Assembly (NCBI GenBank): GCA_040905465.1
Contig: JBBDRK010000074.1
Span: 27,552-73,656, forward strand
Source: Trueperaceae bacterium
Lineage (GTDB): Bacteria > Deinococcota > Deinococci > Deinococcales > Trueperaceae
Reading direction: 5' to 3'
DNA: 46,105 nucleotides
Part shown: positions 1-46,105 of the stretch, in pieces
Numbering within the stretch: the stretch's first letter is position 1
How the letters are laid out: each line of letters starts with the position of its first letter
The notes under the pieces: model-generated
What the model saw: only the letters and a program-made list of their open reading frames with translations
Told to the model about the DNA's origin: nothing
Databases searched by the model: none
Made by a program: the position numbers and the translations under genes

Positions 1-766
1 TCATCTCATGGGTGGCCACCGCCGCTATCTGCTCTTCCGACAACTGATTGGCGAAGGAAGGCATTCCGCCGCCCCCCTGCATGATCTGGTTGATCACCAT
101 CTCAGCGTTCTGAAGGTTCTGGTTCCCGGCAAGAGCCGGGCCGGTTCCGCCCTCGCCTTGCTGGCCATGGCACTGCTCGCACTGGTTCTGGTAGACCTGC
201 TCGCCATCCTGGCCCCCGGCCTGCACCTGTCCTCCGCCGGCTACCTGTTCCTGCTGGCCCTGCTGCGCCTGCTGGCCGTCCTGCCCCTGCGCCTGGCTGT
301 CCTGCGCCTGCTGGCCTTCCTGCGCCTGCTGGCCTTCCTGCGCCTGGCCACCATCCTGCTGCGCTTGCTGACCGTCTTGCTGTTGTGCCTGCTGACCGTC
401 CTGCTGTTGGCTCTGTTGTTCCTGCTGCGATTCGCTGCTCTGTCCGGCCTGTTCTTCACCGTCCGACGGTTGCAACTGGAGCGAGACGCTCTCCTCGGCG
501 CCTTCCGCGAGTTCCAGCTCCTCCTGCGCGACCTGATGGCCATCGGCCGTCGCAACGATGTAGTACTGTCCGGGCGGCAACCCGGTCAACGTCTCCGGTC
601 CCGACAGATCGAGCATCGCCATGAAGCCCTGGGGTCCAGTGATGTTCACGAGCGCCTGGGCCGGCTCGGTACTGATCTCCAGCGTTGCGCCCTGGCCCTG
701 ACGTTCCTGAACCAACGCCACACCCAGAAGCGCCGTGACGATTCCTACAACAATCGCTCGTCTCAT
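1..766 (-). CDS. Secreted/membrane-anchored c-type cytochrome with N-terminal PEGA-like domain and Gln/Gly-rich linker (3'-partial, runs off the window)
   Basis: Manual translation from ATG at 766: MRRAIVVGIVTALLGVALVQ... LEISTEPAQALVNITGPQ...GLPPGQYYIVATADGH, then a Q-rich repeat, then GEQVYQNQCEQCHGQQGEG (CxxCH at 167-181) ...GGGGMPSF...LSEEQIAAVATHEM. No stop inside the window, so it is absent from the ORF track. Confidence 0.85.
   Translation of the reverse strand, partial: MRRAIVVGIVTALLGVALVQERQGQGATLEISTEPAQALVNITGPQGFMAMLDLSGPETLTGLPPGQYYIVATADGHQVAQEELELAEGAEESVSLQLQPSDGEEQAGQSSESQQEQQSQQQDGQQAQQQDGQQAQQDGGQAQEGQQAQEGQQAQDSQAQGQDGQQAQQGQQEQVAGGGQVQAGGQDGEQVYQNQCEQCHGQQGEGGTGPALAGNQNLQNAEMVINQIMQGGGGMPSFANQLSEEQIAAVATHEM
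241..460 (-). repeat. Imperfect coding tandem repeats (Q/G/E/D-rich linker), including the 18-nt unit CCTGCGCCTGCTGGCCTT twice from 301
   Basis: Directly visible; encodes QAQEGQ / QQDGQQA repeats. Confidence 0.8.
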
Positions 767-831
767 TACCGATACCCCCCTGCCAGCTACTGCTCCTCGC
801 GTTCCGACCAAAGGTCGATGCCTCTGGGGCA

Positions 832-1275
832 TCAGCGAACCCCCGCCCGCCTGAGATCGAGCGCCACGGAGGTCAGTTCCCCCGGCTCCACCCGAAACGC
901 CTGAATCGAGGCGGCGTACCCGTCCTTGGTTCCCGACAGCAAGTACTCCCCGGCTGGCAAGCTGCCCAGCGTCGCCGTACCGAACTGAGTGCTCGCATGG
1001 ACGAACCGGTCGGGCCCGATAACCGCGACTCGTGCCCCGCTGGGTGCCACCCGGATCTCGAGGCCGCCCGAGTCGGCCCGGTCACCGGCTTCCGGGTCGA
1101 TCGCCGGGGTATCGCCTGTTGCCGGCGTTTCGCTCGACCCTCGAAGCGGCACCGCCTCGTCGGTTCCGGCCCGTCTGTTTTCGACCAGAAAGTATCCTGC
1201 CACCGCCAGCGCTACCGCCAGGAGAAGCACCGCGACCATGACGAGGGTGCTTCCAGCCCGTGCTCCCATTGCCAT
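832..1275 (-). CDS. Membrane-anchored PEGA/carboxypeptidase-regulatory-like domain protein
   Basis: GGGGAGG RBS; N-terminal TM helix; LEIRVAPSGARVAVIGP...LPAGEYLLSGTKDGY, similar to the PEGA-like domain of the downstream cytochrome. Confidence 0.7.
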   Translation of the reverse strand: MAMGARAGSTLVMVAVLLLAVALAVAGYFLVENRRAGTDEAVPLRGSSETPATGDTPAIDPEAGDRADSGGLEIRVAPSGARVAVIGPDRFVHASTQFGTATLGSLPAGEYLLSGTKDGYAASIQAFRVEPGELTSVALDLRRAGVR

Positions 1276-1672
1276 GGTTTCCTCCCCGTCTGACTCTCGC
1301 GATTCGATCGGAGCCGGATTCGCTCGGCGCCTCCTGGCGTGTCAGGGCGTATGGACACTAACGTGAGTCGTAAGCGGACACACGACAATGACCCAGTGCA
1401 CTCTTTTACTCAGCGTCCGTACCGCCGACAGTTTTGAACGGAAGGTTCAGTACACCAACGACGCCTCGCGAAAGACGCCTACCTCGGTCTCACCTACCGC
1501 CAGGTCGACCTCGGGGCCGTCCACGAGAAGTGCTTCGGCGGCGCGCAGTGCGCCCGCAGCGCCACCCTGTCGAACGGGAAGGGCTACTCGTCGTACGAAT
1601 CCCAGCGAAGCTTCAGTCCGCCGCCGCTGCGCTGAGCGACAGATGCGTCTGGACTGCTGGCGCGATTCTCTG

Positions 1673-3604
1673 TCAACTCCGTTCGACTTCGATGATGGTG
1701 ACAGCCTGCGAGTCGTCGGCCCCCGGCCGGTAGAGCGCTTCGAGCGCAGCCCGATGCTTCTCCAGCGCAGGCTCACGCCTCAGCTTCAGGGTAGGGGTTA
1801 GCAAGCTGTTGGCAATAGAGACCTCACCGACAACCAGTGCTGCCCGCTTGACGCAGGACCAGGCCGGGAACTCGCCGTTGGCATGCCCGACCGCGGAACG
1901 GATTCGCTCCTGCACCACCGGTTCGCTCAGCATCTTGCTCGGATCGCCCGTCATGCCCTCGCGCCGGGCCAGCGTCAGCAGGGCGTCCTCACTCAGGAAC
2001 AGCAGCGCCGCGCAATACTTCTCCCCCTCACCGACCACGACGGCGTGCTCCACCAGCGGGTCGGCCTCGAGCCGCTGTTCGATCGGCTGCGGCATCACGT
2101 ACTTGCCGGTGGACAGTTTGAACAGGTTCTTGATTCTGCCGGTGAGCCTTATGAAGCCGTCGTGGTCGATGTCACCTACATCGCCGGTGTGCAGCCAGCC
2201 GTCCTGGAGCGTCCGGCCGGTAGCGTCCTCCCTACGGTAGTAGCCCATCATCACGTTCGGCCCGCGGACGAGGATCTCGCCGTCCTCGGCCAGCGCTACC
2301 GCGACCCCGTCGATCGGCGTGCCCACGGTACCGGGTCGGTTCTTGGCCGGCCGGTTGAAGCTGATCACCGGGCTGGTCTCGGTGAGGCCGTATCCCTGCA
2401 GGACGTGTATGCCGGCCGCGCCGAACAGGTTGACCAGTTCAGGGCGCAGGGCGGCCGCTCCGACGATGACGAAGCGGATGCGTCCTCCAAGGGCGGCACG
2501 CCACTTCGACAGAACCAGCCTGTCGGCGATCCTGTGCTGAACCGCTTCGGCTCCCTGCGGGGGCCGCTCCACGCGGTAACGCCTGGCCAGTCCCAGCGAC
2601 CAGTCGAAGAGCCTGCGCTTAACGCCGCCGAGTTCCAGGCCGGCGTCCATGATTCGGTCGTAGGCCTTTTCCAACACCCGTGGCACTGTTGCCAGCAGGG
2701 TGGGACGCACCTCTCGGAAGTGCTCCCGCAACCGCTCCGAGTCGCTGTAGTAGATGGTGTTTCCGTACCACATACAGCCGTATTGCAGCATGCGCGCGAA
2801 GATGTGGGTGAGCGGCAGGAAAGACAGGACAACCTCGTCGGCCCCCCGCCGGTACCCCTCCAGTCCACTGAAGGCTGCGATTGCGTTCGAGGAGATGTTC
2901 TCGTGGCTCAACATCACACCCTTCGGTACGCCGGTCGTACCCGAGGTGTAGATGATGGTCGCCAGGTCGTCGGCCGCCACCGCACGCTTGAGTTCCGATG
3001 CCGCGCCAGGCTTCTCCTCGATCACGTCTTGACCGCCGCGCACCAGGTCCTCGGCCGAGAGCCGGCGTACTCCGACCGATGCAGTTGTGCCCGCGTCCCT
3101 TTCCATCACGATGACCGTATCGATCCGCGAGTCCGCGAGTTGCGGGGCGATCTCCGCCAACAGTTCGTCGTTCGTGACCACCAGGGCGCGCGCTTCGCTT
3201 TCGCGCAATATGTGCCCTACGTTGGCCGGATTGTGAGTCAGGTAGATGGGAACCGTGACCAGCCCGGCAATCAGGCAGGCCATGTCGGGCAAAGCGAACG
3301 ATGCGTCGCTCAGTGCAAAGAACGCCACGCGCTCGCCGCGCTCGAACCCCTGCCTCGCCAGACCCAGGGCCATGAGCTCGGCGCGCAGCCGGAACTCGAG
3401 TGTCGACATGCTCCGCCAGCTCCCGTCACGGAGCTGATTGAACGCTGCCGGGTTGGGATTGCGTTCGGCTGCTTCGTCGAGCAGCGAGATCAACGTGCGG
3501 CCGAGGTGTACCTCACCGCCCTCGGACGATGAACTGAATCGCCCTGCGGGAGAGACGGCTCCCGCGACCGGTGTGGGGGTTTCCTGTCGCACAACGTCGG
3601 TCAT
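1673..3604 (-). CDS. Long-chain fatty acid-CoA ligase (AMP-dependent synthetase, FadD15/FAA1 type)
   Basis: IIYTSGTTGVPKGVMLSH, QGYGLTETSP, GWLHTGDVG, LLTPTLKLRR motifs; start placed at MTDVVRQ (3604). Confidence 0.93.
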   Translation of the reverse strand: MTDVVRQETPTPVAGAVSPAGRFSSSSEGGEVHLGRTLISLLDEAAERNPNPAAFNQLRDGSWRSMSTLEFRLRAELMALGLARQGFERGERVAFFALSDASFALPDMACLIAGLVTVPIYLTHNPANVGHILRESEARALVVTNDELLAEIAPQLADSRIDTVIVMERDAGTTASVGVRRLSAEDLVRGGQDVIEEKPGAASELKRAVAADDLATIIYTSGTTGVPKGVMLSHENISSNAIAAFSGLEGYRRGADEVVLSFLPLTHIFARMLQYGCMWYGNTIYYSDSERLREHFREVRPTLLATVPRVLEKAYDRIMDAGLELGGVKRRLFDWSLGLARRYRVERPPQGAEAVQHRIADRLVLSKWRAALGGRIRFVIVGAAALRPELVNLFGAAGIHVLQGYGLTETSPVISFNRPAKNRPGTVGTPIDGVAVALAEDGEILVRGPNVMMGYYRREDATGRTLQDGWLHTGDVGDIDHDGFIRLTGRIKNLFKLSTGKYVMPQPIEQRLEADPLVEHAVVVGEGEKYCAALLFLSEDALLTLARREGMTGDPSKMLSEPVVQERIRSAVGHANGEFPAWSCVKRAALVVGEVSIANSLLTPTLKLRREPALEKHRAALEALYRPGADDSQAVTIIEVERS

Positions 3605-3774
3605 TTTCGACACCCCTGGATCCTTCTGTCCCGCCCCAGCGCGAACGAAGGACGGCGAGGAACGGAGACCGAGCGGCCGCTTGTCGAACGAGGCGAGATT
3701 AGCACGGCTCCGATCGGTCGAATAGGACGGTTGCCCTTCGACCGCGGGCCGCGCTGGCACGATAGAGTCGCTCC

Positions 3775-5205
3775 ATGGACATCCGCCGCCTCGAGGCTTT
3801 CGTGTTCGAGAAGATGGCCGCCTCGCGCCTGCCCGGGCTGAGCCTTGCGCTCGTCAGGAACGACGAGTTGATCCATGCCAGAGGTTTCGGGCAACGCGAC
3901 CTGAAGCACGGGCTACCGGCAACGCCTTCAACGCTCTACTGCATCGGCAGCGTGACGAAGTCGTTCACCGCCCTGGCCATCATGCGCTTGGCCGAGCGTG
4001 GCCTGCTCGATCCCAGCGACCCGGTGGATCGCTACCTGCCTTTCCCCTTCAGGCCGAAGGGGGGGATCGTCCGGCTCGAGCACCTGCTGGCACACACCTC
4101 GGGCATCCCAGCGCTCGCCTACTCCGAGGCCGTGATCGGACATGCCAACGGGACCGGTAGCCGTTGGCTGCCCATCTCCGGACCGGAGGACGTGCTGACG
4201 TTCATGGACGGAGCCGAGGACTGGGAGGAGAGCAGCCCGGGCGAACGGTGGGCCTATGCCAACGAGGGTTACGCCATGCTCGGCCTCATTATCGAACGGG
4301 TCTCGGGCAAGTCATACCAGGATTACCTGCGCGACGAGATCCTTGTCCCCCTGGGCATGGACCGGACATTCCTGGCCCGCACGGACGTGGAAGCCGCGGA
4401 CGACGTGGCGGTACCGTACGTGCTGCCCCATGACGGGCCGCCGGTTCCCGGGCACTACCTGTACCGGCTGATAAGGAGCGAGGGCGGCCTGATAAGCAGC
4501 GTTCTCGATCTTGCGGGCTACCTCTCGATGTATCTGAGGTACGGCGCGCTGGTGGACGGGCGGCAGTTGGTGAGTCCCGAATCGATCGCGGCGATGGTCC
4601 GCCCCCGCGTCGAGACTCCGTTTCGCACGGCGCCGGAGTTGACCGGCGCTGGCGGCGGCGCTGGGGGCGGCGAGGCGGCTCAGCACTACGGATTCGGGCT
4701 CGCCAGTGAGCAGCTCCTGGGCAGGCGTCTGGTGGGCCACGGCGGTAGCGTGCTCGTGTCCACCGCCCACCTGGCGTTCCTGCCCGAAGAGGGCCTGGGA
4801 GTCGCCGTTCTGGCCAACGGCAGCGGCTACCCGCTGGCCCAGTTGGCGCGCGCGGTGCTGGCTATCGCACTGGGCAGTGAACCCGGTGAACTTCCGACGA
4901 TCCGACTGCAAGACGAGCTGGCAAGGCTGACCGGCGACTATGAAACATTCAAGGGCACGGTACGGGCGACGGTCGAGCGTCACGGTGATTTCCTCAAGCT
5001 GCGCTTCCCGAGCCGAACGAACCCCGATGAGGTGACTCTGGTACCGGAAGGCGTGAGCGGCGGCGAGGCTCGGTTCTTCACCCTCAGCGAAGGGCGCCGC
5101 TTGCCGGTGCTCTTTCGCCGTACCGACGATGGGACGGAGCTGCTGTACGAGCGCCACAAGTTCCGGCGCACGGGGGCGGGGGCAGCTGGGCAGAGGTTTG
5201 GCTGA
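3775..5205 (+). CDS. Serine hydrolase, beta-lactamase class C/D-aminopeptidase (Pab87-like) family
   Basis: SVTK (SxxK), YAN (YxN) and HGG motifs; extra C-terminal domain. Confidence 0.88.
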   Translation: MDIRRLEAFVFEKMAASRLPGLSLALVRNDELIHARGFGQRDLKHGLPATPSTLYCIGSVTKSFTALAIMRLAERGLLDPSDPVDRYLPFPFRPKGGIVRLEHLLAHTSGIPALAYSEAVIGHANGTGSRWLPISGPEDVLTFMDGAEDWEESSPGERWAYANEGYAMLGLIIERVSGKSYQDYLRDEILVPLGMDRTFLARTDVEAADDVAVPYVLPHDGPPVPGHYLYRLIRSEGGLISSVLDLAGYLSMYLRYGALVDGRQLVSPESIAAMVRPRVETPFRTAPELTGAGGGAGGGEAAQHYGFGLASEQLLGRRLVGHGGSVLVSTAHLAFLPEEGLGVAVLANGSGYPLAQLARAVLAIALGSEPGELPTIRLQDELARLTGDYETFKGTVRATVERHGDFLKLRFPSRTNPDEVTLVPEGVSGGEARFFTLSEGRRLPVLFRRTDDGTELLYERHKFRRTGAGAAGQRFG

Positions 5206-5311
5206 GTGCTCCTGGTTGCATGTGTGGGTTGTGGCGTTGACTGTCCTGTGCGGCCGGTCAGGCTGAACGGTCCTGGCCGCCGGATCGAGACCGCCGACGT
5301 CCGATCGAGGT

Positions 5312-5339
5312 TGGAATAATTCGCGCCTGTTTCGACGCC
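5312..5339 (+). repeat. Degenerate 28-bp site, putative left boundary: TGGAATAATTC GCGCCT GTTTCGACGCC
   Basis: Core TCGCGCCTGTTT matches the other copies; outer arms diverged. Confidence 0.4.
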
Positions 5340-5568
5340 TCAGATTGCTCAGTAATACCGAGACTCTGTCGTCGGCGACGGTCTCGCCACTTCGGGATTC
5401 TTCACGCTGACCGATCCATGGGTGGTGTGGGGATCCCTCCGCATTATGCCAGACAATCGAAGCCTGTGCTCTTTTGGGAATCAGCCAAGATGGGATGCAC
5501 GTCCGCCGCTTGGGTAATGGGGCATCTAGACAAAACCCAAGCGGCGGACTATTGTAAGAGCACGGGGC

Positions 5569-5853
5569 ATGGGCGGTGGGTTATGGAGCGCCAGGTTACC
5601 CAATATCGACCGCATCGGACCGTTCAAGGTGGTCATCTACTTCGATGACCACGAGCCTGCTCACGTTCATGTAATCCACTCCTCAGGCTGCGTGGCGGTA
5701 TTCAACATCTCGATAATAGGATCGTTGGAGCTGCGGGAAGTGAGGGGAAACATGAAAGTAAACGATGTCAAGCGAGCGCTGAGATTGGTGCAGGAGAAAC
5801 AAGCGGAATACCTGAAGAGTTGGCACAACATCCATGGAGGCGCGCATGAGTGA
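5569..5853 (+). CDS. DUF4160-family protein (putative toxin of a DUF4160/DUF2442 pair)
   Basis: PNIDRIGPFKVVIYFDDHEPAHVHV signature; overlaps the next gene; the likely native start codon at 5596 reads TTA. Confidence 0.75.
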   Translation: MGGGLWSARLPNIDRIGPFKVVIYFDDHEPAHVHVIHSSGCVAVFNISIIGSLELREVRGNMKVNDVKRALRLVQEKQAEYLKSWHNIHGGAHE

Positions 5854-6556
5854 GGCTGCGATTCAGAAGCAAATTGAACGAGCGCGTCGGACGGGTGAAC
5901 GCGCGCTGCAGAAATCGCCCCGAGTGGAAAGTGTCGACTTTCAAGAAGATGATCGACTGCTTGTCCTCAACATGCAAAACGGCCTTTCGGTCCGGATCCC
6001 TGTTGATGAACTTCAGGGCATCTCAAGGGCGCCATGGGCAGACGTCAAGAAGGGAGAGATTGCCGAACAAGGCCTCGCTCTTCACTGGGGCTCCCTAGAC
6101 GTTCACTTTACCGTCCCAGGACTAGTCAAAGGAGTCTACGGCACCAATGAGTGGATGAAGGAAATAGGCCGAAAAGGGGGCCATGCGACGAGCCTCAAGA
6201 AGCGTCGCGCTGCTCAAGTGAATGGCAAACGCGGCGGCCGGCCTCGAAAAGAAGTACGCCAGGACAATGAGCCTGAGGCCGTAACCAAGCAAGTCCTTGT
6301 CGAGTCTATTGCTGAGGACACGGGGTTAAGTGCGACTGACGTGCGAACGGTGATCGATCATTTGTTGCGGACAGTTGCCAGCAACGTAAACGCGGGAAAG
6401 AAGGTGCAACTGACTGGCTTTGGAAGCTTCGAAGTTAGGGAACGGAAGGCACGCTCTGGAGTAGTCCCCGGGAGCACCCAGAGGATTTCCACTCCAAAGA
6501 CAGAAGCGGTCTTTGTTCCCAGCCCTCGAGGCTTCAAGAATAAGGTGAAGCGATAG
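5846..6556 (+). CDS. DUF2442-family antitoxin-like protein fused to an HU/IHF histone-like domain
   Basis: GGAGG RBS; LHWGSLDVHFTVPGL...NGKRGGRPRK (DUF2442 type) followed by VTKQVLVESIAEDTGL...KVQLTGFGSFEVRERKARSG (HU). Confidence 0.8.
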   Translation: MSEAAIQKQIERARRTGERALQKSPRVESVDFQEDDRLLVLNMQNGLSVRIPVDELQGISRAPWADVKKGEIAEQGLALHWGSLDVHFTVPGLVKGVYGTNEWMKEIGRKGGHATSLKKRRAAQVNGKRGGRPRKEVRQDNEPEAVTKQVLVESIAEDTGLSATDVRTVIDHLLRTVASNVNAGKKVQLTGFGSFEVRERKARSGVVPGSTQRISTPKTEAVFVPSPRGFKNKVKR

Positions 6557-6590
6557 TGACGCTTTCAATAGACGCCCGGCCATCTAAGAC

Positions 6591-6618
6591 CTTCCAATTA
6601 CGCGCCCTTCTCAATAAC
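6591..6618 (+). repeat. 28-bp site: CTTCCAATTAC GCGCCC TTCTCAATAAC
   Basis: First 17 nt identical to the copy at 9088; intergenic. Confidence 0.8.
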
Positions 6619-6632
6619 GCCTACTGGGCCGC

Positions 6633-6914
6633 CTACTTCGCGAGTTCTCGGAGCACCTCCGGATGCCTAACGGCGACTTGAAGCAGAGTCCTAGCTGCGC
6701 CCGTCGGTTCGCGGCGACCCTGTTCCCAGTCCTGCAACGTGCGCGGAGAAACGCCAAGCAGCCCGGCGAAATCACGCTGAGACATCCCAACGTGAGCTCG
6801 CGCCGCTGCTACTGGCGACAACTCTACTTCCGTCACCCGCTCTGCCTGTCCCCGCTTCATCTGCTGTACGGACTCGAGCAGATCTTTCTGAAACCTGTCC
6901 ATCTCTCTATTCAT
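6633..6914 (-). CDS. XRE/HTH antitoxin (HigA/YiaG-like)
   Basis: GMSQRDFAGLLGVSPRTLQDWEQGRREPTGAARTLL; lies downstream of a RelE-like toxin. Confidence 0.88.
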   Translation of the reverse strand: MNREMDRFQKDLLESVQQMKRGQAERVTEVELSPVAAARAHVGMSQRDFAGLLGVSPRTLQDWEQGRREPTGAARTLLQVAVRHPEVLRELAK

Positions 6915-7215
6915 CCTCGATACCTCGTTTCAGTTGAGCCAAGAACTCTCTCGGCAGATTGTCGAACTTGGATTTGGTGTAAACGATCAGCAATCAGACG
7001 ACTCCGTCGCGAGCAATGGTATAGATGACCCGAGCCCCTCCACGCTTACCGCGTCCTGCTGACCTCCGAACCTTCCTGCTGCCCCCACTGCCCGGAATCA
7101 GATCGCCGGCCTCCGGGTTCGCAGCAATCCAGGAGATGAACTCCTCTCGCTCCACGTCCGACCAGACATCCGCCGCGTACTTGACGAAGACAGAGGTTTC
7201 GGCGACCGTCCGCAC
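6907..7215 (-). pseudogene. RelE/HigB-like toxin interrupted by an in-frame TGA at 6994-6996
   Basis: NPEAGDLIPGSGGSRKVR...GKRGGARVIY...GVV*LLIVYTKSKFDNL...EDE; the frame continues to a TAG at 6907 that overlaps the antitoxin start. Confidence 0.8.
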
Positions 7216-7220
7216 ACACC

Positions 7221-7249
7221 ACTATACGGCAATGCCGTACCAGCGGCAA
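7221..7249 (-). promoter_or_regulatory. sigma70 promoter TTGCCG-N17-TATAGT with overlapping operator palindrome TACGGCA-T-TGCCGTA; leaderless toxin mRNA
   Basis: Read on the minus strand; -10 lies 5 nt before the GTG at 7215. Confidence 0.7.
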
Positions 7250-7271
7250 GGGAAGTCGAGTCAAACCCAGC

Positions 7272-8097
7272 CTATTGGACGAAGTACCGCTGGTACGCCC
7301 TCCGCCGCGCTGCCCCCGACAACGTCGCGTAACGCAACGTAGTCTCCGGCTTGGCGTGCCCCAGCAAGCTCTGAACCTCGACCAACTCCGCCCCCTGGTT
7401 GATCATGAGCGTCGCGAACGTATGCCGCAGGACGTGAGGCGTCACTCGATCTCGCAGTCCCGCTCGCTCCGCCACCTTATTCACGTGCCAGCGCAGAGTC
7501 GCAACACTCGTCCGCCGCACCGGCTGGTGGGTAGTCACGAATAGGGCTACCTGGTCGTCGCCCCTGGCCGAGAGGTAACGTTTCAGCCAGATCGCCGCCT
7601 TGGCGCCGAAGTAGGCTGCCCTTGCCCAACACCAGGATGCTGCTCTCGCGCCAGTCGACGTCAAACCGGTTCATCCCGTGAACTTCACCGATCCTGGCAC
7701 CTGTGGCGAAGAACACTTCGATCAGGGCGCGCTCGACCGCCTTGCGGCAGGAGTCACGCAACAACTCCAACTCCTCCACGCTCAGGTGCTTCGGCTCCTT
7801 CATACGCGCCGCCGGATTCCCCCGAGTCAAGCCCTCCTCGTGCACCCATCTGAAGAACGCGCGCAAAGCGCGAATCTTGGCGCCGAGGGATGAGGGTTTC
7901 AAGTGCGCGAACGAAGCCAGGAACTCCCGGAGCTGCTCAAGGGTTACATCGAGCACGGACGGGTCGACCAAGTAGACAATGAGTGATCGAAGATGATGCT
8001 CGTACGCGACGAGAGTTGCTCGACTGTACCCTTCACTCCGTCGCCGCAGCAGATATGCCTCGACGACCTCTGACATCCTCCAACACGGAACACCCAT
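7272..8097 (-). pseudogene. XerD-like tyrosine recombinase/integrase with a frameshift near 7617 and a probable in-frame deletion near 7790
   Basis: N-terminal SAM-like domain; TGARIGE, LGKG, HVLRHTFAT, LLGH, TTLRY are split across ORFs 7477-8097 and 7272-7664; GGGAGGGAGG RBS. Confidence 0.9.
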
Positions 8098-8171
8098 GGT
8101 TCCTGCCTCCCTCCCGCTCCGTATGCAGATCAGGAGCAGGAAGGCGCAGCCTAGGGCATCCAGCGGGAAAA

Positions 8172-8199
8172 GCTAAGTTTTCGCGCCCGTATCCTCAAC
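8172..8199 (+). repeat. Integrase-proximal 28-bp site: GCTAAGTTTTC GCGCCC GTATCCTCAAC
   Basis: Same spacer and AAC end as the other copies; 75 bp upstream of the integrase start. Confidence 0.7.
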
Positions 8200-8306
8200 A
8201 GGTCTGCGAGTGAGTGGAAGTATCGCCGCTGGCGCATGGATTCACACTAATCGGAGACGCTGTCGGCAAGTGGGAGGTAGTCGCTGGGCCATGTCGCGGG
8301 ACTACG

Positions 8307-8723
8307 TCAGACGAAGACCTCAACGCTGACCCGGAAATATCCGGCAAGCTTCTTTGCGAGTGTCTTGCTGATACTGCGCTTTCCCGCGAGGATTCGGCTC
8401 AGGTTACCCTGGTCGACGATCCCGTCCTGCGCAAGCTGGTACTGGGTGACGCCCCGTTCCTTCATCAGGTAGGCGAGCATCTCGTGCGGGTCGACGTCGG
8501 GGGTCTTAAGGTCAGGCTCGTTCTCCTGCTCCCATGCATCCGCATAGCTGGCGAGGAGGTCGAAGAGCGAGGCATACGGCTCACGGGTGCAGTCGTAGTT
8601 GTCAGTGAGGTCGCCCAAGAGGGCGATGACCTGTTCGTAGTCCGCCTCGGCCCGGGGTCTGCCGAGCCCGCCCGAGTTGGCTTGGAACTCTGCCCAAGCC
8701 CCCACGACACGTTCGCTTGTCAT
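8307..8723 (-). CDS. higA: HigA-family antitoxin (HTH)
   Basis: LAYLMKERGVTQYQLA...NLSRILAGKRSISK; ATGA overlap with the higB stop; GAGGAGG RBS. Confidence 0.88.
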   Translation of the reverse strand: MTSERVVGAWAEFQANSGGLGRPRAEADYEQVIALLGDLTDNYDCTREPYASLFDLLASYADAWEQENEPDLKTPDVDPHEMLAYLMKERGVTQYQLAQDGIVDQGNLSRILAGKRSISKTLAKKLAGYFRVSVEVFV

Positions 8724-9019
8724 CGTCGTCCTCCTCTGTTCCACTTCTCGTACTCGGCGTGGGTGAAGACGTGCTTGCTGAACACGGTTTGCGCTTCGTA
8801 GCGGATGAAGGTGATCAACCGGTACTTGTTACCGCCGATGTCGAAGACGGTGAGACGCCGCTCGCTTATGTAATCGGCGCTTGGGAAGTCGTTCGATAAT
8901 TCTGCCCAATTGGCGTAGCTGCTGCTCTGCATGAACTTTTGCCAGGCCTTCAGCGGTGCTTCAGCTTGCGGATGCCGCTCCCAAAACTCTCGAAGGGTTC
9001 GGGGGGCGATCACGTTCAC
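8720..9019 (-). CDS. higB: HigB-family mRNA interferase toxin
   Basis: MNVIAPRTLREFWERHP...VFDIGGNKYRLI...THAEYEK; TATACT 6 nt before the GTG (leaderless). Confidence 0.9.
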   Translation of the reverse strand: MNVIAPRTLREFWERHPQAEAPLKAWQKFMQSSSYANWAELSNDFPSADYISERRLTVFDIGGNKYRLITFIRYEAQTVFSKHVFTHAEYEKWNRGGRR

Positions 9020-9087
9020 GACAGCAGTATATGTCAAGACAACCTATGGCATGGTAACATAACCAGCTCTAGGGGGCAGGCGCTCAA

Positions 9088-9115
9088 CTTCCAATTACGC
9101 GCCCGTTTCTGCAAC
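9088..9115 (+). repeat. 28-bp site: CTTCCAATTAC GCGCCC GTTTCTGCAAC
   Basis: Imperfect inverted 11-bp arms around a 6-bp asymmetric spacer. Confidence 0.8.
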
Positions 9116-9121
9116 TACCGG

Positions 9122-9625
9122 CTACCACTTAGAAGTGGGCACTGCCTTCCGTAGGCGCGAGTGATTCTTTCGTGCCTCAGCTAGGAGTTCTTCCCACGTG
9201 TCGGGCGGACTGCCAGACTCGAGCATCTTGCGAAAGATCGCGTAGACGTCGCTTGCACTGCCGTACGCCCGCTTGCTGCGCTCGTCGTTCACCCAAGCGA
9301 AGATGATCACCTTATCTCTTTGGCTGTAGCGGAAGAAGAGGCGGTACTGCTGGAAGAACTTGGCCCTGAACCAGTGCTTGTGCTGCTTTCCAAGCGTCGT
9401 ACCTTGCCGGTACTCAGGCCGTGTGGGGTCTTGCGGAATGACGTCGAAGGCTAGTCTTACGATGGCAGCGAGGCGCTTGGTCGGATTCTTTCTTCTATAA
9501 CCGCTCGCGTCCCGCTGCTTAAGGCGCTCTACCTCCGTGATCAGTTCTTCAAGCTGCTCCAGAAACAGGGAGTGGCCATATATCTTCCACCCACTGATAA
9601 TGATGGGCCTTCCCGATTCGGTCAT
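9122..9625 (-). CDS. yhaV: YhaV-family toxin
   Basis: YRQGTTLGKQHKHWFRAKFFQQYRLFFRY...AWVNDE...PPDTWEEL. Confidence 0.92.
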   Translation of the reverse strand: MTESGRPIIISGWKIYGHSLFLEQLEELITEVERLKQRDASGYRRKNPTKRLAAIVRLAFDVIPQDPTRPEYRQGTTLGKQHKHWFRAKFFQQYRLFFRYSQRDKVIIFAWVNDERSKRAYGSASDVYAIFRKMLESGSPPDTWEELLAEARKNHSRLRKAVPTSKW

Positions 9626-9966
9626 TCATCGTCGTCTTCGAGGGGGACTTCGAGATCCACTTCGACTCCTTCGACCAGCGACCGGGCTCGAGAAATAACG
9701 GTCGGTGTAAGCGCCTGAAGGTGAGTTGGGTTTTCGAGCGTGTCCTGCTCGAGGAATTGTAGGAAGCGCTTGACGATCGGATCGTTCTCCGTTTCCTGCT
9801 CAGCCCTTGTGAGCGTAACGGTGTTGTCGTCGTGCAGGACGAAACGAATCTTATCGGCCGCAGTCAGGCCGAGGGCTTTCCGGATAGGGCTGGGGATCGT
9901 GGTCTGCCCACGGCTGGTCAAGGTGGACTCGCTGAGCAGGACCTCACTGCTGTCCCTGGTGGGCAT
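9622..9966 (-). CDS. prlF: PrlF (SohA)-family AbrB-type antitoxin
   Basis: ESTLTSRGQTTIPSPIRKALGL...DPIVKRFLQFLEQD; acidic C-terminus; overlaps yhaV. Confidence 0.9.
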   Translation of the reverse strand: MPTRDSSEVLLSESTLTSRGQTTIPSPIRKALGLTAADKIRFVLHDDNTVTLTRAEQETENDPIVKRFLQFLEQDTLENPTHLQALTPTVISRARSLVEGVEVDLEVPLEDDDE

Positions 9967-9988
9967 GATTGGCCTCCTCCCTCACAGT

Positions 9989-10006
9989 GTAATGCATTTG
10001 CATTAC
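9989..10006. promoter_or_regulatory. Palindromic operator GTAATGCA-TT-TGCATTAC upstream of prlF
   Basis: Perfect 8-bp inverted repeat just upstream of the prlF RBS. Confidence 0.65.
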
Positions 10007-10053
10007 CTCGTGCCCTGGCAGATGACTACCCGAGTTCTCAAGCGTCTCCAAAA

Positions 10054-10081
10054 GCTCCACGTTCGCGCCCGAATCACGAAC
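10054..10081 (+). repeat. 28-bp site: GCTCCACGTTC GCGCCC GAATCACGAAC
   Basis: Consensus match; between prlF and the AbiE-like module. Confidence 0.75.
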
Positions 10082-10129
10082 TTTTGGGAGCGCCTTGCCT
10101 TAAGAGGGGTGCCAGTGGCCTCAGCCACG

Positions 10130-10190
10130 TATCTACCATCAATCTGCACTTTACCACGCGACATGGTAGAGTGCAGATTGATGGTAGATA
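10130..10190. promoter_or_regulatory. 27-bp inverted repeat (1 mismatch, 7-nt loop) covering the promoter and start of the AbiEi-like gene
   Basis: TATCTACCATCAATCTGCACTTTACCA-cgcgaca-TGGTAGAGTGCAGATTGATGGTAGATA; contains extended -10 TGGTAGAGT and the ATG at 10181. Confidence 0.75.
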
Positions 10191-11188
10191 GGCAAGGCCT
10201 CCAGCAGCTCCTGGATGACACTGCTCGCTACGTGAGCGAGGCGCTGGCAACCGACCTGCACCTACGGCCATGTGGCGACAGCAATTTGCCTCCGTACTTG
10301 CAGAGTGCTTACCAGTTCGCCTGCGGCAGCGTTCTTGGCGTCAAGTGCGTCTTCATGGTGAACCTGTCGGAAGGGCGGGCGGCGCCCGCTTCCCTAGCGA
10401 GACAGATGGCCCGCGTGAAAGACCTTCTCGCACTGCCGGCCGTTTACGTGGCACCGGACCTAAGGGCGTACCAGCGTAAACGCCTCGTCGCGCAAGCGGT
10501 TCCGTTCGTTGTGCCGTTCACGCAGTTGTACCTCCCACCTCTCGGAGTCGACTTTCGCGAGGCTGCACGCAATCGGGCAGTAGAGGCTCCCGAGTTGCTT
10601 AAGCCGGTGACCCAAGTGGTCCTGCTGCATGCCCTGCTCCGGCGCAGCAAGGCTGCTTTGGACGCGCAGTCGGCAGTAGAGGAGCTCGGCTACTCGCCAA
10701 TATCCATTAGTAGGGCCTTTCGCGACCTGGAGGCCGCCGGGCTTGCAATTCGGTGGACCGAGGGAAGGTCGCGACCACTGAGTCTGTCTGGAGCAAAACG
10801 GGACGTGTGGGAGCGCGCGCAACCGCGGCTGGTATCGCCGGTAAGGAGCCGCTACCTCGTACCCGAAGAGCAGTTGGCCGGCGCACTAGAAGCGGGGTTA
10901 ACGGCTCTTGCCCGTTACTCGATGATCTCAGCGCCTTCGGGCCCGACCGTTGCCATGTCGTCGGAATCCTGGCGCCGAATAAAGAAGCGGGTGCCCGTCG
11001 AGCCCTTCTCCCCCAGCGCGCGTGGCGAGCCCGGACAGATGGTGGTCGAGGTGTGGACCTATCCGCCCGCGGCCTTGGCGGAAGGCCCGACCGTGGACAT
11101 CTTGTCGCTGGCCTTGTCGCTGCGGGATGAGCCTGACGAACGAGTTGAGGCCGCACTGGTCGATGCCTTGGAGAACTTGCCGTGGTGA
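10181..11188 (+). CDS. wHTH-containing protein, putative AbiEi-like antitoxin/regulator of a type IV TA or Abi pair
   Basis: RKRLVAQAVPFVVP..QLYLPPLG, central HTH (ELGYSPISISRAFRDLEAAGL), C-terminal VDILSLALSLRDEPDERVE; coupled to the nucleotidyltransferase gene. Confidence 0.6.
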   Translation: MVDRQGLQQLLDDTARYVSEALATDLHLRPCGDSNLPPYLQSAYQFACGSVLGVKCVFMVNLSEGRAAPASLARQMARVKDLLALPAVYVAPDLRAYQRKRLVAQAVPFVVPFTQLYLPPLGVDFREAARNRAVEAPELLKPVTQVVLLHALLRRSKAALDAQSAVEELGYSPISISRAFRDLEAAGLAIRWTEGRSRPLSLSGAKRDVWERAQPRLVSPVRSRYLVPEEQLAGALEAGLTALARYSMISAPSGPTVAMSSESWRRIKKRVPVEPFSPSARGEPGQMVVEVWTYPPAALAEGPTVDILSLALSLRDEPDERVEAALVDALENLPW

Positions 11189-11955
11189 GGGGGCTGGAGA
11201 AGTTCCGGGACTGGTTCGCCGATTTCGAGGACTGCTACGTGCTGATCGGTGGTGCGGCAAGCGATCTGATAATGAGTGATGCCGGTCTTGAGTTTCGAGC
11301 TACCAAGGACCTTGACATCGCGCTGTGCGTTGAAGCGCTCCGTGGCGACTTTGTTGCGGCGTTCTGGCGGTTCGTGGAGGCCGGCGGGTACCAGACGCGG
11401 GAACGGAGCGGCGGAACCCGCGAATACTTTCGATTCCTCAAGCCTGCGAACGATGAATTCCCAGTGATGCTGGAGCTGTTCACGCGCAGCCTTGATTCGA
11501 TTCCCGCGCCGGCGGGCTCGGGGCTGATCTCTATCCCTGCGGACACGGATTTGTCCAGCCTCTCGGCGATCCTGATGGATGATGCGTACTACGACTGGGT
11601 GATGGCCGGGCGCTACAGCTTGAATGGCGTGCCTGTCGTGGGTGCAGGTCACCTGATTCCCCTGAAGGCGCGCGCGTCCTTGGACTTGTCGGAGCGGCGG
11701 GCGCGCGGCGAAAAGGTGGATGCAAAGGAGATCAGGAAGCATAAGAACGATGTCGTTCGACTCTTGCAGACGCTGCCACCGGTCCCGCTGACGGGAGTTC
11801 CGACTGTTGCCGCGGAGGATGTGGCGCGGTTTGCGGCGGCACTGCGGTTGGAGGGTGTCAACCCCGCGAGTTTTGGAGTTGATGCCTTCGGGGGAGTCGA
11901 TGATGTCGTGGCAATGCTAGAGCTTGTGTATGAGCTTGAGGGGCAAACCCGGTAG
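11182..11955 (+). CDS. Pol-beta-fold nucleotidyltransferase, AbiEii-like toxin
   Basis: YVLIGGAA...RATKDLD (GG + DxD), LIPLKARA, KHKNDV. Confidence 0.65.
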   Translation: MVRGLEKFRDWFADFEDCYVLIGGAASDLIMSDAGLEFRATKDLDIALCVEALRGDFVAAFWRFVEAGGYQTRERSGGTREYFRFLKPANDEFPVMLELFTRSLDSIPAPAGSGLISIPADTDLSSLSAILMDDAYYDWVMAGRYSLNGVPVVGAGHLIPLKARASLDLSERRARGEKVDAKEIRKHKNDVVRLLQTLPPVPLTGVPTVAAEDVARFAAALRLEGVNPASFGVDAFGGVDDVVAMLELVYELEGQTR

Positions 11956-12045
11956 ACGCTCATCCCCGCGAAATGTGCGAAGCCCTATACCAAGGCGACT
12001 TGCGAACTGATGACGTTCTAACACTCTCGCGATGAGTCTACTTTT

Positions 12046-12073
12046 CCTCCACTTTCGCGCCTTAAACGACAAG
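12046..12073 (+). repeat. 28-bp site: CCTCCACTTTC GCGCCT TAAACGACAAG
   Basis: Consensus match; intergenic. Confidence 0.7.
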
Positions 12074-12285
12074 AATTCAGCCAGACAAGTTGCGCTTGAT
12101 CCCACTGACTGAGCTGCGGGCGAGACCACGTTGCACCGCCTGCGAGTTTCTGCCTCGCACAAGCTCGTTCTGCCCGACAACGTAGTGCTGCCCGCGATGC
12201 CTGAAGTACGGACTCTGGTTGCTTCTGCTTCCCAGGGTGCGCTGGCACCCCCCTGCCCAGAGAGTGCGGGTCGCAACGCAGTAAC

Positions 12286-13449
12286 TCACCCTCTCAGCAA
12301 TCGCTCTGAGCGAGGATAATCTCCAGATGGTGGCAGGGGCGACTCTGGGAGAGTGAAGTATATCGTCGTCCCCTCGCCGACGCGCCCCTCAGCCCAGATG
12401 CGTCCGCCGTGGCGGTTGACAATACGGTGAGCGGTCGCCAGGCCGAGTCCTAGGCCGTCATAGTCGCCTGGCTTGTGCAACCGCTGGAACGGCTGGAACA
12501 GCTTGTCTGAATACTCAGGGTCGAAGCCGACGCCGTTATCGCGAACGAAGAATACGACTTCCCCGCAACGTTCCTGACCACCCACCTGCACGTCCGCCGG
12601 CTGCACGCCCCTTGTGAACTTCCAGGCGTTATCCAGCAGGTTCGTGAGCATTGTCCGAAGCAGGGAGGGGTCTCCTCTCGCTAGCAGCCCCTCCGCGAAT
12701 TCGACTCGAACTTCCCTTCCCGGCTCCTGCTCCGCCAAGCCCGTCGACACGCTGAACGCGATTTCCGTAATGTTTACTTGCTGCTGTCGGATCTCGGCCC
12801 GCGCCAAACGCGATAGAGAGAGCAGCGCTTCGATCAGGGCGCCCATGCGGGCAGTAGCCGCATCTACCCGCTGTAAGTACTCCCTGCCCGTCTCGTCGAG
12901 GACGTCACCATATTCCTCCAGTAGAAGGTTGCTGTAGCCGTTGATGCCACGCAATGGTGTGCGAAGGTCGTGTGCGATGTTGTAATTGATCGCTTCCAGT
13001 TCCTCGTTGAGCTCTCGCAAATCGGCAGTGCGGTTGTTGACCCGTGTTTCAAGTTCGAGATTCAGGCGTTCTAATTCCCGGGTGAGAAGCTGTTTCGCCA
13101 GATATTCCCTTACGAGGACAGCGGCTGTTAAGAAGTAGGCCAGGCGGACGAATGAATTCCATACGGGTGCCCAGATTGTGGTGTAGTAAGGTGGCCCGCT
13201 TAGTTCCGTCAGGTACCAAGTTCCCGCAGCCAGCGCGGCAACAGTATAGCCGCCTCCGCGCGTACCGCTTAGACCAGCTACGGTCACGGGAATCAGGTAG
13301 AAGATGGAAACACCGAACTCACTACCGGTGATTAAGTCGACGTACGCGACTAGGAAGGTGAGCGCAATGGCCAGGAGAAACAGCAACCAAGGGGGCATGC
13401 GCTGCAAGGCATCCGGCCTATCTTCTCTCACTGCCGATCCTCCGGACAC
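12286..13449 (-). CDS. Orphan membrane sensor histidine kinase
   Basis: ~4 TM helices; AHDLRTPL (H box), NLLDNAWKF, DNGVGF, LFQPFQRLH, GLGLGLA; start codon uncertain. Confidence 0.9.
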   Translation of the reverse strand: MSGGSAVREDRPDALQRMPPWLLFLLAIALTFLVAYVDLITGSEFGVSIFYLIPVTVAGLSGTRGGGYTVAALAAGTWYLTELSGPPYYTTIWAPVWNSFVRLAYFLTAAVLVREYLAKQLLTRELERLNLELETRVNNRTADLRELNEELEAINYNIAHDLRTPLRGINGYSNLLLEEYGDVLDETGREYLQRVDAATARMGALIEALLSLSRLARAEIRQQQVNITEIAFSVSTGLAEQEPGREVRVEFAEGLLARGDPSLLRTMLTNLLDNAWKFTRGVQPADVQVGGQERCGEVVFFVRDNGVGFDPEYSDKLFQPFQRLHKPGDYDGLGLGLATAHRIVNRHGGRIWAEGRVGEGTTIYFTLPESPLPPSGDYPRSERLLRG

Positions 13450-13535
13450 TCATACTATCGGTGACCTGGGTGAGAACGCGAAGGAGCCCGGACCGCGCAC
13501 TGCCAGCCAAGAACTGAAGTATGGGATGAGCAATT

Positions 13536-13563
13536 CCTCAACTGTCGCGCCCAGGTGTTGAAG
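13536..13563 (+). repeat. 28-bp site: CCTCAACTGTC GCGCCC AGGTGTTGAAG
   Basis: Consensus match with TCAAC/GTTGA dyad symmetry. Confidence 0.75.
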
Positions 13564-14159
13564 CTAGGGGCGGTTCATGTCTTCGTTAAGCACCTGTACC
13601 TGGACGCGCCCGCCACGGGCCGGGCGGCAACCACTCGAGGTCGAAGGGCCGAGCCAATTTTCCGGTTGGATTTTGAAAGGTTCAGGGAGTCACACTATCC
13701 CATGGAAGCTAACCAAAGAATCGAGCCGAAAAACCTGTTGTCCAACATGAAGGCACGGACTCTAGGCGCCTATGCAAACTCGGGTACGCCAAGCGAAGTC
13801 GCCAAGCAACTCGAGATGACCGGACCGGCAGTCTGCCCGCCGAATCTCACGGATGCTGGCCCACTGGCTTCTCACCCAGCGACTCCACGAAACGCAGCAG
13901 ATACCGTCCATGACGAGGAATTCCCGGTGGCCGTGCAACACCTCATGCTGTTGGTACCAGTTCGTCTCGACCTCCACCTTGACCGGGTAATTTGCCGCAC
14001 TTAGCCGCTCCCTGGTAGGCAGCAAGCTGGCGACTTCAATCTGCAAAGGGGCGGTCCAACGGCCCTGTCCTGCGCGACAGCGATTCCAACCCGCAGTGGA
14101 CCGCCACTAGCCTTCCCGACATTCGCTGCTCCTATACTCGAGACCAGGAGGAGAGTGCC

Positions 14160-14720
14160 TTGGCAAAGCTCATCTATTCAGCACTGGCGTCGGTTGACGG
14201 ATACATCGAGAGCGACGACGGCAAGTTCGACTGGGCCCAGCCCGATACGGAGGTGCACGAGTTCATCAACGAGTTATTGCGACCGGTGGGCACGCACCTC
14301 TACGGGCGGCGCATGTACGAGGTGATGTCCGCCTGGGAGGCACTGCGGGAGCGATCCGATCTGCCCGCGGCCGAGCGGGAGTTCGCCGCCATCTGGCACG
14401 ATTCGGACAAGATCGTCTACTCGCGCACGCTGGCGCAGGTCACGACCGAGCGGACCAGGCTCGAGCGGGAGTTCGAGCCCACAGCGGTGCAGGGGATGAA
14501 GGAAGCGGCCAGGATGGACTTGACGGTTTCCGGTCCCGAACTGGCGGCGGTTGCCTTCGCCGCCGGAATCGTCGACGAGGTTCATCTGTTCCTGGTACCC
14601 GTGTCGGTCGGCTCGGGCAAACCCGCTTTACCCAAGGGCCTTCGGCTGAGCCTCGAGCTGCTCGACCAGCGCCAATTCGGCAACGGCACGGTCCACCTCC
14701 ACTACCGCCCCACTCGCTGA
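14160..14720 (+). CDS. Dihydrofolate reductase family / RibD C-terminal domain protein
   Basis: LASVDGYI, LYGRRMYE, VDEVHLFLVPVSVGSGK, FGNGTVHLHY; GGAGG RBS. Confidence 0.88.
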   Translation: MAKLIYSALASVDGYIESDDGKFDWAQPDTEVHEFINELLRPVGTHLYGRRMYEVMSAWEALRERSDLPAAEREFAAIWHDSDKIVYSRTLAQVTTERTRLEREFEPTAVQGMKEAARMDLTVSGPELAAVAFAAGIVDEVHLFLVPVSVGSGKPALPKGLRLSLELLDQRQFGNGTVHLHYRPTR

Positions 14721-14739
14721 TCGGCAAAAGCCTTAATCT

Positions 14740-14767
14740 TATCCAAGCTCCTGCCTGTTTTGCAAAC
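14740..14767 (+). repeat. 28-bp site with variant spacer: TATCCAAGCTC CTGCCT GTTTTGCAAAC
   Basis: TCCAA..TC left arm, GTTT...AAC right arm. Confidence 0.6.
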
Positions 14768-14772
14768 ATCGC

Positions 14773-14802
14773 TTTACACAGTGGACCACTGTGAGATATG
14801 AT
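14773..14802 (+). promoter_or_regulatory. hipBA promoter TTTACA-N18-TATGAT with operator palindrome CACAGTGG-A-CCACTGTG
   Basis: Directly visible; palindrome at 14777-14793. Confidence 0.65.
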
Positions 14803-14811
14803 GTTGACACT

Positions 14812-15150
14812 ATGCCCACTCCTCATCGTCCACCGCTAGCGGTCGAGCGAGCCTTGCGACAGCTTGGCCGGGATCTTCGAACCGCTCGCTTGCGTCGGCG
14901 CTTGAGCATGCAGACCGTGGCAGAGCGGGCATTCACCTCGAGGCCGACGCTACAGCGCGTCGAGCGAGGTGACTCGGGCGTTGGCATGGGCATTTACGCG
15001 GCGGTAGTGAACGCTTTGGGGTTGCTCGACCGACTGGCGGCGGTGACTAGCCCGCGGGAAGACGAAGTTGGCCTGGCGTTGGCCGAGGAGGACCTGCCGC
15101 AGCGGGCGGGAGAGTGGGCAGGGCGGAAGCGGGAACGCAATGAAGGATGA
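14812..15150 (+). CDS. HipB-like XRE HTH antitoxin
   Basis: LRTARLRRRLSMQTVAERAFTSRPTLQRVERGD; directly upstream of hipA. Confidence 0.85.
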   Translation: MPTPHRPPLAVERALRQLGRDLRTARLRRRLSMQTVAERAFTSRPTLQRVERGDSGVGMGIYAAVVNALGLLDRLAAVTSPREDEVGLALAEEDLPQRAGEWAGRKRERNEG

Positions 15151-16390
15151 GGTGCTGGTCTTCATCGACCACACTGGTGAGCCCGTCAGGGTTGGGAGTC
15201 TGCACCGCGAACCGCGGCGCGGTTACGAGGCGGTGGGATTCCGCTACAGCGATGCCTGGTTGGGTCGGCCTGACGCCTTCTCGTTGGAACCGGCATTGGC
15301 GCTGGGCCCCGGCGCCTTCTCACCACGGTCGGGTCATAGGTTGTTCGGATCGCTGGGCGACTCGGCGCCTGACACGTGGGGGCGGCAGCTCCTGCGGCAT
15401 GCGGAGCGAAGGCAGGCGAATCGGGAGGGCAGGCCGGTGCGGAGCCTGCACGAGTTGGACTTCCTACTGGGGGTGGCCGATGTTGCGCGGATCGGGGCGC
15501 TGCGCTTCCGCCGGCCGAAAGAGGAGGTGTTCCTGGCGCCGAACGCGGACGGGGTGCCGAGCGTCGTTCATCTGCAGCGGTTGCTGGAGGCGACCGACCG
15601 GACCTTACGGGATGAGGAGTCGGAAGCGGACCTGCGCTTGATCCTGGCGCCCGGCTCGTCACTGGGCGGAGCGCGACCGAAGGCCTCCATGGTCGATGCG
15701 GATGGCTCACTGGCGATCGCCAAGTTCCCCAAGGAGACCGATGAGTACAGCCTGGAACGGTGGGAGGCTATCGCGCTGGCACTGGCCGCGCTTGCGGGCA
15801 TCCGGACAGCTAGGAGCAGGCTGGTGGACGTGGCTGGTAGGCCGGTGCTCGTGGTGCGACGATTTGACCGACTGGGCGAGAAGCGGATCCCGTTCCTGTC
15901 GGCCTTGTCGATGCTGGCCCGTGCCGATGGTGAGCGGGCGAGCTATCCTGAGCTAGTCGACGCCCTGACTCGCCATGGGGCGGCAGCGAAGGGCGATGCG
16001 GTGGAGTTGTACCGGCGCCTGGCGTTCAACGTGCTGGTGTCGACCGTGGATGATCACCTTCGCAATCATGCGTTCCTTTGGGTGGGCTCGAGCGGTTGGA
16101 TGCTCTCCCCGGCTTATGACCTGAACCCGACGCCGGTGGATGTGCGCGAGCGGCGCCTGACCACAAGCATCAGCCTGGAGGACGCCACCTGCGAGGTGGG
16201 CCTCGTTCTGGAGGTGGCCGCCTACTTCGACCTCTCCCATGGCAAGGCGCGCGAGGTCGTGCGGGAGGTGGCCCTAACCACTCGAACCTGGCGCGGGGTG
16301 GCGACATCCTGCGGGGCAACTCCCGGTGAAATCGAGCGGATGGCCAGCGCTTTCGAGCACGAGGACCTGGAGGCAGCCCTTGCCTTGTGA
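15140..16390 (+). CDS. hipA: HipA-family Ser/Thr kinase toxin
   Basis: DSAPDTWG, GSSLGGARPK, AKFP, RRFDR, DDHLRNH, LSPAYDL. Confidence 0.92.
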   Translation: MKDEVLVFIDHTGEPVRVGSLHREPRRGYEAVGFRYSDAWLGRPDAFSLEPALALGPGAFSPRSGHRLFGSLGDSAPDTWGRQLLRHAERRQANREGRPVRSLHELDFLLGVADVARIGALRFRRPKEEVFLAPNADGVPSVVHLQRLLEATDRTLRDEESEADLRLILAPGSSLGGARPKASMVDADGSLAIAKFPKETDEYSLERWEAIALALAALAGIRTARSRLVDVAGRPVLVVRRFDRLGEKRIPFLSALSMLARADGERASYPELVDALTRHGAAAKGDAVELYRRLAFNVLVSTVDDHLRNHAFLWVGSSGWMLSPAYDLNPTPVDVRERRLTTSISLEDATCEVGLVLEVAAYFDLSHGKAREVVREVALTTRTWRGVATSCGATPGEIERMASAFEHEDLEAALAL

Positions 16391-16426
16391 ACCTGCGGCA
16401 GGGCGTGCCTTGCGACACGGCAGCGA

Positions 16427-16454
16427 GCTCCAATTACAGGCAGTTCAGCTCTTG
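16427..16454 (+). repeat. Right-boundary hybrid site: GCTCCAATTAC AGGCAG TTCAGCTCTTG
   Basis: Left arm 9/11 identical to the 6591 and 9088 arms; right arm overlaps the gldC-like stop codon. Confidence 0.55.
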
Positions 16455-16786
16455 CCCCCCGCTTCGGCCTTTACCGCGCGCTCCGCGAACTCGCGCGCGA
16501 ACAGCTTCATCTCGGCGGCCAGCGACTGGTTTCGGGTAGCGCCCTGATACGAGTCTGCCAGCGACATGAGCGTCTGGAATACGAACTCGTTCATCTCCTG
16601 CACGGTCATGTCCTTGGTCCACAGATCGATGCGCATGGCGTTTCGCGTATCGGCGTCCCAGAGGGCAAGCAGCATCGCTCCTGCCGCCTGCTCGCCGGGC
16701 ACCGGCGCCTCGTCTGCCTGCCAACGGATAGCCTCGATTCCATCGTCGGACCTGTCCACCGTTAGTGATATCTCGGAGCGCTTCAT
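16445..16786 (-). CDS. gldC: GldC-like protein
   Basis: SEISLTV...AMLLALWD...MRIDLWTKDMTVQEMNEFVFQTLMSLADSY..AT; TACGAT 7 nt upstream. Confidence 0.75.
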   Translation of the reverse strand: MKRSEISLTVDRSDDGIEAIRWQADEAPVPGEQAAGAMLLALWDADTRNAMRIDLWTKDMTVQEMNEFVFQTLMSLADSYQGATRNQSLAAEMKLFAREFAERAVKAEAGGKS

Positions 16787-16997
16787 GCCACATATCGTAG
16801 CCCGCCGCGCCGTGAGCGGCCGTTCCCAGCGAGCTCTCGGACGCTTGCCGGCCATGTGACGCGCGTCTCATTTAGTCTCGACCTCGGGCCCCATCATGAG
16901 GCGAGCCTTCACGTGGGAGGCGAGCGGGAGAGGCGAGCCAACCGGTATCGCCCGCGCCGACGGACCTTCGCGAGCGGGGCGAAAGGGGGCAGAACAA

Positions 16998-17138
16998 ATG
17001 TTGGAAACCATTGCCATCATCCTGATCGTGCTTTGGCTACTTGGACTGGTGACCGGCTACACACTGGGGAACTTCATCTACATCCTGCTGGTGGTCGGCA
17101 TCATTCTCTTCCTGGTGCGTCTATTCAGTCGCGCCTAG
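16998..17138 (+). CDS. lmo0937-family small membrane protein
   Basis: MLETIAIILIVLWLLGLVTGYTLGNFIYILLVV; purine-rich RBS. Confidence 0.8.
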   Translation: MLETIAIILIVLWLLGLVTGYTLGNFIYILLVVGIILFLVRLFSRA

Positions 17139-17160
17139 CTAAGTCACCGAGAGGAGAACC

Positions 17161-17379
17161 GTGAAGACGGCAACGATTATCGGGATCATCCTGGTCGTTC
17201 TGGGCATCGGCGCCCTGATATACCAGGGGATCACTTACACCTCCGAGCAGACCGTGCTCGAGCTCGGCCCGCTGGATGTCGAGGCGGAGGAGCGCCGCAC
17301 GATCCCGTTGCCCCCGATACTCGGGGTCCTCGCGCTCGTAGGTGGGGTAGTGCTGATCGTGGCCGGTAGCAGGAAGTAA
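17161..17379 (+). CDS. Small 2-TM membrane protein (DUF3185-like)
   Basis: IIGIILVVLG...YQGITYT...LGPL...TIPLPPILG; GAGGAG RBS. Confidence 0.75.
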   Translation: MKTATIIGIILVVLGIGALIYQGITYTSEQTVLELGPLDVEAEERRTIPLPPILGVLALVGGVVLIVAGSRK

Positions 17380-17659
17380 TCGCGGTAGCCGCCGCAGTCC
17401 CGCCTCGGGCCGGCTCGAACCGAGTGCCGAACGCAGGCAGAGGAGCGACCCGGCAGGTCGGGCGTGGTCGGTCCGGCACATCGAGGTGGTCACCGGGCAC
17501 CGGCCGTACGCGTGCAGGACGGAAGCGAACCGTCTATCCGTCATGGGTCCGGCTCGGCGCGCGTGTGCCCTGTCGTTGCCCCGAACCGCCCATCGCCGTA
17601 AACTCGGGAAAGACCCACCTACCGCGACTTCACGGTTCCTGGCTTTCCTGGGAGATTCA

Positions 17660-18325
17660 ATGAACGAACTCGACCTCGTGCAACTAGCCGACAACCCCGA
17701 TCCGCGCGCACCCTGCCTGCTACTGCTCGACACGTCCGCCTCGATGTCGGGAGCACCGATCCAGGCACTCAACGACGGATTGCGGGCGTTCAAGGACGAT
17801 CTGATGAACGACGAACTGGCCCGCCGCCGGGTCGAGGTCGCCGTGGTTGCGTTCGGGGGCGGCGGAGCCCACACCATTCAGGACTTCACCACGGTAGAGG
17901 ACTGGAATCCAGAGCCGCTCTCAGCCGGAGGCTCGACCCCCATGGGCGAGGCCATGCAGCGCGGCATGGAGCTGTTGAAGAGCCGCAAGGACATGTACAA
18001 GCAGGCGGGGCTGCAGTATTTTCGGCCGTGGATGTTTCTGATTACCGACGGCGAACCGACAGACCGCTGGGAGGATGCCGCGCAGCAAGCGAAACGCGAG
18101 GACTCGCAAAAAGGCCTGGTGTTCTTCACGGTCGGCGTGGAGCGAGCCAACATGGACCGGCTGGCAGCTATTGCTCCCCAGGGTAGGCCGCCGCTGAAGC
18201 TCAAGGGGCTCATGTTCGCCGAGCTGTTCCTGTGGTTGTCGCAGAGCCAGCAACGCGTTTCGCACTCTCGGGTCGGCGAACAACTGGAACTTCCGCCCGT
18301 GGGCTGGGCCGACGTATCGGTCTGA
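17660..18325 (+). CDS. TerY/YegL-type vWA domain protein
   Basis: PCLLLLDTSASMSG (MIDAS), GSTPMGEA, YFRPWMFLITDGEPTD, ELFLWLSQS. Confidence 0.9.
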   Translation: MNELDLVQLADNPDPRAPCLLLLDTSASMSGAPIQALNDGLRAFKDDLMNDELARRRVEVAVVAFGGGGAHTIQDFTTVEDWNPEPLSAGGSTPMGEAMQRGMELLKSRKDMYKQAGLQYFRPWMFLITDGEPTDRWEDAAQQAKREDSQKGLVFFTVGVERANMDRLAAIAPQGRPPLKLKGLMFAELFLWLSQSQQRVSHSRVGEQLELPPVGWADVSV

Positions 18326-18332
18326 CCGCCCT

Positions 18333-19163
18333 GTGGCGCCTCCGCACGACTACCTGCCGGGCAAGACTGAGATAACCACCGTCCCCGGCCAGCGGCCCCC
18401 GGGCGGCGGCAAGCCACCGGCGGCAACCGCCTGGAAGGTTATCGCCGCCAGCGTGGCCGGCCGCGCCCACACGACTCACGACAAGGGAAACGAAGATGCG
18501 GTGCTGACCGACCGGCGCCGCGACGGCACCGTGCTGCTGGCCCTTGCCGACGGGGCCGGATCGGCGGGCCTCGCCGGAGAAGGGGCCCGGCTCGCCGTCG
18601 ACGCCGCGATCGCAGCGCTCCGCCGGGAATCGATTCAGGGAGATCGGCTCGACCAAGCGTTGCGCGCCGCCCTGAAGCAGGTGAGGAAGGAAGTGGGCGC
18701 CAAGGCGCGCCAGCTGCGTGTCCGGCCGCGGGACTTCGCTTGCACGCTGCTGCTGGCCGTGGCTCGCGAAGACACCCTGGCGGTTCTCCAGGTCGGTGAC
18801 GGCGCCGTTATCGCCCTCGGGGAGGAGGGCTGGAGCAGGATCACCCAGCCGCAACGCGGCCGTTACGCCGGCGAGACGACCTTCGTTACGAGCCGCGGCG
18901 CAAGCGCACTGGCCGAGGTCGAGATACGTTCGCTGGCTCCACTTCGGGCACTTGCTCTGCTCAGCGACGGGCTCGAGCCGGTAGCTACCGACATGACCAA
19001 CGGGACGCCGCACGGTCCGTTCTTCGATCCCTTGGTGACGTTCGCGGCAGCCGACCGGCCAGTCGCGGAACAGGAGGCCGCGATTTCGAGCTTCCTCGCC
19101 AGCGACCGGGTGCAGTCACGCAGTTCCGATGACCTGAGCTTGATCCTGGCCCTGAAGCCGTGA
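18333..19163 (+). CDS. PP2C-like phosphatase (YegK / TerY-P triad)
   Basis: SVAGRAH, NEDA, LADGAG, VGDG, LSDG, DDLSL motifs. Confidence 0.88.
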   Translation: MAPPHDYLPGKTEITTVPGQRPPGGGKPPAATAWKVIAASVAGRAHTTHDKGNEDAVLTDRRRDGTVLLALADGAGSAGLAGEGARLAVDAAIAALRRESIQGDRLDQALRAALKQVRKEVGAKARQLRVRPRDFACTLLLAVAREDTLAVLQVGDGAVIALGEEGWSRITQPQRGRYAGETTFVTSRGASALAEVEIRSLAPLRALALLSDGLEPVATDMTNGTPHGPFFDPLVTFAAADRPVAEQEAAISSFLASDRVQSRSSDDLSLILALKP

Positions 19164-20896
19164 GCATAGCGTCCATGGGCCTTCGCACCCCCTCGGGTGC
19201 CCCACTGATGTTGGGCGAGCCGCTGGGCCGTGGAGGAGAGGCTCGGGTGTACGCCCTGACGGGCGATCCGGCGCGAGCGGTGAAGCTCTACGTGAGGCCC
19301 GATGCGGAACGCGCCCGAAAGCTGGCCGCCATGCTCGCCCGGATACCGGCCGACCCGGACCGACGTGGAGGCCACGTATCGATAGCCTGGCCCGAGTCGC
19401 TGGTGCTGGACGACGACGGTAACGTGCTGGGATTCGTGATGCCCCGCATAGACGCCCGCCGCTACCTGCCCCTGCATCAGCTCTACCACCCACGCAGTCG
19501 CCGCTCCCGGGCTCCCGGCATGAGTTGGCACTACCTCGTCCGAATCGCCCGCAACCTCAGCGGGACGCTCGCGGCACTGCACGAGGCCGGTTACGTGGTG
19601 GGCGACCTGAACGAAAGCAACATCCTGGTCGACGACCGCGCTCTCGTAACCCTGGTGGATCTCGACTCGATCCAGGTGACCTCCGCCTCCCGGGTATTTC
19701 GCTGCACCGTCGGCAAGGGCGAATACACGCCACCGGAGCTGCAGGGACGATCGTTCCGCGATGTCACTCGCCGCCCCAGCAGTGATCGCTTCGGCCTGGC
19801 AGTGCTCACCTTCCTGTTGCTTATGGAAGGGAACCACCCCTTTACCGGCGTTTACGGCGGCTCGGGGGAGCCGCCCGGCATGGAGGAGAACATCCGTGCC
19901 CGGCGCAGCCCCTACTTCGGAGGCGGAGCCACGCAGCCGCCACCCGCCGCACCACCTGTGACGATGCTCGGTCCCAGATTGGCGACACTTCTCAAACGCT
20001 CACTTATCGCACCAGCCTGGCGTCGTCCCGACGCAAGGACGTTCCAAGCGGCGCTGGTGGAGCTCGAGGCCGACCTCACGACCTGCGAGCGCAAAGCCAC
20101 TCACGCGTATCGTCGCGCTTTGCCGCATTGCCCCTGGTGTCAGCGGCGCGAGCGACTGAATACGGAGGCGTTCCCGCTGGCGGGGGAAGGCGGGACTAAC
20201 GCGGCCGTCGCGACTCCTGGAGGAGGGAGCGGCTTCAGCCGAGGAAACGGCGCAGCGGCTGCGCCAGTGTCGGCGCCAGTGACGGCACCAGTGACGGCAC
20301 CAGCGTCGGTGTCAGGGCGTTCGCCTGCGGCCCGAGCCGGGCGCGTACCCGCGCCGGCGCCAGGAACGCCGGCAACCGCCGGCCCGACACGGGCCCCCAC
20401 GCCCGCGAACCGCGGCCATCCTTCGCCCAGGCCGCCAGGGCAGCCGGCCTCTGCACGCCCGCCGGGGTTCCGCGGCTCCTGGTTGCTCTTCCACAGCAGG
20501 CTTCCGCTGCTGTCGCTGCTGCTCGTGGCGCTCGTGGCCGCACCGGCCGTACTGTGGGAGAACGAGTTGCGCCTGCTTCTCGCGGCAACAGGCCTGAGCG
20601 GGCCGGCGCGACTGGCAGCGCTGCTCTCGGCGGCGCTGCTGCCGGCAGCGGTCGTTGCGGCCGGTCTCTACCTGCAGGCTCGCCGCCGCGCCGGCCTCGC
20701 CCGGGCCCTGCTGGGTGCCGAACGGTTGATGCGGGCGGCGCTCGCGGCCACCTTGCTGTCGCTGGTCGCCAGCCTGACGGCCGGTCTGGCGCTGGGGCGC
20801 GGCTCGGTCCTGGCCGGGGACTGGCTGCTGTTGCCGAGCTTCTGGGTAGTGTCGTTCGCGGTCGCTTGGCGGATGGTGGGTCCGCGCCGTCCCTGA
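19160..20896 (+). CDS. YegI-like atypical Ser/Thr kinase with Pro/Ala linker and C-terminal TM helices
   Basis: GRGGEARV, AVKLY, VVGDLNESNIL, VDLDS, YTPPEL, HCPWC. Confidence 0.88.
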   Translation: MSIASMGLRTPSGAPLMLGEPLGRGGEARVYALTGDPARAVKLYVRPDAERARKLAAMLARIPADPDRRGGHVSIAWPESLVLDDDGNVLGFVMPRIDARRYLPLHQLYHPRSRRSRAPGMSWHYLVRIARNLSGTLAALHEAGYVVGDLNESNILVDDRALVTLVDLDSIQVTSASRVFRCTVGKGEYTPPELQGRSFRDVTRRPSSDRFGLAVLTFLLLMEGNHPFTGVYGGSGEPPGMEENIRARRSPYFGGGATQPPPAAPPVTMLGPRLATLLKRSLIAPAWRRPDARTFQAALVELEADLTTCERKATHAYRRALPHCPWCQRRERLNTEAFPLAGEGGTNAAVATPGGGSGFSRGNGAAAAPVSAPVTAPVTAPASVSGRSPAARAGRVPAPAPGTPATAGPTRAPTPANRGHPSPRPPGQPASARPPGFRGSWLLFHSRLPLLSLLLVALVAAPAVLWENELRLLLAATGLSGPARLAALLSAALLPAAVVAAGLYLQARRRAGLARALLGAERLMRAALAATLLSLVASLTAGLALGRGSVLAGDWLLLPSFWVVSFAVAWRMVGPRRP

Positions 20897-20951
20897 AGGC
20901 GCTTCAGGCCACTGCAAGGTACCTGTCCCCTCGGGTTATCGTGCTCGCATA

Positions 20952-22058
20952 ATGTCGAAAGCTCGCATGAAAGGCTTGATTCTCGCTGCCGGCCACGGCA
21001 CGCGTCTTCGTCCGATAACCAGCCTGCGTCCGAAACCGACCATCTCGGTGGCCAACAAGCAGTTGGTGCACTACGCGGTGGACAACCTCGTGGATGCGGG
21101 AGTCCGGGAGATCGGCATCGTCGTCAGCCACGACACCATCGGCTACCTGCGCAAGAGCCTCGGCGAGTATGTCGCGAATGGCGAGAGCAGCGGCGACCGC
21201 CCTACCTTCGAATACATCATCCAGAGCCCTCCGGAGGGCCTGGCCCACGCAGTGAAGGTATCGCGCGACTTCCTGGGGGACGATCCGTTCGTCATGTACC
21301 TCGGGGACAACCTGTTCGAACGGGGAATTCGAGGGTTCGTCGATGCCTATAGGCCGGAGGAGGGCGTGAACGCTGTCCTCGCGCTGGTTCACGTGGAGGA
21401 TCCGCGGCAGTTGGGCGTCGCCATAGTGGAAGAAGGCCGGGTCGTCAATCTGGTCGAGAAGCCGAAGGATCCACCGAGCAACCTGGCAATAGCAGGGGTG
21501 TACGTGTTCGACCGCAACATCCATCAGATGATCGAGCGGCTCGAGCCGGGCGCCAAGGGAGAGTACCAGATCACCGACGCGGTCCAGATGCTCATCGACG
21601 CCGGCTTTTACGTTTCTCCCGTGGAAGTCCCCGGCTGGTGGAAAGACACCGGCAAGCCCGAGGACATCCTCGACGCCAACCGCCTGCAACTGCTGAGGGT
21701 GAGCCGTCACTTGCAGGGCACGGTAGAGGACTCCCGGGTAGATGGAGAGGTGGTGATCGAGCCCGGCGCGGTGGTGCGCGGCAGCAGGATCGACGGTCCG
21801 GCGCTGATCGGTAGCGGCGCCGTGATCGAACGCTCCTACATCGGGCCGTACACGACGATAGGCGACGAAGTAACGATCCGTGACGCGGAGCTGGAGTACG
21901 CCGTGGTTGGCGCCCGCAGCTCTGTCGAGGGAGTCGGCCGGCGCATCCGCAACAGCCTGATCGGCGAGGAGGTCAGCATCGTGGGCGATGGCGCACCCGA
22001 ATCGTCACATCAGCTGATAGTGGGCGACAAGAGCAGCCTGAAGCTCAGCGAGGGGTAA
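20952..22058 (+). CDS. rfbA: Glucose-1-phosphate thymidylyltransferase, long form
   Basis: GLILAAGHGTRLRPIT, MYLGDN, VEKP, WWKDTGKPED, C-terminal hexapeptide repeats. Confidence 0.9.
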   Translation: MSKARMKGLILAAGHGTRLRPITSLRPKPTISVANKQLVHYAVDNLVDAGVREIGIVVSHDTIGYLRKSLGEYVANGESSGDRPTFEYIIQSPPEGLAHAVKVSRDFLGDDPFVMYLGDNLFERGIRGFVDAYRPEEGVNAVLALVHVEDPRQLGVAIVEEGRVVNLVEKPKDPPSNLAIAGVYVFDRNIHQMIERLEPGAKGEYQITDAVQMLIDAGFYVSPVEVPGWWKDTGKPEDILDANRLQLLRVSRHLQGTVEDSRVDGEVVIEPGAVVRGSRIDGPALIGSGAVIERSYIGPYTTIGDEVTIRDAELEYAVVGARSSVEGVGRRIRNSLIGEEVSIVGDGAPESSHQLIVGDKSSLKLSEG

Positions 22059-22126
22059 AGGCGGATCCGCGCGGCCATTGTCGTTGATCGACGACGTTGG
22101 GGGACTCGACGGCGTAAGCTGGCCTA

Positions 22127-22576
22127 TTAGCCTCTGTTCTTGAGGTTGGCGGCGTCCAACAGGTCCTGAGGGCGGCCAGCCGCAAGCTTCGCTCTGATCA
22201 GATCGTCCTTCGAAACGAAATGAATCTCCGTACCGAGCATACTGACAGTCTCACGCTGACTCCATGCGTTCTCGAATGTCAGCCCTGGTACCGACATCAT
22301 CACGTCCACGCGGAGTGGCGGACTTCCCATCTGATAAAAGTAGCCCTCCGCGGCGAAATCGTCAGCGCTCAGCCCTTCGAGCGGCGCTCCGAACTCCTTG
22401 AGGGCGCCGAAGATCGCCCGGGAGTTCTCGTCGTCCACAGCTATCAGCAAATCCAGATCCTTGGTGAACCTAGGCTCGGAATACTTCATGACCGCATAAC
22501 CGCCGATAATCAAGTACCGAACGTTATGCTTTCGAAAAAGACTCAACAGTTCTGTGAAGTCGGGGCTCGCCAGCAT
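22127..22576 (-). CDS. Minimal nucleotidyltransferase (DUF6036-like)
   Basis: YLIIGGYAV...PRFTKDLDL...KLAAGRPQDLLD. Confidence 0.8.
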   Translation of the reverse strand: MLASPDFTELLSLFRKHNVRYLIIGGYAVMKYSEPRFTKDLDLLIAVDDENSRAIFGALKEFGAPLEGLSADDFAAEGYFYQMGSPPLRVDVMMSVPGLTFENAWSQRETVSMLGTEIHFVSKDDLIRAKLAAGRPQDLLDAANLKNRG

Positions 22577-22715
22577 AACCTTCCTTAAGGAGCAGATAAT
22601 CCTTGATCAGGTCGAATGCTGCCGCGAACAAGACCTCCGGCGGTTGACTCTGCCAAAAGTCGACACTGAAGTCCGCGTCTTCGCCCAGCTTGCCGTAGTT
22701 TTCGCGGATGGTCAC
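22524..22715 (-). CDS. Small partner protein upstream of the nucleotidyltransferase (putative TA-like pair)
   Basis: MTIRENYGKLGEDADFSVDFWQSQPPE...PRLHRTV; TATAAT 6 nt upstream of the GTG. Confidence 0.55.
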   Translation of the reverse strand: MTIRENYGKLGEDADFSVDFWQSQPPEVLFAAAFDLIKDYLLLKEGYAGEPRLHRTVESFSKA

Positions 22716-22884
22716 CTTCACATTATAGCCGAGACCCGAAACTTGTGCGGTTCGCTGGGATAGCAGCACGAACACCACTCCCTCGTCCCCTTTGCTCCCG
22801 GTCGTCGTGTCGTAACCGTTCCGGAGCCGTCCCGGGAAACAGGCTTGCATGGGCCGATAGCCGCGGTGCGCCTCGACCTCGCTC

Positions 22885-23694
22885 TCAGCCGAAGTGACCC
22901 GACACGTACCGTTCGGTCATCTCGTGTTGCGGATCGGTGAAGATCTGGTCGGTCGGCCCCTCCTCCACCAGCACTCCGAGGTGCATGAACGCCGTGCGGT
23001 CGCTCACCCGGCCGGCTTGCTGCATGTTGTGGGTGACGATCACCACCGTGTAGTCCTGCTTGATCTCGTGTATCAGCTGCTCGATCCGGTCGGTGGCGAT
23101 CGGGTCGAGCGCGCTGGTAGGTTCGTCCATCAGGATGAGGTCGGGGCCGGTGGCCATGGCGCGGGCGATACACAGGCGTTGCTGCTGTCCGCCGGAGAGG
23201 CCCAGGCCGGACTGCCTGAGCTTGTCCTGCACCTCGCCCCAAAGCGCCGCCGAGCGCAACGACTTCTCCACCAGTGCATCGAGGTCCCCACGGAAGTCGT
23301 TCAGGCGCGGACCGAAGGCGACGTTGTCGTAGACGCTTTTGGGGAAGGGATTGGCCTTTTGGAAGACCATCCCGATCCGGCGCCGAACCTCCACCGGATC
23401 GACCGCGGGATCGTACAGGTCCACGCCTTCGTAGCCGATTCGGCCATCGACCGTGACGTTCGGCAACAGGTCGTTCATCCGGTTGATACTGCGCATGAGG
23501 GTGGACTTGCCGCAGCCGGAGGCCCCAATCAGGGCGGTAACGCGGTTTCGCGCCACCGTGAGCGAGATGCCGTGCAGCGCCTGGAAGTCGCCGTACCACA
23601 GTTCGAAGTCCTCGATCGCCAGCAGCGCCTGCTCGGACGGAACCGGATCGGTGCGAACGGTGACGTGGTCGGGGTCGATGTTCGGGAGGGCCAT
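22885..23694 (-). CDS. pstB: Phosphate ABC transporter ATPase
   Basis: [48 protein letters not shown]. Confidence 0.95.
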
Positions 23695-24944
23695 TACCAG
23701 GTCCTTTCGAAGCGGCGCCTGAGGTAGAAGGCCGCGGCGTAGAGGATGACGAGCACGCCCAGCAGCACCACGATGGCCGCCGAGGCGACATGCCGAAACT
23801 CGGCATCGTTCTCGCTCACCCAAGAGTAGATCTGCACCGGCAATACCGTGTAGCTCGACAGAAGCCCGTCGGGCAGATAGGGCACGAACGCTGCAGCCCC
23901 GATCAGCAGGAGCGGGGCCGTCTCGCCGATCGCCCGGGCGACCGACAGGATCACGCCGGTAACGATACCCGGCACGGCATTGGGCAGCACCACCCGCCGC
24001 ACCGTCTGCCACTTGGTAGCGCCCAGACCGTAACTCGCCAGTCGCAGCGACCCCGGCACCGAACGTATCGCTTCTCGCGACGCTATCACCACCACCGGCA
24101 GGATCAACAGCGCCAGGGTCAGGGCGGCCGCCAGGACGCTTGGGCCCATCTTCGCCAGGCGTACGAACACGTAGAGTCCAAGGATTCCGTAGACGATACT
24201 GGGAACTCCGGCCAGGTTACGGATGTTCACCTCGATGAGCCGGGTAAGCCGGTTGTCGGAGGCATACTCTTCGAGATAGATCGCGGTTCCTACTCCCAAC
24301 GGGAGCGCTATCAGGATCACCAGGCCAATCACCCAGATAGTTCCGGCCAGTGCCGTACGCAGACCGGCCATGACCGGGGTGCGAGACGCGTTCTGGCCGA
24401 AGAACGACCAATCCAGCCAGGGATTTAGGTAGATCACCTCGTCGGCCGCCAGCTCGCGCCGCAACTCGTCCAGCCGGTGCATGCCTTCCAGCAGCGCCAG
24501 GTCTTCCACCCGGCGGTCGCGCGCGTTGGTCACCACCCAACGCAACGGGCCGTCGCTGGTTCTCAGCATCAGCTCCACCCTGTTTCGCGCCCAGAAGAGC
24601 CTGCTCTGTTCGGAATCGCCAAGGGTAGACCGGACCTCCTCGTCGCTGAGCCCCTGTGCGGCAAGCTCCAGCCGCGCAATGCGCTGCCCACCCAAGGGCG
24701 CCCGCCACCACGCGAACGTCTCGCCGCTGTTCGCCGGTCGTACAACCTGCCAGGAAACCGTGTCGGAGACAATATCGACCAGGAGAACCGCGACGAACGC
24801 CAGCGCAAACAGGACCGGCAGCATGGTGAGGGACGCGAAGAGCCGGCCGATGCGACGCCGACCGGCTGACCTGCGGAAACCGTCTTCCGCGAACAGCGGA
24901 CCGGCCCGTGCCGGAACCCCGGAGGTCGACGGCCGGCGACTCAC
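23694..24944 (-). CDS. pstA: Phosphate ABC transporter permease PstA (with N-terminal insertion)
   Basis: [29 protein letters not shown]. Confidence 0.92.
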
Positions 24945-25879
24945 TCGTAACGCTCCTCGAAGCGGCGCACCACCGCTTGCGCCGCCAGGTTCAGGCCCAG
25001 CGTCATGACGAAGAGGGTCGCGGCCACCGCGTAGAGCGAGCGAGCGCCGAGCGAGCCCGCCGGTTGATCGCCGGTGGCCGCCTGCACTATGTAGGAGGTC
25101 ATGGTGGCAATGGTCTGGCGAGGATCGAAGTGCAGGTCGGGCCGTTGACCAGCGGCAAGAGTGACGATCATCGTCTCACCGATCGCCCGCGAGACTGCCA
25201 GGATCAACGATGCGACGATGCCCGAGAGCGCTGCCGGGATCACCACTCTCAGGATCAGCTCGTGCTTGGCCGCTCCCAGCCCGTAGCCGGCCTCGCGCAA
25301 CGAACGTGGGACCGCCTGCATCGAGTCGACCGAAATGCTCGAGATGGTCGGCAGGATCATGAAGCCCATGACGATGCCGGCCGACAGCGGGTTGAACAGG
25401 TCGACCCCGGGAATGAAGCTGCGCAGCACCGGCGTCAGGAACAGCAGCGCGAAGTAGCCGAGCACGACCGTGGGGATGCCCGCCAGGAGCTCGAGCACCG
25501 GTATGACCCTGCGTCTCCGTGTCTCGCTGGCGAACTCGGAGAGGTAGACGGCAGCACCGAGACCGAGCGGGGCGCCCACGACCAGCGCGATCGCAGTGAC
25601 CAACAGGGTTCCGCTGACCAGTGGCGCTATCCCGAAGTTCTGATCGAGAAAGAGCGGCGTCCAGCGGGTGTTGGTGAAGAACTCGGCGAGCGGCACTTCG
25701 CGGAAAAAGCCCACTGTCTCCGCCGTCAGGACTGCGATCACTGCCACGGTCGTGAGAACCGACACCAGGGCGCACGCCAGCAATGCCCCAGCGACCACCA
25801 GCTCGCTACGCCTGCGCGTGCCGCGCCGGTCCAACCCCGCAGCGGCCACGCTGCTCGCGGTGCCATTCCTCGACCTCAT
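24941..25879 (-). CDS. pstC: Phosphate ABC transporter permease PstC
   Basis: ELLAGIPTVVLG, SRAIGETMIV. Confidence 0.93.
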   Translation of the reverse strand: MRSRNGTASSVAAAGLDRRGTRRRSELVVAGALLACALVSVLTTVAVIAVLTAETVGFFREVPLAEFFTNTRWTPLFLDQNFGIAPLVSGTLLVTAIALVVGAPLGLGAAVYLSEFASETRRRRVIPVLELLAGIPTVVLGYFALLFLTPVLRSFIPGVDLFNPLSAGIVMGFMILPTISSISVDSMQAVPRSLREAGYGLGAAKHELILRVVIPAALSGIVASLILAVSRAIGETMIVTLAAGQRPDLHFDPRQTIATMTSYIVQAATGDQPAGSLGARSLYAVAATLFVMTLGLNLAAQAVVRRFEERYE

Positions 25880-25997
25880 GATTTGCTCCTCCAGAGAGCG
25901 GACATCTCAAACGGCGGTCCCCGGAGCGTTCGCTCCAGGGACCAAACTATCGCAGTTCGGACGTCAAGTGGCCAGGGTCGCTGCCCTCGCGCCGCCG

Positions 25998-26960
25998 TTA
26001 ATTTCCTGCCTGGCGTACCGCTTCGAGTACGCTGTCTCCCGGTTCGAAGCTGGCGAAGGCGCTGCCAGTCACCACGTTGTCGATCCTCTCGGCGGCTGCG
26101 TCGTAGACCTCCTCGGGATAACTGAGGTAACCGGTATCGGCGATGAGAGGCTCGGCATCATCGGAGACGGTGAACTCGGCGAACCGGCGAAGGGCCTGGC
26201 TGCTCTGCAGGCGCTCGGCGTTGAAGTAGAGGAACATCGGCCGCGAAAGCGGCGTGTAGGTGTTCCCGGATATGGATTCCGCGCTCGGCTCGACGCAGCC
26301 GCTTCCGCCGTCCACGGCAACCAGCTCCAGCCGATTGCGATTCTCGACGTAGTAGGCGAAGCCGAAGAACGCCATCGCGTTCACGTCACCGGAAACCCCT
26401 TGAACCAGCACGTTGTCGTCTTCGCTCGGGAAGAAGTCGGTGCGGATCGCACCGCTGTCCCCGTTGACCGCCTCCGTGAAGTAATCGAAGGTGCCGGAAT
26501 CGGTGCCCGGGCCGTACAGGACGATCTCATCGTCGGGCCAGTCGGGCCGCACATCGCTCCAGGTGCTCACCTTGGAATCGGGACGCCAGATAGAGTTGAG
26601 CTCTGCAACGCTCAGGCAGTCCGCCCAGTCGTTCCCTGGGTTCACGACCACGGACAAACCGTCGGCAGCCACCGGTAGCTCCACGAACTCGATACCGTTC
26701 CCCGCGCACAGGTCGATCTCACTCTGCTTGATGGGTCGGCTGGCTCCCGAGACGTCGGTCTCGCCGCGGCAAAACTTCTCGAAACCGGCACCGGTGCCGG
26801 AGAAGGCGACGGTGACGCGCGCTCCGGGATTGATGATCTGAAAGTCCTCGGCGAGTGCCAGACTGATCGGGTAGACGGTCGAGGAGCCGTCGACCCGGAT
26901 GTCCTGGGCGAACGTCAGCGAAAGGGTTGCTAGCAGGAGTAGGGCGGCAAGTTGCTTCAT
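25998..26960 (-). CDS. pstS: Phosphate-binding protein
   Basis: Signal peptide; IRVDGSSTVYP, SGTGAGF, ASRPIK, DSGTFDYF. Confidence 0.93.
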   Translation of the reverse strand: MKQLAALLLLATLSLTFAQDIRVDGSSTVYPISLALAEDFQIINPGARVTVAFSGTGAGFEKFCRGETDVSGASRPIKQSEIDLCAGNGIEFVELPVAADGLSVVVNPGNDWADCLSVAELNSIWRPDSKVSTWSDVRPDWPDDEIVLYGPGTDSGTFDYFTEAVNGDSGAIRTDFFPSEDDNVLVQGVSGDVNAMAFFGFAYYVENRNRLELVAVDGGSGCVEPSAESISGNTYTPLSRPMFLYFNAERLQSSQALRRFAEFTVSDDAEPLIADTGYLSYPEEVYDAAAERIDNVVTGSAFASFEPGDSVLEAVRQAGN

Positions 26961-27171
26961 GAGCAGGTGAACCTCCGGCACAAGCCTAGCCACCCTACGT
27001 CATGGCATTGTCAGCGATCCGGACGTTTCCCGAGGCGGCCGCCCTAGAGCGCAGCCGCCTCACAGCATCCCCGCCTCAGTGCGCTGCTCCCGCGAAGTTT
27101 GGCCGCCTCAACGCGCGGCCGAGTCGGAGAATGGTGCAGCCAACGCGCGAGCGCACTGGAGCGTCGACCCG

Positions 27172-27531
27172 TTACGGCGCCGCAGCCACCGGCGTAACGG
27201 CGGCCTCGTCCTCGTCGCCGGTCCGGATACGGTAGACCTTCTCGATCGGGGTCACGAATATCTTGCCGTCACCAACGTCGCCGGTGCGGGCCGAGCGGAG
27301 AATCGTCTCCAAGGCGAGCTGCACGAACGGCTCGGTCAGGGCGATGTCCAGCCTCACCTTGTCGACGAGCTCCATCTTGACGGTGGTTCCGCGGTAGGTC
27401 TGCACCGTCTCGGCTTCCCCGCCGTGACCGCGCACCGGTGTGACGGTGACGCCCTGGATGTCGTTCTCGAAGAGGGACTTCAGTACCTCGTTCAACCGTT
27501 CCTTGCGGATGATCGCGGTAATCAGTTTCAT
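27172..27531 (-). CDS. glnK: P-II nitrogen regulatory protein (amt-linked)
   Basis: MKLITAIIR, YRG, ARTGDVGDGKIFV, RIRTG; coupled to amt. Confidence 0.9.
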   Translation of the reverse strand: MKLITAIIRKERLNEVLKSLFENDIQGVTVTPVRGHGGEAETVQTYRGTTVKMELVDKVRLDIALTEPFVQLALETILRSARTGDVGDGKIFVTPIEKVYRIRTGDEDEAAVTPVAAAP

Positions 27532-28991
27532 GCCTTGCCGCCGATCGCACCCTCTTCGAACCCCTTGCCTGCCCGGGACTTCACGCCCCGGCCGGCAAAC
27601 TGTGCCGCCTTGCTCGAGCTCACCACCGGTATCAGCAGAGCGCCTTCGCCATCGGTATAGCCTTCTTCACCGTGCATGGGCACGTCGAGTCCCATCGCCT
27701 CGTGCGCCTCGACCGCTCGCAGAGGCACCAGCAGACGCACTCCGGTGGCTATGGCCAACGTTCCGACGGCGCTGAAGGCGATCGAGATTGCGATGGCGGC
27801 AGCCTGCGTGGCGAGCTGGGCGAGGCTCCCCCCGACCTCGCCGCCCCAGGCGGTCGAGACCAGGACGCCGGTGAGCAGGGCGCCGACGATGCCCCCGATG
27901 CCGTGCGCCGCGAACACGTCGAGCGAGTCGTCGATGCTGCTGTTCGTGCGCCAGGTGATCGCCCAGTAACAAGGGAGAACGGCCAGCGCACCGACGACGA
28001 GCGCGGCCAGCGGCGACATCACGCCGGCTCCGGGAGTTATCCCCACCAGTCCCACTACTATCGCGGTAGCCAGCCCCACCGCTGTTACCTTGCCTGCACG
28101 CCTCATGTCGAGCAGCGCCCACACCACCAGCGCCGCGGCCGGGGCCAGGAGCGTGTTGAGAAAGGCGACCGCGGCAACGGTATCGGCGGCGTATGCGCTG
28201 CCGCCGTTGAAGCCGAACCAGCCGAACCAGAGTATGCCCGCGCCCAGGAGGGTGAACGGGATCTGATGCGGCAGCATCGCCTTCAGGCCATGGTCGCGTC
28301 GCTTGCCGAGCAGCAGGGCGAGTACGAGCGCGCTGACGGCAGCGTTGATATGAACCACCGTGCCGCCCGCGAAGTCGATCGCGCTGCGACCGAATAGGTT
28401 GTCGAACAGTCCGCCGCCCCATGCCCAATGAGCCAGCGGGGCGTAGATGAGCACGCTCCACAAGGCGATGAACAGCATGTAGGCCGAGAACCTCATTCTT
28501 TCGACGACCGCCCCGGAAACCAGCGCCGTGGCGATGATCGCGAAGGCCCCCTGGAAGGCCAGGTCGAGAACGAGCGGGACGCCGTCTCCGCCGCTGAGGT
28601 TGTTCAGGAAGAAGTGACCCGTCCCGCCGACGAACCGGCCGCCATCGGCGTAGGCAAGACTGTAACCGAACAGGGCCCAGGTGATGGCGACTACCCCGAG
28701 CGCGACGAAGCTCATCATCATCGTGTTGAGCACGTTCTTGCGTCTAACCAGGCCGCCGTAGAAGAGCGCCAGCCCCACCACCATGAACAACACCAGCCCG
28801 GTAGACATCAGCAACCAGGCGGTAGCGGCGGTGTCGATCGCGGCTTCCGGCTGGATCACCGGCGGCACGGCTCCAGTCGCCGGCGTCTGGGCCACAGCCG
28901 TGCCCACTGTCATCGATACAGCCAGTAATGACGCCAACAACGACGCCCGAAACCACGACTCGCAACTCGACCGATTGCACTTCATCTTCAT
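27528..28991 (-). CDS. amt: Ammonium transporter
   Basis: GLALFYGGLVR, DFAGGTVVH, LWFGWFGFNGGS, DDSLDVFAAHG. Confidence 0.95.
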   Translation of the reverse strand: MKMKCNRSSCESWFRASLLASLLAVSMTVGTAVAQTPATGAVPPVIQPEAAIDTAATAWLLMSTGLVLFMVVGLALFYGGLVRRKNVLNTMMMSFVALGVVAITWALFGYSLAYADGGRFVGGTGHFFLNNLSGGDGVPLVLDLAFQGAFAIIATALVSGAVVERMRFSAYMLFIALWSVLIYAPLAHWAWGGGLFDNLFGRSAIDFAGGTVVHINAAVSALVLALLLGKRRDHGLKAMLPHQIPFTLLGAGILWFGWFGFNGGSAYAADTVAAVAFLNTLLAPAAALVVWALLDMRRAGKVTAVGLATAIVVGLVGITPGAGVMSPLAALVVGALAVLPCYWAITWRTNSSIDDSLDVFAAHGIGGIVGALLTGVLVSTAWGGEVGGSLAQLATQAAAIAISIAFSAVGTLAIATGVRLLVPLRAVEAHEAMGLDVPMHGEEGYTDGEGALLIPVVSSSKAAQFAGRGVKSRAGKGFEEGAIGGKA

Positions 28992-29247
28992 GTTGCACCT
29001 CTCAATACGGCATCTGTTACCGAAGGTCCGCCGGCACGCTCACATCCGTTCGCCCGGCGAGCGTAATGTTAGCACAGCTGTTATCAGTTGTCACTTTCTG
29101 CTTGCACACTCTGCATCTATGCGAGCCCCGCGTGCTATTTGTCATACACGGCGTGACTAATTGTTGCCGCTCGGTGGCACACTCTGCAAAGAAACCGGGC
29201 CAGGCGCTCTCACGCCTGGCCCGACCTATTCGACGCCCGCGGCTCTC

Positions 29248-29724
29248 TCAGTCCTCGGTTCGCGGATCCCGTCTCAAACCGGCGACCACCCCTGCCACGT
29301 CCGCCGGTTGCCAGCCCGGCGGCTTGAGTTGCTTCCCATCTGCCCGCTTCGGGCCGGTCGCCTTGCGCATGTTGGCAGAGTGCACTGCGGCGAACACCTC
29401 GTCGGCGTCGATACCGAACCAGACCAACGCACCGTAGGTGACGTACAGCAGGTCGGCGAGCTCGTGCGCGGCCGCGGCCAACCTGGACTCGCGCTCCTCA
29501 TCGGAAGCGCCGGAGGCGTCGGCAAGCCCGTCCAGGGCTTCCATCACCTCGGCGTTCTCCTCTTCGATCAGCTTGCGTCGCAGCGCCAGCAGATCCTTCC
29601 CGGGGAAAGTGGGGCTATCCGGCGCCCTCTCCCCGATAGCGTCGTGGAACTCCCTCACCCGCCGCGCGTTGCTTGCTGACCGCTCGACGAGAGCGTCCTT
29701 GCTTGCCGTGCTGTTCCTGGTCAT
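29248..29724 (-). CDS. MazG-like all-alpha NTP pyrophosphatase (DR2231/PRA-PH-like)
   Basis: VREFH, LIEEE, HELADLLYVTYG, VHSANMRK, RADGKQLKPPGW. Confidence 0.85.
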   Translation of the reverse strand: MTRNSTASKDALVERSASNARRVREFHDAIGERAPDSPTFPGKDLLALRRKLIEEENAEVMEALDGLADASGASDEERESRLAAAAHELADLLYVTYGALVWFGIDADEVFAAVHSANMRKATGPKRADGKQLKPPGWQPADVAGVVAGLRRDPRTED

Positions 29725-29755
29725 CCGGCCCATTCTAGCTGCCGACCAGCAGGTA

Positions 29756-31231
29756 CTACCCCTCGCCCAGGTACACCGACCCACGCCGGGGCGGTGCGTC
29801 GAAGCCGTGCAACCTGCCCTCCTCGACAGTCAACCGCAGTCCGCTCAACGGGTCGTGATACTCGCCGGCAAGGCCCTCACCCTGCACCGTGAGATCGAGG
29901 GGCAGTTGCCGGGTCCCGCGGTTCAGCACCACCACGATGCGGTTGCTTCCTGCCTGCCGCGCGAACACGACGAGGTCCCCTTCGGCGTGCAACACCCGAA
30001 AGTCACCGCGCCTGAGCGCCGGATTCTCGTGCCGCACCCGCGCCAGCGTGCGCACGTAATCGCGCAGAGCCTGGTCCCAAGCCGGGGAGCCGTCGGCAAA
30101 GCCTTCCTCGGCACCGTCCCAGGGAATCGTTCCTCGGCAGAACGGATCGTGGCCGCCCGAGAGCCCCAGCTCATCGCCGTAATAGATGCAAGGCGCTCCG
30201 GGGAACGTCAGGAGCAGCAGAAAGGCCATTCGTACCGCCTGCCGGTCGTCGCACAGCACGGTGTGAGCGCGCGGGGTGTCGTGGGAACCGATAAGGTTCA
30301 ACTGAGCCCTGGTAGTGTCTTCGCCGTGGCGCGTCACCAGGTCGTTCGCCTTATTGGCGAAGCCTGCCGCATCGAGTTCGGAGATCGCTACGTAGCCGCA
30401 CTTGGCGATCTCGGCGTGTTTCAGGTCACGGGCCACGAATCCGAAAGTGGCGCGCGTAAAGGGGTAGTTCATCACCGCGTCGAACTGATCCCCGCGGAGC
30501 CAGGGATCGGCTTCGCCCCAGATCTCCCCCACCAGGTAACAGTCCGGATTGACTTTCCGGCAACGACGCCGGAACTCCTGCCAAAAGCCGTCATCCTCGA
30601 TCTCGTTGGGCACGTCGAGACGCCATCCGTCGATGCCGGCTTCGAGCCAGTACTCCGCCACCCGCCAGAGGTACTCGCGCACGGCGGGATTGCGGGTATT
30701 GAACTTGGGCAGAGCGGGAAGGTTCCACCAGGCGTCGTAGCCGAGGCCGCCGTCATTGTAGGCGTTGAGTGGAAACTGACGGATGTGGAACCAGTCCAGA
30801 TAGGCGCTGTGCGGACCGTTCTCGAGGATGTCGGAAAACTGGAAGAAGCCGCGGCTGGCATGATTGAAGACGCCGTCGAGGACGATTCTCATGCCCCGCT
30901 CGTGGGCCTCGTCGATCAGCTCGCGAAGCGCCGCATCACCGCCCAACATGGGGTCGACGCGGTAGTAATCGTGAGTGTGGTACCGGTGGTTCGAGGCCGA
31001 TTGGAAAATAGGCGTGAAGTAGAGGGCGGTCACGCCCAGGTCGGCCAGCAGGTCGAGCCGCTCGCTGACTCCCAGCAGGTCACCACCCTTGTAGCCGTGA
31101 ACGGTGGGCTGGCTGCTCCACGGCTCGATGTTGCTCGGTTTGGGAAGTCTGCTGCTGCGGGCGAAGCGGTCCGGGAAGATCTGGTAGAAAACGGCGTCCT
31201 GGACCCAGGACGGCGGCGCCGAAAGTGACAT
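29756..31231 (-). CDS. GH13 neopullulanase/cyclomaltodextrinase
   Basis: WVQDAVFYQIFPDRF, DGVFNH, DGWRLDV, VGEIW, GSHD, YYGDE. Confidence 0.92.
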   Translation of the reverse strand: MSLSAPPSWVQDAVFYQIFPDRFARSSRLPKPSNIEPWSSQPTVHGYKGGDLLGVSERLDLLADLGVTALYFTPIFQSASNHRYHTHDYYRVDPMLGGDAALRELIDEAHERGMRIVLDGVFNHASRGFFQFSDILENGPHSAYLDWFHIRQFPLNAYNDGGLGYDAWWNLPALPKFNTRNPAVREYLWRVAEYWLEAGIDGWRLDVPNEIEDDGFWQEFRRRCRKVNPDCYLVGEIWGEADPWLRGDQFDAVMNYPFTRATFGFVARDLKHAEIAKCGYVAISELDAAGFANKANDLVTRHGEDTTRAQLNLIGSHDTPRAHTVLCDDRQAVRMAFLLLLTFPGAPCIYYGDELGLSGGHDPFCRGTIPWDGAEEGFADGSPAWDQALRDYVRTLARVRHENPALRRGDFRVLHAEGDLVVFARQAGSNRIVVVLNRGTRQLPLDLTVQGEGLAGEYHDPLSGLRLTVEEGRLHGFDAPPRRGSVYLGEG

Positions 31232-31341
31232 GGCTCCATTGTAATGAACCGGGCCCGGCAAAGAAGATGGCGCCGCCGCAAGTAGCGGGGCGCCCTCGTG
31301 TTAAGGCCTGCACCGCCGGAACTTCGCCGGCGGCGGGACGG

Positions 31342-32019
31342 TCAACCGACCAGCGCTCCTTCCGGATCACCCAGCCTGCGGAGCGCCCGTACGTCGGTAA
31401 TCGAGATGCAGCGATAGCCGGTATCGATGATGGCATCGTGACGCATGTCGGCCAGCTCCTTGGAGACGCTCTCTCGCGTGCTTGCCGTTCCCTCGGCTAT
31501 CAGCTCATGCGACGCGCAGATCTGCCAGGCGCCTTCGCCTGTTCGCTGCGCGAGCGGCGTCTTGATCAGCTTGCACAGGTACCGAGCGATGCGCTCACGC
31601 AGGAAACCGACCTGGAAGTCGTATTCGTCGTTCAGCAACCGCTTCGTCTGGGTTACCAATGAATGGACTACACCTATTACGTTCGGTCCGCGCACATCGC
31701 GTGAGTCGAATACCTCGATCGTTGCATCGGTGGCGGCTTCGGCGTCTGCGAACCGGCCCACCCCGATGAAAACCTCTTCCCCGAAGAGGTCACCAGGCAG
31801 TACGTGCCTGAGCGTCACGCTACGGCCGTCCGGCTTGATCCGCATCAGCCTGATCAGGCCGGCCTTGACGCGATAGAACGACTCTGGCTGATCGCCCTCG
31901 TGATAGAGCGGTTGCCGCGCGGTCAGCCGGACGTTCTGAAAGAGCTCTTCGGCAAAACCCTCCGGTACCTTTTGAGGTGCCTGCGTATCCCCGTGCATTG
32001 CGTAATCGGTCATCGACAT
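31342..32019 (-). CDS. Crp/Fnr-family regulator, LdrP-like
   Basis: cNMP-binding fold (LRHVLPGDLFGEE) plus HTH SHELIAEGTASTRESVSKELADM. Confidence 0.85.
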   Translation of the reverse strand: MSMTDYAMHGDTQAPQKVPEGFAEELFQNVRLTARQPLYHEGDQPESFYRVKAGLIRLMRIKPDGRSVTLRHVLPGDLFGEEVFIGVGRFADAEAATDATIEVFDSRDVRGPNVIGVVHSLVTQTKRLLNDEYDFQVGFLRERIARYLCKLIKTPLAQRTGEGAWQICASHELIAEGTASTRESVSKELADMRHDAIIDTGYRCISITDVRALRRLGDPEGALVG

Positions 32020-32217
32020 CGCTGCCTCCCCCTGTCTGTGACACGCCTACCGTGCTCGCCTCATCAATGAGAAGGGCTCGATTCGGATGTGAACGGCGTC
32101 GAGGGCCCCCAAACGTGCATCGGTGCCCACTGTGAACATAGTAACGAAAGACCATGTAGCGGTAGGAGCGGGCCGCTATCGTCAGGGTGCCGTACAACGG
32201 CAGGGGGAGGTAGTCAC

Positions 32218-33378
32218 ATGTTGAACAAATTGGAAAAAGCGGTTCTAACACTGCTCCTCGCGCTGGGAGCGGCGTTCGGCGCGGCCCAGGATACCGCTCA
32301 GCCAGCGGACCCGTTCGCACCGACCACCGAAACGGCGGAACCGGCGCCAGAGATTCCCGATGTCGCCTGGGTTCGTTTCGCCCACTTTTCACCGAACGCA
32401 GATGAGATCTCCGTTGATCTCAGGCCCACCAGCGAAGACGTCGCCTTTACCGGCGAAGGCTTCGGAACGATCCCATACCAGTCGTTGTCCGGGTATATGG
32501 AGATTCCTGCCGGCAACTACACGGTGACCGCCCAGGGCGGCGAGGCTGCCGATGCCCTGGAGGAGGAGCTGAGCTTCGCGCGCGGCAACCACTACACCCT
32601 TTCGGCCATCGGCATGGTGCTGCCACCAGAGGTGCGGGCCGAAGAGGCCGACGAGGAGGAGGAGGGCGGCTTCGTGGCGTTCTTCCGCAACCTCTTCGGC
32701 AACGGCGACGCTGACCGTGACCGGCTGGCGCTGCAGTTCCATCTGATCGAGGACGATCTTACCCGCGTTCCGAACGAGGGCGAGACGTTGATACGGGTAG
32801 TCCACGCAGCTCCAGGCACCGAGCCGATCGACCTGGCCGTCATGGGCGAGCAGGGGACGATCGTCAACGACGTCGAATTCGGGAACTCCAGCCGCTACGC
32901 CGGTTACGAAGGCGGCATGGAGCAGCTCGAGGTGAGACTGTCGGGTTCGCGAGCGGCGACTCTCGAGCTGACCAACCTGAATCTGCAGGCGGGCAATCTC
33001 AACACCATCTACGTAGTGGGCACTCCCGTCGAGCAAGCGCCGATCGCCGTCCTAGGCTCGAGCCTGGCCCCGGTCGAGGTCGGTATGGCCGCCGGTGAAG
33101 ACGTAGCTGCCGATGTCGTGGACGACGGCGAGACCGCAGGCGGAGGCGCGGCCGATGACGCCGAAGAGGCGGACGACGCCGCCGAGGACGGCGAAGGTGC
33201 CGAGGACGGTGACGCGACGGACGACGCGGCCGGCGAAACTGACGAAGCCGCCGACGACGCCGCCGATGACACTGGCGACGACACCGGCGACGACATGGAC
33301 GAGGAAGAACCGGCAACCGACGAGGAAGGCGCCGAAGAGCCGGCAACGGACGAAGAGGACGCCGAGCAGACCGACTAG
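32218..33378 (+). CDS. Secreted DUF4397-domain protein with long acidic tail
   Basis: Signal peptide; WVRFAHFSPNA and IRVVHAAPG repeats; D/E-rich C-terminus; GGGGGAGG RBS. Confidence 0.82.
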   Translation: MLNKLEKAVLTLLLALGAAFGAAQDTAQPADPFAPTTETAEPAPEIPDVAWVRFAHFSPNADEISVDLRPTSEDVAFTGEGFGTIPYQSLSGYMEIPAGNYTVTAQGGEAADALEEELSFARGNHYTLSAIGMVLPPEVRAEEADEEEEGGFVAFFRNLFGNGDADRDRLALQFHLIEDDLTRVPNEGETLIRVVHAAPGTEPIDLAVMGEQGTIVNDVEFGNSSRYAGYEGGMEQLEVRLSGSRAATLELTNLNLQAGNLNTIYVVGTPVEQAPIAVLGSSLAPVEVGMAAGEDVAADVVDDGETAGGGAADDAEEADDAAEDGEGAEDGDATDDAAGETDEAADDAADDTGDDTGDDMDEEEPATDEEGAEEPATDEEDAEQTD

Positions 33379-33408
33379 AAGCGGATCGGGTAAACGCTTA
33401 CGCAACTG

Positions 33409-33443
33409 GATCTCGAGGGCGGCTGATTGCCGCCCTCGAGATC
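33409..33443. terminator. Perfect 15-bp hairpin GATCTCGAGGGCGGC-TGATT-GCCGCCCTCGAGATC after the DUF4397 gene
   Basis: Directly visible; no U-tract. Confidence 0.55.
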
Positions 33444-33523
33444 GACCCGTGACACGTGACGCCGACCAAGCGACTGCTGGCGTCCTACAACGGGCGCCAG
33501 TCGCGGAAACCGAGCAAAAAGGC

Positions 33524-33588
33524 AAAGAAAAAGCTTTGAGAATCGCTCCGCCGGGGGGGCAGCGGGGTGCGGAGGTTCCTCAAAGCTT
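33524..33588 (-). ncRNA. Candidate ~60-nt hairpin sRNA with C-rich loop (may also act as the lysS terminator)
   Basis: Promoter TTGCAA(33618-23)-N17-CATAAT(33595-600); stem AAGCTTTGAG/CTCAAAGCTT followed by a U-rich tail. Confidence 0.5.
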
Positions 33589-33684
33589 GAGAACATTATG
33601 CATCAAGGGTGAGAAGATTGCAAGTGGTATTCGTAAAAATGTGGAAGCGTTTACAGCCGCCTGCAGTCGCCTACAGGCGGCACT

Positions 33685-35166
33685 TCATTCCGGTCGCAAG
33701 AGCGGAAAGAGGATCACGTCGCGGATGCTGGGCACGTCGGCAAGCAACATAGCCAGGCGATCGATCCCCAATCCCAACCCGCCCGTCGGGGGCATCCCGT
33801 ATTCCAGGGCCGCCAGGAACTCCTCGTCCACCCGGTGTGCCTCCTCGTCACCACCCTCGCGAAGCTGTTGTTGCCGCTCGAAACGCTGCCGCTGATCGAC
33901 CGGGTCGTTCAACTCGCTGAAGGCGTTCCCCAGCTCCATCCCCATCGCAACCGGCTCGAACCTCTCCACGAGCCCCGGACGTGAGCGATGCTTCTTGGCG
34001 AGAGGACTTATGACCAGTGGGTGGTCCATCACGAAGGTGGGCTGCACCAGATGCGGCTCCAGATAAATGTCGTAGAGCCTGTCATAGATCTGGTTGAGAG
34101 GCTGCTGCGCCGGCGGTTCGCTTCCTCCGCCCGGGTGATGCGCGTCCACCCATTCGCGGAGCCGGACCTCGTCCTGCAGGTCGAACTCGATTCCGGCACG
34201 CTTCGACAGCTCGCCGGTGTAGTCGACCCGCGGCCAGGGAGGCGTGAAATCGAGACGATGACCCTGGTAGTCGATCACCAGGGAGCCGGTGAGGGCATTC
34301 ACCAGACTCGAGTACATCTCCTCGACCAGCTCCAGGATGTCCAGGTAGTCGCGTCCGGCCCAGTACAGCTCGAGCATCGTGTACTCGGGATTGTGCTTGT
34401 AGGAGATGCCCTCGTTGCGGAAGTTGCGGCCGATCTCGTAAACCGCCTCGAATCCGCCGACGATCAGCCTCTTGAGGTAGAGCTCGAGCGAGATGCGAAG
34501 GTGGTAATCGTAATCGAGAGCGTTGTGGTGGGTGACGAAGGGCCGAGCCTCGGCGCCGCCGGGCACCGCCTGCAGCACCGGCGTCTCGACTTCGAGAAAA
34601 CCCAGGTCGTCGAGGTGACGGCGGATGAACGCGATAGACCGGGATCGCAGTACGAAGGCGCGGCGCACCTCCGGGTTGACCATGAGGTCGAGGTGGCGTT
34701 GACGGTAGCGCTGTTCCTTGTCGGAAAGACCGTGGAACTTGTCGGGCAGCGGCCTCAACGACTTCACGAGCGGCCTGAACTCGGCGGCCCGGACGGTGAG
34801 CTCCCCGGTCTTGGTCACGAACAGAGTTCCCCGCACCTCCAGCCAGTCGCCCAGGTCGATCTTCTTGAGAGCGGCGTAGCGCTCCAGCTCGTCGCGTTGG
34901 AAGTACGCCTGGATCTCACCGCTGCCATCCGCGAGCGTCGCGAAGGTAACCTTCCCCATTCCGCGCACTGTCATCGCCCGCCCGGCGACTACCACCTCCT
35001 CGTCCCAGGTCTCGCCGGGCTCGGCACCGTGATGACGGGAGCGCAACTCGGCCGCGTTGTGGGTGGCCCGGTATCGGTACGGATACGGTTCGAAGCCGAA
35101 CTCTTCGAGCCTCTCCAGGTTCTGATGTCGCTGCTGTCTTTGTTCGTGAAGGGACTTTTCCGACAT
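33685..35166 (-). CDS. lysS: Lysine-tRNA ligase, class II
   Basis: [46 protein letters not shown]. Confidence 0.97.
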
Positions 35167-35336
35167 GACGCACCAGTGTAAGGGTTCGACGGCCGCGAAC
35201 GGTGTCGGGCCGGCGCGTCGGCCCGACCGCGCCCCGGGCGTCGGCCCTCCTTCGGCGGCGGAGCCGGGGCGGCAGGAACCGCCTCGGAAAAAGACCGACG
35301 TCTGCCCCGACGGTGCTCGCAACTAGCCGCCGGCGG

Positions 35337-35807
35337 TTAGTTGATCGACATCAAGGTGTACTCGCTCCGCCGGTTGTTGATCACCACCTCGACCGTGTCG
35401 CCCGCCCGCCTGCCCATTACGGCACGACCGAGGGGCGACTCATCGCTGACCTTGGGGATCTCGCCCTCCAGCACACCGGCCTCGATCGGTGAGACGACCT
35501 GGACCTCGAAGGCCTCCTTCGATGCAGTGTCCTGCAGCGTGACGGTCACGCCCAGGTCGACCTTGTCGACCTCGTGGGCGGCGATGATCTCGGCGCGATT
35601 GAGCTGGTCCTCGAGGTTGTCAATGCGCATCTCGAGCCGGGCCTTCTCTCGCTTCGCTTCCTCCAGCCCGGAGTCGTCGTAGTCGTCGGACGAGCCCGTC
35701 AGCTCCCGAAGGATTCGGGTAGCCTCCTCGAGGCGAGCGTACTCCTGCTCGAGCTGCGCCTTGAGACGGTCATACCCTTCCTGTGTAAGGCGAACCTGCC
35801 TTGCCAT
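35337..35807 (-). CDS. gfh1: Gre-family factor Gfh1 (RNA polymerase secondary-channel inhibitor)
   Basis: MARQVRLTQEGY...SSDDYDDSGLEEAK; the DDYDD tip is characteristic of Deinococcota Gfh1 rather than GreA (GDLSENAEY). Confidence 0.85.
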   Translation of the reverse strand: MARQVRLTQEGYDRLKAQLEQEYARLEEATRILRELTGSSDDYDDSGLEEAKREKARLEMRIDNLEDQLNRAEIIAAHEVDKVDLGVTVTLQDTASKEAFEVQVVSPIEAGVLEGEIPKVSDESPLGRAVMGRRAGDTVEVVINNRRSEYTLMSIN

Positions 35808-36028
35808 CTCTTCCTCCTGAGGCTTTGCATTCTGCCGGAACGTCTGGGCGGCCTTGCGCAACACGCTCCGGTATGCGCGCTTGCCCCCAACCGGCGGAAC
35901 CGGTGGAGGCAAGGCGGTTCGGCGGCCGAGCGCCGAGATTGATTTGACGCCGATATTGTAGCCCATCGCGGTCGCGACCGGCCGTCATACGGCACGAGGA
36001 ACGCGACACACGGCCCTAGACAGTCGAA

Positions 36029-36053
36029 GCGAGGGGCCCGCTGGACCCCTCGC
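36029..36053. terminator. Hairpin GCGAGGGG...CCCCTCGC downstream of proX
   Basis: 8-bp inverted repeat. Confidence 0.4.
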
Positions 36054-36114
36054 CGGTGTGTTTCACTTGCAGGCGCATGCCCGCGTGCATCGGTTGCTGG
36101 CTATTCGGCCGCGC

Positions 36115-37146
36115 TCAGTTCGCAGCGGCGCGCGCCTCCTGCAACCACTCGTCTGCCGCGTCGCGGTTCTCGTCGATCCATTCGTTGGCCATGGCCAGGA
36201 TCTCACGTTCGCTATTCTCGCCTTGACTGATGCGCACGGTTATTTCCGTCACGTCCGCAAGCGGAATCTCGATGAGCTCGAACAGGCGTGCCGCGGCAGG
36301 GTTCTCCGCCAGGAACTCGTTGTTGGCGACCGCTCTGATGTCGTTCGCCACGAAGCCCATGTCCAGCGGATCGTCCACGGCCCCCTCGACAGCGCTTACA
36401 GACATGAAATCCTCCAGGCCCTGCTGCGCCTCGCTCGGGAGAATCTCGGGCACGTTGATCCACATCACGTCTTCACCCGGGACAAGTTCAACGGTGGTGT
36501 AGTTGGGTGTCCAGGTGTAGTAGAGGATCGGTTCACCGGCGTTATAGCGCGCCACGACGTCGGCGAACATCGCCGAATACCCAGCAGTGATGGGGTTGAC
36601 ATGGTTCTCCAGCTCATATGCATCCATATGGTGGCTGATGACCTGCTCGCAGCCCCAGCCCGGCGGGCAGGCGCCCAAGTCGGCCAAACCGTCGCCGTTG
36701 GCGTCGAACGCTTCTTTCACCTCGGGACGCTTGAAGTCGTCGAGGGAGGTGATACCGAACTCCTCGACCGACGCCTTGTCGACGAGATAGCCTCCGAGCG
36801 CACCGGCCTCGACGATCTTGCCAACTTGCGAGGCATTCTCTTCGAAGTTGGCCGGCAGCTGCCCGTTGTGAATAGGGAACCAGCCGTTCGCCCAGTAGTC
36901 GACGTCACCCTGCGCGACCGCCTGATAGAAGATCGGGTTGGACACGCCTTGGGCGGGCTGGACGTCGTAACCGAGCTCCTCGAGCAGCGCGCGGAATATC
37001 GCTTCGATCGGCAGGGCCGATTCCCAGGTCGCCACCGCGGGCTGCACCTCAACGCCCTCTCCCGGGCGCTCATTCTGACCCAAAGCGTTACCGCCCAGGG
37101 CCAACGCGAAAAGTACCAGTATCGAAATCAGTACGGACTGCTTCAT
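36115..37146 (-). CDS. proX: Glycine betaine/proline ABC substrate-binding protein
   Basis: Signal peptide; GACPPGWGCE, YYTWTPNY. Confidence 0.9.
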   Translation of the reverse strand: MKQSVLISILVLFALALGGNALGQNERPGEGVEVQPAVATWESALPIEAIFRALLEELGYDVQPAQGVSNPIFYQAVAQGDVDYWANGWFPIHNGQLPANFEENASQVGKIVEAGALGGYLVDKASVEEFGITSLDDFKRPEVKEAFDANGDGLADLGACPPGWGCEQVISHHMDAYELENHVNPITAGYSAMFADVVARYNAGEPILYYTWTPNYTTVELVPGEDVMWINVPEILPSEAQQGLEDFMSVSAVEGAVDDPLDMGFVANDIRAVANNEFLAENPAAARLFELIEIPLADVTEITVRISQGENSEREILAMANEWIDENRDAADEWLQEARAAAN

Positions 37147-37349
37147 TGATGCCTCCATCTCGCTCGAACTTCGTTGCGGTCACTGCCTTGTGAAAACACG
37201 ACTCGCCACAACCTGCTTACACAACAACACGAACCTGCTTGAACATGAGCGTCCCAGGCGCATATTGGTTGCGTTCAAATCAACCCTAGCCCGTGTTTTC
37301 CGGCTCGCTTGCAATGCCGGATACAAACTGGAGCGGCTGTCACAATCGC

Positions 37350-38204
37350 TCACTGCGCCCTTCGGCGTGTCGGCGGCTTGCCGAGCCCCTGCGTGATCCG
37401 GTCGAGAACTATCGCCAGCAGAACGATGCCGAGGCCGCCTATTCCGGCCAGACCAACGTTGAGCGAGTTGAGCCCGCGGAAAACCGGGTTGCCCAGGCCA
37501 CCGGCACCTATCAACGCGGCGATGACAACCATCGACAGCGAAAGCATGATGGTCTGATTCAAGCCGGCCATGATGGTAGGCATGGCCAGGGGAAGTTGCA
37601 CCTTCCAGAGAATCTGGCCGGAAGTGGAACCGAAAGCGGTCGCCGCCTCCACCACATCCTCCTGCACCTGCTGGATTCCCAGGCTGGTGAGGCGGATCAG
37701 CGGCGGCATCGCGAAGATGATGGTGGCGATCACGCCGGCAACCGTGCCGATACTGAAGAGCATCACCACGGGCACCAGGTACACGAACGCCGGAGTCGTC
37801 TGCATCACGTCGAGGATCGGTCTCAAGACCGAAGCGAAGCCTTCGCTCCGCGCCGAAAGAATGCCGACCGGTATCCCCACGATCACGCAGAAAAGCACGG
37901 CGCTGATGACCATCGCAAGTGTGGTCATGGTGTCGCCCCACAGCCCCAGGAAGCCGACCAGTGCGAGTGACACGGCGCTGAACAGGGCGACTTTCCAGCC
38001 GGCCGCCCGCCACGCGAGCAGCAGGACCACCAGTAGCATCACGGACGGAGGTACCCAGTGCAGGAAGGAGTTCACCGCATCGAGCGTCCACTCGATCGGC
38101 AACTTCATCGTCTGGAACTCGTCGCGGTAGTTGTCCACCAACCAGTCGATGCCCGCCTGGATCCAGTCGTCGAGCGGGATCACCCATCTATCGAAGATGT
38201 TCAT
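37350..38204 (-). CDS. proW: Glycine betaine ABC permease
   Basis: LDVMQTTPAFVYLVP, QLPLAMPTIMAGLNQT. Confidence 0.92.
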   Translation of the reverse strand: MNIFDRWVIPLDDWIQAGIDWLVDNYRDEFQTMKLPIEWTLDAVNSFLHWVPPSVMLLVVLLLAWRAAGWKVALFSAVSLALVGFLGLWGDTMTTLAMVISAVLFCVIVGIPVGILSARSEGFASVLRPILDVMQTTPAFVYLVPVVMLFSIGTVAGVIATIIFAMPPLIRLTSLGIQQVQEDVVEAATAFGSTSGQILWKVQLPLAMPTIMAGLNQTIMLSLSMVVIAALIGAGGLGNPVFRGLNSLNVGLAGIGGLGIVLLAIVLDRITQGLGKPPTRRRAQ

Positions 38205-39460
38205 GCGCGGCTCCCGACGCTCTCGCCGGCGTCCTGCTCTTCAGGTGGCGACGACGGCGCCCGCTTCTCCAATATCCCCTGGACGAGTTCGCGTTCGCCG
38301 ACCACGCCCACCAACCGATCGTCCGAATCAACGACCAGCGCCGGCATGTTGGTATAGGTGCGCCCTTCCAATACCTCGCGCAGACTGGCATCGGGACGAC
38401 AACGCACGGCCATCACCTGGGAACGGATCTCCGGTACCTTCGTGCTCAGCACCTCGTCGAGGTCACGCAGTTGCACGGGCTTGCCGGCGGACTCGACCCG
38501 TACCAACCGTCGATCGTTGCCCACGACCACGCGCACCGTCGGGAAGCCGCGACGAGCGTAGGAGGTCTCCTTGCCGTCCGACGCTACCCGCTCGAAACGT
38601 GGACCGGGCAGCGCCTGCGCGACCGTTGCGGCCGTTATGACGCCGGTCGAGTCGGCATGTTCCACGAAGTCGGCTACGTACTTGGTCTTGGGATTGACGA
38701 TGATCTCCTCCGGCGTCCCCTTCTGCACGATCCGGCCCGATTCCATGATGGCGATGTGCGAACCGATCCTGAGCGCCTCATCCAGGTCATGAGTGATGAA
38801 CAGCATGGTTCGGTGCAGCTCCTCTTGGATTCGCAGCAGCTCGTCCTGCATGTCAACCTTGATCAGCGGGTCCAATGCGCTGAACGGCTCGTCCATCAGC
38901 AGCACCGGCGCCTGGGTTGCAAGCGCCCGTCCCAGGCCGACGCGCTGCTGCATTCCACCGGACAGCTCATCCGGGTAGCTGGTCCCCCAGCCGCCGAGCC
39001 CCACCAGGTCGAGGATCTCTCCGGCGGCCCGACGACGATCATCGGTCGCCATGCCCTGCACTTCGAGGCCGTATGCCACGTTGTCCAGCACGTCGCGGTG
39101 CGGAAACAGGCCGAAGCGCTGGAACACCATGCTCATGTTTCGCTTGCGCACCGCGCGCAGCCGGCTGCTATCCAGCGAGGTCACGTCCACCTCGCCGTCG
39201 TCGGTCTGCAGAACGACACGTCCCGCAGTCGGCTCGATAAGCCTGTTGACGCACCTGAGCAAGGTCGACTTGCCGCTTCCGGACAGTCCCATGATCACAA
39301 AGACCTCGCCCCGTTCGAGGCCGAAGCTCACATCCTGAACTCCGACGACGTGGCCGGTTTCCTCATGGATCTCGTCTTTCCCCTTCCCCTCCTCCAGGAG
39401 GCCGAGAATCTCCTGCGGACGCTCCCCGAAAATCTTGAATAATCGCTCTACTTGAATCAC
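38201..39460 (-). CDS. proV: Glycine betaine/choline ABC ATPase
   Basis: GLSGSGKST, LSGGMQQRVG, MDEPFSALDPLI. Confidence 0.9.
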   Translation of the reverse strand: MIQVERLFKIFGERPQEILGLLEEGKGKDEIHEETGHVVGVQDVSFGLERGEVFVIMGLSGSGKSTLLRCVNRLIEPTAGRVVLQTDDGEVDVTSLDSSRLRAVRKRNMSMVFQRFGLFPHRDVLDNVAYGLEVQGMATDDRRRAAGEILDLVGLGGWGTSYPDELSGGMQQRVGLGRALATQAPVLLMDEPFSALDPLIKVDMQDELLRIQEELHRTMLFITHDLDEALRIGSHIAIMESGRIVQKGTPEEIIVNPKTKYVADFVEHADSTGVITAATVAQALPGPRFERVASDGKETSYARRGFPTVRVVVGNDRRLVRVESAGKPVQLRDLDEVLSTKVPEIRSQVMAVRCRPDASLREVLEGRTYTNMPALVVDSDDRLVGVVGERELVQGILEKRAPSSPPEEQDAGESVGSRA

Positions 39461-40070
39461 GCTTGATCTACTCCCTGTTCGGAACGCTCTGCTGCCGGAA
39501 CACCGCCTCGTGCGGTTGGCAAACACCTCGGACAACGGGTCGAAAATGCCCGGGATGCGCTCATAGGGTATTCACGATAGCAGGCAGGGAGGGCCGCGTT
39601 CACGGTCCCGGCTACGGCTTCTGTCGACACCCCCCTCGCTTTTGCGTCAGTTCTTTCGTCCCAGGCGAGACTTCTCGAGACCGCAGGCACGGGTATCCAG
39701 CAAACATCCTGGCCGGACCGTCATCGCCATGTATAATGAGGTGCTCGAGTATGCGTTGGCGCATTCGGTGCCACCTCGGGCGGTACGCTCCCGATGCCGC
39801 ATCGGAGCGCTACGTCTTGTCAGATCGATTGAATCAATGAGGAGCAGGAGAAACGACAGCAGGCGTGGCCTGCTCGAGACCGAAAGCCGTCGTTTCCGGC
39901 GGCAAGGTTACAGGCCACTGTAGTTCGGCCAGCAAGGCGCTAAGGATTATGACAGCGATCTCGCCATAGGGGCGAGGCGATCCCGAGCGCAATCGAGTTC
40001 TACCGGTGGCTCCGATAATCCGCCCCGAAGCAACACGGGGAAAGCCCCGGAAAAGGGAGTGATGACTCCG

Positions 40071-41147
40071 ATGGCAAAAGCGGTTCCGATGATAATAGCG
40101 GCAACGAGAAAGGCAGCGATGAGTCGAGCAGCGATCATGGGCGTCGTGCTGGCGATGTTCACGGTGGGCGGTGGCGCTCTGGCGCAGGACGACTGCGGCG
40201 GGTACAACAGGGACATCGTCTTCGGAGAGCAGGACTGGGACAGCGCGCAGGTGCACAACGCAATCGCGCGGCACATACTGGAGGAAGGGTTCGGGTGCAG
40301 CACCAGCGTTATCCCCGGTTCGACCATCCCGATGCAGCAGGGCACTATTCGAGGAGACATAGACGTACTTATGGAGGTCTGGCAGGACAACCTGGCGGAC
40401 TTCATGCCGGCCGCGCTGGAAAGCGGCGAGATAGTCGATCTCGGCGTCAACTTCGGCGACGGTCAACAGGGCTGGTTCGTGCCACGCTACCTGATCGAAG
40501 GCGACAGCGAGCGCGGCATCGAACCTGTTGCTCCCGACCTAGAGAGCGTGACCGACATCGCACAGTACGCGGAACTGTTCCGCGACCCCGAGCAGCCCGA
40601 CCGCGGCCGCTTCTACAACTGCATAATCGGGTGGGTGTGCGAGGAGATCAACACCGCCAAACTCGAGGCATACGGACTCAGCGAGCACTTCACCAACTTT
40701 CGGCCGGGCACCGGCGTCGCCCTCACCAGTTCGATGGAGGGTACGTACCTGCGCGGCGAGCCGTGGTTCGGGTACTACTGGGGTCCGACCTGGGTGCTCG
40801 GCAAGCTCGACATGGTGCAGTTGGAGGAACCGGCGTACACCGACCAGTGCTGGGAGCATCTCAACGAAAACCTGGGCGATCCGGACGAGGCTTGCGCCTA
40901 CCCCACATCTGTCGTAACGATCGCAGTAAACGGCGAGTTCGCAGAGCAGGTGGCGCCCGAAGTGATCGACTTCCTGCGCGAGTACACAACAACCAGTGAC
41001 CAGGTAAGCGCGCTGTTGGCCTACATGCAGGACAACGACGCCTTGCCCGAAGAGGCCGCGACGCACTTCCTCGAAACAGAGACCGAGTTGTGGTCCGAGT
41101 GGCTTCCGGCCGAGGTGGCCGAACGGGTCCAGGCGTCCATCGAGTAA
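40071..41147 (+). CDS. ProX/HisX-like ABC substrate-binding protein (start uncertain: 40059, 40071 or 40119)
   Basis: Signal peptide; DWDS, CIIGWVCE, YYWGPTW. Confidence 0.88.
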   Translation: MAKAVPMIIAATRKAAMSRAAIMGVVLAMFTVGGGALAQDDCGGYNRDIVFGEQDWDSAQVHNAIARHILEEGFGCSTSVIPGSTIPMQQGTIRGDIDVLMEVWQDNLADFMPAALESGEIVDLGVNFGDGQQGWFVPRYLIEGDSERGIEPVAPDLESVTDIAQYAELFRDPEQPDRGRFYNCIIGWVCEEINTAKLEAYGLSEHFTNFRPGTGVALTSSMEGTYLRGEPWFGYYWGPTWVLGKLDMVQLEEPAYTDQCWEHLNENLGDPDEACAYPTSVVTIAVNGEFAEQVAPEVIDFLREYTTTSDQVSALLAYMQDNDALPEEAATHFLETETELWSEWLPAEVAERVQASIE

Positions 41148-41227
41148 CGGGACCAGACCATGCTCTCCCTTGAGTCCGAGTTGCCTTCGCACAGCATGTC
41201 CGCTCTATCGAGAGAGGCGGTCACAAC

Positions 41228-42112
41228 GTGTTCGACTTTCTGAACCAGTCATTTCCCGAGTCCTGGCGAATTCCATTGAGAGAGTGGACCAACGACGGGG
41301 TTCGCTGGCTCGTAAGCGAATATGGCGACGTATTCCGCGCCATCACCGACGCCCTGCTGTTCGTGCTCGTCCGCGTCGAAAACGTGCTCAACTGGCTGCC
41401 GTGGTGGCTGGTAGTGCTGCTGGTCGGCCTGCTGGTCTGGCATGCGTTCGGCCGGCGCATAGGTCCGGCACTGCTGATGGCGGGGCTGATGACGCTTGTC
41501 GGCAGCTTCGGCCTGTGGCCACAGCTCATGACCACCCTCGCGTTGATGACCGTCGCCACAATGGTGACCATCATCATCGGAATTCCGATCGGCATCCTGA
41601 TGGCGCGAAACGATACCGTGCGAGCGGGAATAAAACCGATCCTCGACGGCATGCAGACCATGCCGAGCTTCGTTTACCTGGTACCGGTGGTCATGTTCTT
41701 CGGTCTCGGCAACGTGGCGGCAATTTTCGCCACCTTCATCTATGCGGTGCCCCCAGTCATCCGCCTAACCGATCTCGGCATCAGGCTGGTTGACAAGGAG
41801 GTCATCGAGGCCTCGCAGTCGTTCGGAGCCAACTCGCGACAGACCCTCTGGGAAGTGCAGCTTCCACTGGCCCTCCCCAACATAATGGCCGGCATCAATC
41901 AGACGATCATGATGGCGCTGGCCATGGTGGTGATCGCCTCGATGATCGGCGCGAGAGGGCTGGGACAGGAGGTCCTTCGCGGCCTGCAGCGCGGTGACGT
42001 GGGCCTCGGGCTGGAAGCCGGTCTGGCTATCGTCATCCTGGCGATCGTGATGGACCGGGTGACCCAGGGCTACAGCCGCCGGTACGACTACACCGCCGAT
42101 CAGGGGGCCTAG
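41228..42112 (+). CDS. ProW-like ABC permease
   Basis: LDGMQTMPSFVYLVP, VQLPLALPNIMAGINQT. Confidence 0.92.
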   Translation: MFDFLNQSFPESWRIPLREWTNDGVRWLVSEYGDVFRAITDALLFVLVRVENVLNWLPWWLVVLLVGLLVWHAFGRRIGPALLMAGLMTLVGSFGLWPQLMTTLALMTVATMVTIIIGIPIGILMARNDTVRAGIKPILDGMQTMPSFVYLVPVVMFFGLGNVAAIFATFIYAVPPVIRLTDLGIRLVDKEVIEASQSFGANSRQTLWEVQLPLALPNIMAGINQTIMMALAMVVIASMIGARGLGQEVLRGLQRGDVGLGLEAGLAIVILAIVMDRVTQGYSRRYDYTADQGA

Positions 42113-42116
42113 GGCG

Positions 42117-43370
42117 ATGACCGATACCAAGATAGAAGTCAAGAACCTCTACAAGATCTTCGGAAAACGGCCTGACGACGTGCTGCAGAGGGTTCGCAAG
42201 GGAGTGAGCAAGCAGGAGATCCTCAAGCGCACCGGGCACACCGTCGGCCTCGACGACGTATCGCTGGATGTGAGAGCCGGCGAAACGTTCGTCGTGATGG
42301 GCCTGTCGGGAAGCGGCAAGTCCACCCTGGTCCGTTGCCTCAACAGGCTGATCGAGCCTACTTCGGGCGAGATCGTCGTCGACGGCGTGGACATCGTGCA
42401 ACTGGGCCGGAAGGAGATGCAGGCGTTGCGCAGAGAGAAGATGGGCATGGTGTTTCAGCACTTCGCCCTGCTCCCCCATCGCAACGTGATAGACAACGTG
42501 GCCTACGGCCTGAAGTTGCAGGGAATGGGCCGTGAGGAGAGGTACGAGCGGGCTCGGACCTGGATCGAGGTAGTCGGGCTGAAAGGGTACGAGAAAGCCC
42601 GTCCAACCGCTCTGTCGGGTGGCATGCAGCAGAGGGTTGGTCTCGCGCGAGCCCTGGCAACCGACCCGGAAATCCTTCTCATGGATGAAGCGTTCAGTGC
42701 GCTCGACCCTCTGATACGACGAGAGATGCAGGACGAACTGATCAGGCTGCAACGCGAACTGCACAAGACGATCGTGTTCATCACCCATGACCTCGACGAA
42801 GCGCTGCGGCTCGGGGATCGCGTGGCGATCCTCAACGCGGGCCGTGTGGTGCAGGTCGGCACGCCCGAGCAGATCCTCACCGAGCCTGCCGACGACTACG
42901 TCGAGGCTTTCGTTCAGAACGTAGACCGGAGCCGGGTTCTTTCCGCTCGGCTGGCGATGGAAACGGGCCTCCGGGCGCGAGTCGACGCTACCCCGACGTC
43001 CCTCCTTACCGACCTGGCCAACGACGAGTGGAAGACGGCATTCGTGACCGACGGCAACGGCCGGTACAAGGGCGTGGTCGGCATCGAAGAGGTGCGCAAG
43101 GGCGCGCGCCGAGGAGACGCGGACCTGCGCAAACTGCTCTCAGAGTCAGCCCCGACAGTCCGATACGATTCTCCTCTGTCTGAAATGTTCTCCGTCGGTG
43201 CGGCCAGTTCTGTTCCTATCGCAGTGTTGGGCGACAACGACGTGCTCGAAGGGATCCTCACGCATCGCGCCGTGCTGGCGGCGCTGTCGTCCGAAAGCGA
43301 CCGCGTTGCCCACATGGAATCAGCAGAAGCCAACAGGCACACGGCCGAGACGACGAGCCCGAAACGCTGA
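42117..43370 (+). CDS. ProV-like ABC ATPase with CBS domains
   Basis: GLSGSGKST, LSGGMQQRVG, MDEAFSALDPLIR. Confidence 0.92.
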   Translation: MTDTKIEVKNLYKIFGKRPDDVLQRVRKGVSKQEILKRTGHTVGLDDVSLDVRAGETFVVMGLSGSGKSTLVRCLNRLIEPTSGEIVVDGVDIVQLGRKEMQALRREKMGMVFQHFALLPHRNVIDNVAYGLKLQGMGREERYERARTWIEVVGLKGYEKARPTALSGGMQQRVGLARALATDPEILLMDEAFSALDPLIRREMQDELIRLQRELHKTIVFITHDLDEALRLGDRVAILNAGRVVQVGTPEQILTEPADDYVEAFVQNVDRSRVLSARLAMETGLRARVDATPTSLLTDLANDEWKTAFVTDGNGRYKGVVGIEEVRKGARRGDADLRKLLSESAPTVRYDSPLSEMFSVGAASSVPIAVLGDNDVLEGILTHRAVLAALSSESDRVAHMESAEANRHTAETTSPKR

Positions 43371-43586
43371 GCCAAGACAGAGCCAGGCGGAAACGACTTG
43401 TTCGCCCGTGGCCTATCGCCACGGGCGACGCTTCTTGGCGCCACCTGGTGCACTCGCCCACCGTCTGAAAGTCGCACCGGTGGTGGCCGGATGGCGGCAC
43501 CGAACGCAGTCGATCGGATGCCCGTTTCTTCACACCTGCCTCGACTCTCAGCAAAGGCGCAGGCTCAACCCCTACGCTGTAAGACA

Positions 43587-45419
43587 ATGACGCGCCCCCT
43601 GCTCGCAGTCACCCTCGCGCTCACCACCCTCGCCGGAGCCTGGTTTCTGAACGCTTGGCTCGCCGGCGCACGGCTAGCACGACAGTCGCAGTCCCCAATG
43701 CTGCGCAGCGCGGTTCTAGATCCCTTTGAGTCCCCCCTGTTGCAGGGCTACCGGACCTACCGCGATTCTCTCATCGGTGGCGATCTGGACTCGCTCGGCT
43801 ACCTTGCCCATCGTGACGACAGTTTTCTGGCATACCGGGCTTCGCTGGCGCTGGCGCGTTCGGTCGAACTCGACCCTGCTGAGCGTCTGGTGTTTTATCG
43901 GCGGGCGCTGCAGTTACGGGTAGCGGATCCCCTTGCCAGGCAGGAGAACCGGGAGTTCCATCTGGAGATGGCGGCCACGGCCGAAGCGGCCGGAGATCGC
44001 TCGGCAGCCACCGACGCATACGCCGAGGCGCTTCCGGATCCGGTCGCCGTGAAAGCGCTCGAGCGGTTGGAGAGCGACCCCTACCGGTTGGCGAACACGT
44101 ACCTTCAGGCGCGCCTATACCGGGACGCCCTGGAGGCGTTGGACGGCCGGGCGGCGCCGTCGATCGAGGCGCCGGCGCACCGGCGTCTGGGTGAGCATCA
44201 GAAAGCGCTCGATGCATACGAGCGTTGGCTGGTGGAACAACCCGACAACTTCGACGCGCGCCTCGGAAGGGCGTGGTCGCACTTCTATCTGGCCGACTCG
44301 GTTACCGCCTACTCGCTCTTTTCGGCGCTGGATGGCAGCAGCAGCCTCTACGCCCGCGCCCTCATCGACCGACGCCAGGGAAACCTTACCGAGGCGGTCA
44401 ACCTGATCAGAACGAGTGGGGTAGCGAGCTGGCTGTGGTTGGCTTCGAGCTGGCTGGAGGCGGAAGATCGCTACGCCGAAGCGTTGTCGATCTACCTGCA
44501 GATCGCTCCCGGTGATTCGGTTTACGCGGACGATGCCGCATACCGAGCGCTGGTGCTGGCCGAGCGTCTTGGCGACCAGGACGCCGCCCAGGTAGCTCGT
44601 GAACTCGTTCCGTCAAGCTCGTTTTTCGGGTTACACCTCGGCAGCACACCGACTCTGCCAGATAGCCGAGAGTTGCCGCAGGTGAATCTGGAGGTCCAGG
44701 ATCTCGCTCTCGAACTCGCCCGCGCCAACGACAGCGAGGCCGCGATCGGCGAGTTGGTCTTTGCGCTCCGTGAATCCGAGGATGAGGCGACCGTGGTGTC
44801 GCTGGCCGAGACGCTGCAGTTGCTTGGCGAGTTCCGGCAGAGCCAGCGCGCCGCTCAGCGGTTCGTGGATGCCGGAAGCCGCGAGGTCAGGACCTGGAAG
44901 GCTGCATACCCGAGGGCATATCCGGAGCTCGTGCGCAAAGAGGCTGCCGAGCAGGACCTCGACCCTGCACTCGTCTGGGCAGTAATGCGTCAGGAGTCGG
45001 CGTTCTATCCGAACGCCGTTTCGACCTCCAACGCCGCTGGACTCATGCAGGTCATCCCGTCGACCTGGGACTGGCTGGCGGAACTGCAGAAGGAGGAACC
45101 GGGGGACCGATTCGACCCGGCCGCGAACATCCGCTACGGCAGCTACTACCTGCGGTGGCTGATGAACTATCACGACGGTGACACCGAGCTGGTTATCCCC
45201 TCGTATAACCGGGGCCAGGGTTATATCCGGCGGCTGTTCGACGGTCCCGTCGTCGGCGGCGACAAGAACGAGTTCTATCGCGAGATCGACGCGCTCGAAA
45301 CCCGGGAGTACCTCCAGCGGGTGATGGTCAACTACCGGACCTACCAGGCGCTATATGAGGGCCCGGAGTCGACGGCGGCTGCTCCCGCTGAGGAGCAAGA
45401 CCAGCCGGAGATCCAGTAG
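43587..45419 (+). CDS. TPR-containing soluble lytic transglycosylase (Slt70-like)
   Basis: N-terminal TM/signal; AVMRQES, AAGLMQV, SYNRG, ETREYLQRV. Confidence 0.88.
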   Translation: MTRPLLAVTLALTTLAGAWFLNAWLAGARLARQSQSPMLRSAVLDPFESPLLQGYRTYRDSLIGGDLDSLGYLAHRDDSFLAYRASLALARSVELDPAERLVFYRRALQLRVADPLARQENREFHLEMAATAEAAGDRSAATDAYAEALPDPVAVKALERLESDPYRLANTYLQARLYRDALEALDGRAAPSIEAPAHRRLGEHQKALDAYERWLVEQPDNFDARLGRAWSHFYLADSVTAYSLFSALDGSSSLYARALIDRRQGNLTEAVNLIRTSGVASWLWLASSWLEAEDRYAEALSIYLQIAPGDSVYADDAAYRALVLAERLGDQDAAQVARELVPSSSFFGLHLGSTPTLPDSRELPQVNLEVQDLALELARANDSEAAIGELVFALRESEDEATVVSLAETLQLLGEFRQSQRAAQRFVDAGSREVRTWKAAYPRAYPELVRKEAAEQDLDPALVWAVMRQESAFYPNAVSTSNAAGLMQVIPSTWDWLAELQKEEPGDRFDPAANIRYGSYYLRWLMNYHDGDTELVIPSYNRGQGYIRRLFDGPVVGGDKNEFYREIDALETREYLQRVMVNYRTYQALYEGPESTAAAPAEEQDQPEIQ

Positions 45420-45433
45420 CCGAGGTTCACGGG

Positions 45434-45640
45434 CTAAGGAGCTAGCGCCTCGATCAGATAGGTGAGCTTCGGCCGGCTCGCCACGTAGGTCTGGCCTGCC
45501 TCGGCCGCTTCGGCCTCGGTAAGGAACTGTCTCGGCCCGTCTTCTCCCATGATGTAGTCAGGTTCGTTGTCGCCGCGCTCTTCCGCGAAGTCGGCTCCCT
45601 GCGGTACCAGCCTCACCACGTATCGCTGTGTCCGGCTCAT
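45434..45640 (-). CDS. Small hypothetical protein (68 aa)
   Basis: MSRTQRYVVRLVPQG... with GGGGGAGAG RBS. Confidence 0.55.
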   Translation of the reverse strand: MSRTQRYVVRLVPQGADFAEERGDNEPDYIMGEDGPRQFLTEAEAAEAGQTYVASRPKLTYLIEALAP

Positions 45641-45856
45641 CTCTCCCCCGCTCCAGAGGTAATCCACCTCGTCATCGTGACCTGCGGTCCACGAGCACGC
45701 GCATCGATCCTGGGCACGGCACCGTATACGGGCAAGGGGCACTCGCGGTGATCGCCGGCCGCTCTCGAGGACTCCGCTCGAAAGCCATGTCGACATAACA
45801 CCTTTGACGGGAGATTCTTGCCGTGACCTGGGACCTGATTGAGCGTGCGGTTGCCG

Positions 45857-45893
45857 AAACAAAGAAACGGCCTCGCCCAAGGGGAGGAGGCCG
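45857..45893 (-). terminator. Rho-independent terminator of the rRNA-tRNA-Gly operon
   Basis: CGGCCTC...GAGGCCG stem followed by TTTCTTTGTTT on the minus strand. Confidence 0.65.
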
Positions 45894-45928
45894 CCGGCGG
45901 GCGCCGGCAGGCGCACGCGATTCCGGTT

Positions 45929-46004
<76 letters not shown>

Positions 46005-46059
46005 ATTACAGGCCGGAGGTTTGCCGAGGGCCAGCCTCCGGGCCGTCATCAAAATATGT

Positions 46060-46105
46060 TCTTCGCGCTGTCCTACTCTTCCGGGGAGCTGCCTCCCGAG
46101 TACCA
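46060..46105 (-). rRNA. rrf: 5S rRNA, 3' portion (partial)
   Basis: Minus strand TGGTACTCGGGAGGCAGCTCCCCGGAAGAGTAGGACAGCGCG matches the 5S helix IV/V pattern (UGGUA...GAGUAGG); the 5S-tRNA-Gly order is as in Thermus operons. Confidence 0.85.

Follow-up and report, generated by a model that had tools for sequence, protein, structure and literature searches.

Gene modules and short sites at the locus

The stretch of DNA analysed here (46,105 nucleotides, hereafter the window) carries at 5.3–16.4 kb a row of gene cassettes parted by short recombinase-type sites, all of which are on the + strand; the integrase gene among them, Xer-like but broken, has the opposite orientation (Table 1). We found all nine site sequences listed by an earlier sequence-only reading of this DNA at the positions, strand and spacings it had given, and its description of mixed gene orientation with sites in the gaps between modules was confirmed, since every site fell between operons, whether these were convergent, divergent or tandem. 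Several of the cassettes are toxin–antitoxin pairs. Pfam and NCBIfam revealed no recognisable gene at 13555–14150. The left boundary (5312..5339) may be a hybrid end of the array, judging from its arms. The centre variants CTGCCC and TGGCCC, comparable to the CTGCCT of site 14740, were also present in Bacillaceae arrays.

Table 1. Features of the cassette array in window coordinates (R1, model derived from the window's sites)
Feature	Position	Strand	Basis and scores
Left array end; centre and right arm site-like, left arm not	5312..5339	+	R1 14.3 bits
Cassette 1: gene for DUF4160 (DhiT-like toxin); second gene joining DUF2442 to an HU/IHF-like DNA-binding domain	5569..6556	+	Pfam; NCBIfam (all matches under curated cut-offs)
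Predicted recombination site CTTCCAATTAC-GCGCCC-TTCTCAATAAC	6591..6618	+	Leave-one-out 21.2 bits; 2 equals in genome outside array
HTH_3 antitoxin-like gene (within module 6633..7215)	6633-6914	-	Pfam, NCBIfam
Small ORF overlapping the HTH_3 gene upstream; by position, its putative toxin partner	6907-7215	-	In-frame TGA; no family match (Pfam, NCBIfam)
Broken Xer-like tyrosine recombinase gene	7272..8097	-	Pfam Phage_int_SAM_1 and Phage_integrase; translations
Predicted recombination site, 75 bp upstream of integrase start (8097)	8172..8199	+	Leave-one-out 21.0 bits; Bacillaceae-trained matrix 12.7 bits
Cassette: HigA-like HTH antitoxin and HigB toxin	8307..9037	-	Pfam
Predicted recombination site CTTCCAATTAC-GCGCCC-GTTTCTGCAAC, best copy	9088..9115	+	Leave-one-out 24.0 bits, 0 equals elsewhere; Bacillaceae-trained matrix 20.7 bits
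Cassette: YhaV toxin and PrlF antitoxin	9122..9966	-	Pfam
Predicted recombination site	10054..10081	+	Leave-one-out 29.1 bits; Bacillaceae-trained matrix 13.6 bits
27-nt palindrome ahead of the following cassette	10130-10190
Cassette: two overlapping ORFs	10178..11955	+	No known family (Pfam, NCBIfam)
Predicted recombination site	12046..12073	+	Leave-one-out 23.9 bits, 0 equals elsewhere
Cassette: orphan histidine kinase (HisKA, HATPase_c)	12286..13449	-	Pfam
Weak site	13536..13563	+	Leave-one-out 11.9 bits, 114 genome positions equal; R1 14.9 bits
Cassette: RibD_C-family reductase	14160..14720	+	Pfam, NCBIfam
Weak site, centre CTGCCT	14740..14767	+	Leave-one-out 10.3 bits, 292 genome positions equal
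Cassette: HipB-like HTH and HipA kinase toxin	14791..16390	+	Pfam
Right array end; left arm (GCTCCAATTAC) alone site-like, remainder overlapping the stop of flanking gene 16434-16871	16427..16454	+

The integrase gene changes frame between its N-terminal and C-terminal parts and lacks a conserved stretch that follows GKG in intact homologues (278–288 aa, including some of 286 aa), amounting to an internal, frame-breaking deletion. The two fragments were matched by the domains PF02899/PF13495 and PF00589. With a SAM-like N-terminal domain joined to a Phage_integrase catalytic domain, and no arm-binding domain, the protein is a simple tyrosine recombinase of the Xer type. The nearest solved relatives of the integrases were XerD (1A0P) and XerA (5HXY/4A8E); no integron integrase was among the solved-structure matches at E<=1e-10. 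Four intact homologues fell short of the integron-integrase cut-offs (TIGR02249, 83–98 bits versus 265; NF011946, 53–66 versus 435). The homologues scored 183–202 bits on XerC and 177–199 bits on XerD, and the Xer equivalog cut-offs were not reached either, the best scores being 212 for XerA (cut-off 220), 202 for XerC (335) and 199 for XerD (330).

Significance and structure of the sites

Leave-one-out matrices were scanned over both strands of the whole 3.53-Mb genome. The left-out sites 6591, 8172, 9088, 10054 and 12046 scored 21–29 bits, with 0–2 equals outside the array, while 13536 and 14740 were weak. Site 5312 reached 6.8 bits, a score equalled or bettered at 1320 genome positions, and 16427 was unmatched by R1 at E<=10, so that neither is significant alone. 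The site set proposed earlier is therefore upheld for five strong members, weakened for two, and not sustained by score for the two 'degenerate ends'. A profile of the seven clear sites matched one further place in the genome, which is on a different contig (C81, E=0.15), and its remaining hits had E>=3; this genome-wide confinement to the array and C81 accords with the earlier remark that the motif was not seen in the remaining ~35 kb of the window.

The dyad symmetry of single window sites was modest, with 2–6 of 11 arm positions matching, where random sequence averages 3.0 and has its 95th percentile at 6. In 343 homologous sites (see below), base frequencies revealed the core-site design of inverted arms around a centre, as mirrored 12-nt arms around GCGCCC (12-6-12). 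When five junctions were folded as DNA on both strands, z-scores ranged from -1.97 to +1.28 and no common hairpin appeared, which bears out the view that the sites are not attC hairpins.

Homologous arrays and cassette boundaries

We examined the best 80 of 495 confirmed homologue loci, mostly from Bacillaceae, with integrases 40–57% identical to the query alignment. On these loci R1 gave 11 matches, 11/11 on the strand opposite the integrase. A second matrix, built from Bacillaceae seed sites that were chosen with a consensus of our own making, detected 343 sites at a threshold of >=12 bits versus 1 in shuffled sequence, and 316 of them lay opposite to the integrase while 27 were co-directional. 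Integrase homologues and such sites thus co-occur, a point that the sequence-only reading had suggested checking. At least one site was present in 55 of the 80 loci and at least five in 30, with a maximum of 24 in 20 kb. The mean arm match of these sites was 5.8/11 versus 2.9 for random sequence, and conservation resides in 28–30 bp of primary sequence whose centre is fixed. In a 4.3-Mb record of Bacillus horikoshii, all 24 model matches belonged to one of two clusters, and the 38 kb surrounding the integrase contained 20 of the 24.

With ORFs taken from a crude caller, 282 of 314 sites in the homologue loci were intergenic, though ORFs cover 75% of bases, and a site started a median of 24 nt past an ORF stop. 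The sites bounded 207 cassettes (median 982 bp, mostly with one or two ORFs each), whose ORFs numbered 266 on the integrase strand versus 56 on the other, unlike the window, where cassette orientation is 4 versus 4. The integrase resides inside these arrays, co-directional with the cassettes and often flanked by sites on both sides. A site occurred 100–250 nt upstream of it in 23 of 47 loci, recalling window site 8172; the window and the Bacillaceae arrays thus share a homologous integrase, opposite-strand sites and a site a short way ahead of the integrase gene. The site type shifts with the integrase clade, homologues of 51–53% identity having sites whose centre is GCGCGC or GCGCTC and whose arms differ. 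GNAT acetyltransferases were the commonest content of Bacillaceae cassettes (11 of 145 scanned ORFs), beside many unknowns.

Between loci, BLAST matches ended within 6 nt of a site centre in 33 of 481 cases versus 1.7 expected, and in boundary alignments of cassettes common to different genera the identity reached the centre and then ceased (9/9). The earlier proposal that module boundaries coincide with the spacer thus holds between genera of Bacillaceae, where cassette homology breaks inside the 6-bp centre. The outcome within the window's own genus was divided. Beside site 6591, the sole comparison there, genome G002 shares the HTH module (83% identity) and has a different gene across the site, as the proposal would have it, but the similarity extends ~18 nt left of the centre, and because of this overrun the comparison does not place the break at the centre for the window's lineage.

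A matrix trained solely on Bacillaceae sites, scanned with a G+C-adjusted background, gave 7 hits of >=10 bits in the window's genome, of which 3 were in the 11-kb array and 1 was the C81 site. With default filters, cmsearch using a model of 100 Bacillaceae sites (R2) gave no window hit at E<=10; cross-recognition therefore rests on our own matrix with its G+C-adjusted background.

A candidate recombinase and core site system

The comparative evidence supports the earlier interpretation as a tyrosine-recombinase cassette array on 28-bp double-strand sites, and we consider it likely that a gene-cassette array, sedentary and now decayed, occupies window 5.3–16.4 kb, made by a system of a small Xer-like recombinase and a ~30-bp double-stranded core site. 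The core site consists of two imperfect inverted arms flanking the asymmetric 6-bp centre GCGCCC. A circular cassette with one site would recombine with an array site by strand exchange at the borders of the centre, so that the inserted cassette would end up between two direct site copies; repeated insertion would produce an array with all sites in one direction, in which each cassette would begin with a site's right arm and end with the left arm of the following site. The integrase is inferred to bind and cut the sites, a circular form of the cassette to occur, and the window's cassettes to have entered by site-specific insertion. Full-text literature searching found no description of an integrase-plus-GCGCCC-site cassette system, and apparently it is an undescribed counterpart of integrons, as the sequence-only reading had surmised.

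Known dimer-resolution systems (XerA/dif of archaea, XerH/difH, XerS/difSL and XerC/XerD/dif) resemble it in protein fold and size and in two inverted arms around a 6-bp centre. They differ in having one resolution site, whereas here many sites per replicon form arrays that bound accessory genes, and the proteins score under the XerA, XerC and XerD equivalog cut-offs. In the pdif modules of Acinetobacter plasmids, 28-bp XerC-XerD sites bound accessory modules, including toxin–antitoxin pairs; the orientation of these sites alternates, and their recombination is attributed to host XerC/XerD, there being no dedicated recombinase. Host chromosome-dimer resolvases might likewise have inserted the window's modules at Xer-type sites, with the neighbouring integrase a bystander, and the 11-6-11 architecture, the toxin–antitoxin pairs and the persistence of the array despite a broken resident integrase would all suit this. 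We regard it as improbable, given that the sites accompany one integrase family across distant genomes on a fixed relative strand, recur upstream of its gene and vary in type with its clade. Further, the likeness to pdif modules ends at discrete accessory modules with toxin–antitoxin pairs between 28-bp Xer-type sites, since the present system has direct rather than alternately inverted repeats as its sites and a dedicated adjacent integrase.

Somewhat less probable still is a reading of the motif not as a recombination site but as a sequence that serves protein binding or regulation within the island, for instance an operator or nucleoid-protein site. The motif has one orientation whether the adjacent genes are convergent, divergent or tandem, between-genome cassette homology stops at its centre, and across distant taxa it is linked to a recombinase and to no regulator. 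The motif is nevertheless short and intergenic, one cassette encodes an HU/IHF-like domain, and the site upstream of the integrase gene could also serve autoregulation.

Integrons, especially sedentary chromosomal ones, are like the present system in that a tyrosine recombinase is tied to an array of short cassettes with one-way sites, each site coming after the cassette ORF. Toxin–antitoxin pairs, acetyltransferases and many unknowns are typical contents of chromosomal integrons, and attC sites are imperfect palindromes that fold as single-strand hairpins, in which structure rather than sequence is conserved. The layout of the window, with toxin–antitoxin cassettes beside a tyrosine recombinase gene, and the mostly one-way, ~1-kb Bacillaceae cassettes, with GNAT acetyltransferases as their commonest content, raise the possibility of an unusual integron, or of an integrase-less attC cluster, with very short attC sites. 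We consider this very unlikely, because the recombinase is Xer-like, 278–288 aa long in intact form, far under the integron-integrase cut-offs and closest in structure to XerD/XerA, and because the junctions share a sequence-conserved, double-strand core with a fixed centre, not a folded single-strand attC. Moreover, an integron integrase has an IntI-specific insertion and stands at the array end, divergent from the cassettes and accompanied by attI and a cassette promoter, whereas here the integrase is within the array, co-directional with them and itself often site-flanked, with no evident separate attI.

That the site similarity is chance or the remnant of one local duplication has next to no probability: the 8-base core alone was not enriched in the window (10 matches versus 11.6 expected) and a 21-base pattern with 3 mismatches was no commoner in 41 related genomes than its reversed control (12 matches each), but the leave-one-out scores, the recognition by the Bacillaceae-trained matrix and the hundreds of homologous sites contradict it.

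As to the state of this copy, the array flanks are ~1.0 kb apart in G002 and ~150 bp apart in G001, both of the same genus, and the right flanking gene is conserved in the two. Since the flanks are adjacent there, the array constitutes an 11.6-kb island; the empty loci of both genomes contain no site. Contigs of three sequencing runs had no joints at sites and no excision variants, so that the circular or variant junctions suggested as a check by the sequence-only reading were not seen in them. The internal deletion in the integrase, together with this lack of array variants, indicates that capture is historical and the copy a fossil. The array is probably frozen in this genome, because the integrase is disrupted and the neighbouring putative toxin gene has a stop codon. 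The same recombinase and site pair probably makes much larger arrays in many Bacillus-like bacteria.

Sites and modules of the array

Re-reading of the sequence located all nine sites of the sequence-only reading, every one on the + strand, the seven clear ones consisting of two imperfect inverted arms around a 6-bp centre that is mostly GCGCCC. Leave-one-out matrices from the eight sites 5312–14740 were scanned over both strands of the whole 3.53-Mb assembly, and the results showed that sites 6591, 8172, 9088, 10054 and 12046 are strong, but 13536 and 14740 are weak and 5312 is not significant. The two ends at 5312 and 16427, which had been called degenerate copies, are partly site-like (centre and right arm at 5312, left arm at 16427), yet neither is significant alone, and 16427 was missed by a sequence-only model of the window sites (R1) even at E ≤ 10. 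By eye, the motif had not been noticed in the remaining ~35 kb of the window, and the genome is nearly clear of it except for one further place: a profile built on the seven clear sites gave a sole extra match, on contig C81 at E = 0.15, all others having E ≥ 3. The inverted site pair at this place is flanked by an MNT/HepT toxin–antitoxin pair and a Fic-domain gene. The 8-base core by itself was not enriched in the window (10 occurrences against 11.6 expected), so the signal resides in the whole 28–38 bp unit, and dyad symmetry per window site was modest, with 2–6 of 11 arm positions paired against a random mean of 3.0.

All sites fall between operons, in a single orientation, among genes of mixed orientation. 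Because site orientation stays constant across convergent, divergent and tandem junctions, regardless of the neighbouring gene directions, a reading of the sites as promoters or terminators is disfavoured. The small ORF in the second interval is, by position, a disrupted toxin partner, and the inverted repeat in the fifth looks like an operator of the ORF-10178 cassette. The HU/IHF-like fusion in the first cassette could be an accessory DNA-bending factor for nearby sites or merely the DNA-binding part of an antitoxin.

Features of the array (window coordinates) and related sites in other loci (local coordinates after the locus name). Scores are from the leave-one-out scan of the whole genome.
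Feature	Position	Content or score
Site (left end)	5312	6.8 bits; 1320 genome positions as good
Interval 1 (leftmost, cassette 1)		DUF4160 gene; DUF2442 gene fused to HU/IHF-like domain
DUF2442–HU/IHF-like fusion	5834–6556	HU/IHF-like part DNA-binding
Site	6591	21.2 bits; 2 equal positions outside array
Interval 2		HTH antitoxin-like gene; overlapping small ORF; tyrosine recombinase gene
Small ORF	6907–7215 (−)	Overlaps HTH gene start; in-frame TGA; no Pfam or NCBIfam family
Recombinase gene	7272–8097 (−)	Divided between two frames
Site	8172	21.0 bits; 1 equal position outside array
Interval 3		HigA; HigB
Site	9088	24.0 bits; 0 equal positions outside array
Interval 4		PrlF; YhaV
Site	10054	29.1 bits; 0 equal positions outside array
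Inverted repeat	10130–10190	27 nt; 96% complementary; 7 nt between arms; overlaps start of ORF 10178
Interval 5		Two ORFs without known family
Site	12046	23.9 bits; 0 equal positions outside array
Interval 6		Orphan histidine kinase
Site	13536	11.9 bits; 114 genome positions as good
Interval 7		RibD_C reductase
Site	14740	10.3 bits; 292 genome positions as good
Interval 8		HipB; HipA
Site (right end)	16427	
C81 place	L009:3717–3786	Two inverted copies ~30 nt apart; the genome's only other window-type sites
GCGCGC/GCGCTC sites	L135:10488; L136:11377, 17921; L137:1397, 8152, 11319; L036:9883	Homologues 51–53% identical
Close site pairs (examples)	L054:2768/2812; L069:5898/5941; L075:9701/9735	

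The integrase and its sites in other genomes

The window recombinase lacks a conserved stretch after the GKG motif relative to intact 286-aa homologues, which are 85% identical to it across the first 144 residues; with its division between two frames, this means that the gene is truly disrupted. Four intact homologues scored 83–98 bits against the integron-integrase model (cut-off 265), 183–202 bits against XerC, 177–199 bits against XerD and at best 212 bits against XerA (cut-off 220), and reached none of these four curated cut-offs. Among solved structures, XerD (1A0P) and XerA (5HXY, 4A8E) are closest, and no integron integrase appeared at E ≤ 1e-10. The scores and structures together place the system outside integrons by their defining features and outside chromosome-dimer resolution. 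The description of the protein as a resident XerD-like integrase holds for the Xer type, with XerD among the nearest structures, but the family stays below the XerD cut-off and the gene is broken.

An alignment of the intact homologues, used to scan one genome per species, gave 495 confirmed relatives, of which the best 80 loci were kept, mostly from Bacillaceae or other Bacillota with one from Truepera, at 40–57% identity. R1, built from window sites only, found 11 matches in the 1.26 Mb of these loci, and all 11 lie opposite to the integrase strand, just as the window sites do; these matches have better inverted arms and likewise a GCGCCC centre. A seed search for N11-GCGCCC-N11, with arms like a consensus that we had derived ourselves, returned about 100 sites (104 by one count), again all on the opposite strand, a bias free of circularity, as the search treated both strands equally. 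The matrix built from these seeds detected 343 sites at ≥12 bits, 316 opposite to and 27 co-directional with the integrase, against 1 in mononucleotide-shuffled loci, and the consensus, TaTTCaAsAAwC-GCGCCC-GwTTgyKGAAnA, has mirrored 12-nt arms around an asymmetric centre. At least one site was present in 55 of the 80 loci, at least three in 40 and at least five in 30, with a maximum of 24 in 20 kb; Paenibacillus-type loci (~40% identity) were nearly site-free, with 3 sites among 12 loci. The co-occurrence of integrase homologues with such arrays, a question raised from the window alone, is therefore borne out among the best 80 of the 495 loci.

A Bacillus horikoshii record of 4.3 Mb has 24 matches (E ≤ 0.1) to R2, a model of 100 Bacillaceae sites, all in two clusters and 20 inside a 38-kb stretch around the integrase; genome counts with R2 are lower bounds, since 150 candidates were scored per genome. 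The integrase family is also present on large plasmids: on a Bacillus mycoides plasmid (L147:14098–17640) a small array has sites on either side of each of three genes, for a hypothetical protein, the integrase and an alanine racemase, and its annotation names just a "tyrosine-type recombinase/integrase" with no repeat or mobile element. Three Bacillaceae arrays searched against Rfam at E ≤ 1 returned just two chance-level matches, and a strict site pattern was at background in 41 related genomes (12 matches, 12 for the control). One metagenome scan with a single protein gave no match; another yielded 14 loci at 27–61% identity with no array and 3 isolated weak matches (7.5–14.4 bits) to the GCGCCC-type matrix.

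Cassettes, their boundaries and known platforms

Cassette statistics were collected from loci with at least four sites, with ORFs called by a simple longest-ORF caller. Although ORFs cover 75% of the bases by this crude caller, 282 of 314 site midpoints lie outside them. Adjacent like-oriented sites delimit 207 intervals with a median length of 982 bp; among those without the integrase, 93 contain one ORF and 48 two, and cassette ORFs lie on the integrase strand in 266 cases and on the opposite strand in 56. Cassettes with a single ORF (87) have median gaps of 83 nt from the preceding site to the ORF start and of 24 nt from the stop codon to the next site. A Pfam scan of a random 145 of 292 cassette ORFs found GNAT acetyltransferases to be commonest (11), followed by GrpB (3), with MFS, ASCH, NUDIX, AraC-type and heavy-metal-associated domains and IS110-type transposases twice each. 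Of 47 usable loci, 23 have a site 100–250 nt ahead of the integrase start (in the window, site 8172 precedes it by 75 bp), and in 12 of 43 another site is found within 150 nt of its stop, so that the integrase gene often resembles a cassette itself.

When the 80 loci were compared all against all by BLAST, leaving the integrase masked, 33 of 481 usable match ends fell within 6 nt of a site centre, where 1.7 were expected. One cassette is 94% identical between Rossellomorea and Bacillus loci in different neighbourhoods, and its identity begins and ends inside sites. Nine boundaries (three left ends, six right ends) had a detected site in both partners; in all nine, identity covers the arm next to the ORF, reaches or enters the 6-bp centre and does not continue past it, and the left ends of shared cassettes start at the centre. 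Such a pattern would follow from strand exchange at the edges of the 6-bp centre, in which case a cassette would run from one half-site to the next. This definition predicts half-site-like outermost ends, and the site-like halves at 5312 and 16427 fit array ends that would be hybrid sites.

Integrons are the textbook system for the capture and shuffling of gene cassettes; they are regarded as essentially confined to Gram-negative lineages and as missing from Bacillaceae. Folding of five window junctions as single-stranded DNA, for either strand, gave z-scores of −1.97 to +1.28 and no common hairpin, in agreement with the sequence-only reading that the sites are not attC hairpins. Integrons differ in their folded single-strand sites, where the sites here appear to act as duplexes, and in an integrase model whose cut-off lies far above the scores of the present family. 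pdif modules are defined by sites of alternating orientation and by the lack of a dedicated recombinase, whereas the sites here are direct and a dedicated recombinase is present. Apparently, the system is a recombinase-driven cassette platform that differs from both in mechanism and parts.

Fate of the window array and site variants

A Bacillaceae-only matrix, with its background adjusted to the 65% G+C of the window genome, gave seven matches of ≥10 bits in that whole genome, of which three are window sites (9088, 20.7 bits; 10054, 13.6; 8172, 12.7) and one is the C81 place. Its top match (C18:31292, 21 bits, centre GCGCCG) falls within an 825-aa ORF, so it is probably due to chance. With R2, cmsearch under default filters found no match in the window and neighbouring loci. 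The array flanks are syntenic in two same-genus genomes, separated by ~1.0 kb and a different gene in G002 and by ~150 bp in G001, with no site at either junction; the array is thus an 11.6-kb island. G002 has the gene to its left (3775–5205, Beta-lactamase family, Pab87 octamerisation domain), which G001 lacks at the syntenic place, so the left flank is itself variable. A few window-type sites are present in these genomes, and of the window cassette proteins the histidine kinase alone matched their other site-bearing loci. Module boundaries had been predicted to coincide with the sites; in the one comparison within the genus, G002 keeps the HTH module right of site 6591 at 83% identity with a different gene on the left, but the similarity runs ~18 nt left of the centre. 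The G002 module is further decayed, the 3′ part of the integrase and the start of the small ORF being deleted. A search for circular junctions had also been suggested; contigs from three public runs of a single study, one probably the source of the window DNA and one with a few identical fragments, showed no joints at the sites, a result uninformative on past mobility. Together with the broken integrase, this suggests that the window array is frozen.

We lean slightly towards the view, drawn from sequence comparison, that the window preserves the remains of a distinct class of gene-capture platform, in which a small Xer-like recombinase would stockpile cassettes at ~30-bp duplex sites centred on GCGCCC and its gene would itself behave as a cassette, common in Bacillaceae chromosomes and megaplasmids and reaching at least one G+C-rich bacterium in whose genome Spo0A was not found. 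If so, integron-like "adaptation on demand" arose from Xer-type recombinases on at least two occasions, one with folded single-strand sites and one with duplex sites, and the latter was overlooked in public genomes with its recombinase labelled merely as tyrosine-type. Such a second, mechanistically simpler platform in Bacillaceae and beyond would give a new reservoir of mobile accessory genes (so far acetyltransferases, efflux proteins and toxin–antitoxin pairs), a means of testing the evolution of these platforms from Xer recombinases and possibly a compact recombinase–site pair for genome engineering; the question can be tested directly, since there are intact integrases and cultured hosts. 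The window copy is less important as a frozen island, yet it shows the spread and decay of the system. The proposal of an undescribed cassette system stands as far as searches of openly available full texts go, which gave no description of such arrays, though a prior description is possible. Passages of PMC5737381 describe a different motif recurring between genes and no such arrays, the preprint 10.1101/2024.11.04.621841 is unrelated, and PMC8138268 mentions gene cassettes solely under an integron-like recombinase subgroup, with "Bacill", "Firmicutes" and "arrays" absent.

Site type varies with the integrase clade. Two genomes of the window's family (homologues 52–53% identical) and the Truepera homologue (51%) have sites centred GCGCGC or GCGCTC with arms TGC...GCA, which are single or mixed in orientation rather than arrayed and in two loci lie ~90 nt upstream of the integrase gene. 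This shift supports a cognate relationship between integrase and site. In Bacillaceae loci, 38 of 276 site-to-site spacings are below 150 nt and cluster at 34–35, 42–46 and 56–58 nt; a TGGCCC- or CTGCCC-centred site often stands just before a GCGCCC site, some partners being inverted, and these closely paired sites could represent a second type of site or have an accessory role.
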